Shown here one piece after another: positions 1 to 59,081 of a stretch of 59,081 nt of DNA. How positions within the stretch are numbered: the first letter of the stretch is position 1; each line of letters opens with the position of its first letter. The notes under the pieces were generated by a model that was not told where the DNA came from, did not search any database, and saw nothing but the letters and a program-made list of their open reading frames with translations. Position numbers and translations under genes: made by a program. Source of the DNA: a virus; the IMG/VR virus record IMGVR_UViG_3300029497_000003; one strand, written 5' to 3'.

Positions 1-99
1 CTGTGCCATTATCCATAAATCCTAATTGCCTTGCTTCAAGAATTTTCGGTTCTTGATTGCCACCTTGCATTGTACTCAATGTCGGACTACACCCCCCCC
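1..99. repeat. Terminal direct repeat identical to 58983-59081 (assembly overlap; circular or circularly permuted genome of 58,982 bp)
   Basis: Read directly: the window starts ctgtgccattatccataaatcc... and the same 99 nt close it. The overlap ends inside a poly-C run. Confidence 0.95.
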
Positions 100-100
100 C
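92..100 (-). repeat. Homopolymer C9 (G9 on the coding strand) inside the methyltransferase gene
   Basis: Sequence gactac-a-ccccccccc-acatc. Frame changes across it: ...RIYDVGGG before, CSPTLSTMQGGNQ after. Confidence 0.95.
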
Positions 101-214
101 ACATCATAAATTCTGTTGGTACTCTCAAATTTTGCTTCAAGAGAGCCTATTACATTTACATCTGCCATAATTACTCCTAAATCGTGTTTTTCAGCTTTTA
201 CACACCGGGAAATA

Positions 215-221
215 CCCCCCC
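215..221 (-). repeat. Homopolymer C7 (G7 on the coding strand) inside the methyltransferase gene
   Basis: Sequence aaata-ccccccc-gataatg. The sensible reading frame differs on its two sides. Confidence 0.9.
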
Positions 222-362
222 GATAATGCCTTTTTGAAATCTGTCTGAAACTTCTGTATATATGCTTCCTAATACTTCCATTCAATTACTCCATTCATAG
301 ATTGATTCCCAAAACCTTTATAATCCCTCGCCATAAGAGTTGTTGCAATATCAATTTGCTTT

Positions 363-1289
363 TCAATCTGCGTTGCTTGATTGCTTAACAACAAGGTTTC
401 CGTCTGACCGCAAGTTTGATATTCCACAGTCGTATCTTGCTTTGATACAGTTTGCAACTTCTCTCTGTTGTGGCTTATCGATTGTTCCGTCAACGCAAGT
501 CTGCTCTGCTCTGCTCTGCTCTGCTCTGCTAGGGATTGTATCTGGTAATGTGCCATTGTCAATTAGCGTCTGAATAAGCTTTTGAGCCTTTTCATTGTTG
601 ATGTAATACTTTTCATCTACATTATCCTCAAGATAGTCTTTCAACTTCTTTTTGAGTGGTATAGGCTGTGAAAAATGGTAATTGTACTCACCCAGGAATG
701 AAAACATAAAACATCTTTCACGATTTTGTGCTACACCGTAATTTTTAGCATTTAAGTCTTGATAGTAATTTGTGTAACCTAGGCTTTCAAGGAAATCTAG
801 CCACTTTCTAAAGTCGGGCATATTATCCCGACTATGTACCTGTGGCACATTCTCCATAAACAATATCTGCGGTAATTCTCCGTTGCTATCTCTGATTTCT
901 GTTAGTATTCTCTCAACTTCCCACAGTAGACCGCTTCTTGTACCACTACCCTTAGACATTCCGGCTTGTTTTCCGGCAACTGATAAATCCGTACAAGGGA
1001 ATGAGTAAGTAAGTAAGTAAGTGAATGTATTTGTGTCACAGATACTCAAATCTTCTGCATGGACTTTTGTTATATCCATTGTAGGAAAATCTGTACCATG
1101 TACTGCGTTATAGCTTGCAATAGCGTACTTATCAAACTCCACAACTCTGTAATGTTCAAATTTTGCACCTATCCGTTTTAGTGCCATTGCCTGACTTCCG
1201 TAGCCTGCGAACAGCTCTATCAATCGGATAGGCTTTGTAATGCTAATAGGTTCTCTTATGTAGTCGAATAAATTTAATTGTTCTTCCAT
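363..1289 (-). CDS. DNA (cytosine-5)-methyltransferase, 5' segment (motifs I-VIII) of a frame-disrupted gene
   Basis: LFAGYGS (motif I), SFPCTDLS (IV), MENVPQV (VI), QNRERCFMFS (VIII). Motifs IX-X are only in ORF 58549-59061, across the circular junction. Confidence 0.85.
   Translation of the reverse strand: MEEQLNLFDYIREPISITKPIRLIELFAGYGSQAMALKRIGAKFEHYRVVEFDKYAIASYNAVHGTDFPTMDITKVHAEDLSICDTNTFTYLLTYSFPCTDLSVAGKQAGMSKGSGTRSGLLWEVERILTEIRDSNGELPQILFMENVPQVHSRDNMPDFRKWLDFLESLGYTNYYQDLNAKNYGVAQNRERCFMFSFLGEYNYHFSQPIPLKKKLKDYLEDNVDEKYYINNEKAQKLIQTLIDNGTLPDTIPSRAEQSRAEQTCVDGTIDKPQQREVANCIKARYDCGISNLRSDGNLVVKQSSNAD
501..530 (-). repeat. Pentanucleotide tandem repeat (CTGCT)x6, = (AGCAG)x6 on the coding strand
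   Basis: ctgctctgctctgctctgctctgctctgct read directly. Encodes SRAEQSRAEQ inside the methyltransferase ORF. Confidence 0.95.
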
Positions 1290-1348
1290 TCATCATTAAA
1301 AGGAAACCTCGGTTTTATGTCGCGACAACCTATTCCTTTCTTTGATTT

Positions 1349-1555
1349 TTAGTTATTGTTATACCTTTTTCTTAATGTGTTTTGCACCTTATTCATACCC
1401 TTGAAACCACCGACAATAAAAGCTATTTCTGCTCTATTTTCCGTTGCCTTTGTTTCTGCTTCCATATCGTGTAGTCCGTATTCAGTCTGAATAATTTCAT
1501 TTGCAGTAATTCTTTTCAGAATTTCTTCGCATTTCTTCTTGCTTAAAATCTTCAT
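1349..1555 (-). CDS. hypothetical protein
   Basis: 68 aa ORF packed tightly in the minus-strand operon. Confidence 0.55.
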   Translation of the reverse strand: MKILSKKKCEEILKRITANEIIQTEYGLHDMEAETKATENRAEIAFIVGGFKGMNKVQNTLRKRYNNN

Positions 1556-1556
1556 T

Positions 1557-1775
1557 CTACTTCGCTCCTTTCAGCCGTTCGGCTATCTCGTCAATCTTTT
1601 CTTCCTCTAAGATTGTAAAAGCATATTCTTCCTTGATAGCTTTTATAGTGTCATCAACAGCCTCATTGTAACCAACTGAATATCCGTGTTCATACCCAGC
1701 TTTTCTATTTTCTTCTAACATTCTTGTTATAAAGCTAAAATCAGCTTTATGGTCTTTTTCATTCATCATTACCAC
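1557..1775 (-). CDS. hypothetical protein
   Basis: 72 aa ORF abutting its neighbours. Confidence 0.55.
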   Translation of the reverse strand: MVMMNEKDHKADFSFITRMLEENRKAGYEHGYSVGYNEAVDDTIKAIKEEYAFTILEEEKIDEIAERLKGAK

Positions 1776-2361
1776 CCACTTTCAATAAATCCATAAACTT
1801 CTCATACTGCTTCTGTGACACCTTGTTATTAGCCTTATCTTCTCTCAATTCGATTTTAAGGTGCTTTTCCGCAATATTGGATAATTCCCTTGCAAGGTTC
1901 TTTCTGCCCTGCTGTATGCCCTGTAAATATCCTTTAGGTGCTTTTCTTTCGCCTATCGAACCACTATCACGATTTTCACCCTGTCCGCCAATGCTAACAT
2001 TCCTAAGCTGATAACCCTTGTCAGCATACAGCTTGATGTAATACTTCTCTTTTTCGTCAAGCTGGCTTTCGGGAAAATTCAGAAATTCAACTCGCCAACC
2101 ATAAGGATTTTTCTCTTTATCATACAGCTTATGTTTGCGTAAACTAAGGTCTATGTGCTGTTCGTAGCCTACAAGGTGGCTTGCCAATCTGCTAAGTGTA
2201 TGTACCGCCTGTCCGATATACGCATACTTAAAGCCGTTTTCATCTTGTCGGAGTAGAAAATATATTCCACTTTTATCATTCAGTTTTGGGTTCAGCTTCA
2301 ACAGTCGCTTTTTATTTTCCTGTTCTATAGCCTTGGCTCTTGCTATATTCTGATAGTTCAA
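1759..2361 (-). CDS. GIY-YIG family nuclease
   Basis: SGIYFLLRQDENGFKYAYIGQA...SRLASH... and YYIKLYADKGYQLRN match the GIY / YIG / R / N pattern. Confidence 0.7.
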   Translation of the reverse strand: MNYQNIARAKAIEQENKKRLLKLNPKLNDKSGIYFLLRQDENGFKYAYIGQAVHTLSRLASHLVGYEQHIDLSLRKHKLYDKEKNPYGWRVEFLNFPESQLDEKEKYYIKLYADKGYQLRNVSIGGQGENRDSGSIGERKAPKGYLQGIQQGRKNLARELSNIAEKHLKIELREDKANNKVSQKQYEKFMDLLKVGGNDE

Positions 2362-2564
2362 CTGTTATCACCTGCCTTTAGCTGTTCCGCAAGCTCTTCC
2401 AGCTTAAACATATTGTCAGCAAAGATAAGCCCTGCATCTTCAACAGCCTTTGCAAAATCGTCAATAGCCTTATTTCTTACATCATCAGCTGTTACAAACT
2501 CACAGTTAAAAGTACTGCAAGTTCCTGTAGTATGATGTATACATTTATTGCAATCTCTATCCAT
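2358..2564 (-). CDS. hypothetical Cys-containing small protein
   Basis: 68 aa, CNKC...TC..FNC N-terminus, overlapping start/stop with neighbours. Confidence 0.5.
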   Translation of the reverse strand: MDRDCNKCIHHTTGTCSTFNCEFVTADDVRNKAIDDFAKAVEDAGLIFADNMFKLEELAEQLKAGDNS

Positions 2565-2955
2565 TAATTTTACCTGCCTTTATTATCTTAATTGCCCTTT
2601 CTAAACCTCTTTGAAAACTATCATCATATTCTGCATCAAGGCAAGGGCTGACTTCTTCAACATATTTGTCAAAATCTGCGTATGATAACTCTCTTTCGTC
2701 TTCAAGCTGTTTCACAACCTTATCAATATCATTAACCGTTAATTGTTCTGCATTTTCTTCAACAAGGTTATTTTCCGTTGCGGTTCTTGATTTAAACGGG
2801 TCTACGAAATTATCAATAGGTTTAGCTCCCATACTAAAAGCTGACGGTTGTTCATTAATAATAGTTTCAAGTATTTCAGATAAAGCCTTATCGATATAAT
2901 TCTTTTTGTGAATATCCTCAATTAATTCATCTGCATCAATCAGTCTCATACTCAC
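2557..2955 (-). CDS. hypothetical protein
   Basis: 132 aa acidic ORF in operon context. Confidence 0.55.
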   Translation of the reverse strand: MSMRLIDADELIEDIHKKNYIDKALSEILETIINEQPSAFSMGAKPIDNFVDPFKSRTATENNLVEENAEQLTVNDIDKVVKQLEDERELSYADFDKYVEEVSPCLDAEYDDSFQRGLERAIKIIKAGKING

Positions 2956-2961
2956 ACCTCT

Positions 2962-3393
2962 TTAATTAAATGGTAATCCCTCATCAGCTACATTGTCTGG
3001 AATTGACATAAAGCTGTTTAAACTAGCATTACCGCCCATAATTCCGTTATTGTTATTGTTCTGCTGATTAGCACGACTTTCGCAAAATTCGTGTCTTTCA
3101 ACAACACAATCATTAGTGTAGACTTTCTGTCCGTCCTTGTTAGTGTAGTTGCCTGTCTGCCATCTACCCTCAACGATAATCTTAGTTCCCTGATGTAAAT
3201 ACTTCTCTGCAAACTCTCCATTCTTACCAAATGCGATACAGTTAATAAAGTCTGCTGCCTGTTCGCCCTCTTTCTTGAAAGTTCTGTCAACAGCTAATGT
3301 GTATCTTGCTACTGCCATACTTCCGTTTGCTGTCTGTGAATATCTAATCTCTGGCTCTCTAACAACTCTCCCACATAGGATTACACGATTCAT
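2962..3393 (-). CDS. ssb: single-stranded DNA-binding protein
   Basis: MNRVILCGRVVREPEIRY..., OB-fold pattern, N-rich linker and acidic tail DEGLPFN. Confidence 0.9.
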   Translation of the reverse strand: MNRVILCGRVVREPEIRYSQTANGSMAVARYTLAVDRTFKKEGEQAADFINCIAFGKNGEFAEKYLHQGTKIIVEGRWQTGNYTNKDGQKVYTNDCVVERHEFCESRANQQNNNNNGIMGGNASLNSFMSIPDNVADEGLPFN

Positions 3394-3798
3394 CTAATTT
3401 TCCTCACTTTCTAATAACTCTTTATTGTCAAATATGTTGCCGATAACTTCTATTGTGTCGTGTTTTTTGCTTTCTGAGAGCATTGCGAATACTGAACATT
3501 GGTAACCGAATCTTGCATACTCTTTATCATATTTAACAATGCCGCAATTTTCCCTTTCTTCATATTTTGCTTCACTGCTGTATAAGTAAAAATTTCTTTT
3601 TACAATATCATTCTCCCAAATCAGCTTGCCGTTCTTGTCTTTCAAGCCTGTGCATTGGCAGAGAGTTTCAGAATCACACGCCCATTTACTTCCTTCCTTT
3701 TCCTCTATTGCACATCTACCTTCTTGTAGTGCTATAAGCAACCCAGCGCGCCATATAGAGTTGCAATCCTTTGCTTTGAATAAATATCTATCGTTCAT
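3394..3798 (-). CDS. YopX-like protein
   Basis: LKDKNGKLIWENDIV...IEVIGNIFDNKELL. Start moved to MNDRYLF, which sits behind an AGGAGAG RBS. Confidence 0.65.
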   Translation of the reverse strand: MNDRYLFKAKDCNSIWRAGLLIALQEGRCAIEEKEGSKWACDSETLCQCTGLKDKNGKLIWENDIVKRNFYLYSSEAKYEERENCGIVKYDKEYARFGYQCSVFAMLSESKKHDTIEVIGNIFDNKELLESEEN

Positions 3799-3906
3799 GC
3801 TCTCTCCTATTCCGCTTCTAATGCTTCTGATTGAAGCCATTTTAAAACACATTCTTTACAACTATCTTTTTCAAACATTCTTTCGCAACTACTCACTTCA
3901 ATATGG

Positions 3907-4323
3907 TCAATACAAGAATCGAAAAGTATATCTGCTAAATTCCATACCTCTTTCAAATGCTTCTATTTTTATATCCACATTGTATGCTTTGGATAATTCA
4001 ATGTATGGTTCACTTTCTACATCCCAAGCTGCTCTAAATTCCACGGCAATACAAGTATTTCCATCTTTTCTTTTCCAGACATTTATGTCGTTTGGCTCAA
4101 CAAAGTTTCTGCGAGTGCCTTTTATATATGCAGTCTTTTCGACATATATAGTTCCATCTTCTCGGTCTATCTCAATGGCTTCTTTGTCAAGTTCTTCTCG
4201 CATATCAAATTTTGGTTCTCTAATGATAACTGTTTTCCAAACTTGAAGATTGTCAGCTAGAAGATTAAATACATCTTCCTGCTTTCCTCTGATTTTTAAC
4301 ATTCCCTCGCACCAGTTTGGCAT
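3907..4323 (-). CDS. DUF1281/Api92-like protein
   Basis: The MPNWCEGMLKIRG N-terminus is typical of that family. AAAGGAG RBS before this Met. Confidence 0.5.
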   Translation of the reverse strand: MPNWCEGMLKIRGKQEDVFNLLADNLQVWKTVIIREPKFDMREELDKEAIEIDREDGTIYVEKTAYIKGTRRNFVEPNDINVWKRKDGNTCIAVEFRAAWDVESEPYIELSKAYNVDIKIEAFERGMEFSRYTFRFLY

Positions 4324-4337
4324 ATCAATTCTCCTTT

Positions 4338-5066
4338 CTAAAACGGACACTCACTAGGATTTTTCAAATCCCAACTTTTCCCAGCTTCCGCAACGTCCAC
4401 ATTCGCCCCATAAGCAACTTTTTTCATCTTCTCGATAAAACTATCTCTATCAGAATTTTCACTTGATAGATGGCACATTATGACGTTCTGCAAGATATCT
4501 GAATCGTTAGCTCTAACAAAATCACAAGCGGTATCAATGCTTAAGTGACCTCTGAATACGTGATTAGCTTTGCCTGTATCCCTGTCGATTAAATCCTTGT
4601 CATAATTCACACCTAAGAGAATGTGGTTTATGTCTTTAAACTTCCATTTGATTAATTCACAATCGGTTATGTAAAGCATTCTCCCCATTTCCTTGTGAGT
4701 AATCAGAAAGCCAAATATCGGGCAAGGTTCGCCATTTGCGTCTGTATGTGTCCACCTACCATCTACTGTTGTTAGGTCAAACGCTCTTACAGTAAAATAA
4801 GAATTTGCTAGAAACTGATTCATAAGTAAGGCTTTGTATGGCTCACATATAGGAATACCCATAGTTTCAAAATCTTTTACTGACTTGCTGTGGTCAAGGT
4901 GTTTATGGGTGCATAACACACCCACAATACCTTTAATGTTCCAATCTAAGCCTTTTTTAATCTCCTTAATCGGTATTCCGCAATCAAGGATAAGTGTTTC
5001 TCCGTTGTCTGCCTGCACCAGATAGCAATTTCCTGCTGATGATGAGCCTAAGCAAGTTAATTTCAT
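4338..5066 (-). CDS. MBL-fold metallo-hydrolase (probable recombination-associated nuclease)
   Basis: LGSSSAGNCYLV...LILDCG...THKHLDHS beta-lactamase-fold motifs, next to RecT. Confidence 0.75.
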   Translation of the reverse strand: MKLTCLGSSSAGNCYLVQADNGETLILDCGIPIKEIKKGLDWNIKGIVGVLCTHKHLDHSKSVKDFETMGIPICEPYKALLMNQFLANSYFTVRAFDLTTVDGRWTHTDANGEPCPIFGFLITHKEMGRMLYITDCELIKWKFKDINHILLGVNYDKDLIDRDTGKANHVFRGHLSIDTACDFVRANDSDILQNVIMCHLSSENSDRDSFIEKMKKVAYGANVDVAEAGKSWDLKNPSECPF

Positions 5067-5395
5067 ACTTCCACCTCATCATCTTTCGGGAACTGGAAAT
5101 AATTCTGTGTCATCTTATCAAAATCAGTTTCCGACAAACATCTTACGAATGAAGCACCTTTTTCGGTGTTTATTATTGTTTTAAGAAAAGCGACCTTTTC
5201 GTGCTGCTCTCTAAGCATTTTCATGGCCTTTAAAGCCTTTTCTTTGCTTGAATACTCTGCAATAATTCCATTATAGATTTCATATGGCGGTGCTACGCAT
5301 TCTCTGCAACAAGCAATTTTGTTATCTTTTGTTATTCCAAACACAAATTTCTCATAAGGCAAATCAACATTGCCATTTTGACTAATTATTCTCAT
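5063..5395 (-). CDS. hypothetical protein
   Basis: 110 aa ORF, overlapping stop/start. Confidence 0.55.
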   Translation of the reverse strand: MRIISQNGNVDLPYEKFVFGITKDNKIACCRECVAPPYEIYNGIIAEYSSKEKALKAMKMLREQHEKVAFLKTIINTEKGASFVRCLSETDFDKMTQNYFQFPKDDEVEV

Positions 5396-5564
5396 GCTTA
5401 TTGTCTCCTTTGGCTATTTCTAATATATCTGTAAGAGCAATAGTCCTATTAACAACATCCTTTCCTAGTCTTTCAACAAGTGTCGAATAAATGCAGCCAA
5501 ATTCAGCCAACACTCCTTTTGCGTCTCCCTTTAAAATTACTTTCCCTTTTTCGCTTTTAATCAT
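5382..5564 (-). CDS. hypothetical protein
   Basis: 60 aa ORF in operon. Confidence 0.45.
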   Translation of the reverse strand: MIKSEKGKVILKGDAKGVLAEFGCIYSTLVERLGKDVVNRTIALTDILEIAKGDNKHENN

Positions 5565-5579
5565 GTTACATTCTCCTTT

Positions 5580-6344
5580 CTATTCTGCCTGCATAAATGG
5601 TGGCAATGTGCTGCCTGTTTGTTCTTCGGTTGCTTCTGTTGCTGTTGTATCAACATCTTCCTTGAACTCAACTGAATTGGCATTATCGGATATTTCTCTC
5701 GTTACCTCTGCCTGCATATTCTCAGCCGAATAACTCTTGTCTGTAAAATCTCCGTCAATAATCTCATCAGAAGTATATAATCCCATTGAAATTTCCGGGC
5801 AGTATCTTCTTGAAAAGAATGAGGCGGCACGATATGCAAGCATTACCTGTGGCATTGTTTTCCATTTGCTACCATTCTTGCCAACCCAACCCTCGGCAAC
5901 TGCCATATCCATATCAACTACTGGTCCGTCAATTCTTTCTCCATTCTCAAATGCGTAGCACATACAACTAAAAGGCTTTCCGTTTTTATCTGCTTTTTCC
6001 TCAAAATGTAAACTGCCGTCATACTTGTGGCTAGTGTTTATCATTCCGATAAGTGCTTTTGCGTTCCACCCAGGTTTACCCTGTATTACATCAAGGTTCT
6101 GCATTACTAAAAATGGACTTGTTTTCATTCTGATTGCAAGGTCAATCGCTATCATACAATTAGCCTCGCTTTTCTGATACTCTCTTGGAACTAATGTTGA
6201 CTGCGATAATGCCTTTGCCATTTGATATGCCATTGTAAAATTATCGGATGTACCGAAAATTCCAAGACTAAAGTCCGTTACCTTGTTAATGTGCTGTACT
6301 GCTGTTTCTTCTTTCTTTTCCGCAACTGCTGTATTCTCTGCCAT
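5580..6344 (-). CDS. recT: RecT-family single-strand annealing recombinase
   Basis: ALSQSTLVPREYQ...VIQGKPGW...MLAYRAASFFSRRYCPE pattern. Confidence 0.8.
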   Translation of the reverse strand: MAENTAVAEKKEETAVQHINKVTDFSLGIFGTSDNFTMAYQMAKALSQSTLVPREYQKSEANCMIAIDLAIRMKTSPFLVMQNLDVIQGKPGWNAKALIGMINTSHKYDGSLHFEEKADKNGKPFSCMCYAFENGERIDGPVVDMDMAVAEGWVGKNGSKWKTMPQVMLAYRAASFFSRRYCPEISMGLYTSDEIIDGDFTDKSYSAENMQAEVTREISDNANSVEFKEDVDTTATEATEEQTGSTLPPFMQAE

Positions 6345-6360
6345 AATTATTCCTCGCTTT

Positions 6361-6753
6361 CTACTTTCTTCTTAATTCTTCAACTAACTTCATCAGATTT
6401 AAAACAGTATCTTCCAACTTGGCAATCCTACTATCTAATTCCCTGTACTTAGATGTGCTTTCGGACACTTTTTCAAATCTTTCTAGTTCAAAATCTTCCT
6501 TACGAATGTGTGATGATAAAGCTATAATCTGTTTCCATATATCTTCATAAAATGCACCGTATGTTGTATATTCATCAATCTCAAACCGGACTTTATCAGA
6601 ATATGAATTAAATCTATTTTCCGCCTTTGCGATAAGACTTGAATTCATATTATTAGCATTAAGCATAGCTGTTACGCTTGTAGTATTTTGCTCTTTTGCA
6701 AGTTTAGATAATGCAACTCTTAGTTTGCTTGTATTTACAATTACAATATCCAT
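6361..6753 (-). CDS. hypothetical protein
   Basis: 130 aa ORF. Confidence 0.55.
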   Translation of the reverse strand: MDIVIVNTSKLRVALSKLAKEQNTTSVTAMLNANNMNSSLIAKAENRFNSYSDKVRFEIDEYTTYGAFYEDIWKQIIALSSHIRKEDFELERFEKVSESTSKYRELDSRIAKLEDTVLNLMKLVEELRRK

Positions 6754-6756
6754 AGC

Positions 6757-8691
6757 TTATCCCTCCACAATCTCTAATTTCTCGCTATCATTAACAATCA
6801 GCATAATCAACTGGCTATCTATCATTTCAGCAACTTTCTTCTGATTCCGTTCATCTAAGTTCTCTACATCGTCAAGAATGATAGGTACTGATATTCCACT
6901 AATCTTCTGAATAGAATTGCAAATATCAACTCTGCCTAAAATCCTGTTGCCCTTGTTAGACATAGTTGTTAAAATACTCTTTCCGTCAACTGTAGGTATG
7001 CAACAACTCTTGTAACCACCAGACTTTGTATAAGTAAACAACTGCCACTTAACTAACCCAAAATGGCTGTTTACTGCTTCTGTCAAGGTTTCGTTCTTTG
7101 TTTTGTCTAATTCGTCAAGTAAATCAATAATTTTCTCGGCATTAGCCTTATTCTGTTCGCTATCAATCCTTGCCTGTTTTAATTCTTCAAGTCGCTGTTC
7201 ATCTGCTGCCGTATCAGACTTTGTAATCTGACTTTCGCATTCTGCTAACTGCTGCCTTAAATCTGTTTCCTGTGCCTTTAATTCAGCTTTGACTGCTAAA
7301 ATATCATTAGCTTTGTGCATAGCCTGTTCCTTTTCGGCAATCTTCTGTTCAAGTGCCTTATATTCCTCGGTGGCTGATACATCAATTTCCTGTGGAAGTT
7401 CTGATAACTGCTTCTCAAGTTCTGTAATAGCTGTATTCAGCATTGCAAGACTCTTTCTATGTTCAACAAGTTCATTTTCAAGGCTAGCAATAGTTTCACT
7501 TTCCTTATCTAATTCACCCTTCGCATTGTTTCCGAGATTTGTTATTTTCTCAATTTCTGCTGCCTTTTTGCTTTCAAAGTCTGCCTTAATCTGTTCTTTT
7601 TTATCTTCTGGATATTCCTGTCCGCAATAGCTACAAACAAGATTGCTCTCGTCAAATTTAAGGCTGTGCGTGTTCCTATATAGATTCCTATAACTTTCAA
7701 TGCTTTCATTAAGCACAACAGAATGGTGTTTACTGCTATCAATCTGGTTCTCACAATCATCAATAGTCTTTTCTGTCTGTCTAACAAGAAACTGCTTATC
7801 AGAAATCCTGTTCTCAATATCTCTCCTAGTCTTAACATTATCCACATTAGCTTTGCGTGACATATCACTAAGTTCAAACTTCAAGTTAAGGACATCTGAA
7901 CTAGCCTTGTCATATTCAGCTATCAACTTGTCATTGTCGGTCTGCTTTGCCATGCAATCAGCAATCTGCTCTTTAAGGCTGTTCTTCTGTAATTCAAGGT
8001 TAGATACTTCAATAGCCTGTTTAAGCTGTATATCTCTTTCCTTTTCCTTAATCTGTCCGTCAAGAATAGGTAAATCCTTTGTAATCTTGGTCTTTGTAGC
8101 CTTATTCATAGCGGATAATTCCTCAACTGTATATTTATTAAGTAAAGGAACTAACTCGGCTAATTCGGCTTTCTGTGAAGCTATATCAAGGTCTGTAACA
8201 TCGCCTACAAGCCCGAATAAGTATTCTCTCATTTCTGCCGGCTTCTGATTAAGAAAAGCATTTACATTACTACACATCTTGAATGCATTCATATCAGCAT
8301 CAAGGTATGTGTTGAAATCCTTTAAAGTCTTAGGCACATCATTGATAAAGTACTCGTTATCGTCCTTATAACTGCTGCCATCTTTGCTGTAAGTACGCTT
8401 CTGCACTTTCTTCATAGTTATTTCTTTTCCGTCAACATCAAGTGTAAGTTCAACACTTGTATCCATATCATCAACGGACTTTCCGTCAACCTCTCGTCTG
8501 ACAACCGGATTATCCTTTAATTCATAATCACAGTTAAACAAGCACCACAGATAAGCTGTGGCGATAGTTGACTTACCTTTACCATTCTTAGCCATAATCT
8601 TTGTTAAGGCGAACAAATCAAACTCTGCGTGTGCGTAGCACATAAAGTTTTCAAGAACTACCTTTTTTAAAACTACTCTTTCCATAAACAT
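6757..8691 (-). CDS. SMC/Rad50/SbcC-like AAA ATPase with long coiled coil
   Basis: N-terminal Walker A (AKNGKGKST), roughly 400 aa coiled coil with a central CSYCGQEY hook-like motif, C-terminal ILDDVENLD. Confidence 0.75.
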   Translation of the reverse strand: MFMERVVLKKVVLENFMCYAHAEFDLFALTKIMAKNGKGKSTIATAYLWCLFNCDYELKDNPVVRREVDGKSVDDMDTSVELTLDVDGKEITMKKVQKRTYSKDGSSYKDDNEYFINDVPKTLKDFNTYLDADMNAFKMCSNVNAFLNQKPAEMREYLFGLVGDVTDLDIASQKAELAELVPLLNKYTVEELSAMNKATKTKITKDLPILDGQIKEKERDIQLKQAIEVSNLELQKNSLKEQIADCMAKQTDNDKLIAEYDKASSDVLNLKFELSDMSRKANVDNVKTRRDIENRISDKQFLVRQTEKTIDDCENQIDSSKHHSVVLNESIESYRNLYRNTHSLKFDESNLVCSYCGQEYPEDKKEQIKADFESKKAAEIEKITNLGNNAKGELDKESETIASLENELVEHRKSLAMLNTAITELEKQLSELPQEIDVSATEEYKALEQKIAEKEQAMHKANDILAVKAELKAQETDLRQQLAECESQITKSDTAADEQRLEELKQARIDSEQNKANAEKIIDLLDELDKTKNETLTEAVNSHFGLVKWQLFTYTKSGGYKSCCIPTVDGKSILTTMSNKGNRILGRVDICNSIQKISGISVPIILDDVENLDERNQKKVAEMIDSQLIMLIVNDSEKLEIVEG

Positions 8692-8704
8692 ATCCTTTCC
8701 TTAT

Positions 8705-8905
8705 TTATATATTCATAATGAATACATCATCTTCTATTGAGAAGTTATCAACTGTCTTATCTGCCAGATAATGCCGTCTGTCAAGTTCATCAAACGTGCC
8801 ATCAAATATAACACCTTGAACTGGATGCCATACTTGACAACGCTTTTCATTATCTGCTGCCATAGCAGCTAATTCCGAAACTGTAATATCACTATTCATC
8901 AGCAT
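8705..8905 (-). CDS. hypothetical protein
   Basis: 66 aa ORF. Confidence 0.5.
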   Translation of the reverse strand: MLMNSDITVSELAAMAADNEKRCQVWHPVQGVIFDGTFDELDRRHYLADKTVDNFSIEDDVFIMNI

Positions 8906-9530
8906 TCTCCTTTTCCTCTACAATCTCAACTCTGCCTACTGATACCTCATAAGCTACTCTGTTTTCGATTTTGTCTTCACTTATCTTCTTTGTATAAGGT
9001 CTTGACTGAAACCTACCTGTCATTTCTATATGTGTTCCTACTGGCAAGTGACCGACAAACTTAGCTGTTCTGCCCCAAGTTATGCAAGGTATATAGTCTG
9101 ACTTGCCATATGGTCTGTTAACAGCTATGAGAACATCTGTTATTTCTCTTCCAAGTGGTGTTACTCTGTAATTAGGTTCTTTACAGATAAAGCCTCTAAG
9201 AACTACATCATTATCAAAAGGTGGTTCTGCCTCGTTTTCATATATCTCTATATTTTCAGTAAAGATTGCTAATATCAGCTTACTTTTTTCACCTATATGC
9301 TCATTGTAGCTTCTTATTCTTCCTGTAATCATTACGCAAGCACCTGCTTTTAATTCGTTCATATCTACAATTCTTTCAGATATAAGGACAGGAAGTGTAT
9401 CTACTGCTCCGCTAACCCTGTCAATAGAAATCATCATCTTAAAGAATTTTTCTCCAAAAACTTCGTGATTGAAGACTGGCTCTTCTGCAACTAACCCAAA
9501 AACTGTAATATTGTTATTTCTCTCTTTCAT
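8892..9530 (-). CDS. tandem OB-fold (SSB/PriB-like) protein
   Basis: Two successive segments have an SSB-like pattern (ITVFGLVAEEP...ITGRIRSYN and VVLRGFICKEP...MTGRFQSRPY). Confidence 0.5.
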   Translation of the reverse strand: MKERNNNITVFGLVAEEPVFNHEVFGEKFFKMMISIDRVSGAVDTLPVLISERIVDMNELKAGACVMITGRIRSYNEHIGEKSKLILAIFTENIEIYENEAEPPFDNDVVLRGFICKEPNYRVTPLGREITDVLIAVNRPYGKSDYIPCITWGRTAKFVGHLPVGTHIEMTGRFQSRPYTKKISEDKIENRVAYEVSVGRVEIVEEKENADE

Positions 9531-9763
9531 CTTTAGTTCTCCTCTCTTTTTTCTACAAATCCAACAACTTTACCGCCATCAATAACTGTATACATATCCT
9601 TTTTCTCGTACATATCAATGCAATCTTGTACTGTTATTACTTTCTCGTTTACCTGTTTCATATTGTTCTTTCCTTTCTTCTACATTAGTTCTTATTGTTG
9701 CAATAACGGCACAAACTGTTGTGAGTATTATGCCGAATATTATTCCTGCTATAAAACCTAGTA

Positions 9764-10045
9764 TCATAGCTTATATCTCTCTTTCATTATCATAGGCAGT
9801 TCGTAGCAGTCGATATAATCGTGAGTGTCTGCTATGTACTTCTTTTTCAGTTCACTCAAACCACACCCGAATTCGTGCCTTAACTGCCCTAAAATGTCAT
9901 TTACAACTACTCTTCTTAAGAGTTCACAATGCTTATTTCTTCCTAAGAGGTAACTTGTTCTTCTGCCAATGTGTGCCAGGATTTCAAGCTTTTCTACCTC
10001 ATTAATCTGCTCTCTTTCGCCTTTTTCAGAAATAATAAATATCAA
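9764..10045 (-). CDS. hypothetical protein
   Basis: 93 aa ORF. Confidence 0.5.
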   Translation of the reverse strand: MIFIISEKGEREQINEVEKLEILAHIGRRTSYLLGRNKHCELLRRVVVNDILGQLRHEFGCGLSELKKKYIADTHDYIDCYELPMIMKERYKL

Positions 10046-10062
10046 TCTGCTAAAACTCCTTT

Positions 10063-10254
10063 CTAATTAATAAGCTGAAATATCATTTGCGCAATAAATA
10101 ATATTGCTGATAAAATCCATAAATATTCAGCTATCTTGCTGTCTCTCTTTGCTTTCTTGTATGCCGCAATAGAGACTTCTAACTTGTTTCTTTCCGCTAT
10201 CATTCCCTCTACTGATATGCTATATTGTGGTGTTGCTTGTACTTCCTTTTCCAT
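10063..10254 (-). CDS. hypothetical small membrane protein
   Basis: 63 aa with a C-terminal hydrophobic helix (YLWILSAILFIAQMIFQLI). Confidence 0.5.
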   Translation of the reverse strand: MEKEVQATPQYSISVEGMIAERNKLEVSIAAYKKAKRDSKIAEYLWILSAILFIAQMIFQLIN

Positions 10255-10321
10255 AAACTTCTCCTTATTTTAAAAATTGTGATATAATCCTCTTATCTTT
10301 TTATAGGAAAGAGGTGAAACC

Positions 10322-10528
10322 TTGAAAGACTTCAACGATTTTAAAAAGTTCGTCAATGAAAATGGTGCTAACATTCACTCTTCTATTCATCAAAAAGTTA
10401 TGAAAAGCGCTAATAGCAATAACTTTGCTGATGAGGGTGAAAAGCACGAATTCATTAGACGTGCGTGGGTTGAAATTGGTGTTATGGAAATGCTGGAACA
10501 TTACCATAACTGGCTCAATCAAGATTAA
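10322..10528 (+). CDS. hypothetical protein, the only plus-strand gene inside the early operon
   Basis: TTG start 5 nt after AAGAGGTG. Extended -10 (tgtgatataat) at about 10281-10291. The antisense ORF 10301-10549 looks like junk. Confidence 0.5.
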   Translation: MKDFNDFKKFVNENGANIHSSIHQKVMKSANSNNFADEGEKHEFIRRAWVEIGVMEMLEHYHNWLNQD

Positions 10529-10871
10529 AAGCTGATTTGCCAACTTCACCCTGATACTCTTTATCTTCCTTGCTTGTCAGTTTCTTTAAGTTCTCATTCA
10601 GTTCTGCAAGCAAGGAATTTCTCTTTTTCTCAACTTTATTAATTGAATTAAATTCATTATCAATAGCATATGGCTCACCTACCTGCCATTCTCCGTCAAT
10701 AAATGTTATTTCAATAGCAACATTCTTGTTATTGTAGAATTTCATAACAATCACATCTGCCATTGAACCATCATCAGAAACAGCAATCTGTTCATATGCT
10801 TCAAGAAACTTAAAACCCTGTAACATATTAAATTCGTCTATTCTGTCCATATATAATCTCCTTATGCACAA
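10515..10871 (-). CDS. hypothetical protein
   Basis: 118 aa ORF. Confidence 0.55.
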   Translation of the reverse strand: MCIRRLYMDRIDEFNMLQGFKFLEAYEQIAVSDDGSMADVIVMKFYNNKNVAIEITFIDGEWQVGEPYAIDNEFNSINKVEKKRNSLLAELNENLKKLTSKEDKEYQGEVGKSAFNLD

Positions 10872-11659
10872 TATTTCATAGCATATCTCTTAACAATATT
10901 CTCGAATATTGCCTTAAGCTGTGGCTTATCATAAATAACAGCAATCTTAGTTGTTGCCACTTTTATAGCTGTCTTGGTATTACCTGCCTTTTCCATTCTT
11001 GCCACCTTGTTATCCTGTAATCTCTTAAGACTACAATGTGCGGTCATTTCCAACTCGCCGTAAAGCTGATTGTAAAGTGCCTGATAATCAATGCCACTTT
11101 TGATAGATATTTCTCTCACTTTGGCATTAATATCATTCTTCCAATCGCCGATAGGCTCTATGAAAATTTCTTTCATATTGTTAACAGTTGTTTCAACCTT
11201 GGCTATCTGTTCTGCCTGTTTCTTCTGCTCTATCTCTGCCTTGTTCATACTTTCAACAAGCATATTCATAAGTCTAAGCTGTGGTGAAAGCTGTGATACA
11301 TCAATAGCTTTCTGCTTAACTCTTTCTTCTACTGTTGTGAAGTATTCCCTTGCTTCTTCTGCCTTTTCTGAATTACCTTTAACAGATAACTTCTTGGCGA
11401 AATGAGCTGTGAGCTTATAATCATCTCTCTTTACTATGCCACCTGTCGGTGTCTCGACATCTATGTCGAACCGCCAATAATCCTCATTTTCTGTGGCAAA
11501 TTCATTATCTGTAATATTGCTTTTCGCCCACCTTGAAAACTGCCCTTGTGCTAATCCTAAGAAGTTGTACAGTTTTCTTGCTGTTGTCATCCCCTCACTA
11601 TCAATATCAAGGGCAACTTCAATAGGTGTTCTAAGCTCTATCGTCTTGACTTCATTCAT
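10862..11659 (-). CDS. phage antirepressor (AntA/ORF6-type)
   Basis: TTARKLYNFLGL..QFSRWAKSNI and YKLTAHFAKKLS strings typical of antirepressor N- and C-domains. Confidence 0.65.
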   Translation of the reverse strand: MNEVKTIELRTPIEVALDIDSEGMTTARKLYNFLGLAQGQFSRWAKSNITDNEFATENEDYWRFDIDVETPTGGIVKRDDYKLTAHFAKKLSVKGNSEKAEEAREYFTTVEERVKQKAIDVSQLSPQLRLMNMLVESMNKAEIEQKKQAEQIAKVETTVNNMKEIFIEPIGDWKNDINAKVREISIKSGIDYQALYNQLYGELEMTAHCSLKRLQDNKVARMEKAGNTKTAIKVATTKIAVIYDKPQLKAIFENIVKRYAMKYCA

Positions 11660-11680
11660 TAGGTTGCTCCTTTCTGAAAG

Positions 11681-11905
11681 TTAAATGTTTTGAACTTCTA
11701 AAGCAAAAAAATAATCCTGTATATCATCTTCTGATAAATCTAATAATTTAATTGCTTTTAAAATTTCAATCTGTTTCCAAGGTCGCTTGCCTGTCATTTT
11801 AAGCGATAAAGTCCTGTCCGAACAGCCAAACGCCTTGGCAAAGTCCGTCTGACTTCCGTACTTTTCAATTATGCGACCTCTTAACTTACTGTAATTAAAA
11901 GCCAT
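11681..11905 (-). CDS. Cro-like HTH regulator
   Basis: LRGRIIEKYGSQTDFAKAFGCSDRTLSLKMTG HTH, divergent from the CI-like gene. Confidence 0.75.
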   Translation of the reverse strand: MAFNYSKLRGRIIEKYGSQTDFAKAFGCSDRTLSLKMTGKRPWKQIEILKAIKLLDLSEDDIQDYFFALEVQNI

Positions 11906-11933
11906 TCCAATTCTTCTCCTTTCTCCGTTTTTT

Positions 11934-12053
11934 GTTCAATGTTTTGAACTAATTGTATAATAGCATTATTAAATTAATATGTCAATAAAAAGTTCAATAT
12001 TTTTTACTTTTTTAGTTTTACATCTTGAACTTTTGTTCAAATAATGGTATATT
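11934..12053. promoter_or_regulatory. Immunity switch: face-to-face promoters and TTGAAC-type operators
   Basis: GTTCAAtgttTTGAAC (11934-11949), TTGAACttttGTTCAA (12025-12040), minus-strand TTGACA-17-TATTAT, plus-strand TTGAAC-17-TATATT. Confidence 0.65.
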
Positions 12054-12078
12054 ATCAACAGAAAGGAGGATAACTAAG

Positions 12079-12450
12079 ATGAAAGAGAATACGTCAGATA
12101 GGCTTAAACAGCTAATGAATGAACGGAAGTTAAAGCAAGTTGATATTTTGAATTTATCATTACCATATTGTAAGAAATACAATATCAAGATGAATAAATC
12201 CGATATTAGCCAGTATGTATCAGGCAAAGTTGAACCTAGCCAAGAAAAGCTAGTTGTCTTAGGAATGGCTTTGAACGTGTCAGAAGCGTGGCTAATGGGA
12301 TTTGATGTTTCACCAATCCGTAAGGATAATTCAAAAGAAGCTGAAAAAGATGTTGATTTACTTTGGAAGTTTTCTATGTTAGAGCAAAGAGATAAAGAAA
12401 CAATATTAGATATGATAGATGTTATGTTATCTCGAAAAGAAAAGAAGTAG
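12079..12450 (+). CDS. CI-like XRE-family repressor
   Basis: ATG after AAAGGAGG. LKQLMNERKLKQVDILN...SDISQYVSGK HTH. Confidence 0.8.
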   Translation: MKENTSDRLKQLMNERKLKQVDILNLSLPYCKKYNIKMNKSDISQYVSGKVEPSQEKLVVLGMALNVSEAWLMGFDVSPIRKDNSKEAEKDVDLLWKFSMLEQRDKETILDMIDVMLSRKEKK

Positions 12451-12454
12451 GGTT

Positions 12455-12580
12455 TTATCCCCACCTCTTCAAGAAATTTTCTATGAATGAATACAGGTAC
12501 TCTAATGTGCCTGTATTTTCTATTTTATTTATGAGTTCTATTAACTTATCTCTGTAATTTTCCTCATTACTGTTATCCAT
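12455..12580 (-). CDS. possible 41-aa ORF downstream of the endolysin
   Basis: My own translation: MDNSNEENYRDKLIELINKIENTGTLEYLYSFIENFLKRWG, GAGGGGAG-type RBS 9 nt upstream. Below the ORF-track size cutoff. Confidence 0.3.
   Translation of the reverse strand: MDNSNEENYRDKLIELINKIENTGTLEYLYSFIENFLKRWG
12491..12520 (+). terminator. intrinsic terminator after the CI-like gene
   Basis: atacagg-N12-cctgtat followed by a T-run. Confidence 0.6.
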
Positions 12581-12803
12581 AAACCTGCACTCCCCTCTCT
12601 TGCCCTTGCACGTTTGATAGCGATACGATTATTATAGAACACACGTTCTATCGTGTCAAGTGTAGCGGCGATATTGCCAACGCCAATCAAACAATATCGC
12701 CTGCCAGAACTTGAAAATGTTTAAGGGTCTTTTCTCAAAGACAAGTTTATTATACATTTATCGTTAGTATATTTCAAACACTTTCGGTCGTGTTATTCTG
12801 ACA

Positions 12804-13925
12804 CTATTCGACAACTAACTGGAACTTGTCGATAGCATTACCCATAACACCTGCATATCCGTCCATTCCGTTAGATGTTTCATCATCTATCTGCTCTGGA
12901 TAGAAGTTGCGGTTGTTGAATACAGATACCATATACTTAGCATACTTCCAAGGCTCACCCTCTGGTGTATAGTAGATGATTTCTACGGCATCTATCGGTG
13001 TTTTCTGGTCGCCTGCAAAGCCGTTGTTGAAATCATTATAATTGAAATCTGTAACATAAGGAAGCCAATCACCGCCCTTTAAGTGAACTCTGTACTTAAC
13101 TGAACCTCTGCTAACCTTGATAATAAGTGCTGTGATAGCTTTATTGTCGCCTGCACCAGCCCAATCTTCTCTGTCCTCTACTTCACCCCACCACCTATCT
13201 GTATAAGCGGCATATGTAGCATATACGTGTTCATCTGTGTTATCCTCTGTATTGTCTTCTTCGCTGTTATCTTCTGTATTATCTTCATCATTATGAAAGC
13301 CATAAAATTCTGATAAGTCGCAAACTCCGTCTACACCGTCAATTCTTGCGCTAGAAGTATACTGCCACCCCGCAAGATAATGGTCGATACTGGGTGTCTT
13401 ATCCGCATTAACATCATCATTTAACTGCATTTCATCATAACCTAAGTAGTAACGTGCAATCCAGAACGGACAATCTAAGTCGCTAGGGTTTGTATAAGGC
13501 TTGATGTAGCTACCATAGAATGATAAGCCAGTATATACGCCAAAGTTATATCCTGCACCCTCAATAACCTCTTTATATGCCTTTATAATGTCGATAAGCT
13601 CTGAACCTAAGTTCTGCATACATTCATCTTCAACGTCCATCCAAACTGTTACCTTACGTCCGTCAAGCACTTCAAGTACTCTCTTAGCCGTTGCAACCGC
13701 TTCTTCTACTGTCAGTGTGTATACATAGTTATATACACCGCAGATATGCACACCTGCTAACTGACAGCCTTTCCAGTTATTTTCAAACTGCTTATCTGGG
13801 TCAAAATCACGTCTGATAACCTTAAGGACAGCGTGAGTAAGTCCTGCCGCCTTAACTCTATCCCAGTCAATATCACCATTCCACGCTGAAAAATCTCCAC
13901 ACTTAATCATACTAAAATACCTCAC
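12804..13925 (-). CDS. endolysin, GH25 muramidase with acidic repeat linker and C-terminal binding domain
   Basis: GDFSAWNGDIDWDRVKAAGLTHAVLKV GH25 N-terminus; DNTEDNSEEDNTEDNTDE linker. Confidence 0.8.
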   Translation of the reverse strand: MRYFSMIKCGDFSAWNGDIDWDRVKAAGLTHAVLKVIRRDFDPDKQFENNWKGCQLAGVHICGVYNYVYTLTVEEAVATAKRVLEVLDGRKVTVWMDVEDECMQNLGSELIDIIKAYKEVIEGAGYNFGVYTGLSFYGSYIKPYTNPSDLDCPFWIARYYLGYDEMQLNDDVNADKTPSIDHYLAGWQYTSSARIDGVDGVCDLSEFYGFHNDEDNTEDNSEEDNTEDNTDEHVYATYAAYTDRWWGEVEDREDWAGAGDNKAITALIIKVSRGSVKYRVHLKGGDWLPYVTDFNYNDFNNGFAGDQKTPIDAVEIIYYTPEGEPWKYAKYMVSVFNNRNFYPEQIDDETSNGMDGYAGVMGNAIDKFQLVVE

Positions 13926-14211
13926 TTTCTACTGTTCCTGTTATATTTATATCTGAACTAACTATGTTATCTTCTGTGCTGTATGTTGCCTTGTAAGTGT
14001 TTTTAACACCATCAAGAAAGCTCTTAAGCTCACCATCTAGTGCTGTATCATTTGCTAAGTATGCCGCAAAATCATTGAAGCTAGCTGACATACTAACTGT
14101 GCCACTTTCGCTTATTGTGGCTGACAGATAAGCTACCTGCTTAAGTGTTCCGTCTGAATTTTGAACAGATAATGTTCCGTTCTTCTGAATTGATGAGTTG
14201 ATGTCTAACAT
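13912..14211 (-). CDS. hypothetical protein (no TM segment; not an obvious holin)
   Basis: 99 aa S/T-rich ORF. Confidence 0.5.
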   Translation of the reverse strand: MLDINSSIQKNGTLSVQNSDGTLKQVAYLSATISESGTVSMSASFNDFAAYLANDTALDGELKSFLDGVKNTYKATYSTEDNIVSSDINITGTVESEVF

Positions 14212-14235
14212 TGTGTTTTACCTCCTAATTTGTAT

Positions 14236-14261
14236 TAAAAAAGGACACCCGAAGATGTCCT
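14236..14261 (-). terminator. intrinsic terminator after the tail fibre gene
   Basis: Minus strand: aggacatcttcgggtgtcct followed by tttttt. Confidence 0.7.
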
Positions 14262-17200
14262 TAATTACTTAATTGCTTTTCCAATTTTTTAATTCGCATA
14301 TTCTGTGATTGTACAGTTGCAACCAAATCCGCTATTAATTCATCATAACGTAATGCATATCTTGCTGTTAATTCTTTAGTTGTGTTTCCGTCTTCATCCG
14401 AAACTTGTATCTCGTAGTTATCGTCATTAACTTTTTTATCTATAAATAACCCCCAATCGCTATCGCCCATTTTTTCTTTAACTTCTTGTGCAATAAAGCC
14501 GTGGTGCAATCGGTTGGAAGTACCATCTTTCATCCTAAATTCGCTTGGAATTAAGCTATATATAAAGTCAGCAGTCCGTTCTATTTCTAATGCCTTAATA
14601 TCTTTTTTTACATTTCTGTCGGAGTCCGAAGCTATTGTACCAATAAAACCGCCCATTGCAGTAATTGAATACTTAGCAATCATAGAACCCATTAAAGAAA
14701 CTTCTGTCTGTGAGTAAAAATTTTTAGAAGTATCATTATTATAAATTCTAACATTTGTTGCAACTTGCGTATCCGAATTAGGATTGTTGCAATAAAAGTT
14801 TGCAATTTGAGGATTACCATCATTGCCTACATTAAGACCTTTAATTGCAAATAGATTACCATAAACACTCAAATCTTGAGTTAGCATATTGCCATTGCCG
14901 TAAACAGTCCACAGAGGAGAGAGTTTTTGCGGATTATTCCCTGCTTGAATTCCTTTTTGAATAGAATATATCCAAGTATTATCGCCGGAATTTTGCTGAT
15001 AAGGTGATATCCACACGCGTCTTAAGTATCCATCATTTGCCAAAGTGTCCGCTTGCAAATATCCTTTGATGTTCCAATCTCCAATTTTTCCGCTTGTTAA
15101 ATATCCAGTTCCAGTTATAATAGCGTTGCTTGCATACATCAATCCATCTGCTCGAACATACCATTTTTCTTTCCAATTTTCTGATATTGAACTTCCTTCA
15201 TTTGTTAATGTAGCGAATACCCAGTCCGTTCCTTTTGATGGAGTTGTCATACCTGCCCAATACTTGCTATCTGACGTAGTAGAATTAATAGAATTATTAG
15301 CTATATTCCACTGCGCAATCTTTCCATAATTCGCAATTATATTATTACTTGTTATTGTTCCGTCAGCAGTAATGCTAGTGTTCGTACTGCTTAACGTAAA
15401 CCTGTTACCGCTTAAGTTAAGACCGCCCCTTGCAGTAATATTTATTGTATCTGCAATAGCCTCTATAGCACTCTTAAGCTCACCTGTTGCTGGGTCTTTC
15501 TTGATGTATGCTTCAAGGCTTGCAGTAGTAGCATAGCTTTTAAGGCTTTTCTTTGTAGCGTAATTATTAGACACTTCCAGCTTAATGCTATTGCTTTCCT
15601 TGGTTATTGCTTGTGTTATAGCGTTATTCATAGCTTCTGTAGTGCTATAGCCTGTAAGAGTATTCTTTGTTACATAGGTTGTGGAAATTTCACTCTTGAT
15701 ACTATTGCTCTCTGCATTAACTGCTTGTGTAATAGCATTATTCATCTGTGTTGTTGTACTGTAATTATCTGTCAGATTTTTCTTTGTCTGTGTCAATTCT
15801 GTTGATATGCTATTAAGATTAATCTTAAGGCTAGCGTTCTGATTAAGCATATAAGCTAATTGCGTGTTAGATACCTCTTTCCAGCCCCAATTGCCTTTAT
15901 CATCTTTAACCCAACGCCAAGTTTTTTGAGCTGTTTCGTTGTATGCTATTGCTCCGTGATGTTTAGCATATTCATCATTGCTGTAAGTCCATGTAAGATT
16001 ATCACATGGAAATAAATCATCTGACGGATAAATGGGTATAAACCAGTCAACAGCTGGATAATTATCTTTGTTAGGTGTTTCTGTTACTGTATACACCATA
16101 AAATTATCGTTCGTTTGTTTGTATAAGTCAGATAACGTAATTTCGTAGCTATCTAACTTCTGATTAACAGTAGAAAACTTAGTCTGAATGCTTTCAGTAT
16201 CAACATTGCTAGTCCACCACAGTTTGTTAGTGATAAAATCACTAGCAACTTTCATCATACCGCCCCATTGCGTGTAATCCTTGTCAGCGCCAGTCTTGAT
16301 AGCTTGCATAATAACATTAAGTGTCTGTCCCTCGTTGTCCAGATAAATTTTATTGCTCTTAAGTGTATGTGTGTTATCGTTATTGATAACATTGAATAGC
16401 GTTTCAATATCTAACTTGCTTGCATTGATATTAGCATTATCTTGAACAACATCATCACGAACAACTTTTCTTGTAACGCCTTTTTCAGTAAGTCCTAAGG
16501 CATCAAACATAAGATTGCCAGCTTTATCCCAAACATACATATTGTAGTCTGAATTAGCGTCTTTACCTATTTGAACTCTTATTCTGTCAGTATCTTTGAT
16601 GATGATTGTATTGTCTTGCCAATAAGACATTCCATTTTCGCTATGAACCTTAAATTTAGTAGTGTTAAGGTCAAGTGCTGTAATCTTGCTCGCGGCTATG
16701 CTGTCAATCATAGCATCCTTAATCTGTGCATTGCCAATAACACTTACAACTGCATTAGCAAATTCTGTTGTTAAGCTTTTACCTGTCGCAGAACCAAACA
16801 TTAAAGTCTTAATGTCTGCTACGTCTGCGTTTAATACACCTACATGTGCATAATCTGCCTGTAACTTAGCAATATTAGCTTCATTAATCGTTGCCTTATT
16901 TGCTGTTAAAGTAACAATAGTTGCTGTGACAGCTTCAATCTTATTAGCTTTTAGTTGGTCGATATACGCTTGATGTGCTTTTAAGTTCTCAATATTAGCC
17001 TTAGTTATATCAGCATTTTCAATAACCGCCTTGTTAATTAAGACTAAATCGGCGTAGTATCGTTCCATCTGCTTGGTTATTGGACCGCTAGCGATATTAC
17101 TGTTTTCCGTGTCAGATTGTCCGATAGATGTAACAGTATCCATTAAGCCACCGTCACATTCGTGCTCAATCTGCATTATAGGTACTTTGTAATCAACGCC

Positions 17201-18082
17201 GCCCTTATTAACAGTTATAATGTCGCCTACCTCTAATCGCCAATCGCCTAAAAATTTAACTGTAAGTGGTCTGAACTGAAAGCCGCCTATCTTGTTATAA
17301 ATCTCATTTAAGTTAGCTTGTGTCATAAACGGATTAGCAAAGCTAAGTCCTGTTGTTCCGTCGCCGGCGGTTATTTCACTTGTTTTACTATCGCCAGACT
17401 TTGTATTATTACAAGTCAGTTTTCTTATCGTAAAATCCTTGCTAGTAGTAAAAGTAACCCCTTGCTGATAGTATTGGTGTCCGTCAAGCACGTAGCCGCT
17501 ATCCTTATACCATTTAATTTCAAGGTTTCCGTCAGAATTAATAGCCGCATTGCCGCCTTGTAACGTAGCCATGTAACCAATCATTTCTCTCATTGTATAG
17601 CCTTGTGGCTTATCTGTAATTGTATGTGTGCTTGTTATACTAGTTGCTAACTGCATGCCTAACTTTGTACAGATTTCCTCTAAAATAGCTTTATCTGTGC
17701 TAGGATAAGTCAATTCGGAAAAATAACCTTTTTCAGCTTTGTACATCTTGTCATAAGCTGTGTACTTAGTGTATTCGCCGTTGCTTTCTTCTTTTGTTAC
17801 AGTAAATATGCCTATCTGTACATACTCAATTCCGCTATTGTCCTTAACACCCTCAAAAATAGTTATGTCCTTATTTTCAAGTGTGATTTCTGGATTATAA
17901 ATAGAAAAGGTAACACTACTACTGCAAGTGTTACCTATGGAAATGCTATTATTCGGATTGATTATATTGCTGTACTTAAACTCATTAAGTGTCTGATTGT
18001 ATTCTTTTCCGTCAACTGTATACTTGCTGTAATATCTTGCATACAGTAAGTTGAAGTTCGCACCCCAATTGATATTTTTCAT
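14261..18082 (-). CDS. tail-associated protein / tail fibre with C-terminal intramolecular chaperone (peptidase S74-type)
   Basis: 1273 aa. C-terminus SDRNVKKDI...HHGFIAQEV...RYDELIADLV is typical of endosialidase-chaperone domains. Internal roughly 33-aa repeats. Confidence 0.75.
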   Translation of the reverse strand: MKNINWGANFNLLYARYYSKYTVDGKEYNQTLNEFKYSNIINPNNSISIGNTCSSSVTFSIYNPEITLENKDITIFEGVKDNSGIEYVQIGIFTVTKEESNGEYTKYTAYDKMYKAEKGYFSELTYPSTDKAILEEICTKLGMQLATSITSTHTITDKPQGYTMREMIGYMATLQGGNAAINSDGNLEIKWYKDSGYVLDGHQYYQQGVTFTTSKDFTIRKLTCNNTKSGDSKTSEITAGDGTTGLSFANPFMTQANLNEIYNKIGGFQFRPLTVKFLGDWRLEVGDIITVNKGGVDYKVPIMQIEHECDGGLMDTVTSIGQSDTENSNIASGPITKQMERYYADLVLINKAVIENADITKANIENLKAHQAYIDQLKANKIEAVTATIVTLTANKATINEANIAKLQADYAHVGVLNADVADIKTLMFGSATGKSLTTEFANAVVSVIGNAQIKDAMIDSIAASKITALDLNTTKFKVHSENGMSYWQDNTIIIKDTDRIRVQIGKDANSDYNMYVWDKAGNLMFDALGLTEKGVTRKVVRDDVVQDNANINASKLDIETLFNVINNDNTHTLKSNKIYLDNEGQTLNVIMQAIKTGADKDYTQWGGMMKVASDFITNKLWWTSNVDTESIQTKFSTVNQKLDSYEITLSDLYKQTNDNFMVYTVTETPNKDNYPAVDWFIPIYPSDDLFPCDNLTWTYSNDEYAKHHGAIAYNETAQKTWRWVKDDKGNWGWKEVSNTQLAYMLNQNASLKINLNSISTELTQTKKNLTDNYSTTTQMNNAITQAVNAESNSIKSEISTTYVTKNTLTGYSTTEAMNNAITQAITKESNSIKLEVSNNYATKKSLKSYATTASLEAYIKKDPATGELKSAIEAIADTINITARGGLNLSGNRFTLSSTNTSITADGTITSNNIIANYGKIAQWNIANNSINSTTSDSKYWAGMTTPSKGTDWVFATLTNEGSSISENWKEKWYVRADGLMYASNAIITGTGYLTSGKIGDWNIKGYLQADTLANDGYLRRVWISPYQQNSGDNTWIYSIQKGIQAGNNPQKLSPLWTVYGNGNMLTQDLSVYGNLFAIKGLNVGNDGNPQIANFYCNNPNSDTQVATNVRIYNNDTSKNFYSQTEVSLMGSMIAKYSITAMGGFIGTIASDSDRNVKKDIKALEIERTADFIYSLIPSEFRMKDGTSNRLHHGFIAQEVKEKMGDSDWGLFIDKKVNDDNYEIQVSDEDGNTTKELTARYALRYDELIADLVATVQSQNMRIKKLEKQLSN

Positions 18083-18107
18083 ATATTGGATTGCCCCTTT
18101 CTGCTGA

Positions 18108-18434
18108 TTAATCGTTAATCATAAAGCTAAGCGCAATAATCTGTGCTGGCTCAATAGCTTCACAGCTATCAAATGCACTTATGTTAACTTTCGTGCATTC
18201 AAGCACTTCTATTTCCTGTTCTCCTAGTTCGTCAAGCTCTGATTTTGTTTTATTGCTATCCTCTTTATTTTCTTTGCGTATCTTTTCTATCGTTTCTACA
18301 ACTGCCTTAAAGTGCGGTTCTAATACCTTAATGTTAGACATAATGATAATTGCTAACTTACCACTCATTTTAAGCTGTGCTACGTTTCTTAATGCTTCAT
18401 AATGTGCTAAGACTTCATTTCCTGTTATTTTCAT
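18108..18434 (-). CDS. hypothetical tail-module protein
   Basis: 108 aa ORF. Confidence 0.5.
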   Translation of the reverse strand: MKITGNEVLAHYEALRNVAQLKMSGKLAIIIMSNIKVLEPHFKAVVETIEKIRKENKEDSNKTKSELDELGEQEIEVLECTKVNISAFDSCEAIEPAQIIALSFMIND

Positions 18435-18445
18435 AGTTAATCTCC

Positions 18446-18817
18446 TTATTTCTGAATTAAACTTAATTTTGCTCCGACTATAAGTCCGTCCTCATTCTTC
18501 GCCCTTGTGAGATACGGATATGTCACATCTCCTGTGTATATTGTCATTTCCTTTTGCTGACCGCCTAAGAACAGGACTTGTGCTGTTGGGAATGGGTTAT
18601 TAACATCACTTACTACATCATCAAGTATTTTGGCTTGCTGTCCCGTTAGCGGCGGTAATTGTATCTCTACCTTATCCTTAAGACACACCAACGTACCAAC
18701 CAAATCTCCAACATCATTTCTTCCAGTATTTTTAGACCAAATTTTCGCCCTAGTGTACGTGTAGCCGTTATATGCTACTGGGAATGTAACTCCCTCGATA
18801 ATTACAGCACTTATCAT
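18446..18817 (-). CDS. hypothetical tail-module protein
   Basis: 123 aa ORF. Confidence 0.5.
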   Translation of the reverse strand: MISAVIIEGVTFPVAYNGYTYTRAKIWSKNTGRNDVGDLVGTLVCLKDKVEIQLPPLTGQQAKILDDVVSDVNNPFPTAQVLFLGGQQKEMTIYTGDVTYPYLTRAKNEDGLIVGAKLSLIQK

Positions 18818-18850
18818 TCAATCGCCCCTTTCTATCTAAAAATGGATAAC

Positions 18851-18882
18851 AAAAAAGGAACATATCATCTCTGATACGTTCC
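18851..18882 (-). terminator. intrinsic terminator
   Basis: Minus strand: ggaacgtat-N8-atatgttcc followed by a T-run. Confidence 0.65.
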
Positions 18883-18958
18883 CTTAGTTTTATATATTGT
18901 TGTTTTTAATATTATTTTAAAGGCTCTTAAAATCAAATTAATTTATATTGTTATTCAT

Positions 18959-19795
18959 TTAGTAGATTATAGTAAGAATATCCCCACCAACGCTTGCTGT
19001 GTTAGTAATTTTTAGATTTCCAGTATTAGCTAGTTCAATACTAACTTTTGAATTTTCTTTAAGAGCGTGAATAAACATTCTATCTTTAGTTTCTCTTCGC
19101 ACTACATAAGCCCCCATATCAAATGCTGTTTCATATATTAAAAGCATTGTTCTTAATGGTATATATATTGTTTCATTTGTATTTATAAAATATTTATTTA
19201 TTTTATTTTCCAACAAAGCAACATCTGCATTAAGCCGTCCTGTATCGCCTGTATAAGGAACGAAATCATCATAGGTGGCATTAAGGTTTGTGGTAATCAT
19301 TGGTTTGAATACTAGATTATTAACTGTTACACCACTTCCAACAAAAAACATAATTTTGCCATTAGTTAAATCACTAGCATTAAATATAGCACCCTCACCA
19401 TTTTCATTAATAAAGCCCGAAGTACTATCAGCATATATATTATATGTTTTTGAACTTCCTCCAGATGGTGTACCAATAAGTTTATATTTTTTATTATCTC
19501 GTTTTTTAAATATAGCTAAGGCTAATATAAAAGCACTTGTAGCCTTACCATTTAACGTATAAGTACCATCACCATTATTGGTGCAAGTAATACCATTCTT
19601 AGAGGAAGTTTCAAGTGTTGGATTTAATAAATTAGTGCAAATATTATTAGTTATATTGTTGTTGCTTAGCTCACTTATCATACTATTGTTATTCTTAATG
19701 CCGTCTTCCATATGATTAAGTCTGTCTGGACTTAATGGAGTACCGCCACTAGTGCCAGCTTTCCACACTTGCTTTACATATTGAATAAAATTCAT
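18959..19795 (-). CDS. putative receptor-binding / tail fibre protein
   Basis: N-terminus W.AGTSGGTPLSPDRLNHMEDGI is typical of Firmicutes phage fibre proteins. The gene is bracketed by terminators. Confidence 0.5.
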   Translation of the reverse strand: MNFIQYVKQVWKAGTSGGTPLSPDRLNHMEDGIKNNNSMISELSNNNITNNICTNLLNPTLETSSKNGITCTNNGDGTYTLNGKATSAFILALAIFKKRDNKKYKLIGTPSGGSSKTYNIYADSTSGFINENGEGAIFNASDLTNGKIMFFVGSGVTVNNLVFKPMITTNLNATYDDFVPYTGDTGRLNADVALLENKINKYFINTNETIYIPLRTMLLIYETAFDMGAYVVRRETKDRMFIHALKENSKVSIELANTGNLKITNTASVGGDILTIIY

Positions 19796-19821
19796 AGTAA
19801 AACCTCACTTTCTAAGCACAC

Positions 19822-19856
19822 AAAAAGGACACCTCACAATTAAGTGAAATGTCCTT
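19822..19856 (-). terminator. intrinsic terminator closing the two-gene membrane-protein unit
   Basis: Minus strand: aaggaca...tgtcctt followed by tttttg. Confidence 0.7.
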
Positions 19857-19954
19857 GTCATTTTGCTATTTATTTGTTATTATTGGTATGAGTTAATTTA
19901 CATCCACTCATACGTGCTAATCAGAACAGGTCTACCCAACTTGTTCTGATTTTT

Positions 19955-20584
19955 TTATTCTACTTTTAATGTCAGCTTCATAAGTTTCTTACTTGAACCC
20001 CAAGGTGTTACTTCTAAATCAATATCACTCTTATCTTCTAGTATGTATATCCTTGCAACTGTAATGTTCGCACCTGTCTGCAACTCTCTTGCCGCATTGT
20101 TATATTCATCAACATCAAAACTAGCTAATGGATAGTCAAGTTCCTTGCCATTCTGAAAGCAAGTAACATTATAGTTGTAAATAAATGCTTCGTTGTCTTT
20201 TGAGTTATTTGTAAAGTCAAAATAAACAACAACAACTTCTCTATCATTGCTATCTGTAATTACTTCGTGTTTGAGGTATTTAAGCGTTGTATCATTATTC
20301 GTTGCTGTGTCTGTATCTTGCTGTGTTGTACTAGCTTGTTTTGTAGCATTAGCATTGTTACTGCTGTTACTGCTTCCGTTGCTAAAAGCGACTATCAGAA
20401 ATAGTACAAATGATACTATTGCAAAGTAAGAGCCTAAGTGTCTTTGTGACTTGTCGCCTTTACTTTTAATTAAATCCACAATAGCCAATATAAAGCCTAT
20501 TGGGATTGTGAATATAAATAGTGCTGTTACTGCCGCCGCTATGCTTAGTTTACTGTCTTTTTTCTTTGTTTTCTTTTCTGCCAT
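19955..20584 (-). CDS. membrane-anchored extracellular protein (DUF5067/DUF4352-like beta domain)
   Basis: N-terminal KK-rich stretch plus TM helices, S/N/T linker, then VVVVYFDFTNNSK...ITVARIYILED. Confidence 0.55.
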   Translation of the reverse strand: MAEKKTKKKDSKLSIAAAVTALFIFTIPIGFILAIVDLIKSKGDKSQRHLGSYFAIVSFVLFLIVAFSNGSSNSSNNANATKQASTTQQDTDTATNNDTTLKYLKHEVITDSNDREVVVVYFDFTNNSKDNEAFIYNYNVTCFQNGKELDYPLASFDVDEYNNAARELQTGANITVARIYILEDKSDIDLEVTPWGSSKKLMKLTLKVE

Positions 20585-20604
20585 AATGCGTTACCCCTTT
20601 ACTT

Positions 20605-21285
20605 TTATTGTTCTATTTTGCAGTTATTAAGTATTAAAAATTGACCTTTTCCAACTGTGCAATACGTCTGATTGTCAAAGTTATCATTGCTTACAATGTG
20701 ACTTTGCCTTAAATCATCATAGATACAATAATATCCTCTTGATGATGTAGCTATTAGTTTGTATTCTCCTGGTTCTATGTCAATTCCAACCTCTAACATA
20801 CAATTATCAAGAGTAGTTTTAGTTGTGTAATACTGTCTGAATTCTAAAAGAGGTATCGCATTGCACTTGTTTAGTTCAAGATATTCTCCGTCTTCTACGC
20901 TTATCAACATATTGCCTTTGAAGTTTTCATTAAACTTTATTTTAGCTTTATTACTGTCTGCATATACGCCAAAATAAGCCAAACCTTTGCTTGTTAATGA
21001 TTGCAAATAGTAATCGCCGTTCGGAATATCTTTACCTACTTTGTAAGTGCCTGCCTTATATTTTGTCAGTTTATCATATGTATCTTGTGTTGTCTTTTGT
21101 ATTGTAGCTGCTGTGGTCTTTTCAGTAGCTTTTTGTGTTGTAGTTGTGGGTTGTGTATTTGCTATTGTTTTATTATCGCTTTCAGTTATATTATTAATAA
21201 TAAATAACGCTGTAACAAATACTATCCCTGCCAATACTGCAATCACTATCTCCTGCGGCTTCTTTTTGTTATCTTTTTTATCCAT
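20605..21285 (-). CDS. membrane-anchored extracellular protein with duplicated G.YKVG.DI.PGEY domain
   Basis: N-terminal TM (IVIAVLAGIVFVTALFII), T/Q-rich linker, two GxY..G.DIxxGxY repeats. Confidence 0.55.
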   Translation of the reverse strand: MDKKDNKKKPQEIVIAVLAGIVFVTALFIINNITESDNKTIANTQPTTTTQKATEKTTAATIQKTTQDTYDKLTKYKAGTYKVGKDIPNGDYYLQSLTSKGLAYFGVYADSNKAKIKFNENFKGNMLISVEDGEYLELNKCNAIPLLEFRQYYTTKTTLDNCMLEVGIDIEPGEYKLIATSSRGYYCIYDDLRQSHIVSNDNFDNQTYCTVGKGQFLILNNCKIEQ

Positions 21286-21347
21286 TGTAATACACCCCTT
21301 TGCTTTTATAGTACTTAAAGTGTATCACAACGGATTGGATTATTCAA

Positions 21348-23540
21348 TTAAATGTTAAATGCTGGCTGTCCTGTCATATTAGTATAGTTATTAGCTTTAT
21401 CCTGCACCATTGTAAACAATTTATCAGCATCACCTTGTAATGTTATGTTTACATTGTTGTTAGCTTCTGACATAGCCGCTACAACCGCATTGTAAACCGC
21501 CGGATAAACTGCATTAGCAATACCTGTTGTAATTTCTTGTTGATTGGCTACCGCTGTTCTTCCGTCCATAGTACCAACCATTTCGGGCATAACTTCATTT
21601 GCAACGAATAACTGTCCTTTTCTTGGAAAACCACCATTTGCATAAAAATCAACATTAATATGAGGCACTTCTGGAGGCATAAGATTAAATTCGCCCTCAA
21701 TGCTAAAATGTGGCATTTTAATATGAGGAAATCTAAGCGACAAGTCACTCCACCAGTCCTCTAGGTTATGCCATAATTCTCGTATATAACTAAAGAAATC
21801 TTCTATTGCAACTGATATTCTGTGAAGTTCTGGCTTGCTGTCCCACCAATCAAGTACGCTATACCATTCATTTTTAAGCCCTTGCATTATTCCGCTTGCC
21901 ATATCGTTCCATCTGTCTGCTGTAAAGTAAGGCGCTACGTGGTTATTCCACCAATTACCTATAGCTGTTCCGCCCCACCAATTAGAAAAGCTATTCCAAC
22001 TGTTAGATAAGCTATCCTTAATATTTTCACCTAAGTTGCCCCATCTTTCTTTAGTAAAATATGGCAAGACATTATCATTCCACCAATTATATATTCCTGT
22101 GCCGCTCCACCAATTATTGAACGAAGTCCAACTATCAGTTAAGCTACCTTTTGCGTTATCTCCAAGAGATTGCCATTTTGCTTTTGTAAAATAAGGTGCT
22201 ACGCTATTGTTCCACCATCCTACGATAGCTGTATTGCCCCACCAATTAGAAAAACTATTCCAAGCATTGCTTAATGAGGTTTTAGCATTGTCGCCTAATT
22301 CTCCCCATTTTGCCTTAGTAAACCAAGGTGCAACACTTGTAGTCCACCAATTTGCTATATCATCTTTGTGTCCGAATGTGATTGTTTCTATCACTCCGTC
22401 AATAAAGCTAGGTAAATCTTCAAATGGTGCTTTTATAAGATATGCTAATTGGTCGAACATTGACATATCTATTTTCTCGCCTGTTAATTTTTCATTGAGC
22501 CAATTGCCTAAATTAAATCCAGCAATAGCAGCTACTATTCCACCTACTATTCCAGCACCTATAGTTAAGCCTATTTCTGTTGCTGTTCCTGCTCCTATAA
22601 TAGTGCCTATATCTGTTGTAAGTAATCCACCTATTCCTGATATTATACTGCCTGTTCCGAATGATTTTAAAGCACCTTTAATACTTGTTCCTATTACTGT
22701 AACAAGTTTCTTTTTCAAAACACTTCCTAAGCCTGTAAATTTCAATGCCGCTATAGCTGTTATTAAGGTCGTTTCAATTGGTGCTGCCGTAAATGAACCA
22801 CTCCATAATTCGATAGCTGCTTTAATGGCTTGCCATAACACATTACCAAGGCTTGAAAATATTTCAAGCCAATTAAGTCCATCTAAATACTCTCCTATAT
22901 CATGTCCAATTGTATACCAAGGAACATCATCTATAGCCTTTGCAAACCAATTAAAAATTCCTGCCACAAGGTTAGATGTATCTTGACCTGCCTTAAAGAA
23001 GTCACCAACTGCAAAATCTTTAAAAATCTGTTTAACAGGTTCAAGTGCTTTTTCTATTCTGTCAGCCCAAGCAACTGCCGAATTTTCCATATTGGCAAAT
23101 GCTTTATTCCAAGCTGCTTCATAATCAGCCGCCGCCTTAGCAATATCGTCTGTCAAATCAATAGTGCTACCACCGCCGCCACCGCCACTTGAACCCTTGC
23201 TTGAGCTTGTATCGTCCTGCAATTTATTTATTTCATCAAATCCCATAAGGGATAATGTAGCTTTCTTCGCTGAGTCAGCTACATCTTGGTAGCCATCTGA
23301 AATATCTTCTAAGCCGTCTGATGTGTCTTTATAGCCACTTTGTCCGAAGCTCTCAAAGTCAATCTTAACGCCCATTAAAGAAGCAAGACCAACTAATAAT
23401 CTTTTGATTGCAATAGTTACTCCGTTTACTATTGGCATAACCTTTGAAAGAATTGGGATAAATAGCTGTCCTGCTACCATTCCTACCTCTTTCATATTGT
23501 TACTGAACTGACGTAACATATTACTTGGGGAGTTGATTGT
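21348..23540 (-). CDS. tail tape measure protein, 3' exon
   Basis: Begins TINSPSNMLRQFSNNMKEVG with no RBS upstream. Gly-rich TM-like core; four W-rich roughly 44-aa repeats. Confidence 0.75.
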   Translation of the reverse strand, partial: TINSPSNMLRQFSNNMKEVGMVAGQLFIPILSKVMPIVNGVTIAIKRLLVGLASLMGVKIDFESFGQSGYKDTSDGLEDISDGYQDVADSAKKATLSLMGFDEINKLQDDTSSSKGSSGGGGGGSTIDLTDDIAKAAADYEAAWNKAFANMENSAVAWADRIEKALEPVKQIFKDFAVGDFFKAGQDTSNLVAGIFNWFAKAIDDVPWYTIGHDIGEYLDGLNWLEIFSSLGNVLWQAIKAAIELWSGSFTAAPIETTLITAIAALKFTGLGSVLKKKLVTVIGTSIKGALKSFGTGSIISGIGGLLTTDIGTIIGAGTATEIGLTIGAGIVGGIVAAIAGFNLGNWLNEKLTGEKIDMSMFDQLAYLIKAPFEDLPSFIDGVIETITFGHKDDIANWWTTSVAPWFTKAKWGELGDNAKTSLSNAWNSFSNWWGNTAIVGWWNNSVAPYFTKAKWQSLGDNAKGSLTDSWTSFNNWWSGTGIYNWWNDNVLPYFTKERWGNLGENIKDSLSNSWNSFSNWWGGTAIGNWWNNHVAPYFTADRWNDMASGIMQGLKNEWYSVLDWWDSKPELHRISVAIEDFFSYIRELWHNLEDWWSDLSLRFPHIKMPHFSIEGEFNLMPPEVPHINVDFYANGGFPRKGQLFVANEVMPEMVGTMDGRTAVANQQEITTGIANAVYPAVYNAVVAAMSEANNNVNITLQGDADKLFTMVQDKANNYTNMTGQPAFNI

Positions 23541-23880
23541 CAAATTTGTTATCGTATAGGCTCTTTATCCTATACTTCTTATAGTTTCCTATAAGTTCAG
23601 AGTACATTATCACCCACGTTTTTACGTTTGGTTTGGTGGTAGCCACTTCCACCTCATACTGCCCTATATGCAGTAGTGTCGGACACTCTTGGGAATATTA
23701 TATTTATTCAATTCCTACTCGTTACAATACTTAATAGCCTGTTCGTAATCTATTAAGTTATCTCGGTATTGGCATAGCTTATAGCCTTAGCCTTCACCGA
23801 TTTTGCCCGATTGTCATAAGATGTTTCCATTCTTATGCAACACTTGGAAGATAAGTTATGTCATTAACTTTCTTCCGTCT
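23541..23880 (-). ncRNA. putative self-splicing group I-like intron interrupting the tape measure gene
   Basis: 340 nt with stops in all frames. Upstream exon ends in U, insert ends in G. At least 9 stable hairpins, including cuuauag-GAAA-cuauaag. Confidence 0.6.
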
Positions 23881-25152
23881 ATTAGCTAAATCACCCCAAG
23901 ATACTTTACTTTGGTCTAATATTGCCAACACTCTTAATTGCTGTTTTTCCATCTGTGTCATTTCTGATACAGACTTTGATATCCCTAAGTTGTAAGCATA
24001 TGTCGCTAATGTAGCATTAGTAATATCAATACCATACTTATACAATGCCCTTGATTGACCGATTAAGCCGCTTTGCAAGTTCTGTGCTACCGTTGAATAG
24101 TCCACATTAAAAAGTGAGCTTATATCGCCTGCAAGCATTGTCATTGACTTTGTTATAGCCGTTGTTGCTTCGCCTGTCTGCCCTAATGAGTTAGTGACAG
24201 AAGCTAACTGCGAAGCGTACTGCGTTATCTCTTGTATGTTAAGTCCTAAGTTCTTTGCTCCGCTTTCTTCAAGCAAGCCGCCTTGAACATTAACTTTTAA
24301 GCCAGATAACTTTCCGAGAGTATCATTTACTCTACTTTGAAAACTTTCTGCATATGCTGTTGCGTTATCATATCCGTACTTTTCATAGTCTTTATCCCAT
24401 TCTGAACCAATCTTACCAAACGCAACCGCTTGATAGTTGAACGCTTCAATGTAATCTGTTGTTGACTTGATGGCTTCTATAAGTTTCTTACTGCCACGAA
24501 TTACCATAAAATAAGTGGCATAAAACTTACCTATCGCACTTGCTAAGTTCCAACTGCTTTTAGTTGCTGTCCTAGCACTTGTAGAAACGCCATACAGCGA
24601 CTTTTGAAGTGAGTTTGAAGAAGTACCCACCTTGCTACCTTGACTAGCAAGATTAGCCAATGCGTTAGTCATTTGAATGACATTTTGACTTACTGTTGGC
24701 GCTCTTGATAGCGTTGTCATTAAGCCATTTAAAGCATTACCTAGCTTTGGAATGTTTACAACGGCGTTTTCTATGCTCTTACTGCCTAGCTTGCCAAGTG
24801 ACTTTGCAAATTCTGTGACCTGTGTTGCATTTTGCGGAATAGCTGATATGCTTGCAACTGCCTTTGTGACAGCTTGAAGTGATGTAGCTGTGCTAGTTAG
24901 TGCAACCGAATCAACAGAACCTATCTTTGTGATGTTCTTAGCAAGTCTTGTAAAATCTGTTGTCTTTACATCCATTCCTTTCATAGCAATACTAAGTTGT
25001 CCTAAAGAACTTGAAAAGCTGGATAAGGAAGTTCCGTTAATATTAGCTAATGAACTCGCTAATTTTTGTAGCGATGTTATTAAACTTTCTACAGAATCTA
25101 TAGCCGTTTTAGATGTGCCTTTAATTTTGACTTCTAAACTGTCTAATTCCAC
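23881..25152 (-). CDS. tail tape measure protein, 5' exon
   Basis: GTG start after a GGGGGGG RBS. Helical A/S/T-rich. Ends ...QSKVSWGDLAN, which joins TINSPSNMLR to recreate the conserved GD(F/L)A.T..S..N..R motif. Confidence 0.75.
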
Positions 25153-25166
25153 GCTTTAACCCCCCC

Positions 25167-25463
25167 TTATAGGATTGTTGGCGGTAGTCCTCTCTTTTCA
25201 GTCTGTGCCGCCCATTTTTGCTCATTGAGTAACATCAGCTGTAACTCTTTGTCGTATGTATTTTCTTTACTTTCTTCTGTTTTTTCTGATAAAATAGCCT
25301 GTTTAGGATATTCAATGTGTGCATCTTTATTAAATGCCGCACCTATTCCGCAAGAAATAGCTGGAATTGCGTAAACTAAAAACCAGTTATACATTTCTGA
25401 ATCGCGATTTTGTCTATCAATCTTTTTGCCTTTTGCGTATAGTAATAATTTTTTAGGTGTCAT
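25167..25463 (-). CDS. tail assembly chaperone, frameshift extension (T part of G/GT)
   Basis: The -1 frame stays open from inside the 3' end of ORF 25526-26014 through this ORF. Confidence 0.55.
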   Translation of the reverse strand: MTPKKLLLYAKGKKIDRQNRDSEMYNWFLVYAIPAISCGIGAAFNKDAHIEYPKQAILSEKTEESKENTYDKELQLMLLNEQKWAAQTEKRGLPPTIL

Positions 25464-25525
25464 TTTAAGGAAGTCTAAATAACTAACGCCTAGTGAACTG
25501 GCTAAAACAAAGTATTCTTCCCAGA

Positions 25526-26014
25526 TTATTTTGTGGAAGTCTGCTTTTTCTTGTGGTCTTGAGGAACTACTGTCGGTTTCTTCTGTTCCTGTGTTGCTTC
25601 TTCCACATTGTTCGCCATCTCTTCCAACACCGCTGTTATTCCGCTCAACTCGAAAAAACCATCATCTTCCATCGCTTTCTTAATTTCTTCAAACAATGTT
25701 CTATATCCGTAACTCTTATCTGTTTTTCTCTTCTCTGTGATATATGCCCTAGTGAGTTTCTTTGCTTCATCCATAGTTACAGGGTTATTGTCAATACAGC
25801 CTGCATAAATGGCTAAAATGCAAATCTCTGGTACATCTGCTGTCATATTTGCCAATCCGTCAAAAGAAGCCTGTGCAACACTTTTATCTGTCTGTGCAAG
25901 TAAGTAAGAACCATTAACGACAGAAAACATTTTCTGTACTATCTCTTTGCACTCTGCCGCACCAAAAGAGAACTCAACTTTGTATTCTTTTCCGTTTGCA
26001 TTAATATTCATCAT
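25526..26014 (-). CDS. tail assembly chaperone (G)
   Basis: Position between the major tail and tape measure genes; acidic 162 aa protein. Confidence 0.55.
   Translation of the reverse strand: MMNINANGKEYKVEFSFGAAECKEIVQKMFSVVNGSYLLAQTDKSVAQASFDGLANMTADVPEICILAIYAGCIDNNPVTMDEAKKLTRAYITEKRKTDKSYGYRTLFEEIKKAMEDDGFFELSGITAVLEEMANNVEEATQEQKKPTVVPQDHKKKQTSTK
25544..25550 (-). promoter_or_regulatory. candidate -1 programmed frameshift site (G AAA AAG)
   Basis: cac aag aaa aag cag sits five codons before the G-frame stop codon. The -1 frame continues ADFHKIIWEEYF...MTPKK. Confidence 0.45.
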
Positions 26015-26186
26015 AATTTTTACCCTTTCCCACCCTATCGTCTATATAGGGAAAGGTGCGGATTTTACACCGCACCTACCTTTTAAATTGGTTATTCTGT
26101 TACATCATCAAGATATGATGTGTAGTCGGCTGTTTTGGCGTTTGTGCCACCAATCGACACAGCCTTTGATTTAGTCGATTGGCTTA

Positions 26187-26669
26187 TCATTCCCCCACCT
26201 TTGTTACTGTGAATGTGCCACCAGTGCCTTCAACAACTTGAAGCTTGTCTGTGCATTCAATAGGCGAAGTGTTAGGAACTGCTGTTACTGTCATTTCAAG
26301 TACTGAATCAGTACCAGAAACATCATTAGGTGTTGCTGTTACCTGTCCGACAAATGCGTACTTAGCAACCGCACCTAATCCGTCAGAGCCATATAACTGA
26401 ATAATATCTAACTGCTTGCCCTCTGCCTTGATTAAGTCCTGTAAATAAGCCTTTTCAAGGTTGCCTGTGTAAGTCTTAGCATCAGATGTTTTGATACCCA
26501 TTAAGAATGTCTGTGAATCATCTTCAAATGTTGTACTTTCAACTGTGTTAGGTGCTGATACTGGTGCTGAAATTGACTTAGCCGCAACCATTAACTTATA
26601 TGAGCCTGCAAAACCATCTTCACTATGCTCCTTGTAGATAACCCTAGCTTTATAACTTGTACTTGCCAT
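26187..26669 (-). CDS. major tail protein
   Basis: 160 aa beta-rich protein in the canonical position. Confidence 0.55.
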   Translation of the reverse strand: MASTSYKARVIYKEHSEDGFAGSYKLMVAAKSISAPVSAPNTVESTTFEDDSQTFLMGIKTSDAKTYTGNLEKAYLQDLIKAEGKQLDIIQLYGSDGLGAVAKYAFVGQVTATPNDVSGTDSVLEMTVTAVPNTSPIECTDKLQVVEGTGGTFTVTKVGE

Positions 26670-26724
26670 TGCCTTGTCTACCTCCTAAAAATTTGCAAAA
26701 AAATAAGAGCATTTCTGCTCTTTG

Positions 26725-27141
26725 TTACAATAATCTATCATTTGCCGCTATCATTCTTCTGAATCTAGCGGTACTCTTATGTACTTTATTACTGATTGAG
26801 AACTCTGGCATTGCATTGCCTTGAAATCTCATTGCCTTGAATGTATCTGTAATTACTGCCATAACCTTTCGGCAGTCAGACTTGCTTGTGTTAGTGGTAA
26901 CATCTACTTGAAATGTTGCTAACAATGCGTTAATTGTCTGTCCGTCAAGTGTTTGTCCTTGTTCAACTGCTGGCAATAAATGAATGTATACTGTTGGGAA
27001 TATTGCTTGACCGCTGTTTTCCCCCTCATTGGTTATGACTATCTTTGGATATGTTTTTTTAAGCTGTGTTAGGGTTTTAGCCTTGACAAGTGCTGTGACT
27101 GTATTTTCAAGGTCTATCGCCCAATCGTTTGCATTTGCCAT
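26725..27141 (-). CDS. tail terminator / tail completion protein
   Basis: Synteny only. Confidence 0.4.
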   Translation of the reverse strand: MANANDWAIDLENTVTALVKAKTLTQLKKTYPKIVITNEGENSGQAIFPTVYIHLLPAVEQGQTLDGQTINALLATFQVDVTTNTSKSDCRKVMAVITDTFKAMRFQGNAMPEFSISNKVHKSTARFRRMIAANDRLL

Positions 27142-27683
27142 TAACTAAACACCCTCCTTGCTACCTCAACATATTTCTGTATAATTTCCATATCAGCCTT
27201 ATAAACAGGCATTTGTGCTTCTACGCCGTGTGTAAGAACTAAGGTTCCGTCATCGTCATAGTAACCCCACACTTTTTGTACGCCGTGATGTTCGCCGTAT
27301 GAGCCTATAACCATACCATTAACAACGCCTTTGTCATGTGAGCTACTTCCAGCCGCTCCATTGTAGAATACACCAGCTCCGAACTCTATAAACATAAGTT
27401 CTTTGCCCTCTACAATTAATTTTGCTTCAACATATTCTCCTGCGGATTTTATTTCAACATAACTGTGATGGCTTGTATCTGAACCGCTACGAACGCCTTT
27501 CTCATCATATGTATAACTTGCTTTTGCCATATTTTCATCAATGACAGGTATTCCAACTTCTGCAAGTTCTTTGACAAGCTGTGAAGTTTTTTTGATAAGC
27601 CAGTTCTTATACTGTTGTAGCTGTCTTATTGCCCCTTGTATTGAGCTTTCCGATAAAGATACATTAATTGTATGTTTAGCCAT
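27141..27683 (-). CDS. HK97 gp10-like head-tail joining protein
   Basis: Synteny and size. Confidence 0.4.
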   Translation of the reverse strand: MAKHTINVSLSESSIQGAIRQLQQYKNWLIKKTSQLVKELAEVGIPVIDENMAKASYTYDEKGVRSGSDTSHHSYVEIKSAGEYVEAKLIVEGKELMFIEFGAGVFYNGAAGSSSHDKGVVNGMVIGSYGEHHGVQKVWGYYDDDGTLVLTHGVEAQMPVYKADMEIIQKYVEVARRVFS

Positions 27684-27695
27684 AATTGCACCACC

Positions 27696-28028
27696 TTAAA
27701 GCAATTTTAATTCTGCAAATACTCTGAATATTTTAGGTGATTGGATAGCAAACCAATCAATTGTTGTTTCATCGTGCCCAAACTGTTCGATATGTTGCCA
27801 ATTACACTGTAAACCGCTCTCAGACATAAACGCGTGAATAATTTCGTGTCTTAGCTGTTTTTTCTGTAAATATTTGAAATCTCCAACTTTATTTTCGTTA
27901 TCCGAACGAATGACTATTAATTTTTGTGTGTTATCACAAAATCCGTCAATATCTTCGTCATTTAGTTCTTTGAACTTCACAACATATTCAGTTCCTAAAA
28001 CATCAATCTTTATATCTTCCATAGTCAC
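27696..28028 (-). CDS. small HExxH protein (putative zinc metallopeptidase fold)
   Basis: LRHEIIHAFM motif. Confidence 0.45.
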   Translation of the reverse strand: MTMEDIKIDVLGTEYVVKFKELNDEDIDGFCDNTQKLIVIRSDNENKVGDFKYLQKKQLRHEIIHAFMSESGLQCNWQHIEQFGHDETTIDWFAIQSPKIFRVFAELKLL

Positions 28029-28487
28029 CTACTTTACAACCGCTTTAAGCATATACTTAGTTGAATATAATGCCGGCTTAATGCCTACAATCGTGAAATC
28101 CGCCGATGTTTCATCAACAAGGCTGTCAGATGTGTATGTAGGCTTGCTATCAAGCCAGATAAGGTCGCCTTTTTGAACAGGCAACATATTCCTATCTGTC
28201 AGTAAAATAGCGTCAAAATCAGCGGTATCAAAGCCGTATTCTTTACTCTGCGCTTCTCCACCGCTGAATGATATGTTTGCTTTGAAATCAACCGGCTCTA
28301 AAAAACCTGTTTTTTCTTCAAGAACTTTGGGTATCTTATTTCCCTCATCATCAAGATAAGGAATGAAGTTACCCTCTGTGTCGGTATAACCCTCATAAAG
28401 GATATTGCCCTCATCATCTCTTTCATAGATAGTTACTGTCTGTCCTTGAAGTGAATACTTCATAGCCTGCTTATTAATGTCAAGCAT
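28029..28487 (-). CDS. head closure / adaptor-like protein
   Basis: Synteny only. Confidence 0.35.
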   Translation of the reverse strand: MLDINKQAMKYSLQGQTVTIYERDDEGNILYEGYTDTEGNFIPYLDDEGNKIPKVLEEKTGFLEPVDFKANISFSGGEAQSKEYGFDTADFDAILLTDRNMLPVQKGDLIWLDSKPTYTSDSLVDETSADFTIVGIKPALYSTKYMLKAVVK

Positions 28488-28749
28488 TGTTCTTTACCTG
28501 CTTATAAATCTGATTAACACCTGTGCTTGATAATCCGGACACAATTCCTACTGCGATTGCATTAAGAATATCATTTGCCGGAAAGTCAGGTATTACATAC
28601 ATACCTATAATGCCTAAGATACCGCCTGCAACGCCTACGATTATAGGAATGTAATTATCCTTAATGTGTGGGATTGCTTTGGCTCCTAAGCCTATCAGAT
28701 ATGTAATTACAACGATTGCTACAACTGTTGTTACCGATGTTATATCCAT
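28480..28749 (-). CDS. holin
   Basis: Start MDITS after an AAGGAGG RBS. Three hydrophobic segments, and a C-terminus GIVSGLSSTGVNQIYKQVKNN like Firmicutes phage holins. Confidence 0.65.
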   Translation of the reverse strand: MDITSVTTVVAIVVITYLIGLGAKAIPHIKDNYIPIIVGVAGGILGIIGMYVIPDFPANDILNAIAVGIVSGLSSTGVNQIYKQVKNNA

Positions 28750-28753
28750 TCTG

Positions 28754-29077
28754 CTATACCTCCTTATCTTCATTAAGTCGTGCTTCCAATCCGTCTATTC
28801 GGTGGTGTGCCGACTTTACACTTTCCTCAACCTTAATAATCCTGTTATCATGAGAATTAAGTTCTTTTCTCATTTCTATAACTTCATTTTTTATCTCTGT
28901 TGTGTTGCCTGATATTGTGTCAAGTTTCATATTTATGCGTGTATTTTCCTTTACACGCTCTGTAAGTTCTTCATTGTCAGACTTTTTGTTGTTCTTAAGA
29001 TTAAATCCCAACGTAAACAGTCCGAAAAAGACGGAAAAAGCAACTGAAATAATGCTTATAATTACTGCTATTGGCAT
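28754..29077 (-). CDS. membrane-anchored coiled-coil protein (XhlA-like?)
   Basis: N-terminal TM (IAVIISIISVAFSVFFGLFTLGF), then a coiled coil ending HHRIDGLEARL. Confidence 0.4.
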   Translation of the reverse strand: MPIAVIISIISVAFSVFFGLFTLGFNLKNNKKSDNEELTERVKENTRINMKLDTISGNTTEIKNEVIEMRKELNSHDNRIIKVEESVKSAHHRIDGLEARLNEDKEV

Positions 29078-29184
29078 TGATATACCGCCTTTCATAATTA
29101 ATAATGGCACACCGCCCACCACCCTTAATGTGTGCCGCCTGCTACCATATTGTCGACATCAGCAACATGGTAACGCACAATCTT

Positions 29185-29562
29185 CTATAAAACCTTAGCA
29201 AAAGGGAATACCCCGACAAATAAACCGTCTCTGTCTCTCCAAGTTCTGTTGACACCATTTTCATTGTAGCTTGCCATAAATGCTTCACCTGCTTGTGAAT
29301 GGTCGTAGACAGCCAGATTAACGATAACGGTCTCAAATTTCTTCAAGTCCTCGGTTATCATTTTGTCTGTGTAGCTGTCAGGGTAATTTCTTCTTGCCTT
29401 TACATCTTCTGTAGCCTGTTTAATAAGCTGTTCGATTATCGGATTATCTTCTTTGTTATCGAACACTACCACATCAGATGTTGTTTCATCATCATTCGTG
29501 ACTGTATCAATATGAAATTGTTTAAGTCTGATTTTGACTTGCTCCAATGCGGTGTATTCCAT
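29185..29562 (-). CDS. gp6-like head-tail connector
   Basis: LEQVKIRLKQ...IIEQLIKQATEDVKARRNYP pattern. Confidence 0.6.
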   Translation of the reverse strand: MEYTALEQVKIRLKQFHIDTVTNDDETTSDVVVFDNKEDNPIIEQLIKQATEDVKARRNYPDSYTDKMITEDLKKFETVIVNLAVYDHSQAGEAFMASYNENGVNRTWRDRDGLFVGVFPFAKVL

Positions 29563-29573
29563 AATTTCAGCTC

Positions 29574-29810
29574 CTATAATCCTAATTTCTCAATTAACAA
29601 CTTCTTTAACTCTGCTCCTGTAAGTTCTTCTGCGTTGCTTATACCTTGTTCTGCGGCCAAAGCCTGCAAATCAGATGTAGACATGCGATTAATGGTTGTC
29701 TTGCTATAATCAAAAGAAGCCCCAGAATTGTTATTTTCTGGAACTTCTTCGCCTGCGTTATACCATTTTCCGTTATGAATCACTATATATGGATATATCA
29801 TAAGTTGCAC
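29574..29810 (-). CDS. small protein with a SAP/Rho-N-like C-terminal motif
   Basis: DLQALAAEQGISNAEELTGAELKKLLIEKLG. Confidence 0.4.
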   Translation of the reverse strand: MQLMIYPYIVIHNGKWYNAGEEVPENNNSGASFDYSKTTINRMSTSDLQALAAEQGISNAEELTGAELKKLLIEKLGL

Positions 29811-29813
29811 CCC

Positions 29814-30887
29814 CTACTCTTCGCTATGAACCTCATATACGAATGTGCTATCCATATTTTCATATGATGGAAGAACAACTTCGGAAGCAAATGTTGACAT
29901 CTTCAGGGGTGGTCCGTACTCTGTCTTTGTAGCAACTGTAATACCTGTACCGTATACTGTTACATCTACATCAGCTACCTGTCTTGCTGTTCTTTCTTCC
30001 GGTGTAGTTCCGAACCAAGTATTACCAAGACTACCTTCTGGAAGAAGTGTAACCTTGTTATCTGGGTAGAAGTACTGCTCCTTGCCATCATCGTCAATAT
30101 ACATCTTATCGTAAAGCACGATAGTAAGCTTTGTTCTCTTCTGTACTACTGAAATAACAGTATCATCATCGACCTCGATAGTTGCTGTGAGGTTCTGTGC
30201 AAGGATTGAGTTTCTTATCTGCGCATTATCAAGCAAATACTGGAATGTATTGCTGTTCATAAGTGCGTATCTGGCAATCTTGCCCTGCTTCTGTAACTTC
30301 TTTCTTGCGTTGTTAAGGTCTGTAAGTGGCTTTGAATTAGCTGTATCACTCCACATACTTGTGCCAGAAAGTTTTGCGTAATGGTCTTTTGCGTATGAGC
30401 CGTCTTTGTCGTAATCATAAGCATACTGAACGCCGTCACTCACGATAGCAATTACTGGATGTCCTGCATTTGTTGCAAGAAGTGACATTCTCATTCTTTC
30501 TGGTACAACTTCTGCACCGCTTACAAGGTTGTTAGTATCGTCATATACGCTTGATAAAACACTTGCAAGGTAAGGGTCGTCTGCTGACTGAATACGCTCG
30601 ATTTCAAGCATTTCCTCTTCACCGACTGTCATTCCCTCGCGGAAAAATGCCATCTGTGTTTTTTCCTTGCTTAATCCCTCTCTAGCTCTAAGTGTTGGAA
30701 TTGTGTCAAAGTTAGATGGTGCAAGTGAAACCGGAAGTCCTTTATGTGTCTTAATCCAGCTTAAATCAAGCCCCTGTTTCTTTCTTTCTGGAAACCACTG
30801 TAAGCCAAGATGAGGTATCTGATTACTAGCGTTTTCTGTTGCTGATAATGCAATAGACTTACTGTCTAATACTTCATTAATTAACAT
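29814..30887 (-). CDS. major capsid protein (capsid protein E-like)
   Basis: 357 aa. LGLQWFPERK...LAPSNFDTIPTLRAREG N-terminal pattern and position. Confidence 0.75.
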   Translation of the reverse strand: MLINEVLDSKSIALSATENASNQIPHLGLQWFPERKKQGLDLSWIKTHKGLPVSLAPSNFDTIPTLRAREGLSKEKTQMAFFREGMTVGEEEMLEIERIQSADDPYLASVLSSVYDDTNNLVSGAEVVPERMRMSLLATNAGHPVIAIVSDGVQYAYDYDKDGSYAKDHYAKLSGTSMWSDTANSKPLTDLNNARKKLQKQGKIARYALMNSNTFQYLLDNAQIRNSILAQNLTATIEVDDDTVISVVQKRTKLTIVLYDKMYIDDDGKEQYFYPDNKVTLLPEGSLGNTWFGTTPEERTARQVADVDVTVYGTGITVATKTEYGPPLKMSTFASEVVLPSYENMDSTFVYEVHSEE

Positions 30888-30904
30888 CTATTTACCTCCT
30901 ATTA

Positions 30905-31258
30905 TTATTCAAATACAATCATTGGAAGAGCTGTCTTAACTGTTTCATCATATGTAACGCCTGAGTGTGTTTCTGCTACCTTTGTGTTAAGATATGCTTT
31001 CTTAAGCAGTACTCCCTGCGGTCTGTCCTCTGTTACATCAAACCTTAAAATGCCTACTACTGTGGCTGTATTGTCAGCCTTGCCGGTTGTTCCGATTGGT
31101 GTACCTGCTTTGACAATCTTCTTGCCCTGTGCGTTTGTAGTTGTTACACCATCAAAATCAAGTGTTAATGGGATTGCTTCGTTAGGCTCTCTCTTTAAAA
31201 TCTGAACATCTCCTGCGTATGAAGTCTTTTCATACTGCATATTCATTTCCTTTGCCAT
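30905..31258 (-). CDS. head accessory / decoration-like protein
   Basis: Lies between the scaffold and capsid genes. Confidence 0.35.
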   Translation of the reverse strand: MAKEMNMQYEKTSYAGDVQILKREPNEAIPLTLDFDGVTTTNAQGKKIVKAGTPIGTTGKADNTATVVGILRFDVTEDRPQGVLLKKAYLNTKVAETHSGVTYDETVKTALPMIVFE

Positions 31259-31274
31259 TTCTTACCTCCTGTTA

Positions 31275-31829
31275 TTACTGAATGTAATGTGATAAAACAT
31301 CATTGTTCTTAGGTGCATTAGATATAAGGCTTTCTGCTATCTTTTCAGCATTTGTCTTATTGTCTGCACCACCTTTATTACTGCCACCGCCCGGAATATC
31401 CTGATGTTTAGCAATCTCCTGTTCCTTAGCCTGTGCCGCAGCTGTTTCTTTCTCGGACATAATCTTGCCAAGTTCGGTGTAATCAAGGCTTCCATCATCT
31501 TTAACAACTGTCTTTGCCTGTTCAGCAGTAATCTTAAAATTAGTCATAGCTGCTTCCCTCTGGTCCCTGATAGCATTAGATTTCTGCAATTCTGCTATCT
31601 GCTGATTAGCTGTGTCTAATGCCTTATTTGCCTTTTCAAGCTCTGTCAGATTGCCAGCCTGTATTTCATCAAGCTGTTTCTGTAAGTCGTCTGCTGTGTC
31701 AGCCTTAGCCTTGTACTGCTTTGCCTTGTTTTTCTCCGTAGCAACTTCTGAATTGTTCTGATTAAGAAGATTTGTAATCTGTTCATCTGTTGCTTCTGGG
31801 AAAAGTTTTAATACATCTTCTCTTGTCAT
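31275..31829 (-). CDS. scaffolding protein
   Basis: Coiled-coil A/E/K/Q-rich. Start MTRED after an ACGGAGG RBS. Confidence 0.6.
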   Translation of the reverse strand: MTREDVLKLFPEATDEQITNLLNQNNSEVATEKNKAKQYKAKADTADDLQKQLDEIQAGNLTELEKANKALDTANQQIAELQKSNAIRDQREAAMTNFKITAEQAKTVVKDDGSLDYTELGKIMSEKETAAAQAKEQEIAKHQDIPGGGSNKGGADNKTNAEKIAESLISNAPKNNDVLSHYIQ

Positions 31830-31979
31830 AATTACCTCCGTTAAACACACGCTTTTGTTACCGCAGGTCGCTCCTGCTGTGTCTTCTGCTATTTACCGCA
31901 TAGCTGCAAAATGTATAAAATAAAAGCAGCTACCGATTATTCGATAACTGCCTTATTTTGCTGATTATTATTAAGTTGA

Positions 31980-33374
31980 TTATTTTCTGACTGTTTTTTT
32001 CATTTCTTCGTTTACCATATCTATTGTTTTATATAAAACATCAAAATATGGTTGTGACTGTAAAGATACTTTTTCCGCATCCCCCCATAATCCACACGTT
32101 GCAACCGCTATTCTTGGATTTATTCCTGCTTGTAGCATTTGTGCAAGTGCTTGCGTCTTTGTATAGAGATTATCTAACGGACTATGATTAATTTGTACGT
32201 CAAAATCTCTTGGCGATAGTTTTAAATTATTTCCTGCTAATCGCAATACATTCAAAGTTACTATCGCAAGCCTTTTCTCTGCGGATTTTACAATAGGGTC
32301 TTTTTGCTTTGCTCTGGTTTTTGAAAAATCCCATCCAGCTCTCAAAGATACCGCCCCCTGTGTATCGCCGCCAGAGTTTTGTGATTCTCTATTTGGTATC
32401 GCTAGGATAGCTTGAAGATTATCGAGCAAATCATCTTTAGCAACTTGGCATTGTGTCTGATTAAGCTCCTGTGTCATAATCTCAACGTCTGACTTGTTGT
32501 CTTTATTGATAGATTTAACTGTAAGGGCGTGGTTCATTTTCATTTTTTCAAATGTCTCTTCATCCACTTCGCAATTTACAAACTTAACCCAATACTCAAC
32601 AAACTGCTGTATACTATCCATTCTGTTAGACTGCATGTTATTAATAGCGTCCAACATGCCTATAACAAGTTCAATATCGGATATCCTTTCGTGGTTATTA
32701 GGAAACTCAACAATAGGGATTTCGCCGTATGTATGTAGCTTTGCTTCAACTACCTTGCTATCAACAATTCTAAAAGACATAGTGTCGGAAAATGCCATTT
32801 TGTACCAATTTCCATCCTCGTCTTTAAGTTCTTGTACAGCAAGCATAGGTTCTTCTGTGCTTTCATTGTAAGCAATGTAAGTATTCATTGGTGTAGGTGC
32901 TACAATTCTGAATGGCACATCTCCATTTTTAGGCTGAACCGCTTTAAAAGATGTTCCTGCTGCCGATTGCCACTCTCCGGCTTTAATATCTTTCTCCTGC
33001 TTATTGGCATCCGCCATAAAATCATTGAGTATATCAACCGCCTTATTGATAGCTTTATCATCTTTGCGGCTAATAAACTGGATTGGCTCGCCATACGTCT
33101 GCCCTACCTTAAACTGAACAATTTCGTATGCGTGGTTCTCAACAATCTTGTTTGTAATATCTTCATTAGTTAGCTTATGCCTGTACAATATTGGTTGGTC
33201 GCCCTTGTAGTAATGCCACAGATACTTTATAACTGGTTTATTCCAATTAAATATACCTATAGTACTTCCAATAACCTTAATAACATTATCACTTGTTATC
33301 CTGTCTACATTTGTATATGCAATTTTACGTCCATAACAGCCTCTAACAAGGTCTTGAAAATACATTGTGTTCAT
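31980..33374 (-). CDS. portal protein (SPP1 gp6-like)
   Basis: YYKGDQPILYRHK...NKIVENHAYEIVQFKVGQTYGEPIQF. Confidence 0.75.
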   Translation of the reverse strand: MNTMYFQDLVRGCYGRKIAYTNVDRITSDNVIKVIGSTIGIFNWNKPVIKYLWHYYKGDQPILYRHKLTNEDITNKIVENHAYEIVQFKVGQTYGEPIQFISRKDDKAINKAVDILNDFMADANKQEKDIKAGEWQSAAGTSFKAVQPKNGDVPFRIVAPTPMNTYIAYNESTEEPMLAVQELKDEDGNWYKMAFSDTMSFRIVDSKVVEAKLHTYGEIPIVEFPNNHERISDIELVIGMLDAINNMQSNRMDSIQQFVEYWVKFVNCEVDEETFEKMKMNHALTVKSINKDNKSDVEIMTQELNQTQCQVAKDDLLDNLQAILAIPNRESQNSGGDTQGAVSLRAGWDFSKTRAKQKDPIVKSAEKRLAIVTLNVLRLAGNNLKLSPRDFDVQINHSPLDNLYTKTQALAQMLQAGINPRIAVATCGLWGDAEKVSLQSQPYFDVLYKTIDMVNEEMKKTVRK

Positions 33375-33383
33375 ATCTTGCTC

Positions 33384-33593
33384 CTAATAAAATGTCATAC
33401 CGCTTGAACTTCTGCTGTCCGGTATTTCTTTAATTTGAAAATTATCATCATCGTTAGGCACATACCATATCCATTTACGACAATGTTTACACGCCAGCTT
33501 ATGTGTTCGTGGGTCTTTGCTGTCTGCCTTAGTCAAAAACTTGTGGCAGTTCGGACACATAATTGACTTGTCTTTGTTTGTATAAAAAATCAT
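33384..33593 (-). CDS. zinc-ribbon protein
   Basis: CPNC...CKHC. Confidence 0.5.
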   Translation of the reverse strand: MIFYTNKDKSIMCPNCHKFLTKADSKDPRTHKLACKHCRKWIWYVPNDDDNFQIKEIPDSRSSSGMTFY

Positions 33594-33730
33594 ATTGTTA
33601 CCTCGTTACATAGTAAAAGCACCGTCATAATTAAATGGCGATGCTTTTCGATAAGGATTATACATGTTTATGAAATTTGCTTTGCTCATTGTAATAATAC
33701 ATAATTTTTTCGTCACAATCGTAACATCTT

Positions 33731-34165
33731 TTATTTTTTTTCAATAAATCTTTGAAAAGCCATTTTTACGCTACTTTCTGTGTTGCCACCTATGATATGT
33801 GCTATCTGAATCCAAGTCTTATTTTCTAAAAATCTAAGATTGATTATTCTTCTCATCCTGCTATCGTCAACGTTTGCTATAAATTGCTCAACCTCGTTAG
33901 TTTTCTCTAACAAATCATCTTCAAGCAACTGCAATGTGGCTTTTCTGGCATAAAGAAGTGTTTTCTTTCTGCTGTACTCTGGAAATGGTATGCCTTCAAT
34001 CTTAAAATGCTGTTTACCACCATCGCCGCCGCTAACAGAATCTATAACCATTTCTCCGGCTTCAATTTTGCTTATATCTTTTTCAAGTCGTTCTATCTTT
34101 AGTCTTACTTCTTTTACTTCTTCCTGTAAATCTGAATACTGTGATAAAACTTCCTTTGTTACCAT
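33731..34165 (-). CDS. sigma-70 region-4-like transcription regulator
   Basis: RRIINLRFLENKTWIQIAHIIGGNTESSVKMAFQRF. Unusually placed between terL and portal. Confidence 0.55.
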   Translation of the reverse strand: MVTKEVLSQYSDLQEEVKEVRLKIERLEKDISKIEAGEMVIDSVSGGDGGKQHFKIEGIPFPEYSRKKTLLYARKATLQLLEDDLLEKTNEVEQFIANVDDSRMRRIINLRFLENKTWIQIAHIIGGNTESSVKMAFQRFIEKK

Positions 34166-34169
34166 AATG

Positions 34170-35912
34170 TCAATACCTCCTAAATGGATTTATAGCAGCT
34201 TCAACTTTAGCTGTTCTATTGCCCTGTGTTATTCTTAATGCAAAGTTCGAGAAAACATCTGGAACATCATCTAATTGTTTCTTACCCGATACTGAATACT
34301 GCTTTAATAGTGACATCATTACTCCATATGGCTCATTAGGCTTATAAAGTGAGGGGTCTTTAAAAATAATGTGCTGTAATATCCAGTTAGAACATTGAAA
34401 TATCCTTGCTTCCTTATTCGTTTCAGTTGGTGTGTCAGTAATGTTACATATCCACCCAACACTCTCAACTCTCTTGTTGACTTCCATTGCCACTCTATCA
34501 CCACCGGCGTTACGCTCAAATTCACACTCTTGCACTTTATTATTTGCAAGCACTCCTGCGGCATTTCTGTATTGTTCTTCGTAATCTGCTGTGTTATCGC
34601 ATACACAATCAATGCAGTAATAATCATCACCATATTTTTGAAGAACCGGTAATACGAAATAATCCGTTCCTTTTCCTTTTGTATCACATTGCCCTGTAAC
34701 AATCTCCGGTTCTCCGTGTGGCAGATTAAGGTATCTGCGGATTTTATCATCTGGGAATAATAACCCCTCACGTTCGATAGGCTCTTGTTTATACAAACAT
34801 CTATAAGATATTTCGTCCATGAGTAATTGTTGGTCAGCAAAAAACTCTTTCGTAAATCCGCTGTACTCATAATCAAAATTACTCTCGCCTGTCGCTGGGT
34901 CTACATCTGGCACAGCAATAGTCTTAACTCTTTTATTCCCTGCGTACATATTCTGTATTCTTCCGATAACGTCATGCACACTCCAACGCGTAGCAATGTG
35001 TATTTCTTTACAATTGTGTCCGTCTGTATCTTGGATTTTTCTTTGTCTAGCATCTACTGCATATTTATCCCATAGCTTATCAAGTACCATAGGATTTAAG
35101 GCTTCCTCAATTCCGCCTATCATATCATCTACAAGCAAAAATTTACTCGCACGAACTTTACCGGCATTTTTACTACCGACAGATGTGCATTGTACGCTTG
35201 GGAATGGCTTATACTTGCCTATGTTGAACTGCTCTAACTTTGCGTTAGTGCTTGTAACTGTAAGGCTAGGAAAAATTTCGTTCCACGCATATTCATCAGC
35301 ATTTGTAACAATATCGTATACGCCATCGTAGTACATTCGTGTAATGTCGCCAGAATGGGAGTAAAAAAGGCAAAAATCATTAGGAAACCAGCCAGCTACT
35401 AAAGCGTTAAACATTTTTTCAATAGTCGTCTTTCCTGCTCCCGGTATCAACGACACGCACAATATATCGTATTTATCATCAATCATGCCCTGCAAAGCTT
35501 CTATTAACCCCATTTTTAAGAATTGTTTGCGGCGTGGCATATAGAAACGCTCTTTAGGTTCTCTTTTCTTTTCAAGATACATAAATGCGCTATCTACTAT
35601 TTTACTTTGGGCTTCAAGCAATAACACATCATAGTATTTATCAAGTAAATCAAAAGAACTTTTACTGTTAAAAACAAACTTTTCTATCTCCCACATAGAC
35701 AGCCCTATATCACGCATGCAAGCCTTTTCTATGAGTTCTTTTGCCCTAGCCGTACATTTTAACATTGTGTCAATTTCGCCCTCATTCTTGGCAAGCTGGC
35801 ACACGTTGTAGTAGGTTTCTATGATGTTTTCATCTATTCCATTTTGGGATATGTATTTTTCGCAATCATCTATCAGTTGATTTAATTCAGAATTCAAGAA
35901 AAGCACCTCCAC
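34170..35912 (-). CDS. terL: terminase large subunit
   Basis: Walker A LIPGAGKTT, Walker B FLLVDDMIGG, 580 aa, upstream of portal. Confidence 0.8.
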   Translation of the reverse strand: MEVLFLNSELNQLIDDCEKYISQNGIDENIIETYYNVCQLAKNEGEIDTMLKCTARAKELIEKACMRDIGLSMWEIEKFVFNSKSSFDLLDKYYDVLLLEAQSKIVDSAFMYLEKKREPKERFYMPRRKQFLKMGLIEALQGMIDDKYDILCVSLIPGAGKTTIEKMFNALVAGWFPNDFCLFYSHSGDITRMYYDGVYDIVTNADEYAWNEIFPSLTVTSTNAKLEQFNIGKYKPFPSVQCTSVGSKNAGKVRASKFLLVDDMIGGIEEALNPMVLDKLWDKYAVDARQRKIQDTDGHNCKEIHIATRWSVHDVIGRIQNMYAGNKRVKTIAVPDVDPATGESNFDYEYSGFTKEFFADQQLLMDEISYRCLYKQEPIEREGLLFPDDKIRRYLNLPHGEPEIVTGQCDTKGKGTDYFVLPVLQKYGDDYYCIDCVCDNTADYEEQYRNAAGVLANNKVQECEFERNAGGDRVAMEVNKRVESVGWICNITDTPTETNKEARIFQCSNWILQHIIFKDPSLYKPNEPYGVMMSLLKQYSVSGKKQLDDVPDVFSNFALRITQGNRTAKVEAAINPFRRY

Positions 35913-35963
35913 TTTTCAGCAAAGGTGCCTATAGACCTCTGCCTATAACTGTTTTAGGGTAGC

Positions 35964-36000
35964 GACTACAACCAATCTGTAGCCGGTAATATTTTTATTA
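35964..36000 (-). repeat. conserved post-stop stem-loop element, copy 1
   Basis: Shares tctgtagccggtaat plus a flanking hairpin and aataaaaa with 36437-36475. Confidence 0.7.
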
Positions 36001-36405
36001 GAATGTCAGCATTGCATCACAGCAAGTCGGATGCAATCTATTCAAAAGTGCATTATAATCATCAATTACATACCGTGCTGGAATCATATATGTTTCAATG
36101 CCATATTTTTCCGCTGTTTCTCTTTCAATGCTACAGCCGTTCCAATCATAACTCTCACATATTCCAATGAATACATCAGCCTGTGCCAGCTTCTTAAGGC
36201 TCTCGCCTAAATACCATACAGCTTCTTTGCTGTCTTTCGGTGGGTTATCCTCAATGTAGCTGTCGATAAGCTCTAATTCCTCGCCCTCGTATATTTCAGC
36301 AATCTTTTTCATCTTCTGAATACTTGCTTTGATTTCTTCCTTTGTTCTGCCTTTCATTGGCACACTTACAAATAACTTCTTCATGTTCTCAATCTCCTTT
36401 TCCAT
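35998..36405 (-). CDS. hypothetical protein (possibly nucleoside 2-deoxyribosyltransferase-like fold)
   Basis: KKLFVSVPMKGRTKEEI N-terminus; weak resemblance only. Confidence 0.3.
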   Translation of the reverse strand: MEKEIENMKKLFVSVPMKGRTKEEIKASIQKMKKIAEIYEGEELELIDSYIEDNPPKDSKEAVWYLGESLKKLAQADVFIGICESYDWNGCSIERETAEKYGIETYMIPARYVIDDYNALLNRLHPTCCDAMLTF

Positions 36406-36436
36406 GTTTTATCAACCTTTATCTTTCTAAGGTCAG

Positions 36437-36475
36437 CAACTACGATTAGTCTGTAGCCGGTAATTGTTTTTATTC
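36437..36475 (-). repeat. conserved post-stop stem-loop element, copy 2
   Basis: 16 of 16 core identity with copy 1. Starts at the RtcB stop codon. Confidence 0.7.
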
Positions 36476-37678
36476 GTTTGCTTTGAAATTGTAAATCGGT
36501 TTTATAATGTCAACTATTTCAACAGTATCTTTTATATTTCCAATTATTTCATCCATTGTTTTATATGCCATAGGACTTTCATCAATCGTGGATGTATTTA
36601 CAGATGTTGTAAATATTCCATCCATTGCTTTTTGATACTCTTCTAGCAAAATGCTTTCTTTTGCTTTTGACCTGCTCATTGTTCGCCCCGCTCCATGCGG
36701 TGCTGAATAATTCCAATCTTCATTTCCCTTGCCAATTCCCAAAATGCAACCGTCACGCATGTTTATTGGTATTAGTACTTTTTCCCCCGCTTTTGCAGAA
36801 ATAGCACCTTTACGAACAATATTTGTATCGTGTTCAATGTAGTTGTGAATCGTTTGAAATCGTTCAGTTTCTTTTGTAACTTTCCAACACATATAGTAAC
36901 AAATAATGCTCTGAATGGCTCTTCTATTAATTTCCGCAAACTCTTGACATAATTTCATATCGTGCAAATACATTTCTCTATGTTTTCCAACAAGATATGA
37001 TAACTCTCTAGGGATTTTAGTTGTATTTGCTTCGTAGGACTGCTTTAATTCTTTGATAGCCTTGCTGATTTCTCTTTCTCTTTTGCATTTTTTGTATTCA
37101 GCAATCAATTTCTCACTGTCTTGTTTGAAATTCGATTTTCCCGATATATCATCAATCGCCATTTGCTGATATATTTCCGCAACTTGCTTTCCGACATTTC
37201 TACTTCCCGAATGAATAACAAGATATTTATTATTCTTGCTATCGCTATCAACTTCGATAAAATGATTGCCGCCTCCCAGCGTGCCACAACTTCTTTTCAG
37301 CCAATCTATATTTTTCAACTGTTCCTTGCAATACAATTTTTCAATAATATCACTTGCGACAGATGAATTTTCTTCTTCATGAACTTTTCTACCACTTGGA
37401 ACATATTCTCTAATGACGTTATCTAATCTCTCAAAATCAATATCAATATTCCCCAAGTTTGTAGTAAGCATCCCACAGCCTATGTCAACTCCAACAATGT
37501 TCGGTATTACTTTTTCTCCTAAATCAGCAGTAAATCCTATAACACACCCTGCTCCCGCATGAACATCTGGCATAATTCTTATCTTGCAATCCGAAAATGC
37601 CGGCTGTTTTATAAGCGTATATATCTGATTTAACGCTTCCTGTTCTATATTTTCTGTAAATATTTTCAAATCAGCCAT
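36470..37678 (-). CDS. rtcB: RtcB RNA ligase
   Basis: MPDVHAGAGC, GGGNHFIE, HSGSRNVG, PHGAGR motifs. Start MADLKI after a GAAAGGA RBS. Confidence 0.9.
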   Translation of the reverse strand: MADLKIFTENIEQEALNQIYTLIKQPAFSDCKIRIMPDVHAGAGCVIGFTADLGEKVIPNIVGVDIGCGMLTTNLGNIDIDFERLDNVIREYVPSGRKVHEEENSSVASDIIEKLYCKEQLKNIDWLKRSCGTLGGGNHFIEVDSDSKNNKYLVIHSGSRNVGKQVAEIYQQMAIDDISGKSNFKQDSEKLIAEYKKCKREREISKAIKELKQSYEANTTKIPRELSYLVGKHREMYLHDMKLCQEFAEINRRAIQSIICYYMCWKVTKETERFQTIHNYIEHDTNIVRKGAISAKAGEKVLIPINMRDGCILGIGKGNEDWNYSAPHGAGRTMSRSKAKESILLEEYQKAMDGIFTTSVNTSTIDESPMAYKTMDEIIGNIKDTVEIVDIIKPIYNFKANE

Positions 37679-37715
37679 GATATATTCCTTTCCGCTGATA
37701 ATCAGCAATCATTAT

Positions 37716-37898
37716 TTAGCTGTAATAAACTGTTTTGTGACACAAAGGGCATTTGCATTTCCAGTTATCGCCCTCTCGTTGGTCGCCACAATACTCATAT
37801 TCTCTATTGTTTGCTTCAAAAATGGTATAGCAATTTTTACAACTGAATTTTAAAGGCTTATCAGCAAAATCTAAGTTGCCTTTTTGAATTATCTTCAT
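37716..37898 (-). CDS. zinc-ribbon protein
   Basis: CKNC...CKCPLC. Confidence 0.5.
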   Translation of the reverse strand: MKIIQKGNLDFADKPLKFSCKNCYTIFEANNREYEYCGDQREGDNWKCKCPLCHKTVYYS

Positions 37899-38053
37899 CC
37901 GTTCTAGTCCTCCACATTCTTACTCTTTGTCCGCTCCATTATCTGCCTCAATAACAGGTTCATCCTCTAAAGTGGAACAATTCTATAGACTCACCGTTTC
38001 TATTACCTATTTTATGCGGCTGTATCTCTCTAAACGCTCCACACTCTATTGAT

Positions 38054-38308
38054 TTAATTACTTCTGCCATGCTCATTTCTCATAAACCTCTCAAAATCTT
38101 TCCTGCACTTGGGGCATAAATCATACTTGTGGTTATGTAATCTAAATGTATGAATATTTTCAGCTTCTGCCCATATATCACTATCTTCAAAAGCTGGCTC
38201 TAAACTTGAGTATTGTGCAATCCAAGTGAATTTTATCTTGTTTCTTGGTTTTATCTTTATCTCTTTTCCGCACCTGTCGCAAGTGTGCCATTCTTTTTCG
38301 TGTTTCAT
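38054..38308 (-). CDS. zinc-ribbon protein
   Basis: CDRCGK...CPKC. Confidence 0.5.
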   Translation of the reverse strand: MKHEKEWHTCDRCGKEIKIKPRNKIKFTWIAQYSSLEPAFEDSDIWAEAENIHTFRLHNHKYDLCPKCRKDFERFMRNEHGRSN

Positions 38309-38320
38309 AAAATTCCTCGC

Positions 38321-38554
38321 TTACAAATCAAGTTTATTCAAATAATCTGTTCCACTATTTTCAAGTGCCTTGCTAATGCCGTTAATCATATTAGCCATTG
38401 TCTGTTCAACTTCCTTTATCTTTTCAACACTTCCACCGCATTGTAATGATAAATATCTTTTCTGCCAAACGCTTGCATTTACAACTATATTATTGTGGAC
38501 ATCTTTCTGTGTAACCATCATTCCACCGCCTTTTAAACCAACCCTAGCATACAT
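38321..38554 (-). CDS. hypothetical protein
   Basis: 77 aa ORF. Confidence 0.45.
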   Translation of the reverse strand: MYARVGLKGGGMMVTQKDVHNNIVVNASVWQKRYLSLQCGGSVEKIKEVEQTMANMINGISKALENSGTDYLNKLDL

Positions 38555-38880
38555 AAAATATCAAGCCCTGATATTCTCTCCGCACCCTCTCTTGTGTGCA
38601 TAAGAATTTCTTTAAGCCTTTCATTTTCTGCATTGCTGTATTTATCTTTATCATATGCTTCTGAAAAGCAATAATATTTGCAATATCCATAGCCTACCCC
38701 AAGTCTGTTGCCGTGAACACTCTTAGCCACAATATCGTAATATTTTGGTACTTTTAAAATATCGTATTTTTCATCTAGGGCACACTCCTTATGCTCTGCT
38801 TCTAGCTTTGATTGAAGATATTTCAGAAAACTTTTTATATCTTCTTCCGTTTTAGAAATATACAAAATCGTTTCTTTCAA
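38533..38880 (-). CDS. hypothetical protein
   Basis: 115 aa ORF. Confidence 0.5.
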   Translation of the reverse strand: MKETILYISKTEEDIKSFLKYLQSKLEAEHKECALDEKYDILKVPKYYDIVAKSVHGNRLGVGYGYCKYYCFSEAYDKDKYSNAENERLKEILMHTREGAERISGLDILCMLGLV

Positions 38881-39101
38881 TTCTCCACCAGCTTTCTACC
38901 GCAGATAGGGCAATAATTGATTTTATAATCAAAATCCATAAAACTATCTCCTGTTGTAAAGTGAATAAATACGCCATCTTCTCTCTTGTATATATAATCT
39001 TTGTAATCGGGGTTTTTGTAATCTGATGTATAAATGTTTTCGCAAAACTTACACATATCACTTCTTCCCCCATAAATTATCCGGTAATTCCTCGCCGCCA
39101 T
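38877..39101 (-). CDS. zinc-ribbon protein
   Basis: CKFC...CPICG. Confidence 0.5.
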   Translation of the reverse strand: MAARNYRIIYGGRSDMCKFCENIYTSDYKNPDYKDYIYKREDGVFIHFTTGDSFMDFDYKINYCPICGRKLVEN

Positions 39102-39255
39102 AAATCTTGTTAGCGTATTTCTTAAATGTCGGTACGCTACAACCTGCTACTTTTGCCGCCTTTACTTGCGAAGCCTGCCCCGATATGTACAAGTTAATTG
39201 CTTCGTAAAACTTATCTTTGTTTAGTGGGTGTACGCCCATAGCCATAATAATCAC
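39058..39255 (-). CDS. small HTH protein
   Basis: SQVKAAKVAGCSVPTFKKYANK. Confidence 0.5.
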   Translation of the reverse strand: MIIMAMGVHPLNKDKFYEAINLYISGQASQVKAAKVAGCSVPTFKKYANKIYGGEELPDNLWGKK

Positions 39256-39731
39256 TCCTTACTTTGATTTTCAACTTGATGATTATATTTTCTTACATCA
39301 CTACGCATTTTAGATGGCATATTCTTATAACCTGTATTTTGAAGTTCTGCTTTGAAAGCGTTAAAATCATCATCATTTTTAACAAATATACTGACATATT
39401 TATCAATCTGCGGTCTTGTCATAAGCACACCATTTTCAGTAAATACCTTTTTGATGTAGTTTGTATAATAACAATATCCTTTGACTTTTTCGTGGTATAA
39501 TCCCCAAAAATAATCAGCATTTTCTTTTGTTTCAAACTTTGCCCTAATGTGATTGTAACAATGTCTGCACAATGTAATTAAATTACTTTCTCTATCGTCA
39601 CCGCACATTGAAGCTGTTCTTATATGTGCCATTACCAACGCCCGGTGTTCTCTGCTGTTCTTTCCGCAATATCTGCAAGTATAATTATCTCTTTCAAAAA
39701 TCTTGGTCTGTAAATCTTTATATGAACTCAT
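39252..39731 (-). CDS. HNH endonuclease
   Basis: CRYCGK...AHIRT...NLITLCRHCYNH. Confidence 0.75.
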   Translation of the reverse strand: MSSYKDLQTKIFERDNYTCRYCGKNSREHRALVMAHIRTASMCGDDRESNLITLCRHCYNHIRAKFETKENADYFWGLYHEKVKGYCYYTNYIKKVFTENGVLMTRPQIDKYVSIFVKNDDDFNAFKAELQNTGYKNMPSKMRSDVRKYNHQVENQSKE

Positions 39732-39743
39732 AATGAATACCTC

Positions 39744-40823
39744 CTACAATTCCTTACTTTCACACCAACTACTCTTACAAGCGTGATTCATAATGTTAAT
39801 TAAAACCTTTTCAGAAGAAAAGTGAACTAAGCTGTAATCGCATTTTGCCGAAAACTTTGTATTGAAATATTCATCAACTAACATCTTGTAGTCTGTATTA
39901 TCGTCCATATCACTTATAGCCGCATAATAGGTGTCTGTATATCCGTCACGCTCTATGTCAGTTTCTTTTGTTAAATTATCTACTACTCTTGATAAAACCT
40001 TATCTGTTAATGGGTAGTGATATTCTCCAGTACATTCTCCGTGTTTATCTAAAAAGTATTTAAAGAATGCTTCTGTATTTTCTTTGAGCGTTTTATCATT
40101 AGTCCAATCGTAAGCTATCTTGCCAGCTCTACTTATCATTCTTTCCTCGGCAACTTCCCAATCACTTTGAGAGTATTCGCTTATCGGCTTAAACTCTTTC
40201 ACTTTTTTATCTTTGGGTAAAAAAGAATTACATTGTTCTCTGTTAAGAGAATTACATTCTGTACTATTTGATTTGTAATCTTTGTTTAAGTAATCTATGT
40301 TAGTACTTTTTGGTATTGCTTCGTCACTAGCTTGTGTTTGATTTTTCATTGGCTCATTATTGATTACGCACTCGTGCGTAATGGTTTTTTCATTTTCTGG
40401 AATTTCAATTTTATAATCGCTTAATGGATAGCCATTCTTTTTAAGGTCCTTTGCAATATTTACAAGATTTACTCTATATTGTAATGTTCTATCCCACTTA
40501 TATTTAGGGTTATTTCGCTTTGAGATATAGCCCATATCCACCAAATCACCGATATATCTTCTTATCTGACTTGCAGATAAGCCTAACATAACCTCATCGG
40601 CTAATTCTTCGGCGGTTTTATATATCCAACCATAGAAAAGCTCTCTTTCTTCTTCTCCATTGCTCTTCGCAATCTCATTTTCTTTCTTGATAAACTTATC
40701 GGCATCTGAAACTCTTTCGGACCAATAGATAAACTGATTGAGAATAATTGCTTTTCTATAATCGTTTGTTATTGATAATAAATCTTCTCTAATTACGGCT
40801 TTTTTAATTTTTATATCTGCCAT
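39744..40823 (-). CDS. winged-helix DNA-binding protein (replication-initiator-like N-terminus)
   Basis: AIILNQFIYWSERV...SASQIRRYIGDLVDMGYISKR. Confidence 0.4.
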   Translation of the reverse strand: MADIKIKKAVIREDLLSITNDYRKAIILNQFIYWSERVSDADKFIKKENEIAKSNGEEERELFYGWIYKTAEELADEVMLGLSASQIRRYIGDLVDMGYISKRNNPKYKWDRTLQYRVNLVNIAKDLKKNGYPLSDYKIEIPENEKTITHECVINNEPMKNQTQASDEAIPKSTNIDYLNKDYKSNSTECNSLNREQCNSFLPKDKKVKEFKPISEYSQSDWEVAEERMISRAGKIAYDWTNDKTLKENTEAFFKYFLDKHGECTGEYHYPLTDKVLSRVVDNLTKETDIERDGYTDTYYAAISDMDDNTDYKMLVDEYFNTKFSAKCDYSLVHFSSEKVLINIMNHACKSSWCESKEL

Positions 40824-40936
40824 ATTTACCTCCTACGATAGATAACCCTACGATTTATATAAAAACAGTTGCCAGGAGTTCGTAGGTTACTCTTTTCATG
40901 TTGCAATCACTAGGCAACTGATTTTACCAAATTAAA

Positions 40937-41419
40937 TTAAAATACTTTTTTCTTCCATTCTTCCTTGTTCGTAATTCCGTTACTTGTTTCTTTTACAAAA
41001 GCAAACATTTTATCAAAATCTTCTGCATTTATATAAATGCTCCCATTGAAAATGTGAGTTTTCAATCCAAGTTTTGTCACAAGCTTTCTTACATCATACA
41101 TATTAAAGTTATGAATATTCGTTTGGTTTTTGATTATTGTTTTTATTCTGGCGTATGAATAATCGCTTTTCCCCGCCATCTTATTATATTTCGGATTATA
41201 TTTTTTTATAAATTCTGTTTCTTTATCATCCAATTCACTTTCTTTGCAATTAATAATTGCTATTTTGGTGAATTTTTTATCTTTATGTGAATATGGTCTT
41301 GCTAATCCTATTTTAGATTGTCCAACATAAACAACCTCATCCTCATCCATAAGAAAATAGATTATAGGACTTTGAACATTAGGAAGTATTCTTGAATTTT
41401 CATTTTCTGCAAAATTCAT
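40937..41419 (-). CDS. GIY-YIG/T5orf172-like domain protein
   Basis: EVVYVGQSKIGLARPYSHKDKKF...EFIKKYNPKYNK. Start MNFAEN after an AAAGGCAGG RBS. Confidence 0.5.
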   Translation of the reverse strand: MNFAENENSRILPNVQSPIIYFLMDEDEVVYVGQSKIGLARPYSHKDKKFTKIAIINCKESELDDKETEFIKKYNPKYNKMAGKSDYSYARIKTIIKNQTNIHNFNMYDVRKLVTKLGLKTHIFNGSIYINAEDFDKMFAFVKETSNGITNKEEWKKKVF

Positions 41420-41518
41420 AATATTATTACCTGCCTTTCTGATAACTGCCTTATTAACAAAACAACAAACAGGCACTAAGGCTTGTGCTTTTCGCTTCGT
41501 CAAGCTAGTTTGTTGTAA

Positions 41519-41590
41519 TCGGATAGACAGGACCTGAACCTGTGACTACTTGAATAAATCAAGCGTTACTCCCAACTGAAGTACTATCCG
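41519..41590 (-). tRNA. degenerate tRNA-like gene, nominal anticodon UUA
   Basis: 7-bp acceptor CGGATAG/CTATCCG, T-arm ACAGG-TTCAGGT-CCTGT, G18G19 present. D-stem has only 2 of 4 pairs; loop is ATTTATT with a pyrimidine at position 37. Confidence 0.4.
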
Positions 41591-41596
41591 TCAACT

Positions 41597-42042
41597 TGTA
41601 AGAATTTCTGACAAGCTGAAATAAAAAAGACTAGCACAGAGAGATTAAGCAATTCACATTTATAAATTACTTTGGAAGTCATTTATACGCTTAAAAATAT
41701 TGTTTTTGAGGGGATATAAAGTGCTAGTCTTAACAGCAGTATAGGCTATGACACCTATAACAGGTCGTGGCAAAGCTGGATGGAAGTGATTACGCCCGTG
41801 CAGTTTGGCTGTTCAAAGAAAGTGGCTTCGCTCGCTGTCTATCCCTTAAGGATAACTGCTGATTATGAAATATTTGAAATAATTACTACGCATATTTGTG
41901 TGGGATATGCGTAAAACCTCACAAGCCTTGTGACGGCTCTTAACAGCTTTCCGCTATGAGGGTGAAAGGAGAACCTAATGTCATGGTAATTCCACCAAAC
42001 CAGTAAGTTCAAAGGTGCAAGTAACGATTAAGTACTTGCGAA
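41597..42042 (-). ncRNA. large structured non-coding RNA candidate between two tRNA genes (ROOL/GOLLD-class?)
   Basis: About 445 nt with no ORF. Nested helices include gactagcac/gtgctagtc, cagcagt/actgctg, acgcatat/atatgcgt, gcaagta/tacttgc and tataaat/atttata. Confidence 0.45.
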
Positions 42043-42114
42043 CTACCCCTATCAGAATCGAACTGATGATGTAAGAATCAAAATCTTATGCCTTGACCGC
42101 TTGGCTAAGGGGCA
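42043..42114 (-). tRNA. tRNA-Gln (anticodon UUG)
   Basis: Acceptor TGCCCCT/AGGGGTA, D-arm GCCAAGCGGTCAAGGC, anticodon arm TAAGA-TTTTGAT-TCTTA, T-arm ATCAG-TTCGATT-CTGAT. Confidence 0.85.
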
Positions 42115-42120
42115 ATTAAG

Positions 42121-42297
42121 CTACTCTTTATCTTCAAAGAGTGCTGCAATATCATTTGTGCTATCAATCTGTTCTACAAAGTTATCTGTGCCGTTAGGAT
42201 GTGTATCTGGATTACCATTGCAATTTTTGCAAGGCGTTTCAAACCACATTTTAAATTTATATAAGCAATTACAGCAATCTTCCTCTGGCTTAAGCAT
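42121..42297 (-). CDS. 58-aa Cys-rich protein (below the ORF-track cutoff)
   Basis: My own translation: MLKPEEDCCNCLYKFKMWFETPCKNCNGNPD... The ATG overlaps the MazG stop codon (TAATG). Confidence 0.5.
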   Translation of the reverse strand: MLKPEEDCCNCLYKFKMWFETPCKNCNGNPDTHPNGTDNFVEQIDSTNDIAALFEDKE

Positions 42298-42713
42298 TAG
42301 ACATCACCTGCCTGTCTATGATTAGCTCTGTAAGAATCAAAGCCATCCGGATAACGTGCTATAAGCTTATCTACGTTTGTCTGCATTACATCATCAAGAC
42401 TGAATCCGCAAGCTTCGCAAATCATAGCAACGTACCACATTACATCACCGCACTCTTTCTTAAGATGTTCTAAGTCTATTCCTTTTTCGTGGAATATGCC
42501 CTTTTTAACAAGGTCTGATACTTCGCCAGCTTCACCAGTTAAGCCTAAGACACCATTAAGAAGTCCTGCTATGTCATTTATGTTGCTACACTTAGCATTG
42601 TTTTCTGTTAGAGGACTAATTGGAAGCTTACCGGTTAATTCGGTACACAGCCTGTGATGAGCCTTTTTATCGTTAGTACGCATAGCCAATTTTTGGTATT
42701 CATTGCCCTGCAT
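42297..42713 (-). CDS. mazG: MazG-like nucleotide pyrophosphohydrolase
   Basis: EYQKLAMRT...LTGEAGEVSDLVKK...ECGDVMWYVAMI...NVDKLIARYPDGF. Confidence 0.8.
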   Translation of the reverse strand: MQGNEYQKLAMRTNDKKAHHRLCTELTGKLPISPLTENNAKCSNINDIAGLLNGVLGLTGEAGEVSDLVKKGIFHEKGIDLEHLKKECGDVMWYVAMICEACGFSLDDVMQTNVDKLIARYPDGFDSYRANHRQAGDV

Positions 42714-42829
42714 TTATAACTCCTAACTCTTTTTTGTTTTTTAAAAATTTTTGGAATTCATTCAGCCGACTTGCTGATTCTCTGATGTGTTTATTGAATA
42801 TCTTGTGATTAATTAATATGTGTCTATTA

Positions 42830-43300
42830 TACACCTAATTAGCTTAAATGTATAGATGTTAATTAGATTATTTTTAATTAAATATATAAGTGATTTATTA
42901 GTATTAATTATATGATTATGTGTTATTTATATATAATTATATAATATGTGTATTATGTGGGTAATAATAATATAAATATATATTAATATATAAAGCCTTT
43001 TTCTTATCGTGGAAAAATGAGTGACTTAGTTGGGGCGTGTTCCGAGGACAAATAAACCCCCTCCGCCCTTGTCCGTGTAATTGTGTCTATTTTATGCCAT
43101 ATTCTCAAACAATTAACACAATTAACACCATATCCATACTATAACGCCGATAAACCTTAATTTATCAGCGTTATCTAAATGCTTAGCACTCACAAACCCA
43201 GTATTTAAGCGGTTTTCAAGTGGTTTAAATTGTGTCTGAATTGTTTATGGCGTTTATCTGCTGTTTATCCGTTAATTGTGTATCATTTTGGTTTAATTGC
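42830..43300. promoter_or_regulatory. extremely AT-rich tract plus a cluster of AATTGTKT repeats at and downstream of the terS 3' end (candidate pac/TerS-binding or regulatory region)
   Basis: taattgtgt at 43078, 43228 and 43273, variants at 43239 and 43293, inverted copies at 43107-43124. 42830-43010 is almost pure A/T. Confidence 0.4.
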
Positions 43301-43887
43301 TGGCGTATTTCTGCGGCTGTAAGAGCTGTTTTATTAGTGTTTTCTCTGCTAACACCGGGCAAGTTCCAAGCAAAATGTCTGTTAAGTATTGCAAGGATGC
43401 CGACAGGGTTTTTATTGCCAGTTGCGAGCTTGTTTGATAGACTCTCTTCACGAAAAAGTCGCAGTTTTTGCGCGATGTCGAAACTTTTTGTACTTAGTTT
43501 TCGCTCGCTATTCCCCCAATCTAATATAGTATCTCTATTAATTCCAGTTAATAAGCTAAATCCTATAATACTACATTCTTTATCATAAACAGCACATAAA
43601 TAGTAATATATATATAATATATACTCTACTTTATCATAATCATACATATTAAAATTATTATCCATAATGCAATTAGTATTATTTTTATTAATATTCTTAT
43701 TTAATTTTAATATACTTTTATCACCAAAAACATATTTATTTATATACATTAAGGCAGCGTTCCATCGGCTCTGTGGCTCCTTGGTCATATCTTCGATGTT
43801 GTGGTCTTCACAGAACTGCGACAAATAAAGTTCTATGTCGCTTTGAAATACTTCGGGTGTTTCTGCTGTTTCCTGTACTTTCTCCAT
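43225..43887 (-). CDS. terS: terminase small subunit (Terminase_2-like)
   Basis: GFSLLTGINRDTILDWG...GNKNPVGILAILNRHFAWN. Contains an AT-rich N/I/K insert. Confidence 0.6.
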   Translation of the reverse strand: MEKVQETAETPEVFQSDIELYLSQFCEDHNIEDMTKEPQSRWNAALMYINKYVFGDKSILKLNKNINKNNTNCIMDNNFNMYDYDKVEYILYIYYYLCAVYDKECSIIGFSLLTGINRDTILDWGNSERKLSTKSFDIAQKLRLFREESLSNKLATGNKNPVGILAILNRHFAWNLPGVSRENTNKTALTAAEIRQQLNQNDTQLTDKQQINAINNSDTI

Positions 43888-44033
43888 CTGTTCCCCTTTC
43901 TGCCGGAGCTTATCCAGCTTATTATAATATATACTAATAACATAAAAATAACCCGATAACTATTATTTAATTATCGGGTGTAAATCTTATATATTTAATT
44001 ATTGAAATAATATAGCATAAATATATTGCAAAG

Positions 44034-44729
44034 TCAATTTTCTTTACTTGATTTATAGTTATATTTTTCTAAGATTGGCTTATATAATTCCTCTTCTGCC
44101 TGTTTTCGCGCGGCTGCTGCTTCTTCTAGCGTCTTAAAATAGCCTATTATATTTAACTTGCCTTTAAAGCCAATGTATGCAACATAATTGTTCGTTGTTT
44201 TTCGATAGCTTACACCCTTAACTCCGGAACTGTTCGCTTTCCCCAGCTTATCGCTGTTAATTGTACTAAGATTTGTTTTTTCTACCTGCCCTAAATATTT
44301 ATTAATATTTTTCTTGGAATTTTCCCGCTTCACACATCCACAGGACACGCATCGACCAGATGTAAGATTGTGTTGAGTTTTATTAAAGATTTTCCCACAA
44401 TTTAAACATTCACACTCCCATATCGTTTGAACTCCCTTCCCACTTATGCGTTTAACTACTTTAATCTTGTTAAATATTTTGTTTGTTAAATCTATATCAT
44501 TCTCTTTTTTAACAACGCCCTTGTATTTTTTGCTTAATTTTTTAGCTGCTACACAGCCACACGATTTACTTTTCCCATACTTTAAATTTTTAGCACTTAC
44601 TTCTTTAACTTTTCCACAAATGCAGCGACATTTGTAATATCTTTCCCCGTTTTTACTTGGGGCTTCTTCTATAGCTGTCCAATACGTGCCATAAATTTTT
44701 TCTTCTGGTTCAAATTCTATTCTTTTCAT
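44034..44729 (-). CDS. AP2-domain DNA-binding protein with two Cys4 modules
   Basis: YYKCRCICGK...SCGC twice. C-terminus GVKGVSYRKTTNNYVAYIGFKGKLNIIGYFKTLEEAAAAR. Confidence 0.65.
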   Translation of the reverse strand: MKRIEFEPEEKIYGTYWTAIEEAPSKNGERYYKCRCICGKVKEVSAKNLKYGKSKSCGCVAAKKLSKKYKGVVKKENDIDLTNKIFNKIKVVKRISGKGVQTIWECECLNCGKIFNKTQHNLTSGRCVSCGCVKRENSKKNINKYLGQVEKTNLSTINSDKLGKANSSGVKGVSYRKTTNNYVAYIGFKGKLNIIGYFKTLEEAAAARKQAEEELYKPILEKYNYKSSKEN

Positions 44730-44803
44730 CGTTGCATTCCTGCTTTCTGCTTTAAAATAAAAAAGATGTATAACCGCCTATTTTAACGATTATACATCTT
44801 ATG

Positions 44804-45061
44804 TTATGGTTTATTATGTTTATATTGTCTTATATCTGTTATTTTTACAAGCGACTGCACAGGATTTTCTTCGTCTTTCTGCAAGATTTCAAAATCTGCG
44901 ATTATTGGCATGTCATTCTCGTCGTCGCCAACCCAGCAGCAACCAGAATCAAGGATTTCTTCTTCGTCTCCGTCGCTCTGCCATAAATCAGCAAATCTAA
45001 TTTCCTCGCCAACCTCTAACATATTACCATTGTACATTTTAAACTCTCTCATGTCGTCCAC
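44804..45061 (-). CDS. hypothetical acidic protein
   Basis: 85 aa, D/E-rich. Confidence 0.5.
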   Translation of the reverse strand: MDDMREFKMYNGNMLEVGEEIRFADLWQSDGDEEEILDSGCCWVGDDENDMPIIADFEILQKDEENPVQSLVKITDIRQYKHNKP

Positions 45062-45074
45062 CTTTTAACCTTTC

Positions 45075-45269
45075 TTAATTGCTTTCTTTTTCACATTCAA
45101 AGCCTAATAAAATATTGCTTGCCAGCTCTTCGCTTATTTCTTCTTCTGCGATTGGCTTTCTGTTCTCTGCTCCGATTATTTCGTCAAGACTTGCATCAAT
45201 ATCTGCAAGCGCCTTTTCTCTGTCAAATCCTAATTTAACAACTTTGTTTAATAAATCTAATGTTCTCAT
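45075..45269 (-). CDS. hypothetical protein
   Basis: 64 aa; first gene behind the leftward operator-promoter. Confidence 0.5.
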   Translation of the reverse strand: MRTLDLLNKVVKLGFDREKALADIDASLDEIIGAENRKPIAEEEISEELASNILLGFECEKESN

Positions 45270-45316
45270 AATTGTTTACCCTCCAGCATTTAGCTGCCTT
45301 TCTTTTAATTTCTGTC

Positions 45317-45348
45317 ATTATAATAACACTAATATTAGTGTCTGTCAA
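45317..45348 (-). promoter_or_regulatory. leftward promoter with an embedded palindromic operator
   Basis: Minus strand: TTGACA-gaCACTAATATTAGTGt-TATTATAAT. Confidence 0.7.
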
Positions 45349-45357
45349 TAAGTTTGT

Positions 45358-45585
45358 TTAAAAATATTTTATCTTTTCTTCGTCAGTTGGCGTTACTTCT
45401 ATTATATCGGACGGCTGGCACTTTAATATAATACATAATGTATTAATCGTGTCTGTTGTTATGCCTTTTCCCTGTCTTATATTCTGTAGTGTCGCTTGAC
45501 TAATTATCTTGTCTTTGCGCATTTTTGTACTTGTATATCCTCTGTTAGATAATTCCTTAAGCACATCTATTTTATATCTCCACAT
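45358..45585 (-). CDS. XRE-family HTH regulator
   Basis: ISQATLQNIRQGKGITTDTINTLCIILKCQPSDII. Own TTGACT-17-TACAAT promoter upstream. Confidence 0.75.
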   Translation of the reverse strand: MWRYKIDVLKELSNRGYTSTKMRKDKIISQATLQNIRQGKGITTDTINTLCIILKCQPSDIIEVTPTDEEKIKYF

Positions 45586-45679
45586 CTGTTTTGCTCCTTT
45601 CTCATAAGGTTACAAACATTGTATATTTTTTATGTTTAAAAGTCAATTAAAATATCGTATAAAATCTCTAATTTTGGTG

Positions 45680-45711
45680 TTGACAAGCACTAATATTAGT
45701 GTTATTATAAT
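45680..45711 (+). promoter_or_regulatory. rightward promoter with the same palindromic operator
   Basis: TTGACA-agCACTAATATTAGTGt-TATTATAAT, an inverted copy of 45317-45348 (2 mismatches). Confidence 0.7.
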
Positions 45712-45831
45712 CTTGCAAATAAAAAAAGGCGGTCACTCCTACTAAGAACGAACCGCCACCCGGCGGTCTGGTGTAGGGCTGCAACCTTGCCACTGACGAG
45801 ACAAGCAAAATATGAAAGGATGGTTAATATT

Positions 45832-46089
45832 ATGATGATTTTACTTGAAAAGATTAAGAAGTTGGAACAACTGGAAAAAGTCGCAAACGAAGCAGAGGCA
45901 AGATATACAGAAGAACCAGAAAACGCAGAGCTTGAAAACGCCTTTGATGAGGCATACAAGGCAGAATTTGACGCATATATCAGCGCTGCGAAGTATATCG
46001 AATATATAACAGGCGGTGCAGTTGATTTTATGAAAGCAAAGGAATTGATACAGACTAAACGCGCGGAGCTTTTGCAGCTCTTAGCATAA
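45832..46089 (+). CDS. hypothetical helical A/E/K-rich protein
   Basis: ATG 8 nt after AAAGGATGG. Preceded by a roughly 115-nt leader with alternative hairpins. Confidence 0.5.
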   Translation: MMILLEKIKKLEQLEKVANEAEARYTEEPENAELENAFDEAYKAEFDAYISAAKYIEYITGGAVDFMKAKELIQTKRAELLQLLA

Positions 46090-46090
46090 T

Positions 46091-46133
46091 TAGCGAGGCT
46101 GGCACCTCCGGGGTTCAATTCCCCGGCTTGCTA
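46091..46133 (+). ncRNA. tRNA-like acceptor/T-arm minihelix 1
   Basis: tagcgag-N10-ccgggg-TTCAATT-ccccgg-cttgcta-A, starting 2 nt after the stop codon. Confidence 0.45.
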
Positions 46134-46138
46134 AAATA

Positions 46139-46170
46139 AAAGAGAGGAAGTACAATATACTTCCTCTCTT
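46139..46170. terminator. 12-bp perfect hairpin (terminator-like; T-run on the minus-strand side)
   Basis: agagaggaagta-caata-tacttcctctct. Confidence 0.5.
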
Positions 46171-46265
46171 ACCATTCAAATAACATTCACCTAAAATTAT
46201 ATAATGACAAATGCCTTTGTTATAATAGCATTAAAATATAAAAAAGTAAAGGAGATTTAAAAAAG

Positions 46266-46988
46266 ATGGCAGGATATTATAAAAATCAAATGAGTAACAA
46301 CGCTGTTTGGGCGTATTCGCAAGGTGAAAAACCTATGTATAAGTGGACTAAAACCGCTATTTTGGAAGAGATAGATAACATTTTTTGGCACGCCGACAAA
46401 GAAATAGAAATAGATTTTAAAAAAATGACATTAAAGGAATTAAAAGAGCGTTTTTTGGTATGGTATTCTTGGCATCATACAGGAAAATTTTACAATGAAA
46501 CAGATTTTTATTGTATAGAAGAAAGTACAGTATTAAACTTTACGGTTAAAGAATTCGATGAAATTATATCTAACAGAAAAAAGAGAACGTATACAAGAAG
46601 AACTGCGGCAGAGTTAGAACAGATTAAAGCAGAAAAAGAAAAAGATATATTGCTTACCGAGAGAAGCAAAGAACTTTATAGAAAATTATATATAATTTAT
46701 ATATATAAATCAGATTTAAAAACCTTTAAGGGGCTAATAAACAGGTTTTTGAATGATAAAATAAATATAGAAAAAGATTTTGCTGAAAGCGTAGAAATCG
46801 CAAGGCAAAAAGAAGAACACAGAATAAAATGCTGGCAAGGAGATGTAAACGACTGGCACAACAGAGAAGGAATTGTTGATTTGTATTATAAAGACATAAG
46901 AGCTTATGTCTTAAGAATGCGAAGAGTAGAAGATTATCAAATCGACAAAAAGCTTTTAAAGCAAATAAAAAACAAAATAGTGAATTAG
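46266..46988 (+). CDS. hypothetical protein
   Basis: 240 aa, AAAGGAG RBS, tgttataat promoter-like element upstream. Confidence 0.6.
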   Translation: MAGYYKNQMSNNAVWAYSQGEKPMYKWTKTAILEEIDNIFWHADKEIEIDFKKMTLKELKERFLVWYSWHHTGKFYNETDFYCIEESTVLNFTVKEFDEIISNRKKRTYTRRTAAELEQIKAEKEKDILLTERSKELYRKLYIIYIYKSDLKTFKGLINRFLNDKINIEKDFAESVEIARQKEEHRIKCWQGDVNDWHNREGIVDLYYKDIRAYVLRMRRVEDYQIDKKLLKQIKNKIVN

Positions 46989-46994
46989 CTTTTT

Positions 46995-47019
46995 AAGGGT
47001 GTACAGGTTGCACCCTTTT
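46995..47019 (+). terminator. intrinsic terminator
   Basis: aagggtg-N9-caccctt followed by tttt. Confidence 0.55.
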
Positions 47020-47020
47020 G

Positions 47021-47060
47021 GCTTGCTGTGGTTTGGCTGGTTCAATTCCAGCCGCAAGCA
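47021..47060 (+). ncRNA. tRNA-like acceptor/T-arm minihelix 2
   Basis: gcttgc-N8-ggctgg-TTCAATT-ccagcc-gcaagc-A. Confidence 0.4.
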
Positions 47061-47084
47061 TTAAGCATATATTTTTATATGCTT

Positions 47085-48756
47085 CAGACTGTAGACAAAG
47101 TGGCACTAGGATACAAAGCTTAGTGCCACTTGTCTCTGAATTTTAAATAATTTTATACCTTTTAATATTTTATGTTGTTTTTTACATATATTATGTGGAT
47201 AATCTCCACTTACCTCCCTGTATTTTTCTAACATCCTTGCTAATTTTTTAAGATTCATGCATGCAAAAGTAAGCCCTGCTTTCATTTCCATACGGGCTTT
47301 TCCTATCATCTGTGTATATCTAAATCCATGATTCTCTTTGGCTGTTCCAAAAAGTCTCTCTATCGTTTCTTTTCTGTGAGAATAAAGTTCCTTCATTCCT
47401 ATTGATAATCTTATATCTTCACACTTTTCTATATAATCTTCCCAGATATGTCTTGTTACCAACTTTACATGATTTTTGCTTTCGGTACATTGACTTATAT
47501 ATGGGCAGTTACTGCATGTTTCCGAACAGCTCTTATATTCTTTATACCCATCACGATTAGTTGTTGAATATTTAAGAACTGCGTTGTTAGGACATATATA
47601 ACAATCAAAGTATTCATCATAAACATACTCATATTTCTTAAAGAATCCTTGTTTTGTCATTGGTCTCTTATATGGAAGAAGTGGCTGAATACCATCATCT
47701 ATCAATAGCTTTGCAATTGCAGGAGTTTTATATCCTGCATCCGCTACAAGTGTTTTTATTCCTATATCTTTTATCTTATTATACAAACTTATAAAGGTTC
47801 TGCTATCATGCATATTTCCAGGATTAACTGAGTAACCAAGAATCCAGCCAAACTTATCACATGCAGTTTCAATTGAATATGCGAATACATGCTTATGTTC
47901 ACCTTTCCGGAACCATCCGCTTTCTGGATCGGTTGTGCTGCACTTAATAGTTTTCTCATCTTTCGGAACATCTGTCGTAAAGTCTTTCATTCCTCCGCCA
48001 GAAGATGACTTATCATTATCTTTATCTGAATCCTTCAAAGGCTTCTTTCCATGAGCCTCTCTGTCAGAATTTATTTCTTTTTTTAAGAGTTCTTCATAAA
48101 ACAAAGCTTGTTCATGAGCAATCTTTGCTCTCATTTTTTTACTGTTAGCACATGCTTTCACATGAGTTGCATCAACAAACACTTCTGTTGGATCAACAAA
48201 TTTATACTTATAACATTCTGATAAGATATGAGAAAAGATTTGTTCAAACAAGTCTGTATCCTTAAATCTACGAGTGTAGTTTTTACCAAATGTAGAAAAG
48301 TGGGGAACAGAATCATTCATTTCCAATCCCAAAAACCAACGGTAAGCAACATTAACTTCTATTTCTTTCATAGTCTGCCGCATACTTTTAATTCCATAAA
48401 GATACTGAATAAAAGGAATCTTTATAAGCATTACTGGATCCATACTAGGTCGTCCAAAATCAGGAGAATACTTATCCTGAACAAGGTCATAAATAAAGTT
48501 CCAATCTATTGCTTTATCAATCACTCTTAAAAGATGATCTTTTGGCACTAAATCATCCATACAGAACATCTGAATCTGTTCTCTTTTTTTATCTGCATTG
48601 ACTGTCATCATAAAACACTCACCACCTGATTTTTGATATAATAATTATATCAAAAAAGTGCTACAAAGTAAGTATTTATCTGCATTTGTCACATTTTAAT
48701 TAATCCTGAAATAAGAAAAATCCGAGACTTTCGCCTCGGACTTTGTCTACAGTCTG
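47085..48756 (-). mobile_element. IS1182-family insertion sequence
   Basis: 17-bp terminal inverted repeats cagactgtagacaaagt (47085-47101 and 48740-48756) around one transposase gene. Confidence 0.8.
47106..48611 (-). CDS. IS1182-family DDE transposase
   Basis: LVPKDHLLRVIDKAIDWNFIYDLV...GRPSMDPVMLIKI...MRQTMKEIEVNVAYRWFLG. Confidence 0.8.
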   Translation of the reverse strand: MMTVNADKKREQIQMFCMDDLVPKDHLLRVIDKAIDWNFIYDLVQDKYSPDFGRPSMDPVMLIKIPFIQYLYGIKSMRQTMKEIEVNVAYRWFLGLEMNDSVPHFSTFGKNYTRRFKDTDLFEQIFSHILSECYKYKFVDPTEVFVDATHVKACANSKKMRAKIAHEQALFYEELLKKEINSDREAHGKKPLKDSDKDNDKSSSGGGMKDFTTDVPKDEKTIKCSTTDPESGWFRKGEHKHVFAYSIETACDKFGWILGYSVNPGNMHDSRTFISLYNKIKDIGIKTLVADAGYKTPAIAKLLIDDGIQPLLPYKRPMTKQGFFKKYEYVYDEYFDCYICPNNAVLKYSTTNRDGYKEYKSCSETCSNCPYISQCTESKNHVKLVTRHIWEDYIEKCEDIRLSIGMKELYSHRKETIERLFGTAKENHGFRYTQMIGKARMEMKAGLTFACMNLKKLARMLEKYREVSGDYPHNICKKQHKILKGIKLFKIQRQVALSFVS

Positions 48757-48765
48757 TAGCACCGA

Positions 48766-49521
48766 TTATTCGGTGCTTTTCTTTATATCTTCGATTGCAT
48801 CTTTTATACTCATATGATTATTATTTATTCTTCCATATAATTTACCATATGAAATATTTTCCATTCTTGAAATTTGAGCCAATATAAGTGCTTGCCCTTT
48901 CCATTCATATTTTTTATTTCTTCGCTTATTTATTGCTTGTTCTTGAATAGTAACCCATCTGCAATTTTCAGGACAATAACCTTTATCGTTATCTATTCTG
49001 TCTAATGAAAGACCATGCTTATATCCGTTTCTCATAGACCAAGCGATAAAATTTTTAACACCATCCTTTCCTCTCCATTCAAAGCAAACATCTATTCCTC
49101 TTGCTCCGTAATAAGGATAACTTATATTTTTTTCATCATAACATCTTTCCATCATACTCTTGTGTTTTCTGTATAATGGACTATCAGTATATCTTTCAAT
49201 TCCAAGCTCTTTTTTGATTGCTTTGTTTTGTCTTATGTTCCTATATAGTTTTTGGTGTGCGCTGTTTTGGTCTTTGCAATTTTTATTTCCCAATACACAA
49301 TTCTCTGGGCAATAATCCTTTGTACTATCAATTCTGTTAAGTCTTAGACCTTTTGTATATCCATTTTCATTACACCACTTTCTAAAATTATCTCTATCAT
49401 GCCATTCTTCACATACTTTTATCCCCTTAGCTCCGTAACTTTTAAATGCTATACTTTTAGGGTTATAACATCTTCTCATCATTTCGTAATGTAGTCCACC
49501 TATACTGTTTAAGTCAGCCAT
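48766..49521 (-). CDS. duplicated-domain DNA-binding protein (degenerate HNH_3-like repeats)
   Basis: Two copies of Y..M..RCY......YGA.GI.VC.EW....F..W...NGY..GL.L.RID....YCPENC. Confidence 0.45.
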   Translation of the reverse strand: MADLNSIGGLHYEMMRRCYNPKSIAFKSYGAKGIKVCEEWHDRDNFRKWCNENGYTKGLRLNRIDSTKDYCPENCVLGNKNCKDQNSAHQKLYRNIRQNKAIKKELGIERYTDSPLYRKHKSMMERCYDEKNISYPYYGARGIDVCFEWRGKDGVKNFIAWSMRNGYKHGLSLDRIDNDKGYCPENCRWVTIQEQAINKRRNKKYEWKGQALILAQISRMENISYGKLYGRINNNHMSIKDAIEDIKKSTE

Positions 49522-49633
49522 ATAAGCACCATCTTTCTAATGATTATAGATATATTATATCATACTTTATAAAGTATTGCAACATACTTTTGCAAGTAGT
49601 ATAATCAAAAGCAAAAAGGAGTTTATATTTACA

Positions 49634-49813
49634 TGGCAAAATCAAAAACATCATCAGAAGTAAAAAATCGTTGGAATGAGAAAAATTATGATAGAATTAC
49701 AGTAATGGCACCCAAGGGCAAAAAGGAAGTCTGGTCTAAGACTGCTAAAGAAAAAGGATTCAAAGGATTAAGTGGATATATTATCGACTGCGTAGAAAAA
49801 GCTGGCGAATAAT
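49634..49813 (+). CDS. 59-aa ribbon-helix-helix-like protein (below the ORF-track cutoff)
   Basis: My own translation: MAKSKTSSEVKNRWNEKNYDRITVMAPKGKKEVWSKTAKEKGFKGLSGYIIDCVEKAGE. TTGCAA-17-TATAAT promoter with palindrome atactttataaagtat. Confidence 0.5.
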
Positions 49814-49955
49814 TATTTTGCCAGCTTACAACATTTTTCTGTATAAATCAATGCCTTACTTGCATACCGGCATTGACTAAGCTCATATACCAACAGTTCC
49901 TTTGTCATAGCCGGATTAGTCTTTTGAACTATCTTTAACAACTCATCAATACTCA

Positions 49956-50276
49956 TTATCCCACTCTCCTAACTGCCCCAAGTACCATATCAACAATGTC
50001 AAATACTTCATCTCCATATGTTGCTACAAAATCACACAATATCTCTTCCTGTTCGATAGGCAAATACACATCATAGGACATACAGATTGCGTGGCATACT
50101 TCGTGTATAAGCACTTTGCGTTGCATAAATCCACGCAAGGCATTTGACAGATAAATTGTATGTGTATTTCTATCTGTTACGCCTAGCACAGAAACATTGT
50201 CTGACCGCTTTAATTCGCCCGAATTTGAATTTTTATATTGTACTTGCCACATTGTACCATTAATGCTAAAAATCAT
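49956..50276 (-). CDS. small HExxH metallopeptidase-like protein
   Basis: VLIHEVCHAI. Start MIFSING after an AAAGGAGC RBS. Confidence 0.5.
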   Translation of the reverse strand: MIFSINGTMWQVQYKNSNSGELKRSDNVSVLGVTDRNTHTIYLSNALRGFMQRKVLIHEVCHAICMSYDVYLPIEQEEILCDFVATYGDEVFDIVDMVLGAVRRVG

Positions 50277-50335
50277 CTGTATGCTCCTTTCTGAATAAAA
50301 CAGGCTATGAATATTGCTACCCATAGCCTTTAATC

Positions 50336-50953
50336 TTAGAATTTTGACATAAGATTATTCATATTATTCTTGATTAAACTCTTTTCTTCGGTCGTTGCGT
50401 TATCGCTAACTATTTTAATTATCTCATTAGTAACAGTTTTAATGTATTTATCTAATGCTTTCATTCTTTGCTCTTTGTCCTCTGGTGTAGTGCCACTGTG
50501 CATTTCTTTAGTTTCTGTGTAGTTTCTCTTTGCTCTGTCGTAATTACTTTCAGACATTGGCTCTGTATAATACATCTTGCCATAATCCCTATCCATATCC
50601 CTCATATGCTCTGCTTCTGGGTACATGTGCATATAAGGCGGTTCTTCATATCCTCTGCGGTATGTTCCGTGTCCTTTCGGCGCAAATCTTCCATCTGCAT
50701 AGCGGTAATGGTTGTAAAATCTCCTGTCCGGATAATCTTCGTACTGTTCAAGCATACGCATAATATCCTCATTATCTTCTGACTTTTCCATAGCTTCAAC
50801 AATTCTGTAATCCTTGTCAAAGCAAGCTATGTTCTTCGCTATTTCTGTAAAATCCTTTAAATCGTCAAGATTCTGTCCTTCAAAATTGTCAATTCCAATT
50901 CCGTCAACTTTAGCCTTGACACATTCCATAATCTGTTTAGCCCATTTATGCAT
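50336..50953 (-). CDS. hypothetical Y/R/E/M-rich protein (cargo cassette)
   Basis: 205 aa with a low-complexity centre: YRYADGRFAPKGHGTYRRGYEEPPYMHMYPEAEHMRDMDRDYGKMYY. Confidence 0.55.
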   Translation of the reverse strand: MHKWAKQIMECVKAKVDGIGIDNFEGQNLDDLKDFTEIAKNIACFDKDYRIVEAMEKSEDNEDIMRMLEQYEDYPDRRFYNHYRYADGRFAPKGHGTYRRGYEEPPYMHMYPEAEHMRDMDRDYGKMYYTEPMSESNYDRAKRNYTETKEMHSGTTPEDKEQRMKALDKYIKTVTNEIIKIVSDNATTEEKSLIKNNMNNLMSKF

Positions 50954-50957
50954 AATA

Positions 50958-51377
50958 TCAAGCCTCCCTTACCGCAATCAAATTACTGTTCTGAACCTCG
51001 ATAGCCTGTGCGGACGTATTCTGCACCGCTACTGTACTGCAACAACCACAAGGTACATCCACGTATGCCTGAGCCGAAACGTTAAATAAATTTTCGACTG
51101 CTGCCGGTGTTACAATCATTCGTGTTGACTGCAAAGGCTCTCCGTCTACTGCAATGGCAAGTGAGATAGCTTCAACTGTACCACCTGTCGGTATCTGAAT
51201 GTTTCCGCTATAAGATACTAAAAATCTAGCCTTACACTGATTAGTAATACCTCTTAGCTTGATAATTCCACTTCCTTGTCTGTGGACTATACATTTGCTA
51301 CCGCATACCGGTGTTTCTGTAAATGCAACATCTTCTCCGGCGGCAACTGTTTGTAATGCAATTCCTGTTATTTCCAT
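50958..51377 (-). CDS. Cys-rich beta-jelly-roll-like protein (resembles BclA C-terminal / DUF3992 Ena-type subunits)
   Basis: MEITGIALQTV..GEDVAFT...ARFLVSYSGNIQIP...ISLAIAVDGEPL...VPCGCCSTVAVQNTSAQAIEVQNSNLIAVREA. 7 Cys. AGAGAGG RBS. Confidence 0.45.
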   Translation of the reverse strand: MEITGIALQTVAAGEDVAFTETPVCGSKCIVHRQGSGIIKLRGITNQCKARFLVSYSGNIQIPTGGTVEAISLAIAVDGEPLQSTRMIVTPAAVENLFNVSAQAYVDVPCGCCSTVAVQNTSAQAIEVQNSNLIAVREA

Positions 51378-51499
51378 TATTTTTACCTCTCTTTCATAAA
51401 AATAAGGGCAAACATTATAGTCTGCCCTTTGGTTATAAGTAATACTGCTTAGCAGACATAATCGAGTTAAACTCAATTAAGATACTCAATTATTCAGTT

Positions 51500-52288
51500 T
51501 TAGCAGCCACATCCTGTATTGCAACCACATCCATAAGCATAAGCATTAGGATTAGGCACAACATAAGCTGGAATAGCCGTAGGATTTACAGAGTTGATAA
51601 TCTGCTGTGTCTGAGCTGCCATCTGAGTTGTAAGAAGTGCATTCTGTCTATCCTGTGATGCGGCTCTGCGTAAATCGTTGTTCTCTGCTGTAAGTGTTGC
51701 TATCTTATCATTTGTTAAGAAATCAAGGATAGCTCTCGTTCCTGCCTGCTGGCTGTCGATAATATCTCTTGTGTTGTTGCACATTGTGTTCTGTAAAGCA
51801 CAAGTGTTAGTTGCCATGTTGTAGTTTACGCCTTGAATAGCTTCTCTCGTCTCGCAGCAGCAGTTAGCAAGCTGTGACTGTAAAGCGTTTGTATTCTGCA
51901 TATTAGCGACTGTATCAGCGTTAATAGCCTGCTGGATGCCATAACCAGTCTGCATGATATTTGTGTTAATACCATTAAAACCAGTAAGCATGCTATTGTT
52001 CATAGCGTAGAAGCCATCACAAAGTCCGTTAGAAATACCATCTAACTTGCTAATAACTGCGGAATTATCAAATCCTCTCTGAATATCAGCCTGTGTAGCT
52101 GCTGTCACAACATAGCCACCGCCATTGTTACCACCAAAGCCACCAAATCCGCCATTGCCCCATCCAAAGAGTAATGCGAATACAACGATTATCCAAAGCC
52201 ATCCGCCGTCAGCCCATCCGCCGTTATTGCCGTTGCCGTCAATATTAGCGACTAATGGTACGCTGGCACAATTTGAGTTTGAAAACAT
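51500..52288 (-). CDS. Gly-rich single-pass membrane protein with N/Q/T-rich helical ectodomain and Cys-Gly tail
   Basis: AGGAGG RBS. GNGNNGGWADGGWLWIIVVFALLFGWGNGGFGGFGGNNGGG...ANCCCETREA...YAYGCGCNTGCGC. Confidence 0.55.
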   Translation of the reverse strand: MFSNSNCASVPLVANIDGNGNNGGWADGGWLWIIVVFALLFGWGNGGFGGFGGNNGGGYVVTAATQADIQRGFDNSAVISKLDGISNGLCDGFYAMNNSMLTGFNGINTNIMQTGYGIQQAINADTVANMQNTNALQSQLANCCCETREAIQGVNYNMATNTCALQNTMCNNTRDIIDSQQAGTRAILDFLTNDKIATLTAENNDLRRAASQDRQNALLTTQMAAQTQQIINSVNPTAIPAYVVPNPNAYAYGCGCNTGCGC

Positions 52289-52358
52289 ATTGTTACCTCC
52301 TAAAAATATATTCATAAAGATGTCACCTAGGTAATTTGCAAAGACATCTAATATGCTA

Positions 52359-52589
52359 CTAATTACCAAATCTGCTTTTTATCTGATTAAATACATCATC
52401 TGCATTCAATCCCTTTTCTTTGCATAAATTTCTAGCCATCTGCTCTATGCCTTGCATATTGCCCTGCTGTGCCATCTGCATAGTGTTTTTCATCATAGGA
52501 TTGCTCATAATCTGATTGTTCCCCATCATCTGCTGTATGAACTGTTGCGGACCAGCTTTCATCATCTGAAAAATGTTAATTGGGTTCAT
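52359..52589 (-). CDS. small M/Q/N-rich protein
   Basis: MNPINIFQMMKAGPQQFIQQMMGNNQIMSNPMMKNTMQMAQQGNMQG. Confidence 0.5.
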   Translation of the reverse strand: MNPINIFQMMKAGPQQFIQQMMGNNQIMSNPMMKNTMQMAQQGNMQGIEQMARNLCKEKGLNADDVFNQIKSRFGN

Positions 52590-53110
52590 TCTTCATCACC
52601 GCCCTTGCTTTGAGTTCTTGAAGTTTTTCTTTGCGTTCCTAAAGATTTATCAAATCTATCTTCCAACTGCCCTATTTTCTCTGACAATTCCTTAAACTTA
52701 TTCAGAAATAGCTGTGTGCTTTCATCTGATAGGGTAAATTTAGCATTTTCTGCATCAGGTATAGAATTTACTGTCTGATTATCTTTAGGGGCTGTATAAG
52801 GCTTATACACAATCGTTCTAATTGTTCCGTCAGCATTCCAGCCCTTAACATAAATCTCCGACATATCCTGCTTAGGAAAAAAAGCCATTGAGCCATCCAT
52901 AGGGACCTCGTTAGCGTTTATATTTTCAACCGCTTGCACAACTCTGCCGTTAATACCTATTATCTGCTGTGGAATAGTTTGCTGAACTTGTGATTGCTGT
53001 ATCTGCTCCTGCGGCTGAAATCTCTGGATATTTGCCATAGGATTATATTGATATGCTCCATATTGAGGTACATAATTACTCATAATCGGTTGCTGATAAG
53101 GATTGTTCAT
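52586..53110 (-). CDS. protein with a Q/P/Y-rich N-terminus and a beta-rich core
   Basis: MNNPYQQPIMSNYVPQYGAYQYNPMANIQRFQPQEQIQQSQVQQ, then GINGRVVQAVENINANEVPMDGSMAFF. Confidence 0.55.
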   Translation of the reverse strand: MNNPYQQPIMSNYVPQYGAYQYNPMANIQRFQPQEQIQQSQVQQTIPQQIIGINGRVVQAVENINANEVPMDGSMAFFPKQDMSEIYVKGWNADGTIRTIVYKPYTAPKDNQTVNSIPDAENAKFTLSDESTQLFLNKFKELSEKIGQLEDRFDKSLGTQRKTSRTQSKGGDEE

Positions 53111-53276
53111 TGTCTGCCTCCTCTAAAACTTCCTCGATTGCGTGGATAACAAGAGATAATGTCACTAAGTCAAGTTTCTGCAATTCTTCTTTGCTTAAGA
53201 TTTTTTCTCTAACTTCATCAGAAAACATTCGCATTACCTCTCTTTCTAATTACATTTTTGCATAAAAAAAATCACT

Positions 53277-53320
53277 TATAGCGACACATAATAGACATAT
53301 GTGCGACATATAAGCGACAA
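53277..53320. repeat. four 11-bp phased direct repeats, core (G/T)(C/A)GACA
   Basis: gcgaca at 53281, tagaca at 53292, gcgaca at 53303, gcgaca at 53314. Spacing is exactly 11 bp. Confidence 0.85.
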
Positions 53321-53363
53321 TGCTGAAATTATATAATTGTAAAACGTGATAAATACGGCATTA

Positions 53364-53390
53364 GCACTTCCTATATGCTATAGGAACTGC
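53364..53390. promoter_or_regulatory. imperfect palindrome next to the integrase stop (attP core candidate or hairpin)
   Basis: gcacttcctata-tgc-tataggaactgc, 12 of 13 symmetric positions. Confidence 0.3.
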
Positions 53391-53402
53391 ATTAAGTTTA
53401 TG

Positions 53403-54764
53403 CTAAAAATTCTTAAGCTGTATTTCAATATTCCCATTGACAATTACTATCTTGTCAATTATAGTCTTTAGTATCAAGTTCTTTTGTTTCTTGTCGACCT
53501 TATCCCAAATGTCGGCAAGTTTTTTTATGTTCTCATAAACAAACTCCTTTTTTTGTGTATTAATTGCGTTTTTGCTTTCAGCGGCAATGTTTAATTTCAT
53601 TTCCTTAATCTGTGCTTCCAGTTCCTTAATCATTTCCAAGACAGTATCATTTCCGTCAGCATACAGATTATACAATCTTTTTAGCTTAATCTGTTCCTTT
53701 TCAAGCTGTGATTGCATAATTTCAAGTTTTGTCGCCTTTTCTTTTGGCTTGTAAGATGATAAATCAAGTGATATTTTAAGAATTTCTTCTTCTACTTGTT
53801 TCTCTATCTCGTCCGCCCATTCAAGCGAATTATTACAGCTTGCATTATAATTAGGCAGATATGAAAGTGATTTATTTCTTGAACAGCAATAAATCTTATG
53901 CTTTTCACTACCCCATTTTTGATAACGCATTTTGCAACCACAAATTCCACAATAACATAATCCGGTCAATAAATTAGGTTCAGTTATGCAGTAAGTTTTT
54001 GCTGAACACCTTGACTTTCTTAGTTCTAATCCAAGATTAAACCTATCTTTATCAAAAATAGGTTCGTGTTTTCCTTGATATATTTTGCCTTTGTAAGGTA
54101 TCATTCCGATATTTACAACGCCGGTCAAAATGCTTCTAGTAACAAGTTCAGACTTAAAGCCACAAATTTCTTTAATTTTCGCATCTGAATAGCCAGATAT
54201 GAACAATTCAAGACCTCTTCTTGCCTGTTCTGCACGTTCCGGGATAGGTATTAATATGCCTTGTTCCTTACTGTAGGAATAACAGTAAGGCAAATTGCCA
54301 CCGCCCATCCAGTAACCCTGCTTAATTCTTTCAAGCATACCGCCACGCATACGCAACATCATAGTATTTTTATCAAGCTGTGCAAATACAGCCATCATCT
54401 GCGTGTAAGCCTGCTCCATAGGACTATTATAGCTTACACTATCGTGTACACATTTAAACACAACATTATATTTTTGAAATACTTTTTCAATTAGATATAT
54501 TCCGTCAATCATATTTCTTGATAATCTGTCAAGTTTAAAAGCTACAACACAACTTACTCTTTTGCGGCTACAATCATTCACAAGCCTTTGAAGTTCTGGT
54601 CTATCCATATTTGTACCTGTGTAACCATCGTCAATATACCAATCTGTTATTACAAGCTCATTTTTTCTGCAATAGTTTTCAATATCCCTTTTCTGGCTAT
54701 CAAGTCCGTTGCCCTCAACAGCCTGTTTTTCAGTGGATACTCTCATATAAGCAACACATTCCAT
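53403..54764 (-). CDS. int: large serine recombinase (integrase)
   Basis: VAYMRVSTEKQ, DDGYTGTNMDRP, FKLDRLSRN, Cys-rich zinc ribbon, C-terminal coiled coil. Start MECVAY after an AAGGGAGA RBS. Confidence 0.9.
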   Translation of the reverse strand: MECVAYMRVSTEKQAVEGNGLDSQKRDIENYCRKNELVITDWYIDDGYTGTNMDRPELQRLVNDCSRKRVSCVVAFKLDRLSRNMIDGIYLIEKVFQKYNVVFKCVHDSVSYNSPMEQAYTQMMAVFAQLDKNTMMLRMRGGMLERIKQGYWMGGGNLPYCYSYSKEQGILIPIPERAEQARRGLELFISGYSDAKIKEICGFKSELVTRSILTGVVNIGMIPYKGKIYQGKHEPIFDKDRFNLGLELRKSRCSAKTYCITEPNLLTGLCYCGICGCKMRYQKWGSEKHKIYCCSRNKSLSYLPNYNASCNNSLEWADEIEKQVEEEILKISLDLSSYKPKEKATKLEIMQSQLEKEQIKLKRLYNLYADGNDTVLEMIKELEAQIKEMKLNIAAESKNAINTQKKEFVYENIKKLADIWDKVDKKQKNLILKTIIDKIVIVNGNIEIQLKNF

Positions 54765-54923
54765 ATTTTTCTCCCTTATAAAAAAATGTGCCGCATTTAT
54801 CACATTATACGGCACATTGTAACACATATTTACTTATTGTCAATTATCTCTGCGATTATCTTTAGTAAGCTGTCTGAAAGAGTTATGTTTTCTGTTTTCA
54901 CACTCTCTCCGTTTTGAGTAACC

Positions 54924-55136
54924 TTAATCATTATATCCCTCCAACTTACTTATTTTCTTTTTGATTTTAATTATTTTGCGATTAACTGTCCTATCACACA
55001 CGGACAGCCGCATAGCAATTTCCGTAATGCTTCTGCCCTGTGATAGTAACTTGAATATTCTCAATTCTTCTTCTGTAAAATTGGCATTTTCAATTATTCT
55101 TTCAAGCTCTGGCTTAGTCAGTTCTGAAAACTTCAT
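54924..55136 (-). CDS. small sigma-70 region-4 / LuxR-type HTH protein
   Basis: LSQGRSITEIAMRLSVCDRTVNRKIIKIKKKI. Confidence 0.6.
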   Translation of the reverse strand: MKFSELTKPELERIIENANFTEEELRIFKLLSQGRSITEIAMRLSVCDRTVNRKIIKIKKKISKLEGYND

Positions 55137-55148
55137 AAGCCAATCTCC

Positions 55149-55427
55149 TTACTTAAACTTAATATGTTCTATTCCTGTTTCTTCGTAGAGCTGATTAACA
55201 AGTTCTTCCGCTGTGAATAATCCGTCATTGTAGTTATCTATTAGCACCTTAAGCTCTTTTTGCACTTTTGTTAATCTCTGCTGTCCGAAACCAAACTTAT
55301 CGTGTAGTACCCATAAAATTAATATTAATGCTGATTCAAAATTTTTCTTCTGCTGTTCATTGCTAATTCTATTCATCTGAACACGTAACATTTGCTCCTT
55401 GAACTTTTTCTGTTCTGACTTACTCAT
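55149..55427 (-). CDS. hypothetical protein
   Basis: 92 aa ORF. Confidence 0.5.
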   Translation of the reverse strand: MSKSEQKKFKEQMLRVQMNRISNEQQKKNFESALILILWVLHDKFGFGQQRLTKVQKELKVLIDNYNDGLFTAEELVNQLYEETGIEHIKFK

Positions 55428-55611
55428 ACATACTCCTTATTTATCAAGTATTTTGACAATTTTCTTTATTATTTTTTGTACTGAAACTTGGTTTTGAACA
55501 TTTTCTTCTAAAGCTTTTTGCATTTCTTTCAGAATTAAAGTGTGGATATGTATTGAGTGCTCTAATTTTTGTATTCTTTGCATAATTTCATCTTTCTCTT
55601 CTTCCATTTGT

Positions 55612-56256
55612 TCACCGCTTTCTTAAAAATTGATTATCATACCGCCATAAATGCTTGCTATTGTCATTCTTAAGGCTCTTGCCCCTTTCATAATCTGTCT
55701 GCCAACATTTTTGACATAATTGCCCTTGTGGTCTGTCAATAGGCTCTCCGCAGCGATAACACAAGTGATTTTCTTTGCGATATTCTTTTATATTTTGCCT
55801 ATTTTCAGTTCTTTTTCTGTGGATAGCATTATCTTTGCTTTGACATATAAAGCACTTAGCTTTGCCCTTAACAGCTTTAGCCTTGCCACATCTAACACAT
55901 ATGCCAGCTTTTCTACGTTCAGCATATAAGTTTTTTGAATACTGTTTAAATGCTTCATTGTTTTTTCTTCGCTTATCATCACTCAATGGGTGATTAGCTC
56001 TATATACAGCTTTGTTAGCCAAGCATTCCGGGCATATCTTTTCATCACCTGCTAGCTTATTTTTGCGACACTCCGGGCAAATTTTAAACTGTTTGCAAAA
56101 TTCTCTAGTTTCTCTACTATAAGCTGTTTGCTTTTCTCTACATTCTTCACAATAAAAACCTTTTCTATCAAGTGGCTTGCCACATTTAGGACACAATCCA
56201 TTCTCTCGGCGGTAATTATATAATTTTTTCTGTGGACTAATTGGCGTTATTTCCAC
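55612..56256 (-). CDS. protein with four tandem zinc-ribbon modules
   Basis: CPKCG..x..CEEC, CPEC..x..CPEC, CVRCG..x..CFIC, CYRCG..x..CQKC. Confidence 0.6.
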   Translation of the reverse strand: MEITPISPQKKLYNYRRENGLCPKCGKPLDRKGFYCEECREKQTAYSRETREFCKQFKICPECRKNKLAGDEKICPECLANKAVYRANHPLSDDKRRKNNEAFKQYSKNLYAERRKAGICVRCGKAKAVKGKAKCFICQSKDNAIHRKRTENRQNIKEYRKENHLCYRCGEPIDRPQGQLCQKCWQTDYERGKSLKNDNSKHLWRYDNQFLRKR

Positions 56257-56261
56257 TTAAA

Positions 56262-56924
56262 TCAACCTCTCATTCTGTCAATTCTATCTTGTACCTCTTT
56301 GGGTGCTTCAATATAGCCCTCTGAATCTTCTTTGTGACCGATAAGGTTGCTATTTTTGTCATTAAGTGTATTTATACCTCTTTGGAATTTTTGCTCGATT
56401 TGAGCCTTGTACGAATTTGCATTCGTTTTCTCAATAAGTGACTTGATATTGTCTGGCATACGATTGATTTCATTCGCACGCTTAACAACTGTTTCATAAG
56501 TTCTTAGAAAATTAGATTGTATAACTGTTTCTATTGTCTGATAGTCTGATGTAGCCCAGTTTTTGAGGTTATCAGGAATACCGACTGCTTGTCTGACTAA
56601 CGGCGGTAGTTTGTTAAATTCTTCAACTGCCCCATAAGTACCATTCCTTAAAGCCTTGCTAACCAATCCCCACGCCGCCATTCCGTCAAGTTCCTGTGGT
56701 TGCGATACAAGTTTTATTTTTGCAACTATTTCTCCTACACTTGGTGCGAATCCGCTTGTATCAGATGTAACATATGCTTTTAAAGCTATTGATACTTGAT
56801 TGTAGCTGTATTCATCTAACATCATCTGCCACACATCTACTGTTTCAGAAAGATTGTTAGGCTTGTAGTTTGGGTAGCAATCACACATAATGCGAATGAT
56901 TTTAACTGTTTCTTCTCTTGTCAA
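56262..56924 (-). CDS. G39P-like helicase loader
   Basis: TREETVKIIRIMCDCYPNYKP...VDVWQMMLDEYSYNQVSIALKAY...FAPSVGEI. Confidence 0.55.
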   Translation of the reverse strand: MTREETVKIIRIMCDCYPNYKPNNLSETVDVWQMMLDEYSYNQVSIALKAYVTSDTSGFAPSVGEIVAKIKLVSQPQELDGMAAWGLVSKALRNGTYGAVEEFNKLPPLVRQAVGIPDNLKNWATSDYQTIETVIQSNFLRTYETVVKRANEINRMPDNIKSLIEKTNANSYKAQIEQKFQRGINTLNDKNSNLIGHKEDSEGYIEAPKEVQDRIDRMRG

Positions 56925-57484
56925 GCATTCTCACCTGCCCTTACTGATTCAAGTGCTTTAAAAAACTCGCTACCTTTTATCTCTTCAAAGCCATTTTCGC
57001 AGGGAGTTAATGAATTATAGTGATTAGTACTCATACGCAAGTATTGTTTTCCATTGTATTTAAAACTTGTCCTTGAATAGCCACCCATTTTCGTTTCTTT
57101 GAAGTAGTCTCCACACCTCAAAGGATAAGCATTAATAACTATTTCCTTTTCAATACATTCATCTTGAAATTGCTTTAATATTTTGCAGCCTTTTTTAAAC
57201 TTTCTCATACTTTGACCTGCAAACATTTTAGGCTTGTTTAATTGATTGCCAAATTTTTCACTATTTTCCTGTATATCATCAATATACAATTCGATATTAC
57301 TTTTTGTATTTTCCTTAAACGCAACATTAACACTACCATTTCCACGCATATAATAATGATTTCCAATTATTCCTATGCGACTGAAAAAATCTTTGATAAA
57401 TTCTCTTCTGCTTTTTTCTATTACTTCATCACGATGTAACTCTTTTAAATAATCTTCATTTGTAACAACATAAAATTTTTCCAT
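56921..57484 (-). CDS. hypothetical replication-module protein
   Basis: Start MEKFYVV after an AAAGGAG RBS. Confidence 0.5.
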   Translation of the reverse strand: MEKFYVVTNEDYLKELHRDEVIEKSRREFIKDFFSRIGIIGNHYYMRGNGSVNVAFKENTKSNIELYIDDIQENSEKFGNQLNKPKMFAGQSMRKFKKGCKILKQFQDECIEKEIVINAYPLRCGDYFKETKMGGYSRTSFKYNGKQYLRMSTNHYNSLTPCENGFEEIKGSEFFKALESVRAGENA

Positions 57485-57497
57485 TTTCATCGCTCCT

Positions 57498-58319
57498 TTA
57501 TATATTATCCCAGTCAATAGCACCCTTACTAAAATTCTGATTGCCTTGCTTTTCGGAAACGACATTCTGATTAAGGTAACTCTCAAACTTCGTGCCAAAC
57601 AGGGTATCTGGTCTTAAATATCTTTCCCTTTCAGTTCCAAGCCATTCATTAACTTTTTTATCTATGACTGTGTAAAAATCCCGTTCAGTATATCCCTCTT
57701 TGATTCTTGCCCCGATATGCTTTTTAGTATTAGGCGTATTGTATCTATATCTGGTATTACATCTGTTATTTAAGTAACTAATAATATTTATATATATATT
57801 ATTATCTATATTATCTTTCTTTTTATTTACTATATTATTATTAACAGAAACAGAATCAGAAACAGAATCAGAATCAGTATCAGAAACAGATGTCTCCATA
57901 GGGTATGTATACCCTATGTATAGGGTATCGTTTTTAATGGAATCAACCATATCATTAACATATTTTCTAAATTCGTCAGATTTAATATGTTTGGCAACTC
58001 CTAAAACCCCTGCCAAGACTTTCTCTGATTTGCTCCAGTTATACTTATACCAATGTAATATCAGCACTTCTTTGGTTTCTGAATCAAACTTAATAACCTT
58101 ATGTACCTTGTCAAACCTTTCTAATAGTCTGATAATAGTATCTTTGTTATAACCTGTCTGCCTTGTCATTTGCGAATAACTAACCTCGTAACACCCACAT
58201 ATATTTGTCTGTGGATTTGTTAGCAAATATATGTAGAAATACTTGTCCTCTGGCGTAAAATCATCTTCAACCTTGTTATCGGTCCAAAATGATAATTGAA
58301 CATTTCTATATATTGCCAT
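57498..58319 (-). CDS. phage replisome organizer (N-terminal initiator domain plus conserved phage C-terminus)
   Basis: IYRNVQLSFWTDNKV...YFYIYLLTNP and YLNNRCNTRYRYNT...IGARIKEGYTERDF...YLRPDTLFGTKFESYLNQ. Confidence 0.8.
   Translation of the reverse strand: MAIYRNVQLSFWTDNKVEDDFTPEDKYFYIYLLTNPQTNICGCYEVSYSQMTRQTGYNKDTIIRLLERFDKVHKVIKFDSETKEVLILHWYKYNWSKSEKVLAGVLGVAKHIKSDEFRKYVNDMVDSIKNDTLYIGYTYPMETSVSDTDSDSVSDSVSVNNNIVNKKKDNIDNNIYINIISYLNNRCNTRYRYNTPNTKKHIGARIKEGYTERDFYTVIDKKVNEWLGTERERYLRPDTLFGTKFESYLNQNVVSEKQGNQNFSKGAIDWDNI
57778..57895. promoter_or_regulatory. candidate origin of replication inside the organizer gene
   Basis: About 65 bp of nearly pure A/T, followed by cagaaacagaat x2, cagaat, cagtat, cagaaacaga. 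Confidence 0.5.
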
Positions 58320-58354
58320 ATTATTGCTCCTGTTCTTCAAGTTCTGTCACATTG

Positions 58355-58546
58355 TTACCTTACTAAATCGTTGATATTAACCCTAAATCCGTCAAACTCC
58401 TTGCCTTTGCTCCTATTGTAAGTAGCCGTATCAAAGAACATCAAGTTACCCTCTCTGTCCGTTGCCATGCTCACACCGTTCCTTGTAAGACTGCCTTTTA
58501 GCAAGTCAAGGACTATTTGTATTTCCTGTTTTGCATCATCTGTCAT
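58355..58546 (-). CDS. hypothetical protein
   Basis: 63 aa ORF. Confidence 0.5.
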   Translation of the reverse strand: MTDDAKQEIQIVLDLLKGSLTRNGVSMATDREGNLMFFDTATYNRSKGKEFDGFRVNINDLVR

Positions 58547-58548
58547 AG

Positions 58549-59061
58549 TTAATCTCCTTGCTTGATATTCAAATTCTTAAACATAGCACACATAACATCT
58601 ACAACTATGCTGTTACCAAATTGCTTGTATAACTGCGTGTTGCTGTTTACTGCTGCCATTTTGGATATATCCTCGTCTGATACTCCCATCAGACGTCCGC
58701 ATTCTCTCGGTGTTAGTTTTCTAATCCTATATTGTGGCTCAATCACAAGGTTATCTTTCTGCACACTCGTCAAGCAATTACTTGTGCCTTGCATATTTAC
58801 CTCCAATCTCTGTTCTGTTGGGCTTCCCACAGTTCTATCTGACGGATTATCAGGATTTCTACCGCGCATAGCAACTATCTGACTTTCACACACTTTAATC
58901 TGTTGTGTACCGCCACCCTCAACTGTTGTAATGTTGGGGCAAAGTGCATTTTCATCATATACTGTGTTTGATTGGTGCTTGCCTGTGCCATTATCCATAA
59001 ATCCTAATTGCCTTGCTTCAAGAATTTTCGGTTCTTGATTGCCACCTTGCATTGTACTCAA
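58549..59061 (-). CDS. DNA (cytosine-5)-methyltransferase, 3' segment (TRD modules plus motifs IX-X)
   Basis: CPNITTVEGGGTQQ, AMRGRNPDNP...QRLE...SNCLTSVQKDN, RKLTPRECGRLMG (IX), GNSIVVDV (X). Frame stays open upstream to the poly-G tract: CSPTLSTMQGG. Confidence 0.85.
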   Translation of the reverse strand: MSTMQGGNQEPKILEARQLGFMDNGTGKHQSNTVYDENALCPNITTVEGGGTQQIKVCESQIVAMRGRNPDNPSDRTVGSPTEQRLEVNMQGTSNCLTSVQKDNLVIEPQYRIRKLTPRECGRLMGVSDEDISKMAAVNSNTQLYKQFGNSIVVDVMCAMFKNLNIKQGD

Positions 59062-59081
59062 TGTCGGACTACACCCCCCCC
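58983..59081. repeat. second copy of the terminal overlap (= 1-99)
   Basis: Identical by inspection. Confidence 0.95.

Follow-up and report, generated by a model that had tools for sequence, protein, structure and literature searches.

Host-adapted bacterial pathogens are the textbook setting of phase-variable methyltransferases, and in Neisseria gonorrhoeae (NgoAV hsdS) and Helicobacter pylori poly-G frameshifts truncate the specificity subunit and change the recognition domain attached to it. Multispecific C5-cytosine methyltransferases (C5-MTases), in which one core is combined with several recognition modules between motifs VIII and IX, are encoded by the Bacillus phages SPR, phi3T, rho11s and H2. 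A C5-MTase divided between two polypeptides is represented by M.AquI, the larger subunit of which contains motifs I-VIII and a part of the variable region, and the smaller one the rest of that region and motifs IX-X (PMC3404938). Bacterial SSR-driven phase-variable methyltransferases comprise the Type III mod phasevarions, Type I hsdM/hsdS and the Campylobacter Type IIG enzyme cj0031 with its poly-G (PMC7383803, PMC4889913), and phage contingency loci were first reported as such in a 2025 preprint on coliphage homopolymers (bioRxiv 10.1101/2025.10.21.683753). There, the poly-A tracts of T2 agt are described as a contingency locus in a phage DNA-modification gene, where frameshifts generate subpopulations and opposite selection is exerted by modification-dependent and modification-sensitive defences, TgvAB and McrA/BC (Gomez, Barrick & Waters, bioRxiv 10.1101/2025.10.21.683753). 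Other phage tracts are the poly-G of Fletchervirus receptor-binding proteins and a poly-G that was noted, but left unstudied, in the methylase gene of Bordetella phage BPP-1.

The locus described here lies in a stretch of 59,081 nucleotides (hereafter, the window) and resembles the bacterial phase-variable methyltransferases in having repeats and poly-G inside coding sequence, where a unit change shifts the frame, and in tract lengths that differ between near-identical genomes. Unlike them, it specifies an orphan-type C5-cytosine enzyme on a phage instead of a chromosomal N6-adenine Type I/III/IIG enzyme, and it contains three independent tracts, one of which, in a mid-gene linker, is predicted to pick between overlapping C-termini. 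Being a C5 enzyme (PF00145) on a phage, it is not the mod or hsdM of a chromosomal Type III or Type I system, and the label “phasevarion” (a methylase-controlled regulon) should not be applied to it. Hypermutable repeats in a phage DNA-modification gene are what it shares with T2 agt; the known phage cases, however, are single homopolymers that act on/off in lytic coliphages or Campylobacter phages, whereas a temperate gut phage family here combines a microsatellite and poly-G in a split, multi-module C5-MTase, with tract positions conserved in more than 100 loci and two tails in overlapping frames. A literature search found no direct precedent for a phage-borne SSR-variable C5-MTase.

In its subunit division the enzyme is like M.AquI (and M.EcoHK31I) at the general-family level, and it differs from M.AquI in a beta subunit with several tandem recognition modules and in an alpha/beta junction coupled to a repeat-controlled choice of frame. 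The likeness to the SPR-type enzymes is one of architecture (phage-borne, one catalytic core, contiguous modules in variable number), although those are single polypeptides without simple-sequence tracts, and multiple specificities are only putative here. A change of specificity, and not only on/off switching, is proposed for the pentamer tract (SSR1 below), as in NgoAV hsdS, but on overlapping-frame tails of a phage C5-MTase catalytic subunit rather than on bacterial Type I S subunits.

The phage and its split methyltransferase

The window contains terminase, portal, capsid, tape measure and serine integrase genes, and its source is a temperate tailed phage of gut Clostridia. Its first and last 99 nt (1-99 and 58983-59081) are identical, so the contig is a circle of 58,982 bp and the methyltransferase gene spans the contig junction; the first-pass annotation had taken this terminal direct repeat for a k-mer overlap left by the assembly, which is a reasonable view of a k-mer-sized overlap in a circular assembly. 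That the overlap terminates within the G9 tract (92-100) suggests that the assembly graph branched at this run. The same phage was found in scaffolds of 131 kb and 213 kb, and more than 400 IMG/VR contigs are related to this temperate gut phage family, while in the GenBank phage collection no close cultured relative was found, the best match being Dulem virus 39 (70% over half of the query). The methyltransferase locus is a part of the phage replication module, with SSB, a RecT-like protein and a DnaD-like organizer as neighbors, and no restriction gene was seen adjoining it.

All of the enzyme is encoded on the minus strand. The alpha ORF (363-1289, 308 aa in the ORF list) contains motifs I (LFAGYGSQ), IV (SFPCTDLS), VI (ENVPQV) and VIII (QNRER), after which come a repeat-encoded linker and tail A (TCVDG...CIKARYDCGISNLRSDGNLVVKQSSNAD, then a stop). 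Residues 22-253 of alpha match positions 2-227 of the Pfam profile PF00145 (E=9e-48), and alpha aligns with residues 12-212 of M.HhaI and with M.MpeI (PDB); beta matches profile positions 260-322 (E=2e-10) and aligns with motifs IX-X of M.HhaI and 3lx6 (PDB). The motifs of a C5-cytosine DNA methyltransferase are, therefore, found in order, I, IV, VI and VIII in alpha and IX and X in beta, and the sequence argues for a two-subunit division of the M.AquI type, with motifs I-VIII in alpha and the distal variable region plus IX-X in beta.

The start of beta (ATG, 279-281) is preceded, at a 7-nt spacing, by a Shine-Dalgarno (SD) sequence GGAG (289-292) located within codons for NGVIEW, and beta is predicted to be translated from this SD and ATG of its own. 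GGAGT(A/G)ATTGAATG was found in 60 of 63 loci, and the alpha-stop/beta-start junction (GVIEWK-stop/MEV) also occurs in the tract-free relatives L085 and L101 at about 60% identity. Nearly all loci encode the enzyme as two ORFs, with L015, L097 and a few others being single-chain. The earlier idea of one gene with frame switches at the tracts, thus, needs to be divided: the tracts do affect the frame as described, but the two ORFs are conserved, including in tract-free relatives. One of the frame changes (from A to B and back) falls at no tract and is built in through overlapping coding frames. A single broken gene with three frameshifts was rejected on the grounds that the junction, together with the SD of beta, is conserved in about 60 loci and in tract-free relatives too.

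Three tracts and the frames that depend on them

The plus strand shows C9 at 92-100, C7 at 215-221 and (CTGCT)6 at 501-530, which, as the gene is on the minus strand, read G9, G7 and (AGCAG)6 in the coding direction, exactly where the first-pass annotation had reported them. The pentamer was delimited by Tandem Repeats Finder at 500-530 (period 5, 6.2 copies, 100% match) and is referred to as SSR1; it encodes the linker SRAEQSRAEQ. Only four G/C runs of at least 6 nt are present in the window, and its two best perfect microsatellites are both within the methyltransferase gene. Among 300 first-order Markov genomes, the mean number of runs of at least 7 nt was 0.68 per genome, as opposed to the 3 observed, the probability of a run of at least 9 nt was 0.027 and that of two runs of at least 7 nt within 1.95 kb was 0.007, and no perfect 4-5-mer with at least five copies occurred. 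The clustering of the tracts exceeds chance. GGG is the rarest Gly codon (8%). One additional repeat was considered and discarded as a contingency tract: (AGTA)4.8 on the plus strand at 1004-1022 (Tandem Repeats Finder), which encodes FTYLLTY just before the catalytic PC motif of the minus-strand gene, is 19 or 21 nt long in close relatives, absent from others, and, with no frameshift there in any locus, a fixed coding repeat; the other G7 of the window, at 25160-25166, falls outside coding sequence, in the intergenic SD region of the tape-measure gene.

SSR1 is in frame with the downstream TRD-like sequence (...CIKARYDCGISN...), as had been claimed from the letters alone, and the number of its units sets the end of alpha: 6 or 9 units lead into tail A, 7 or 4 into tail B, and 5 or 8 to a stop after about 2 codons. 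Tail B (269-499; LALTEQ...IDIATTLMARDYKGFGNQSMNGVIEWKY, then a stop), read in the +1 frame after SSR1, overlaps tail A for about 45 codons, and its stop (269-271) overlaps the beta start region. The median open length past SSR1 is 45 codons in frame A, 76 in frame B and 2 in frame C; frame B is open for at least 74 codons in 75 of 78 loci (P = 0.010 by synonymous resampling), and in the B-only region it is the third positions of the B frame that vary (6/30 vs 0 and 1; 20/26 vs 7 and 7). The SSR1 phase is A in 62 loci, short in 11 and B in 8, frame A being set in 73% of loci with copy numbers that step by three, and only about 9% of consensus genomes having alpha in frame with tail B; in L142, L057, L083 and others, alpha reads directly into frame B by virtue of SSR1 length alone. 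A programmed +1 frameshift from tail A to tail B is an unlikely route, the tail A stop being 132, 144, 138 or 123 nt past CVDG depending on the lineage; no conserved slippery site for it was found, and the C-terminal sequence of tail A differs between lineages. These sequences point to SSR1 as a three-way selector of alpha C-termini, not a simple on/off switch, and to two of the three C-termini as putative recognition modules that overlap in different frames, with conservation of each in the frame that encodes it.

As written, the beta ORF (198-281, 27 aa in the ORF list; MEVLGSIYTEVSDRFQKGIIGGVFPGV) stops after 27 aa because poly-G1 (215-221) is G7; with G8 it runs on (...GGGISRCVKAEKHDLGV...), as it does in L081, L053 and L139. 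Poly-G1 encodes Gly-Gly(-Gly) before ISRCVKAEKHD of beta module 1 and would be in phase as G5, G8 or G11. A change of one G in either direction had been expected to join the upstream frames here, and this holds for +1 but not for -1: only G8 (+1) or G5 (-2) joins the productive upstream frame, the beta ORF MEVLGSIYTEVSDRFQKGIIG, and -1 was rejected as a productive state since that frame opens only past the tail-B stop and has no start. The middle segment of beta (76-214) completes module 1, begins module 2 (GISRCVKAEKHDLGVIMADVNVIGSLEAKFESTNRIYDVGGG) and ends with VVRH and a stop (76-78) because poly-G2 (92-100) is G9, which is the stop four codons past the tract, after GGG, that the first reading had already pointed out. 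Poly-G2 encodes GG(G) before CSPTL of module 2 and is in phase as G7 or G10, and either length does restore the methyltransferase string anticipated, giving NRIYDVGG(G)CSPTLSTMQGGNQEPK and continuing to motifs IX (RKLTPRECG, 58696-58722) and X (FGNSIVV, the start of FGNSIVVDV at 58594-58620). These motifs lie in the C-terminal segment (58549-59073, of which 58983-59073 duplicates 1-91; stop at 58549-58551), which begins with CSPTLSTMQGG... and includes modules 3 (ALCPNITTVEGGG) and 4 (GTSNCLTSVQKDN). Just past module 1 there is an internal ATG (166-168, MADVNVIG) preceded by GGAGTAATT.

By sequence pattern, at least six recognition-like modules can be told apart in the window, namely, CIKARYDCGIS (tail A), TLMARDYKG (tail B), ISRCVKAEKHD, RIYDVGGGCSPTLSTMQGG, TVYDENALCPNITTVEGGG and GTSNCLTSVQKDN. 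The tandem modules of multispecific phage C5-MTases are, by the same kind of pattern, present, in a number that differs among relatives, but the single polypeptide of the SPR/phi3T type is replaced by two ORFs; repaired beta spans 131 to 383 aa across relatives, and its ends are conserved. With alpha in phase A and beta out of phase, and hence off, at both poly-G tracts, the consensus genome of the window is probably methylase-off.

Tract variation, selection and competing explanations

Six contigs of the same strain, which have 0-1 substitutions over 2.6 kb, are distinguished by the tracts alone, where they show five combinations of SSR1 units, poly-G1 and poly-G2: 6/G7/G9 (the window and L141), 6/G8/G8 (L139), 5/G7/G9 (L140, alpha of 264 aa), 4/G9/G8 (L142, alpha of 336 aa with tail B) and 9/G7/G8 (L143, alpha of 313 aa). 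Beta is off in all five. No mismatch separates L011 from L077 over 2,150 nt, yet they have 9 vs 8 units and G9 vs G7, and L078 and L079, with 2 mismatches, have 15 vs 9 units. In more than 100 related phage loci, tracts occupy the same sites but vary in unit and copy number, the G runs extending from G5 to G10 and the SSR1-homologous position being occupied by (AGCAG)3-11, (GACA)3-19, (AGAGC)3-15, octamers or a heptamer. With identical flanks, the poly-G1 alleles are G5 (four times), G6 (three), G7 (two), AG7 and G9, and those of poly-G2 are G6, G7 (five), G8 (five) and G9, plus interrupted variants (7-nt GGTGGGG five times, GATGGGG twice and GTGGGGG; GGGGAGG), of which 8 out of 10 have the in-phase length of 7 nt and the other two measure 8 and 9 nt. 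Contigs end inside poly-G2 (the window, L010 and L042) and inside SSR1 (L051, L082, L096 and three Logan contigs).

Since tract lengths are polymorphic among near-identical genomes, the tract mutation rate has to be far above the substitution rate, and three attributes of a phase-variable gene (in-ORF repeats with an effect on the frame, length polymorphism and a coding sequence under selection) were found. That the slipped-strand tracts of this phage-borne methyltransferase vary in phase, as the first-pass annotation proposed, is supported by the same-strain contigs differing only at tracts, and the relatives, which under its pseudogene alternative would have shared the same broken frames, have different lengths at the same positions. 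The between-contig differences and the contig break points hint, indirectly, that switching may be frequent and reversible within the population, and it is probable that slippage at the tracts repeatedly changes, among these phages, whether DNA is methylated by them and in what way.

Between the tracts, strong purifying selection maintains the coding sequence (beta dN/dS 0.04-0.08 at dS 0.5-1.7, low values being seen even for pairs with both members off), and this selection acts on all coding parts, both overlapping tails included, so the locus is no plain pseudogene. Beta is intact or restorable by poly-G lengths alone in 70 of 74 loci by one count and in 74 of 78 by another; the 74 that can be solved in this way include 29 that are on as written, 35 that need one tract changed and 10 that need two, and the four further loci for which there is no poly-G solution (L019 has a nonsense codon, and L011/L077 and L040 have frameshifts outside the tracts) indicate, as four of 78, that some copies are decaying. 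At consensus level, 33 of 84 poly-G tracts (39%) are in phase, which is about the 1/3 expected of neutral drift and, thus, gives no sign of selection for the on state. The tracts themselves have stayed at the same codons in lineages that share as little as about 58% identity.

It is quite likely, in our judgment, that these observations reflect a functional two-subunit, multi-module phage C5-MTase in which three slippage-hypermutable tracts serve as contingency switches; the sequences argue for a real multi-tract contingency locus, from which we infer the switching of methylation itself. Were the gene instead a decaying, non-functional methyltransferase, whose mutation-prone tracts break first and whose length differences are neutral drift, the near-random consensus poly-G phases (39% in phase), the beta that none of the five combinations in the window's strain turns on and the four loci with additional lesions would all be expected, but such decay is very improbable when dN/dS stays at 0.04-0.08 across dS up to 1.7 (pairs with both members off included), when 70 of 74 loci are either intact or can be repaired through poly-G length only, when 75 of 78 loci leave the overlapping frame B open, with variation at its third positions, when frame A is the one that SSR1 sets in 73% of loci and the copy numbers differ in steps of three, and when lineages as far apart as about 58% identity still have the tracts at the same codons in spite of GGG being the rarest Gly codon. 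It is harder still to believe that the tract lengths are sequencing or assembly errors and that the true genomes all share one in-frame length. Homopolymers of 8-10 nt are, admittedly, error-prone, the contig breaks at tracts could be error-induced graph branches, and repeat length relative to the assembler k could contribute to Logan contigs ending in SSR1; near-identical contigs, however, are up to 6 whole SSR1 units (30 nt) apart, poly-G differs by up to 2-3 nt between otherwise identical ones, such differences turn up again in many independent assemblies, for which the assemblers and k values were not the same, and the interrupted tract variants and SSR1 phases fit selection, not error.

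Transcriptional slippage on long homopolymers is an established phenomenon, and the tracts might be real without expression being switched, should RNA polymerase or the ribosome slip on G7-G10, so that some of the products regain the frame, or should internal initiation past each tract supply a shortened beta that is still active; in either case only the amount of the enzyme or its module content would be modulated. The internal ATG at 166-168 with its GGAGTAATT just past module 1, the Met that follows a GV(I/V) motif at every module junction and the C-terminal ORF (167-190 aa, with motifs IX-X) that gene callers always give, whatever the tract state, speak for such a bypass, which we nevertheless deem unlikely: the SD-like sequence before the first in-phase ATG past poly-G2 is weak, the dual-coded tails at SSR1 are left unexplained, and the bypass would modify the contingency-switch explanation rather than replace it. 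A more tentative elaboration, possible but not favored, is that the locus is a combinatorial specificity generator rather than an on/off switch, with SSR1 as a three-position selector and the poly-G tracts removing upstream beta modules; translation would then restart at the conserved SD-plus-Met at module junctions, and replication slippage alone could give up to about a dozen methylation repertoires per phage genome.

How the switches would work, and what they would mean

Under the preferred explanation of contingency switches, the tracts would be hypermutable through slipped-strand mispairing in replication. SSR1, in the linker past the catalytic domain, would decide whether alpha ends in tail A, tail B (+1 frame) or neither, while each poly-G, encoding Gly-Gly(-Gly) before an sPTL-type motif of a beta module, would, when out of phase, cut beta short upstream of motifs IX-X. 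Such switching would alter methylation on/off and possibly in specificity. Its benefit may be that of bet-hedging, a rationale drawn by analogy from the T2 agt contingency locus: hosts with restriction blocked by 5mC would be set against hosts or lysogens harmed by 5mC, the harm arising via methyl-dependent restriction or because methylation of the host chromosome is costly.

What is seen is that, in a widespread temperate gut phage family, the positions of three hypermutable tracts within a DNA-modification enzyme stay fixed, and with tails in overlapping frames, between which one tract chooses, slippage would have a compact means of varying a recognition domain. Should methylation indeed switch, it would be wrong to write off phage methylase genes that are frameshifted in metagenome assemblies as errors or pseudogenes, and the consequences would bear on host range, restriction evasion, methyl-dependent defence and the methylation-based linking of phages and hosts in metagenomes. 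The epigenetic marks of these phages would then be heterogeneous within populations, and so, possibly, would be the methylomes of their Lachnospiraceae-type lysogens.

A methyltransferase in two pieces and the tracts within it

The window was assembled as a circle of 58,982 unique bases, with 99 nt at one end repeated exactly at the other, and translation of the joined circle, together with Pfam and PDB comparisons, revealed a C5-cytosine methyltransferase in pieces on the minus strand: a catalytic ORF (alpha, 1289-363) with motifs I-VIII, aligned to M.HhaI residues 12-212, and a downstream region (beta, ending at 58549) with several recognition-like modules and motifs IX-X. Relatives were collected from IMG/VR by a scan with the N-terminal ORF (403 related stretches, 80 of them retained) and from species-representative genomes (25 more); numbers with an L denote these loci and contigs. 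In nearly all of them the first ORF spans ~260-345 aa. A single gene disrupted by three frameshifts was considered and dropped, as the relatives, including tract-free ones, have the alpha/beta two-ORF layout; L085, a tract-free locus of ~60% identity whose 1.67-Mb contig bears the title Eubacterium sp. MAG, is arranged just as the window is. In tract-free relatives alpha ends in ...GNGVVEW...* and the overlapping beta starts with M..IIGS.Y., while 60 of 63 loci have, ahead of the beta ATG, a GGAG with a 7-nt spacer that lies inside the codons for NGVIEW. The layout and this element argue strongly for a conserved two-subunit C5-methyltransferase, divided as described for M.AquI (PMC3404938). 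A few relatives, L097 and L015 among them, are single-chain, and beta is modular (repaired length 131-383 aa), its ends constant and its recognition modules inserted or missing between relatives.

The coding strand of the gene carries SSR1, (AGCAG)6, at 501-530 ((CTGCT)6 on the plus strand; 500-530, 6.2 copies and 100% match by Tandem Repeats Finder), poly-G1, a G7 at 215-221 (C7 on the plus strand), and poly-G2, a G9 at 92-100 (C9 on the plus strand). Run listing and Tandem Repeats Finder bore out these three positions as given by the first-pass annotation, and its statements on the reading frames held throughout except at G7, where a change of one G in either direction had been proposed and the productive frame is in fact joined by +1 or -2 only. 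No more than four G/C runs of at least 6 occur in the window, and the methylase gene contains the two best of its perfect microsatellites. Against 300 first-order Markov genomes, three G/C runs of at least 7 were observed versus a simulated mean of 0.68, a run of at least 9 had P = 0.027 and two runs of at least 7 inside 1.95 kb had P = 0.007; a perfect 4-5-mer with at least five copies occurred in none of the 300. GGG is also the rarest glycine codon of the phage (8%). A fourth simple tract, (AGTA)4.8 on the plus strand at 1004-1022, encodes FTYLLTY directly before the catalytic PC motif; being 19 or 21 nt long or absent in relatives, and frameshifted in none, it looks like a fixed coding repeat, not a switch.

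Length variation of the tracts

Contigs of the same strain as the window, picked by exact matches to alpha and to the neighbouring 200-aa protein, differ by 0-1 substitutions over the 2,600 nt spanning the locus, all other differences being confined to the three tracts. The window and L141 have six SSR1 units, G7 at poly-G1 and G9 at poly-G2 (alpha of 308 aa, tail A), L139 has six units, G8 and G8 (308 aa, tail A), L140 five units, G7 and G9 (264 aa, no tail), L142 four units, G9 and G8 (336 aa, tail B) and L143 nine units, G7 and G8 (313 aa, tail A). We take these contigs as the decisive evidence that the three tracts are hypermutable. Other close pairs behave likewise: L011 and L077 (0 mismatches over 2,150 nt) have 9 vs 8 units and G9 vs G7, L020 and L071 (1 mismatch) 3 vs 7 units, and L078 and L079 (2 mismatches) 15 vs 9 units.

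In the family as a whole, the SSR1 site is occupied by (AGCAG)3-11, (GACA)3-19, (AGAGC)3-15, octamers, a heptamer or (AACAG)11, and the poly-G sites have run lengths of 5-10. Scans with the exact flanks of the window returned G6, G7 (five times), G8 (five times), G9 and ten interrupted variants at poly-G2, eight of the ten being of the in-phase length (7 nt), and G5 (four times), G6 (three times), G7 (twice), AG7 and G9 at poly-G1. Distant relatives with 55-66% alpha identity (L089, a contig of a Treponema-binned MAG, L091, L093, L094 and L096) come from other bins and animals, including sheep colon and roe deer omasum, and bear at equivalent sites (AACAG)11 with G9 and G9, G8/G9/G7, (GACA)19 or, at a contig end, the heptamer (AGAGAAC)n, which argues that the tract-bearing design predates, and extends beyond, the phage family of the window.

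Contig ends also fall within the tracts: the 99-nt overlap of the window terminates inside the G9 run, poly-G2 is also where L010 and L042 break off, and for L051, L082, L096 and three Logan contigs the end falls in SSR1. A break in a homopolymer of 7-9 nt would most simply reflect an assembly-graph branch caused by mixed lengths among the reads.

Reading frames selected by the tracts

The three frames past SSR1 were compared in 78 loci. Median open lengths are 45 codons in frame A (TCVDG...CIKARYDCGISNLRSDGN...) and 76 in frame B, the +1 frame, which ends in ...TLMARDYKGFGNQSMNGVIEWKY* with a stop that overlaps the beta start; frame C meets its stop after a median of 2. In 75 of the 78, frame B stays open for at least 74 codons (P = 0.010 for chance openness, by synonymous resampling of tail A of the window). 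Within the B-only part, variation is concentrated at B-frame third positions in each of two length classes (6/30 vs 0 and 1; 20/26 vs 7 and 7), which argues that module B is protein-coding and under selection, though most consensus genomes have it in a frame other than that of alpha; where A and B overlap, variation is highest at A-frame third positions, pointing to constraint on tail A as well. At consensus, 62 loci are in phase A, 8 are in phase B and 11 have no tail, all three phases are present in the strain of the window, and copy numbers in phase A move in steps of three units. One unit more in the window would lead to tail B and one unit less to the short form; SSR1 is thus read here as a three-way selector of alpha C-termini. 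In L033 and L039 (IMG/VR relatives), no stop interrupts frame B from SSR1 across all modules as far as motif X (384 and 307 codons), so that a one-unit change would make one full-length chain of the split methyltransferase.

Both poly-G tracts encode a Gly-Gly(-Gly) that leads directly into a beta-module recognition motif (...KGIIGGG-ISRCVKAEKHD at poly-G1, ...RIYDVGGG-CSPTLSTMQGG at poly-G2), and a third module type (..LRGG-ICPTL) has a poly-G at the equivalent position in relatives. At consensus, 8 G6 tracts are in phase and 16 out of phase, with 18 and 7 for G7, 7 and 12 for G8, and 0 and 16 for G9. The G7 and G9 of the window are both out of phase, the in-phase lengths being G8 (or G5) and G7 (or G10), respectively. 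Once frameshifted, beta lacks motifs IX-X, and activity should be lost unless translation restarts downstream; given an internal ATG at 166-168 (MADVNVIG, with GGAGTAATT) and a Met after GV(I/V) at each module junction, the frameshift may prune modules instead of silencing beta fully.

A plain pseudogene, the alternative that the first-pass annotation had set against its own proposal, is contradicted by the coding sequence. In the repaired frame, beta has a dN/dS of 0.04-0.08 at dS 0.5-1.7, also where the two genomes compared are both out of phase. Counted from the canonical beta ATG to motif X, 74 loci are solvable through poly-G length alone: 29 reach motif X as written, 35 with one poly-G length changed and 10 with two. 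Beyond these, four loci have no such solution, with a nonsense codon in L019 and frameshifts outside the tracts in L011/L077 and L040. The methylase locus is, judged by these substitutions and frames, not a pseudogene.

The phage and its contingency locus

The window is a tailed temperate phage, with genes for terminase, portal, major head protein, tape measure, tail protein, a large serine recombinase and a DnaD-like replisome organizer. The same phage was found in scaffolds of 131 kb and 213 kb, which exceed its genome length and are thus consistent with integration. Related MAG contigs have (binning-based) titles suggestive of gut Lachnospiraceae, Roseburia and Eubacterium, with some Treponema bins, and the GenBank phage set contains no close cultured relative. 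The two strands differ strongly: the minus strand carries 38 of 40 long ORFs, and the plus strand has T at 37% vs A at 27% and C at 21% vs G at 15%.

The sole further G/C run of 7 is a coding-strand G7 at 25160-25166. It falls in the ribosome-binding region (AAGGGGGGGTTAAAGCGTG) of the tape-measure ORF, ahead of the GTG start of that ORF (25152) and past the stop of a 98-aa ORF (25167), where a length change would alter SD spacing. Tape-measure matches are split over two ORFs ~290 nt apart (23833-25152 and 21348-23543), and a 21-nt tandem repeat occupies 23290-23337 in this region. The DnaD-like replisome-organizer gene contains in-frame hexamer/12-mer repeats at 57781-57890 ((AACAGA)8 on the plus strand) encoding SVSDTDSDSVSDSVSV; similar-looking TCTGATACTGAT-type sequence stands at the contig ends of L020 and L081, the region being judged homologous by eye. 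An early-region protein of 242 aa with a metallo-beta-lactamase fold (4338-5066, minus strand) matches the anti-Pycsar Apyc1 family below threshold (22.6 bits, cut-off 50) and is replaced by a 174-aa ORF in L139 and L142-L145. A 501-aa DDE transposase (47106-48611, minus strand; PF13751, PF05598, PF01609) is likely a phage-carried insertion sequence, and an apparently non-coding AT-rich cluster of tandem repeats (28-, 8- and 10-nt periods) at 42895-42992 could be an origin or attachment-site region.

In its behaviour the methylase locus matches bacterial SSR phase-variable methyltransferases (PMC7383803, PMC4889913) and the newly reported phage contingency loci (10.1101/2025.10.21.683753), but stands apart from both as a two-subunit phage C5 enzyme with multiple recognition modules and three tracts, one of which chooses tails in overlapping frames. 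The label of phasevarion, which implies a regulon under methylase control, was not applied; nor is the methylase a component of a Type I or Type III system. The literature searched contained no description of a phage locus of this kind. The preprint on phage contingency loci also mentions a poly-G, itself unstudied, in a BPP-1 methylase gene, and among loci studied by experiment the nearest parallel is that of T2 agt, on which TgvAB and McrA/BC select in opposite directions (10.1101/2025.10.21.683753).

That this is a real multi-tract contingency locus is well supported, the architecture, the hypervariability of the tracts and selection on all coding parts being directly evident from the genomes compared. 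Replication slippage would generate mixed phage populations in which the beta tracts act as on/off or module-pruning switches and SSR1 alters the recognition tail of alpha, and the benefit may be one of bet-hedging, between restriction that is blocked by 5mC and defences or costs that 5mC provokes.

Follow-up and report, generated by a model that had tools for sequence, protein, structure and literature searches.

The window, which is the whole 59,081-nt stretch of viral DNA analysed here, contains a plus-strand gene island whose promoter and operator recur as an inverted copy beyond a repressor-like gene (Table 1). Downstream of the promoter lie a structured leader, ORF85, a tRNA-like element (E1), a hairpin, ORF240, the terminator T1, a second tRNA-like element (E2) and the hairpin T2. 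ORF85 was found with 70-93% amino-acid identity in 59 IMG/VR loci; neither ORF85 nor ORF240 has a family in Pfam or PHROGs. The hairpin behind E1 reaches a terminator score for the minus strand only, not for the plus strand. In IS-free relatives, UUUUAUUU is located 3' of T2 and gives a second terminator, whereas here an IS element parts T2 from that U-tract. The element is inserted just past E2/T2, is absent from the close relatives L297-L300, and is outside the minihelix system.

Table 1. Features of the island and its surroundings in window coordinates
Feature	Position	Strand	Remarks
Inverted copy of promoter/operator module	45303-45348		drives minus-strand genes
HTH_26 repressor-like gene	45358-45585	-	between both promoter/operator copies
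Promoter	45680-45708	+	TTGACA - 17 nt - TATTAT, with TG; drives plus-strand island
Palindromic operator	45688-45702		CACTAATATTAGTG, in promoter spacer
5' leader hairpin module	45728-45757	+	GGCGGT, 18 nt, ACCGCC; directly 3' of promoter in most relatives
Truncated type II hammerhead ribozyme	45749-45802	+	assigned by comparison with complete copies in relatives
ORF85	45832-46089	+	small protein; RBS GAAAGGA 45815-45821
E1, class A tRNA-like minihelix	46090-46134 (helix 46092-46132)	+	predicted by fold, descriptor scan and covariance model
Hairpin after E1, 13-14 bp	46140-46170	+	A-run on 5' side; plus-strand U-run absent 3'
Possible internal extended -10 promoter	46218-46226	+	TGtTATAAT, before ORF240; suggested by inspection
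ORF240	46266-46988	+	cassette gene; in 32 IMG/VR loci, absent or replaced in many others
T1, intrinsic terminator hairpin	46995-47019	+	short U-run; abuts E2 directly; conserved in relatives
E2, class B tRNA-like minihelix	47019-47061 (helix 47021-47059)	+	predicted by fold, descriptor scan and covariance model
T2, AT-rich hairpin	47063-47084	+	
IS element	47080-48772	-	transposase (DDE_Tnp_1_6/DUF772) 47106-48611; exact ends uncertain

Two tRNA-like minihelices behind stop codons

The original prediction described two elements in which an acceptor-like stem and a T arm are built from local strands, without D or anticodon arms. Coordinates, RNAfold and shuffled controls agree with this design. 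E1 starts, as proposed, 2 nt past the stop codon of ORF85 (TAA, 46087-46089), and E2 follows both ORF240 (stop codon TAG, 46986-46988) and T1. In E1 the acceptor strands AGCGAG (46092-46097) and CTTGCT (46127-46132) enclose a 10-nt linker containing GG (46098-46107) and the T stem CCGGGG/CCCCGG (46108-46113 and 46121-46126), which carries the loop TTCAATT (46114-46120). Its single G.U pair is the fourth in the conserved 6-bp stem and the fifth in the 7-bp stem drawn originally, and the seventh acceptor pair of that drawing, t46091-a46133, is present in the window. E2 consists of GCTTGC (47021-47026), an 8-nt linker also containing GG (47027-47034), GGCTGG (47035-47040), TTCAATT (47041-47047), CCAGCC (47048-47053) and GCAAGC (47054-47059), followed by A47060. 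Stacked, the 6+6 bp of each element give 12 bp, and together with the UUCRANY-type loop they reproduce the T-arm/acceptor arrangement of a tRNA. CCA is not encoded behind either helix, and in relatives the two bases past the helix are never CC. An A at the position past the helix, originally given for both elements, is conserved for E2, while E1 relatives vary: 33 distinct sequences have A there, 31 have T and 9 have C.

For both elements the minihelix is the minimum-free-energy structure in RNAfold (-19.1 kcal/mol for E1 and -18.4 kcal/mol for E2). A descriptor scan of the plus strand returned exactly two matches, E1 and E2, compared with a mean of 0.02 in shuffled sequences (n=50). A first covariance model (R1, class A only) missed E2 because it was too sequence-specific and was replaced by a general model (R2), with which E1 scores 57.3 bits (E=1e-13) and E2 35.6 bits (E=2e-7); nothing else in the window exceeds 17 bits. 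As modelled, E1 and E2 are minimal tRNA mimics, with a coaxial acceptor/T-arm helix, a T-loop and a GG linker; the GG of the linker may imitate the D-loop.

Several known RNA types were compared with the elements. As only 8-10 nt separate the 5' acceptor strand from the T stem, a canonical cloverleaf is not formed; ARAGORN at default found no tRNA in 45600-47200, the Rfam tRNA model gave no match on E1 or E2 even at E≤10, and both were rejected as tRNA genes. With the relaxed and tmRNA modes of ARAGORN, proposed originally as a check, pseudo-tRNAs appeared on E1 at the relaxed threshold only, and a 'permuted tmRNA' on ORF85 plus E1 only at -ps80. With the tRNA-like domain of tmRNA the elements share an acceptor stem and T arm, the lack of an anticodon arm and a reduced, GG-bearing D-loop analogue; they differ in that both acceptor strands are local and that G3:U70 (U3-A70 in E2), pseudoknots and a resume codon are missing. 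A tmRNA was thus rejected, and the Rfam tmRNA model aligned with the T arm only (7.9 bits in the window, 8-15 bits overall). The only Rfam family aligning across all of E1 is mascRNA/MEN-beta (RF01684), at 16.8 bits in the window and 26.3 bits in L063, far under its gathering threshold of 42.5. Like E1, mascRNA is a tRNA-like structure closing a long transcript, and its cleavage by RNase P forms the 3' end there; unlike E1, it is eukaryotic and nuclear and has a full cloverleaf-like fold with an anticodon-like arm. From its consensus we read the Plastid-ycf2 model as an antisense tRNA; its alignment treats E2 as a tRNA lacking 37 internal positions. Rfam Y RNA families (YrlA) gave no match at E≤10 in 45400-47300, and the ORFs scanned included no Ro-like (rsr) gene. 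An integron attC site (core GTTCGAT instead of the required GTTRRRY), an RNase III site (too short a helix) and other self-cleaving ribozyme classes (none matched in Rfam) were rejected as well. Rfam holds no family for the minihelix, and we found no published description of phage minihelices.

Conservation in related phages

Elements of the E1/E2 type are kept in more than 200 related gut-phage loci, the carriers probably being Lachnospiraceae phages; a BLAST search of INPHARED phages with 45600-47105 gave no match. The elements fall into at least seven sequence classes that differ in their stems and keep the 6+6 bp architecture, the T-loop consensus, the linker GG and the local 5' complement. 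The loop TTCAATT, proposed as part of the common design, is present in E1 and E2 but is a lineage variant; most relatives carry the canonical TTCGATT, and TTCGAAT and TTTAATT also occur. In the T-loop, the counterparts of U54, U55 and A58 vary little or not at all and R57 is a purine throughout; 68 of the 73 distinct sequences have the linker G. The covariance model found 154 matches across 647 kb of related loci, every one on the operon strand, and another sample, of 120 loci, contained 141 elements on the strand of E1 and 9 on the opposite strand.

Covariation in related phages, which the original prediction had named as a check, was found. The covariation score was 0.704, compared with 0.207 in shuffles (none of 500 reached 0.704) and 0.02-0.14 in slid controls, and both sides change in 10 of the 12 pairs; this covariation lies mainly between classes and hence represents few independent events, and the alignment (A5) had been fitted to the covariance model. 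Paired cells amount to 97.1%, compared with 67.9% in shuffles. A MAFFT alignment (A1), in which the structures of classes A and B were not in register, was left out of the counts. Within classes only two clean compensatory events were observed, one in L043 (GGTTGG/CCAACC) and one in L057/L065 (insertion of an A-U pair), and mismatches, A.C included, are tolerated. The within-class wobble asymmetry (30 G.U cells vs 13 A.C cells) is a weak discriminator. Computed without presetting stem positions in the search pattern, pi is 0.00-0.02 for the T stem, T-loop and 3' strand, compared with 0.15 at third codon positions of ORF85 and 0.54 just downstream. Variation is seen in the linker, and almost none in the T arm and 3' strand.

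Hammerheads, operon slots and gene cassettes

The leader was originally described by the repeats ggcggt, accgcc and ggcggt at 45728, 45752 and 45762 and the two alternative hairpins they could form. The repeats are located as described; the hairpins are explained by a feature that had gone unrecognised, the remains of a hammerhead joined to a 5' leader hairpin. Judged against complete copies, the 'structured leader' is a truncated remnant of a type II hammerhead ribozyme, with CGAA (45749-45752), stem III ACCGCC/GGCGGT (45752-45767), the cleavage-site C (45768), stem I (45769-45792), CUGACGA (45793-45799) and GAC (45800-45802). Its core (CUGANGA...GAAA) lacks one A of GAAA, as seen from CGAA-CCGCC in the window compared with CGAAACCGCC in relatives. 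Stem II, GUC/GAC or GCC/GGC in relatives, is disrupted since its 5' strand (AGUC) was swapped for the leader hairpin module, which leaves AAC opposite GAC. Rfam gave no match for this copy at E≤10, and it is probably inactive. In relatives, the leader hairpin module is followed by an RBS and an ORF, and no hammerhead remnant intervenes.

Complete hammerheads are found at the same place upstream of ORF85 in L083 (2913-2979), L063 (2912-2978) and L095 (4196-4259), with 28-36 bits just under the gathering threshold of RF02276 (37 bits). Others in the same islands exceed it, in L045 (66.9 bits), L047 (64.1), L063 (62.4), L096 (58.6), L052 (49.6) and L048 (49.3). Operons of relatives contain one to three intact hammerheads, which also abut stop codons. 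No more than 5 nt separate the element from the upstream stop codon in 93 of 154 minihelix contexts (60%) and 64 of 76 hammerhead contexts, compared with 2.4% of random positions, and for most contexts of either kind an ORF starts within 60 nt downstream. Behind most minihelices come a small hairpin, then an RBS and the following ORF. In L056, for example, the order is ORF85, class A, hairpin, RBS, ORF, class C, hairpin, RBS, ORF, T1, class B and T2. A gene family with a hammerhead 3' of it in one phage and a minihelix in another was sought and not found; the ORFs of ~84-85 aa compared for such a swap belong to three unrelated families.

The flanking sequences identify the minihelices as mosaic joints between exchangeable gene cassettes. 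Class A elements link upstream contexts of at least 14 kinds with downstream contexts of about 29 kinds. Chimeras joined within the T-loop also occur: L040 combines a class A 5' half with a class C 3' half, and in L020/L025 the 5' half has been replaced. GGCTTGCT forms a direct repeat on both sides of the ORF240 cassette. Because the elements are the sole conserved sequence between fast-changing cassettes, we infer that the cassettes are exchanged by recombination at the minihelices. For ten cassette ORFs from relatives Pfam returned nothing.

Candidate roles of the minihelices

Bacterial RNase P, RNase Z and the CCA-adding enzyme accept acceptor/T-arm minihelices as substrates. Since the minihelices occupy the hammerhead slots of relatives, host tRNA-trimming enzymes would be the ones most likely recruited to cut the long mRNA into pieces the size of single genes. 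We give an even chance to the reading that E1 and E2 are RNase P/RNase Z processing signals on mRNA, a trans-cleaved counterpart of the hammerheads, and in addition joints for cassette recombination. Among the roles suggested originally, mRNA processing is the one best supported by the comparative data (placement, strand, conservation and hammerhead slots), while a fossil integration site is contradicted.

According to this processing model, the minihelices would be transcribed within a repressor-controlled operon of early accessory genes. Host RNase P would cut at the 5' edge of the acceptor stem, 1-3 nt past the upstream stop codon, and RNase Z after the unpaired base 3' of the helix, a route in Firmicutes that the absence of an encoded CCA would fit. 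Together, the two cuts would part the cistrons, leave a downstream mRNA that starts with the small hairpin usually found behind the minihelix, and release a minihelix of ~40 nt, to which CCA might be added. The minihelices would in this way be equivalent to the type II hammerheads in the same operon slots of relatives, with cleavage in trans. As E2 sits behind the intrinsic terminator T1, it would be present in read-through RNA only. A search for transcript-derived contigs of the locus in Logan/ENA returned long DNA assemblies only.

Some observations do not sit easily with cleavage. With translation ending only 1-3 nt before the acceptor stem, the terminating ribosome would melt it, and after an RNase P cut the upstream mRNA would have no hairpin at its 3' end. 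The T arm and 3' strand are nearly invariant, more so than structure demands, which might be due to recombinational homogenisation or to a sequence-specific role at the DNA level.

The processing model has counterparts in known systems. In plant mitochondria, t-elements with a GGTTCRANYCC motif direct cleavage of mRNAs by RNase P/Z; mRNA termini coincide with the cuts at the element edges, and non-encoded C/A can be added to the released element (Forner et al. 2007, PMC1920247). Like E1 and E2, t-elements are non-decoding and tRNA-like, share the conserved GGTTCRANYCC T arm and lie next to mRNA ends, and in the phage, too, a tRNA-like fold with a conserved T arm adjoins coding units. They differ in being organellar, ~74 nt long and non-canonical cloverleaves, whereas the phage elements are two-helix minihelices of ~41 nt in several classes that alternate with hammerheads and mark cassette boundaries in a bacteriophage operon. 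For tandem prophage hammerheads, including those of Clostridium scindens, cleavage of long transcripts in vitro was found and a role in mRNA processing proposed (Perreault 2011, PMC3088659). Type II hammerhead arrays resemble the minihelices in their slot right after a stop codon, 10-60 nt before the next ORF of a polycistronic phage operon. Hammerheads self-cleave to leave 2',3'-cyclic phosphate and 5'-OH ends, whereas a minihelix has no ribozyme core and would need host RNase P/Z, which would leave 3'-OH and 5'-phosphate ends. In mitochondrial tRNA punctuation and synthetic arrays flanked by tRNAs or ribozymes, such spacers are interchangeable for cutting one transcript into units; these use complete tRNAs, while the phage spacer is the top half of a tRNA only and occurs in a natural bacterial virus.

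It is doubtful that E1 and E2 are joints at the DNA level only, tRNA-derived originally and with an RNA fold that has no function. Cassettes would then be swapped by homologous or endonuclease-stimulated recombination at conserved boundaries, in agreement with the many contexts linked by class A, the chimeras and replaced halves, the direct repeat bracketing the ORF240 cassette, the tolerance of A.C mismatches and of linker variation beside an almost invariant T arm and 3' strand, and the HNH endonuclease genes that flank the island. However, homology by itself does not account for the local 5' complement, 12 stacked pairs, T-loop consensus and linker GG retained in at least seven classes of differing stem sequence, nor for a position against stop codons, with a hairpin and RBS downstream, that resembles the position of the hammerheads. 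As a second role, a function as DNA joint is compatible with the processing reading.

Very unlikely in our view is that released, CCA-tailed minihelices act as decoys or sponges for host factors or for toxins that target the acceptor end or T arm, or as charged or modified mimics. The strong, operator-controlled early promoter, the very high conservation of the T-arm sequence and the other tRNA-warfare genes of the phage, an RtcB ligase, a tRNA-Gln and a suppressor tRNA, would suit such a role. But several classes in one operon and the strictly intercistronic placement fit processing better than the dosage of a single decoy. Anticodon nucleases are the usual reason for phage RtcB or phage tRNAs, and an element without an anticodon arm cannot decoy them. 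The 80 best RtcB contigs showed no overlap with the ORF85/ORF240 loci, and 3 contigs were common to the E1 list.

A fossil att site or decayed tRNA gene without present function is extremely improbable for either element: although the T arm and 3' acceptor strand resemble a tRNA 3' half and both the Plastid-ycf2 alignment of E2 and the relaxed ARAGORN calls on E1 point that way, the 3' half of E2 (22 nt) has no match in 185,579 species genomes and that of E1 (21 nt) has five, none in a tRNA gene and four in the same minihelix in a phage-like context, the stems are more conserved than synonymous sites, and every class has its local 5' complement. The original argument that these are not 3' ends of host tRNAs carried in an att site thus holds for both halves. 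The only integrase among the ORFs scanned, a large serine recombinase (53403-54827), is ~6 kb away and adjoins neither element, and no tyrosine integrase adjoining E1 or E2 was found among them.

Going beyond the processing reading, early operons of gut Clostridia phages could use two RNA punctuation modules, hammerheads and tRNA mimics that borrow RNase P/Z, which also serve as joints for shuffling anti-host cassettes; we regard this generalisation as unlikely. Hammerhead-cut ends, with 2',3'-cyclic phosphate and 5'-OH, are RtcB substrates. In the boldest version, CCA-tailed minihelices would also decoy defences that target the acceptor end, and RtcB would re-ligate or circularise the hammerhead-cut RNAs.

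If processing is confirmed, the minihelices would be the first bacterial-virus counterpart known to us of mitochondrial tRNA punctuation and t-elements, and a natural substrate of ~41 nt for tRNA-processing enzymes, the smallest natural one; the minihelix could also serve as a compact processing tag in Firmicutes. As the motif is missing from Rfam, it offers a new way to delimit accessory and anti-defence cassettes in gut phage genomes. The role of prophage hammerhead arrays has been open since 2011, and a host-enzyme-dependent element in the same slots argues for cutting between cistrons as the selected function.

Fold and conservation of the two minihelices

A check of the sequence placed the tRNA-like minihelices E1 (class A, after ORF85) and E2 (class B, after a terminator) exactly at the positions originally predicted, and in both the two-helix minihelix is the minimum-free-energy structure (RNAfold). 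In a structure-descriptor scan of the 59 kb they were the only plus-strand matches (shuffles 0.02), the single minus-strand match being a genuine tRNA-Gln. Both were described as lacking D and anticodon arms; ARAGORN and Rfam call neither one a tRNA. A pseudo-tRNA and a "permuted tmRNA", reported by ARAGORN on the E1 T arm at relaxed thresholds only, are regarded as artefacts. The closest Rfam matches were all weak: mascRNA on E1 (16.8 bits), the tmRNA model with the T arm alone, and a plastid motif, presumably the antisense of a tRNA going by its consensus, which fitted E2 to a tRNA that lacks 37 internal positions. The acceptor stems of E1 and E2 are strand-swapped versions of each other; as the 3' strand of E1 is identical to the 5' strand of E2, an 8-nt direct repeat, GGCTTGCT, brackets the ORF240 cassette.

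With the ORF240 and ORF85 proteins, 91 loci were retrieved from 55-60 kb IMG/VR gut-phage contigs. Both minihelices are kept among them, mostly with the canonical T-loop TTCGATT, while the TTCAATT of the window is common to its nearest relatives (L297-L300); in L298 and L299 it is confined to E1, as these two have another subtype of E2. The shared change in both minihelices may reflect chance, gene conversion or selection. Besides classes A and B, the loci carry minihelices of the same design with quite unlike stems (catccgt...cagggTTCGAATccctg...acggat, gcgtt...tgggTTCGATTcctgcg gatgc and tcgcgt...ttccggTTCGATTccggga acgcg), and a further 120 loci, sampled independently, yielded GCAACC/GGTTGT and AAGTGA/TCACTT. 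At the E2 position of L095 (4850-4910), a T arm GCCCGG TTCGATT CCGGC lies behind a terminator; no convincing local 5' acceptor complement was found for it, and it may be a variant that has decayed or is built differently.

A covariance model from nine class A sequences and one each of classes B and C matched solely E1 and E2 in the window and 154 elements in 647 kb of loci, all on the operon strand. In the model-derived alignment, which is fitted to the model and whose signal is largely between classes, paired cells reach 97.1% (shuffles 67.9%), 10 of 12 pairs show changes on both sides, and the covariation score is 0.704, compared with 0.207 in shuffles (0/500 reach 0.704) and 0.02-0.14 in slid controls. 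Column by column, the T-loop positions vary little or not at all, the R57-equivalent is a purine, a GG is conserved in an otherwise variable linker, and CC never follows the helix. Nucleotide diversity (pi) is 0.15 at third codon positions of ORF85; in the adjoining minihelix it is 0.00-0.02 in the T stem, T-loop and 3' strand and 0.25 in the linker, rising to 0.54 in the 19 nt past the element.

The plus-strand island

The window is a ~59-kb tailed phage, probably temperate, with genes for terminase, portal, major head protein, tape measure, endolysin, a large serine recombinase, a MazG-like enzyme and an RtcB RNA ligase. Nearly all genes lie on the minus strand, and E1 and E2 are found within the sole plus-strand island. 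The promoter/operator copies around the Cro/CI-type HTH gene, each with the palindrome CACTAATATTAGTG between -35 and -10, suggest that the island is a repressor-controlled transcription unit, probably early. This arrangement looks like a compact genetic switch for the island and the leftward genes. The flanking HNH/AP2-type endonucleases could contribute to cassette turnover.

Features of the window
Feature	Position	Strand	Remarks
RtcB RNA ligase	36470-37708	-	phrog_1075, E=5e-128
int-alpA RNA motif	41449-41515	-	58.9 bits; 3 nt downstream of suppressor-like tRNA
Ochre-suppressor-like tRNA	41519-41590	-	anticodon UUA; ARAGORN; below gathering in Rfam tRNA model
tRNA-Gln(UUG)	42043-42114		
HNH/AP2-type endonuclease genes	44034-44729, 48766-49521	-	either side of island
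Promoter/operator module	45303-45348, 45680-45725		46 nt, two inverted copies
HTH_26 gene	45358-45585	-	75 aa, Cro/CI-type HTH; between module copies
Island promoter	45680-45708	+	near-consensus; palindromic operator in spacer
Leader	45716-45831	+	
ORF85	45832-46089	+	
E1	46092-46132	+	T-loop 46114-46120
ORF240	46266-46988	+	
E2	47021-47059	+	T-loop 47041-47047
8-nt direct repeat	46125-46132, 47020-47027		
T2 (AT-rich hairpin)	47063-47084		
Insertion sequence (IS)	47080-48772		DDE_Tnp_1_6/DUF772 transposase, 22-nt inverted repeats; just past E2

The IS, which interrupts T2 between hairpin and U-tract, is missing from all relatives, including L297-L300, whose ORF85 protein is identical to that of the window. 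Past T2 the relatives share a promoter-like TTGAAA..17..TATGCT (L056 4175-4420; equivalent sites in most) and a conserved stretch of ~200 nt that is richer in G+C, apparently does not code for protein and has no match in Rfam; in the window, the IS parts E2 from this region. The adjacency of suppressor-like tRNA and int-alpA motif recalls the ribozymes that adjoin suppressor tRNAs in gut phages (PMC10879173).

A slot shared with hammerhead ribozymes

BLAST against related loci splits the leader into a promoter-proximal hairpin, GGCGGT..ACCGCC, and a second module, which in relatives reads AGUCGAAACCGCC...GGCGGUC|UGG...CCACUGAUGAGAC and by its sequence is a type II hammerhead ribozyme directly upstream of ORF85. 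Rfam detects type II hammerheads in related islands, six of them above the gathering score (49-67 bits), with 28-36 bits for the ORF85-adjacent variant; L063 has three, followed by E1. In the window, L041, L052 and L297-L299, hairpin and hammerhead are fused at their shared ACCGCC. The fusion deprived the hammerhead of a stem II strand and of one A in its GAAA core, so the copy in the window, undetected by Rfam, is probably dead. The mutually exclusive hairpins of the original prediction are thereby accounted for, as a hairpin fused to a hammerhead remnant.

In pattern scans, the first set of loci gave 40 hammerheads on the strand of the island; the second gave 57 there and 6 on the opposite one. 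The two sets together comprise 76 distinct contexts. Of these, 64 begin directly at an upstream stop codon, which often lies within stem II (e.g. TAA-GUC or UAG-CC), or no more than 5 nt from it, and 60 have an ORF within the next 60 nt. Minihelices start no more than 5 nt from a stop codon in 93 of 154 distinct contexts and within 20 nt in another 19, the remainder being mostly E2-type, behind a terminator; an ORF begins 21-60 nt downstream in 101, usually after a spacer TTTAC-CCnnnnGGG-AATAAA and an RBS. Hence, hammerheads and minihelices occupy the same type of slot in the same operons. L056 illustrates the order: ORF85, class A, small hairpin, RBS, ORF, class C, hairpin, RBS, ORF, terminator, class B, terminator. 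RtcB joins ends of the kind left by hammerhead cleavage (2',3'-cyclic phosphate and 5'-OH), and occurs together with E1 on at least three IMG/VR contigs.

Possible roles in processing and recombination

RNase P and RNase Z are known to accept minihelices made up of an acceptor stem and a T arm as substrates. With this and the analogies below, we infer every step of a mechanism in which the phage minihelices would be processing signals read by the host RNase P and RNase Z. In prophages, Clostridium scindens included, tandem hammerheads flank genes and cleave ~2-kb transcripts in vitro; processing of long phage RNA was proposed, the function being called unclear (Perreault et al. 2011, PMC3088659). 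Plant mitochondrial t-elements are tRNA-like, share the GGTTCRANYCC motif with the phage minihelices, and have mRNA ends, generated by RNase P/RNase Z, at their edges (PMC1920247).

The minihelices are also mosaic joints, and may act in recombination, alone or in addition to processing: class A joins at least 14 upstream and ~29 downstream contexts, chimeric minihelices have their junction in the T-loop (L040, L020/L025), 15 nt are deleted in some E2 copies, and the very low T-arm diversity would fit a role in recombination. The suggestion of fossil integration sites derived from host tRNA 3' ends is rejected, as among 185,579 species (one genome each) the E2 3' half (22 nt) has no exact match and the E1 3' half (21 nt) has five, none in a tRNA gene. 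Four of these are the same minihelix followed by hairpin, RBS and ATG, in Lachnospiraceae MAGs, Clostridium sp. CAG:510 and a Treponema-labelled MAG, suggesting that the hosts are Lachnospiraceae.

Literature searches and Rfam 15 yielded no account of elements of this kind, whether from phages or from bacteria. The logic is already known from tRNA punctuation, t-elements and mascRNA. What appears to be new is its setting and form: in the cassette operon of a phage, 41-nt minihelices alternate with hammerheads.

Follow-up and report, generated by a model that had tools for sequence, protein, structure and literature searches.

A block of co-oriented genes, none of which resembles a standard phage function, is located between a serine integrase gene and an IS element in IMG/VR virus record IMGVR_UViG_3300029497_000003 (59,081 nucleotides, the whole of which is termed the window here). 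The question raised by this locus is what the block is and what its products might do. A first-pass annotation had described it as a six-gene phage-borne lysogenic-conversion cassette building or decorating a disulfide-crosslinked surface or spore structure. All ORFs listed there, of 50 (or 52), 174, 76, 262, 139, 205 and 122 amino acids, are present on the minus strand. The count needs correction, since neither the six genes named at its head nor the seven it listed agree with the eight co-oriented ORFs present. The eighth, p47 (47 aa, 49813..49956, minus strand), is the last small ORF of the operon, converges with a plus-strand ORF of 59 aa and is kept after p122 in eight loci. The block does lie upstream of the IS element, but three ORFs, namely p47, the 59-aa ORF and a 251-aa HNH/AP2-like gene, intervene before the IS transposase (47106-48611). 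The GC content of the cassette equals the high GC content of the structural genes in the window.

What the window contains here is one copy of an undescribed module that recurs in thousands of gut phages. The same gene order is kept across 83 diverse Clostridia phage loci: a GerE/LuxR-type HTH gene, (F5), p174, p76 or F6, p262, p139, p205 and (p122), where brackets mark genes not always present. One order dominates, with p139 found in all 83 loci, p262 in 79, p205 in 74 and p174 in 67. Since the main proteins each have homologues co-occurring in the same order elsewhere, the block is far from a chance arrangement; homologues that never occur together would, by the first-pass annotation, have counted against its module, but they do occur together. 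The ancestral order was probably HTH, (the Cys/His peptidase-like F5), (p50), p174, p76 or F6, p262, p139, p205, (the HExxH protein p122 and p47). Mean pairwise identities are 56% for p139, 40% for p262, 30% for p205 and 29% for p174, making p139 the slowest-evolving and most conserved protein of the module. No Pfam, NCBIfam or PADLOC model, PHROG annotation or paper accounts for the module, and the earlier statement that it is not any described system still stands.

The site of the module varies. In many loci it follows a GH25 endolysin and holin-like transmembrane proteins and precedes a reverse-strand integrase; in one (L160) it sits between MuF-like and scaffold genes, and in the window it is positioned after the integrase. 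Proteins encoded in the window outside the module are common to at most 7 of 81 loci. The block is an accessory operon of phages, self-contained and horizontally mobile. It is also carried by rumen MAG contigs and by Butyrivibrio virus Ceridwen, an integrase-free phage of a non-sporulating host that is known only as lytic.

The usual first gene of the module encodes a sigma region-4-like HTH protein of 70 aa (54924..55136, minus strand; Pfam GerE, PF00196, with 26.1 bits against a cutoff of 23.5), relatives of which precede p174 in 52 of the 83 loci. In the window it is split off from the remaining genes by a large serine integrase (474 aa, 53403..54827, minus strand; Resolvase and Zn_ribbon_recom domains), with a sigma70-like promoter at 54843-54816, and by attP (53361..53402, minus strand). 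The latter, an imperfect 12-nt inverted repeat around the 8-bp core GCAGTTCC (53383-53390), was located via the inverted repeat and by comparison with attL in L179 and attR in L174. In three other loci (L096, L102 and L112) the HTH gene directly abuts p50-p174 and no integrase lies between them. Since these relatives run HTH, p50, p174 without an integrase, the integrase-attP unit is the insertion, placed within the module between the HTH gene and p50 in the lineage of the window, and does not belong to the module. The position of the block at a prophage edge is confirmed, but its portrayal as integrase-proximal cargo reverses the relationship. Direct repeats of GCGACA(C/T)ATAA (53281..53319, minus strand) upstream of the first cassette gene are a candidate operator for the regulator; a different triple repeat, GTGTAGTAA, occupies this place in L083.

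The first cassette gene encodes p50 (53076..53228, or to 53234 with an upstream ATG giving 52 aa, minus strand), a small acidic helical protein, and overlaps the p174 start with its 3' end. It is kept in ten loci, where it always comes directly ahead of p174 whether or not an integrase is close by. The gene product p174 (52586..53110, minus strand; phrog_21718) has a Q/P/Y-rich N-terminus, a central domain with the conserved motif WVxGE..YxVxPG..LxDS...YLKS.D.SG.P in the alignment, and a charged helical tail; it has no transmembrane segment and no Pfam or PDB match. The Met/Gln/Asn-rich p76 (76 aa, 52359..52589, minus strand; 16% M, 16% Q, 14% N) occurs in 13 loci; in 34 loci the same slot is held by its positional analogue, the Q/M-rich F6 family (phrog_22984). 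In p205 (50336..50953, minus strand), without a Pfam or PDB match, N- and C-terminal helices flank a Y/R/E/D/P/M-rich tract that is G/Y/S/R/D-rich in the family-wide alignment; the family directly follows p139 in 74 of 83 loci. Low-complexity tracts are found in p174, p76 and p205. The small HExxH protein p122 (49956..50324, minus strand) is metallopeptidase-like (Peptidase_M78 with 22.1 bits against a cutoff of 22; phrog_1233 at 2e-18). It is almost mutually exclusive with F5, a Cys/His/Asp protein at the front of other module copies: 32 loci have F5 without p122, 18 have p122 without F5, and one has both.

The fold of p139 (50958..51377, minus strand; phrog_20016 at 7e-67) can be assigned. 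Its gene is preceded, in the gap after p262, by a terminator-like hairpin followed by a U-run (51404..51429, minus strand; Delta G -17.9 kcal/mol, z -5.6) directly upstream of the p139 ribosome-binding site. The AF2 model (pLDDT 86, pTM 0.81) is a stand-alone TNF/C1q-type jelly-roll, and its best PDB matches in Foldseek are F-BclA and BclA C-terminal domains and ExsFA/BxpB (TM 0.69-0.77, E down to 3e-7; 9h38, 7r1m, 8d02 and 1wck among them). Model and fold search thereby agree with the BclA-like fold suggested in the first-pass annotation, which counted seven cysteines where there are six. The window protein itself has no significant sequence match to BclA_C/ExsFA-type proteins; Pfam BclA_C (PF18573) is matched by 5 of 83 family members. 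The likeness to Ena/DUF3992 proposed alongside is not supported, there being no Pfam match and no Ena structure in the 50 best fold matches. The family comprises 814 clusters at 50% identity, nearly all stand-alone proteins of 135-155 aa. With the BclA C-terminal domain and ExsFA/BxpB of the Bacillus cereus group exosporium, p139 shares the all-beta TNF-type jelly-roll and, with ExsFA/BxpB, the stand-alone format of about 140-165 aa without a stalk. It differs in lacking a collagen-like region, in its conserved cysteine pattern PC...C...GCC, its location in a phage operon instead of a sporulation regulon and its occurrence in a phage of a non-sporulating host.

The product p262 (51500..52288, minus strand; phrog_16490 at 1e-57) is called with 271 aa in public gene calls, from an alternative ATG at 52315. 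Its short N-terminal segment is followed by a hydrophobic helix with Gly/Trp flanks, a Gly-rich linker, a helix of approximately 160 residues that contains CCC, the motif PxPAYxVxNP and a Cys-rich C-terminal tip, and all features quoted for it before (GGWLWIIVVFALLFGWGNGGFGGFGG, CCC and the YAYGCGCNTGCGC tail) were found. CCC, AASQxAQN, PxPAY and the Cys-rich tip are invariant in the family alignment. In the AF2 model, which is of low confidence overall (pLDDT 56), helices span residues 30-41 and 75-234, and p262 is accordingly modelled as a single-pass membrane protein with a helix of about 24 nm. Among the core families (p174, p76/F6, p262, p139, p205 and F5) only p262 has a recurrent TM-like segment; the same hydropathy threshold is crossed by 2 of 18 p122-type peptidases. 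The hydrophobic core is short (14-16 residues), and the net charges of its flanks (N-terminal -0.85, C-terminal +0.14) give a weak indication of orientation. No signal peptides were found in the partners of p262.

The p262 family reaches into Crassvirales, a member of which belongs to the same PHROG, and a Bacteroides uniformis phage. In five of seven inspected loci, the Crassvirales relatives adjoin genes labelled holin, LysB/FtsL-like or endolysin, the holin and LysB labels being depositors' predictions. This context may not transfer to the module, since hhalign detects no homology of the neighbours of p262 there to p139 or p174 (probability <1%). Like i-spanins (lambda Rz, P2 LysB) and large-ectodomain holins (T4 T), p262 combines a single N-terminal TM helix with an extended helical domain, has conserved cysteines, is Pro-rich in its C-terminal region and has relatives that often adjoin holin or endolysin genes. 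Sequence similarity to these proteins is lacking, however, as is an evident lipoprotein partner, and crAss-like genomes already have a separate LysB/FtsL-like gene beside the p262 relative. Most hosts are presumably monoderm Clostridia without an outer membrane to fuse.

The reading favoured here, though tentatively, is a membrane-tethered assembly with an envelope role at a late, lysis or egress stage, not specific to spores. It would be built in vegetative, phage-directed cells, where p262 would insert via its single Gly/Trp-flanked helix, possibly shielded beforehand by the Met/Gln-rich p76, and carry an alpha-helical stalk, probably an oligomeric coiled coil, ending in the Pro- and Cys-rich tip. 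By analogy p139 would be a trimer and a structural hub like ExsFA/BxpB, docking to the tip of the stalk, to peptides from the low-complexity p174 and p205, or to both; as the slowest-evolving member it fits a hub rather than a receptor binder. One small peptidase, p122 here and F5 elsewhere, may mature a component. Given the lack of signal peptides in all partners, assembly would proceed on the cytoplasmic membrane face or after a holin opens the membrane. The presence of the module in the integrase-free Ceridwen and the lysis-gene neighbours of p262 relatives in Crassvirales argue for a late stage. Against it, the module of the window lies about 36 kb from the GH25 endolysin (12804-13925). 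Lysogenic-conversion genes of Firmicutes prophages sit in the lysin-to-integrase region, and the dedicated HTH regulator together with this usual place favours a function expressed in the lysogen.

Such a function could be envelope protection by superinfection exclusion or another anti-phage or competitive membrane complex, to which the moron-like site at the prophage edge or in the lysin-to-integrase region, the regulator with its candidate operator repeats, the long-stalked membrane protein and the mobility between unrelated phages would all be suited. It is nevertheless judged improbable: PADLOC matches were generic coiled-coil or HTH noise only, no nuclease, ATPase or NADase effector domain was found in a module member, seven or eight mostly structural or low-complexity proteins are unusual for an exclusion system, and carriers include the integrase-free Ceridwen and, for the p262 family, crAss-like phages, which are not known to be classically temperate. 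Morons and lysogenic-conversion cassettes of Firmicutes prophages are likewise portable units with variable sites, often between lysis genes and integrase or att site, and an own regulator, but the module is unusually large (6-9 genes in a fixed internal order), lacks a toxin, enzyme or known exclusion domain and also occurs in a phage without integrase. Equally doubtful is a virion fibre or decoration, with p262 as a coiled-coil shaft anchored by its hydrophobic N-terminus, p139 as a knob on a separate chain, and p174, p76, p205 and the peptidase as assembly chaperones or maturation factors. A coiled-coil shaft with a TNF-like knob is a classic phage and viral fibre design, and among the fold matches of p139 are the short tail fibre of a cyanophage, the knob of the phi812 spike and numerous fibre-like BFVD entries. 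The geometry, a shaft of about 24 nm and a TNF-like head, matches the Sf6 tail needle, whose knob we take to have such a fold, PRD1 P5 and reovirus sigma-1. The module lies within the head-gene cluster in L160, L089 and L091, and its GC content is as high as that of structural genes. In crAss-like genomes p262 relatives are surrounded by genes that carry virion or tail protein annotations, are themselves labelled 'spike protein/glycoprotein' or 'outer capsid protein/viral fiber', and have a neighbour whose C-terminus matches phrog_473 ('virion structural protein') at 1e-8. In contrast to these fibres, however, shaft and knob are separate polypeptides, the Gly-flanked, Trp-bordered helix of p262 resembles a lipid-bilayer anchor, and p139 is conserved instead of hypervariable, unlike receptor-binding tips, and has no relative among the tail genes of the window. 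A decoration needs a matching docking site, but the module is tied to no single virion gene set and moves between phages with almost no other proteins in common; a dedicated regulator and a usual place after the lysis genes are also atypical for virion proteins.

In a spore reading that follows the first-pass proposal, the operon would be switched on in sporulating lysogens and deposit a layer resembling coat or exosporium on a spore membrane from the mother-cell (or forespore) cytoplasm, where assembly needs no signal peptides. The proteins that match the p139 fold best belong to the exosporium, and the GerE-type mini-regulator, the Cys-rich and Q- or G/Y-rich low-complexity proteins and the small peptidase mirror coat biology as known from GerE, ExsY/CotY, GerQ and YabG/Tgl. 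Most gut Lachnospiraceae are predicted spore-formers. Moreover, a sigG-like sporulation sigma gene is split by the window prophage and by four or more relatives. The cassette lies at the junction and, in the window lineage, is co-oriented with the 5' sigG fragment. This orientation is not conserved, however (divergent in L086 and L101), other copies integrate elsewhere, e.g. next to metA in L083, any sporulation promoter of the operon is putative, and phage fibres and knobs have the TNF fold just as commonly. The occurrence of the module in Ceridwen, a phage seen only as lytic and infecting non-sporulating Butyrivibrio fibrisolvens, makes it unlikely that the module as a whole serves a spore-specific role. 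Its presence in rumen MAG contigs (loss of sporulation is reported for 84% of rumen-associated Firmicutes) and the wide distribution of the p262 family in Crassvirales, together with the Bacteroides uniformis phage, also argue against it as a general function. This particular prophage nevertheless lies inside a sporulation gene.

The sigG-like insertion site was unexpected. It concerns the integrase-attP unit and not the function of the module. No sigG-interrupting case was found in the searchable literature, and the intervening elements described so far interrupt mother-cell-expressed genes (PMC5595907, PMC4191935, PMC5025042). Like the elements skin (sigK), SP-beta (spsM) and gin (gerE), the window prophage has a large serine recombinase and interrupts the coding sequence of a sporulation gene; a short core is common to attP, attL and attR, and an intact ORF would be restored by precise excision. 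It differs from them in its target, a sigG-like forespore sigma gene; excision in the forespore would cure the spore.

The cassette, which is the window's copy of a phage gene module, consists of eight tightly packed or overlapping ORFs on the minus strand (53234 to 49813). The encoded proteins of 50/52, 174, 76, 262, 139, 205, 122 and 47 amino acids are named here by their length (p50, p174 and so on). The cassette is located downstream of a large serine recombinase of 474 amino acids (53403-54827; Resolvase and Zn_ribbon_recom domains) and upstream of an IS transposase, as the first-pass annotation had placed it, and all sequence features quoted there were found in the ORFs. The beta fold proposed for the 139-aa protein was retained, while its cysteines number six instead of the seven counted before. 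In public gene calls p262 starts 27 nt further upstream, resulting in 271 amino acids. The GC content of the cassette is 39-40%, compared to 33-35% in the flanks. Its far end is followed by a plus-strand 59-aa ORF, a 251-aa HNH/AP2-like gene and the IS transposase. The latter (501 aa, 47106-48611, minus strand; DUF772, DDE_Tnp_1 and DDE_Tnp_1_6 in public gene calls) separates the HNH-like gene from the packaging region and is also present in the public contig L175/L177. The related prophage L083 gave no DNA match to the IS stretch, and the transposase is probably a recent insertion. The 251-aa "HNH endonuclease" (48766-49521, minus strand; phrog_3377) is made up of an AP2-like DNA-binding unit in two copies, with no HNH catalytic motif obvious by eye. 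Its homologue in Butyrivibrio virus Ceridwen (L001:9494-10288) is part of the module, with p139 and p205 as its neighbours.

All eight genes are found in the same order in Dulem virus 39, following its integrase, and p262 and p139 are neighbours in Ceridwen. A scan of 185,579 species genomes yielded 80 loci with p139 relatives (43-94% identity), the hosts of which are Lachnospiraceae, Oscillospiraceae, Acutalibacteraceae, Ruminococcus and others. Together with L001, L002 and L083, these loci (L085-L164 included) form a set of 83, in which iterated HMM searches detected p139 in 83, p262 in 79, p205 in 74, p174 in 67, a small HTH protein in 52, p122 in 19, p76 in 13, p50 in 10 and p47 in 8 loci. 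The most common order is HTH, p174, p262, p139, p205, and clustering of the loci revealed three further recurrent families, F5, F6 and F12. The expectation that homologues of the cassette genes co-occur elsewhere was borne out by a module of the same order across the 83 loci. On a larger scale, more than 4,000 p139 and approximately 8,000 p262 homologues were found (clusters at 90% identity), and the exact p139 sequence of the window is present on 201 contigs. No match to the cassette region was obtained by megablast in the phage collection.

In many loci the module follows a GH25 endolysin and small transmembrane proteins and precedes a reverse-strand integrase, while the copies in L160, L089 and L091 are flanked by a MuF-like head gene and by the scaffold and capsid genes. 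In the window, the integrase adjoins it on one side and the HNH and packaging genes on the other, and the window's GH25 endolysin (12804-13925) is approximately 36 kb away. Window proteins outside the module were common to at most 7 of 81 loci. The HTH gene, p50 and p174 are consecutive in L096, L102 and L112, with no integrase between them, and the integrase-attP unit is therefore regarded as an insertion inside the module and not as the module's carrier. This reverses the earlier description of the cassette as integrase-proximal cargo, as it is the integrase that was inserted. A role of p50 as integrase directionality factor was rejected, since p50 directly follows the HTH gene in integrase-less loci.

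The structure of p139 was predicted with AF2 from a two-clade alignment (pLDDT 86, pTM 0.81) as an all-beta jelly-roll of TNF topology, in keeping with the domain size of about 130-145 residues typical of the BclA_C/TNF-C1q-like superfamily. Foldseek against the PDB returned F-BclA, BclA, ExsFA and BxpB (E 3e-7 to 1e-5, TM 0.69-0.77), with the F-BclA C-terminal domain (9h38) ranked first, followed by ExsFA (7r1m), BxpB (8d02) and BclA (1wck). TNF ligands (EDA, 4-1BBL), C1q-like domains and phage fibre or spike knobs were found at lower ranks. The two methods agree with the TNF/C1q-like, BclA-type fold suggested from the sequence. The likeness to Ena appendage subunits was not sustained, as p139 and its 83 relatives gave no DUF3992 match and no Ena was among the 50 best PDB folds; moreover, Ena possesses an N-terminal cysteine connector, whereas p139 lacks an N-terminal extension, its first strand beginning at residue 2. 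BclA carries a collagen-like GXX stalk in front of its TNF domain, whereas p139 is devoid of any repeat region. ExsFA and BxpB belong to the sporulation programme, in contrast to the p139 relatives, which are found in the phage module context in all 83 loci. BFVD matches are stand-alone gut-phage proteins of 135-145 amino acids, some of which are labelled "BclA protein". A profile search covering 1.84 billion representatives yielded 814 clusters at 50% identity, and nearly all of the best 150 of these are stand-alone proteins of 135-155 amino acids matching end to end. The window p139 did not match Pfam BclA_C (PF18573) at E<=0.1, while 5 of 83 diverse members did (best 3.8e-5). Nothing relevant on BclA-like phage proteins was found in the literature searched. 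Over the same 300 locus pairs, mean identity was 56% for p139, 40% for p262, 30% for p205 and 29% for p174, making p139 the slowest-evolving member of the module, contrary to the expectation for a receptor-binding tip. A receptor decoy or receptor-binding tip was rejected on this ground and because p139 has no relative among the tail proteins of the window.

Among the core families, a transmembrane-like segment is recurrent only in p262. In the p262 alignment, a short N-terminal motif is followed by a Gly/Trp-flanked hydrophobic helix and a linker rich in Gly; next comes a helical region containing a nearly invariant CCC and an AASQxAQN motif, and then PxPAYxVxNP and a Cys-rich tip. An AF2 model from a shallow alignment (pLDDT 56, low confidence overall) predicts a helix at residues 30-41 that is joined by a disordered linker to an uninterrupted helix at 75-234, the latter of which would be about 24 nm long at 1.5 Å per residue in this low-confidence model; a fold search with the model gave no matches. 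The cysteine motifs of p262 and p139 are both nearly universal (66 of 70 loci), and their co-variation is thus uninformative. Spanins combine an N-terminal transmembrane helix with a helical periplasmic domain, similar to the transmembrane helix and long helix found throughout the p262 family. However, spanins require an outer-membrane lipoprotein partner and a host possessing an outer membrane, whereas none of the p262 neighbours has a hydrophobic N-terminus. Clostridia, to which most hosts of the module loci belong, are monoderm.

Relatives of p262 are encoded in more than 15 Crassvirales genomes (Suoliviridae), the hosts of which are Bacteroidales, as well as in the isolated Bacteroides uniformis phage C3_41T2LP and in csAssE-Sib. 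The Clostridium perfringens phage CPD1 carries a p262 relative together with p174-, p76- and HTH-like genes. The crAss protein cr1_1 gp063 matches the p262 family phrog_16490 at 1e-38. The usual order in crAss-like phages is holin, LysB/FtsL-like, DUF7841, p262-like, a beta-rich protein of 113-180 amino acids and a protein of about 188 amino acids, with an endolysin sometimes nearby; the block of the Bacteroides phage ends with a PolyVal-type metallopeptidase. The beta-rich and the 188-aa neighbours showed no detectable homology to p139 or p174 (hhalign probability <1%), and a sharing of the complete module with Crassvirales is therefore not claimed. In crAss-like and Bacteroides phages, DUF7841 proteins (PF25223; L166:2024-2620, L168:3719-4459, L167:7093-7491) are encoded directly before the p262-like gene or in its vicinity, and they often have an R/Y/D/E-rich tail resembling the low-complexity centre of p205; DUF7841 is not mentioned in the literature searched. 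In five crAss-like loci (L166, L169, L170, L172 and L173, Suoliviridae), in-frame stops occur in the p262-like block under table 11. Stop-codon recoding is reported for crAss-like phages, and the pattern is consistent with it. Homology searches using standard translation will fragment these genes.

The low-complexity partner proteins p174, p76/F6 and p205, as well as p139 and F5, contain neither a transmembrane segment nor a signal-like N-terminus, while the hydropathy threshold applied is exceeded by 2 of the 18 p122-type peptidases. The N-terminus of p174 is Q/P/Y-rich, p76 is Met/Gln/Asn-rich and p205 consists of a helix, a G/Y/S/R/D-rich low-complexity tract and a second helix. F6 (about 73 aa, Q/M-rich; phrog_22984) occupies the p76 slot and F12 comes after p205. 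F5 (about 127 aa; phrog_3754) has invariant Cys17, His97 and Asp108. In p122 the HExxH motif is present as HEVCH; the protein has a borderline match to Peptidase_M78 (PF06114) over 41 residues only, at 22.1 bits (cutoff 22.0; E 1.4e-4), and a match to phrog_1233 at 2e-18. F5 is encoded at the front of the module and p122 at the back; 32 of the 83 loci have F5 only, 18 p122 only and one has both, which suggests non-orthologous replacement of one small peptidase function. The HTH protein of the module is of the GerE/LuxR type, above the Pfam cutoff. Pfam, NCBIfam and PADLOC gave no useful match for p174, p76, p262, p139 and p205, and member-by-member Pfam scans were of no help for the p174, p262 and F5 families, with p139 alone gaining. 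PDB sequence searches returned nothing for p139 and p262 as single sequences or for p139, p174, F5 and p205 as profiles. In every library searched, module members are of "unknown function", among them the PHROGs of p139 (phrog_20016), p262, p174 (phrog_21718) and p122. The earlier statement that the module is undescribed is in line with this, as it matches no described system.

Strong sigma70-like promoters are predicted before the integrase and before the HNH-like gene, the second of which puts the cassette in a different transcription unit from the packaging genes. Direct repeats GCGACA(C/T)ATAA are located upstream of p50, the first cassette gene (53281-53319). In the 80%-identical L083, the repeats at this position have another sequence, GTGTAGTAA, which is present three times (L083:8960-9010), as would be expected for candidate operators co-evolving with their regulator. 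Between p262 and p139, a highly stable hairpin with a U-run (51404-51429, minus strand; delta G -17.9 kcal/mol, z -5.6) holds a perfect TATAAT in its loop. It could serve as an internal attenuator or terminator, or as an mRNA stabiliser setting the p262:p139 ratio.

In lysogens, the cassette is the outermost prophage block (L083, L179). In the phage of the window, the cassette side adjoins a 102-aa host ORF containing sigma70 region 2 only (attL, L179:5318-5760), the integrase side a 163-aa ORF with regions 3-4 (attR, L174:8380-8938). The attP site of the window (53361-53402) is directly beside the integrase gene and shares the core GCAGTTCC with attL and attR. The rebuilt attB codes for FSTYAVP followed by MIIGEIKRYLRDN, with insertion between the YAVP and MIIGEI codons, and its product is an intact 259-aa sigma factor. 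In approximate terms, its identity is 55% with SigG of B. subtilis, 47% with SigF and about 33% with either SigE or SigK. Judged from these junctions, the prophage splits a sigG-like gene between region 2 and regions 3-4, and precise excision would restore the ORF. Intervening elements of sporulation genes are characterized by insertion in a coding region, a large serine recombinase at one end and ORF-restoring excision, features that the window prophage shares, with the excision predicted from its att sites. The sigG-like gene is also the target in at least four further loci: L080 and L056 have the same junction, whereas the cassette of L086 (Lachnospira intestinalis isolate CLA-AA-H89B) and L101 adjoins the 3' half of sigG, which is divergently oriented. 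Because of this opposite orientation, transcription reading through from the sigG promoter was rejected as a general feature. No description of a sigG-interrupting or sigG-integrating prophage was found in the literature searched. Since attP is intact, the window represents an excised, circular or virion form and not an integrated prophage.

The comparisons establish a fixed-order, portable operon with an interchangeable putative small peptidase and a GerE-type regulator, which encodes a predicted membrane-anchored long helix, a conserved stand-alone TNF/BclA_C-like domain and low-complexity partners lacking export signals. A late envelope, lysis or egress role is tentatively preferred, as a possibility still well short of probable, because lysis genes are neighbours of the p262 relatives in two phage groups unrelated to each other, and because a phage known so far only as lytic carries the module. 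The parts would make up a stalk-and-hub complex tethered to the membrane, which would assemble while expression is directed by the phage, either in the cytoplasm or once the holin has acted. The lysogenic conversion of spores proposed in the first-pass annotation has the exosporium-like fold of p139 in its favour, and we consider it unlikely. Against a spore-specific mechanism as the general function are Ceridwen's non-sporulating host, the module in rumen MAG contigs and the p262 family in Crassvirales, which infect Bacteroidales. Ceridwen has no integrase, is lytic only as observed so far and infects Butyrivibrio fibrisolvens (PMC7372960); 84% of rumen-associated Firmicutes are "former spore-formers" (PMC8340488). 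A virion fibre is similarly improbable, with fibre knobs among the p139 fold matches on the one side and the slow evolution of p139 on the other. Little probability is given as well to an exclusion or defence function; in PADLOC-DB 2.0 no module component matched a defence system beyond a weak ZorA coiled-coil match of p262 (E 0.006) and generic HTH hits. Spore conversion, virion fibre and exclusion or defence each retain real support, and the remaining probability falls to functions not yet thought of.

A wider reading, which taken as a whole is a long shot, combines a phage-encoded analogue of exosporium assembly with a new kind of sporulation-gene switch. Phages of gut anaerobes would carry a kit for a coat-like membrane layer rich in cysteines and low-complexity proteins. 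Its parts would be an anchor in the bilayer that carries a 24-nm stalk, a TNF hub similar to ExsFA, matrix proteins, a peptidase for maturation and a regulator resembling GerE. Spore-forming hosts would deploy the kit while sporulating, and the lineage of the window would couple it to a prophage splitting sigG, the forespore sigma gene. If so, the phage would gate sporulation and re-dress the spore, or ride in it. More generally, the module could reveal a new step in the envelope biology of phage and host, examples being the control of lysis, egress and a membrane-bound protein layer. With its gene order kept across phages of gut and rumen Clostridia and its core membrane protein reaching Crassvirales, solving its function would annotate a sizeable part of the dark matter of the gut virome. 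The functional-looking prophage, with a large serine integrase targeting a conserved sigG codon block, is a new candidate sporulation switch in the dominant gut Lachnospiraceae, and the integrase with its att sites would be a new specific recombination system.

The window appears to correspond to the 59,096-bp public contig ERZ27272379 k119_47842 (L175/L177). A C5 DNA methylase region is located upstream of the replication genes (window 58549-59061; L174:1557-3279; L175:1562-3279). It is called differently in close contigs, either as 308-aa and 190-aa genes or as 264-aa and 167-aa genes, and frameshifts or an intervening element may be present in some of the copies.
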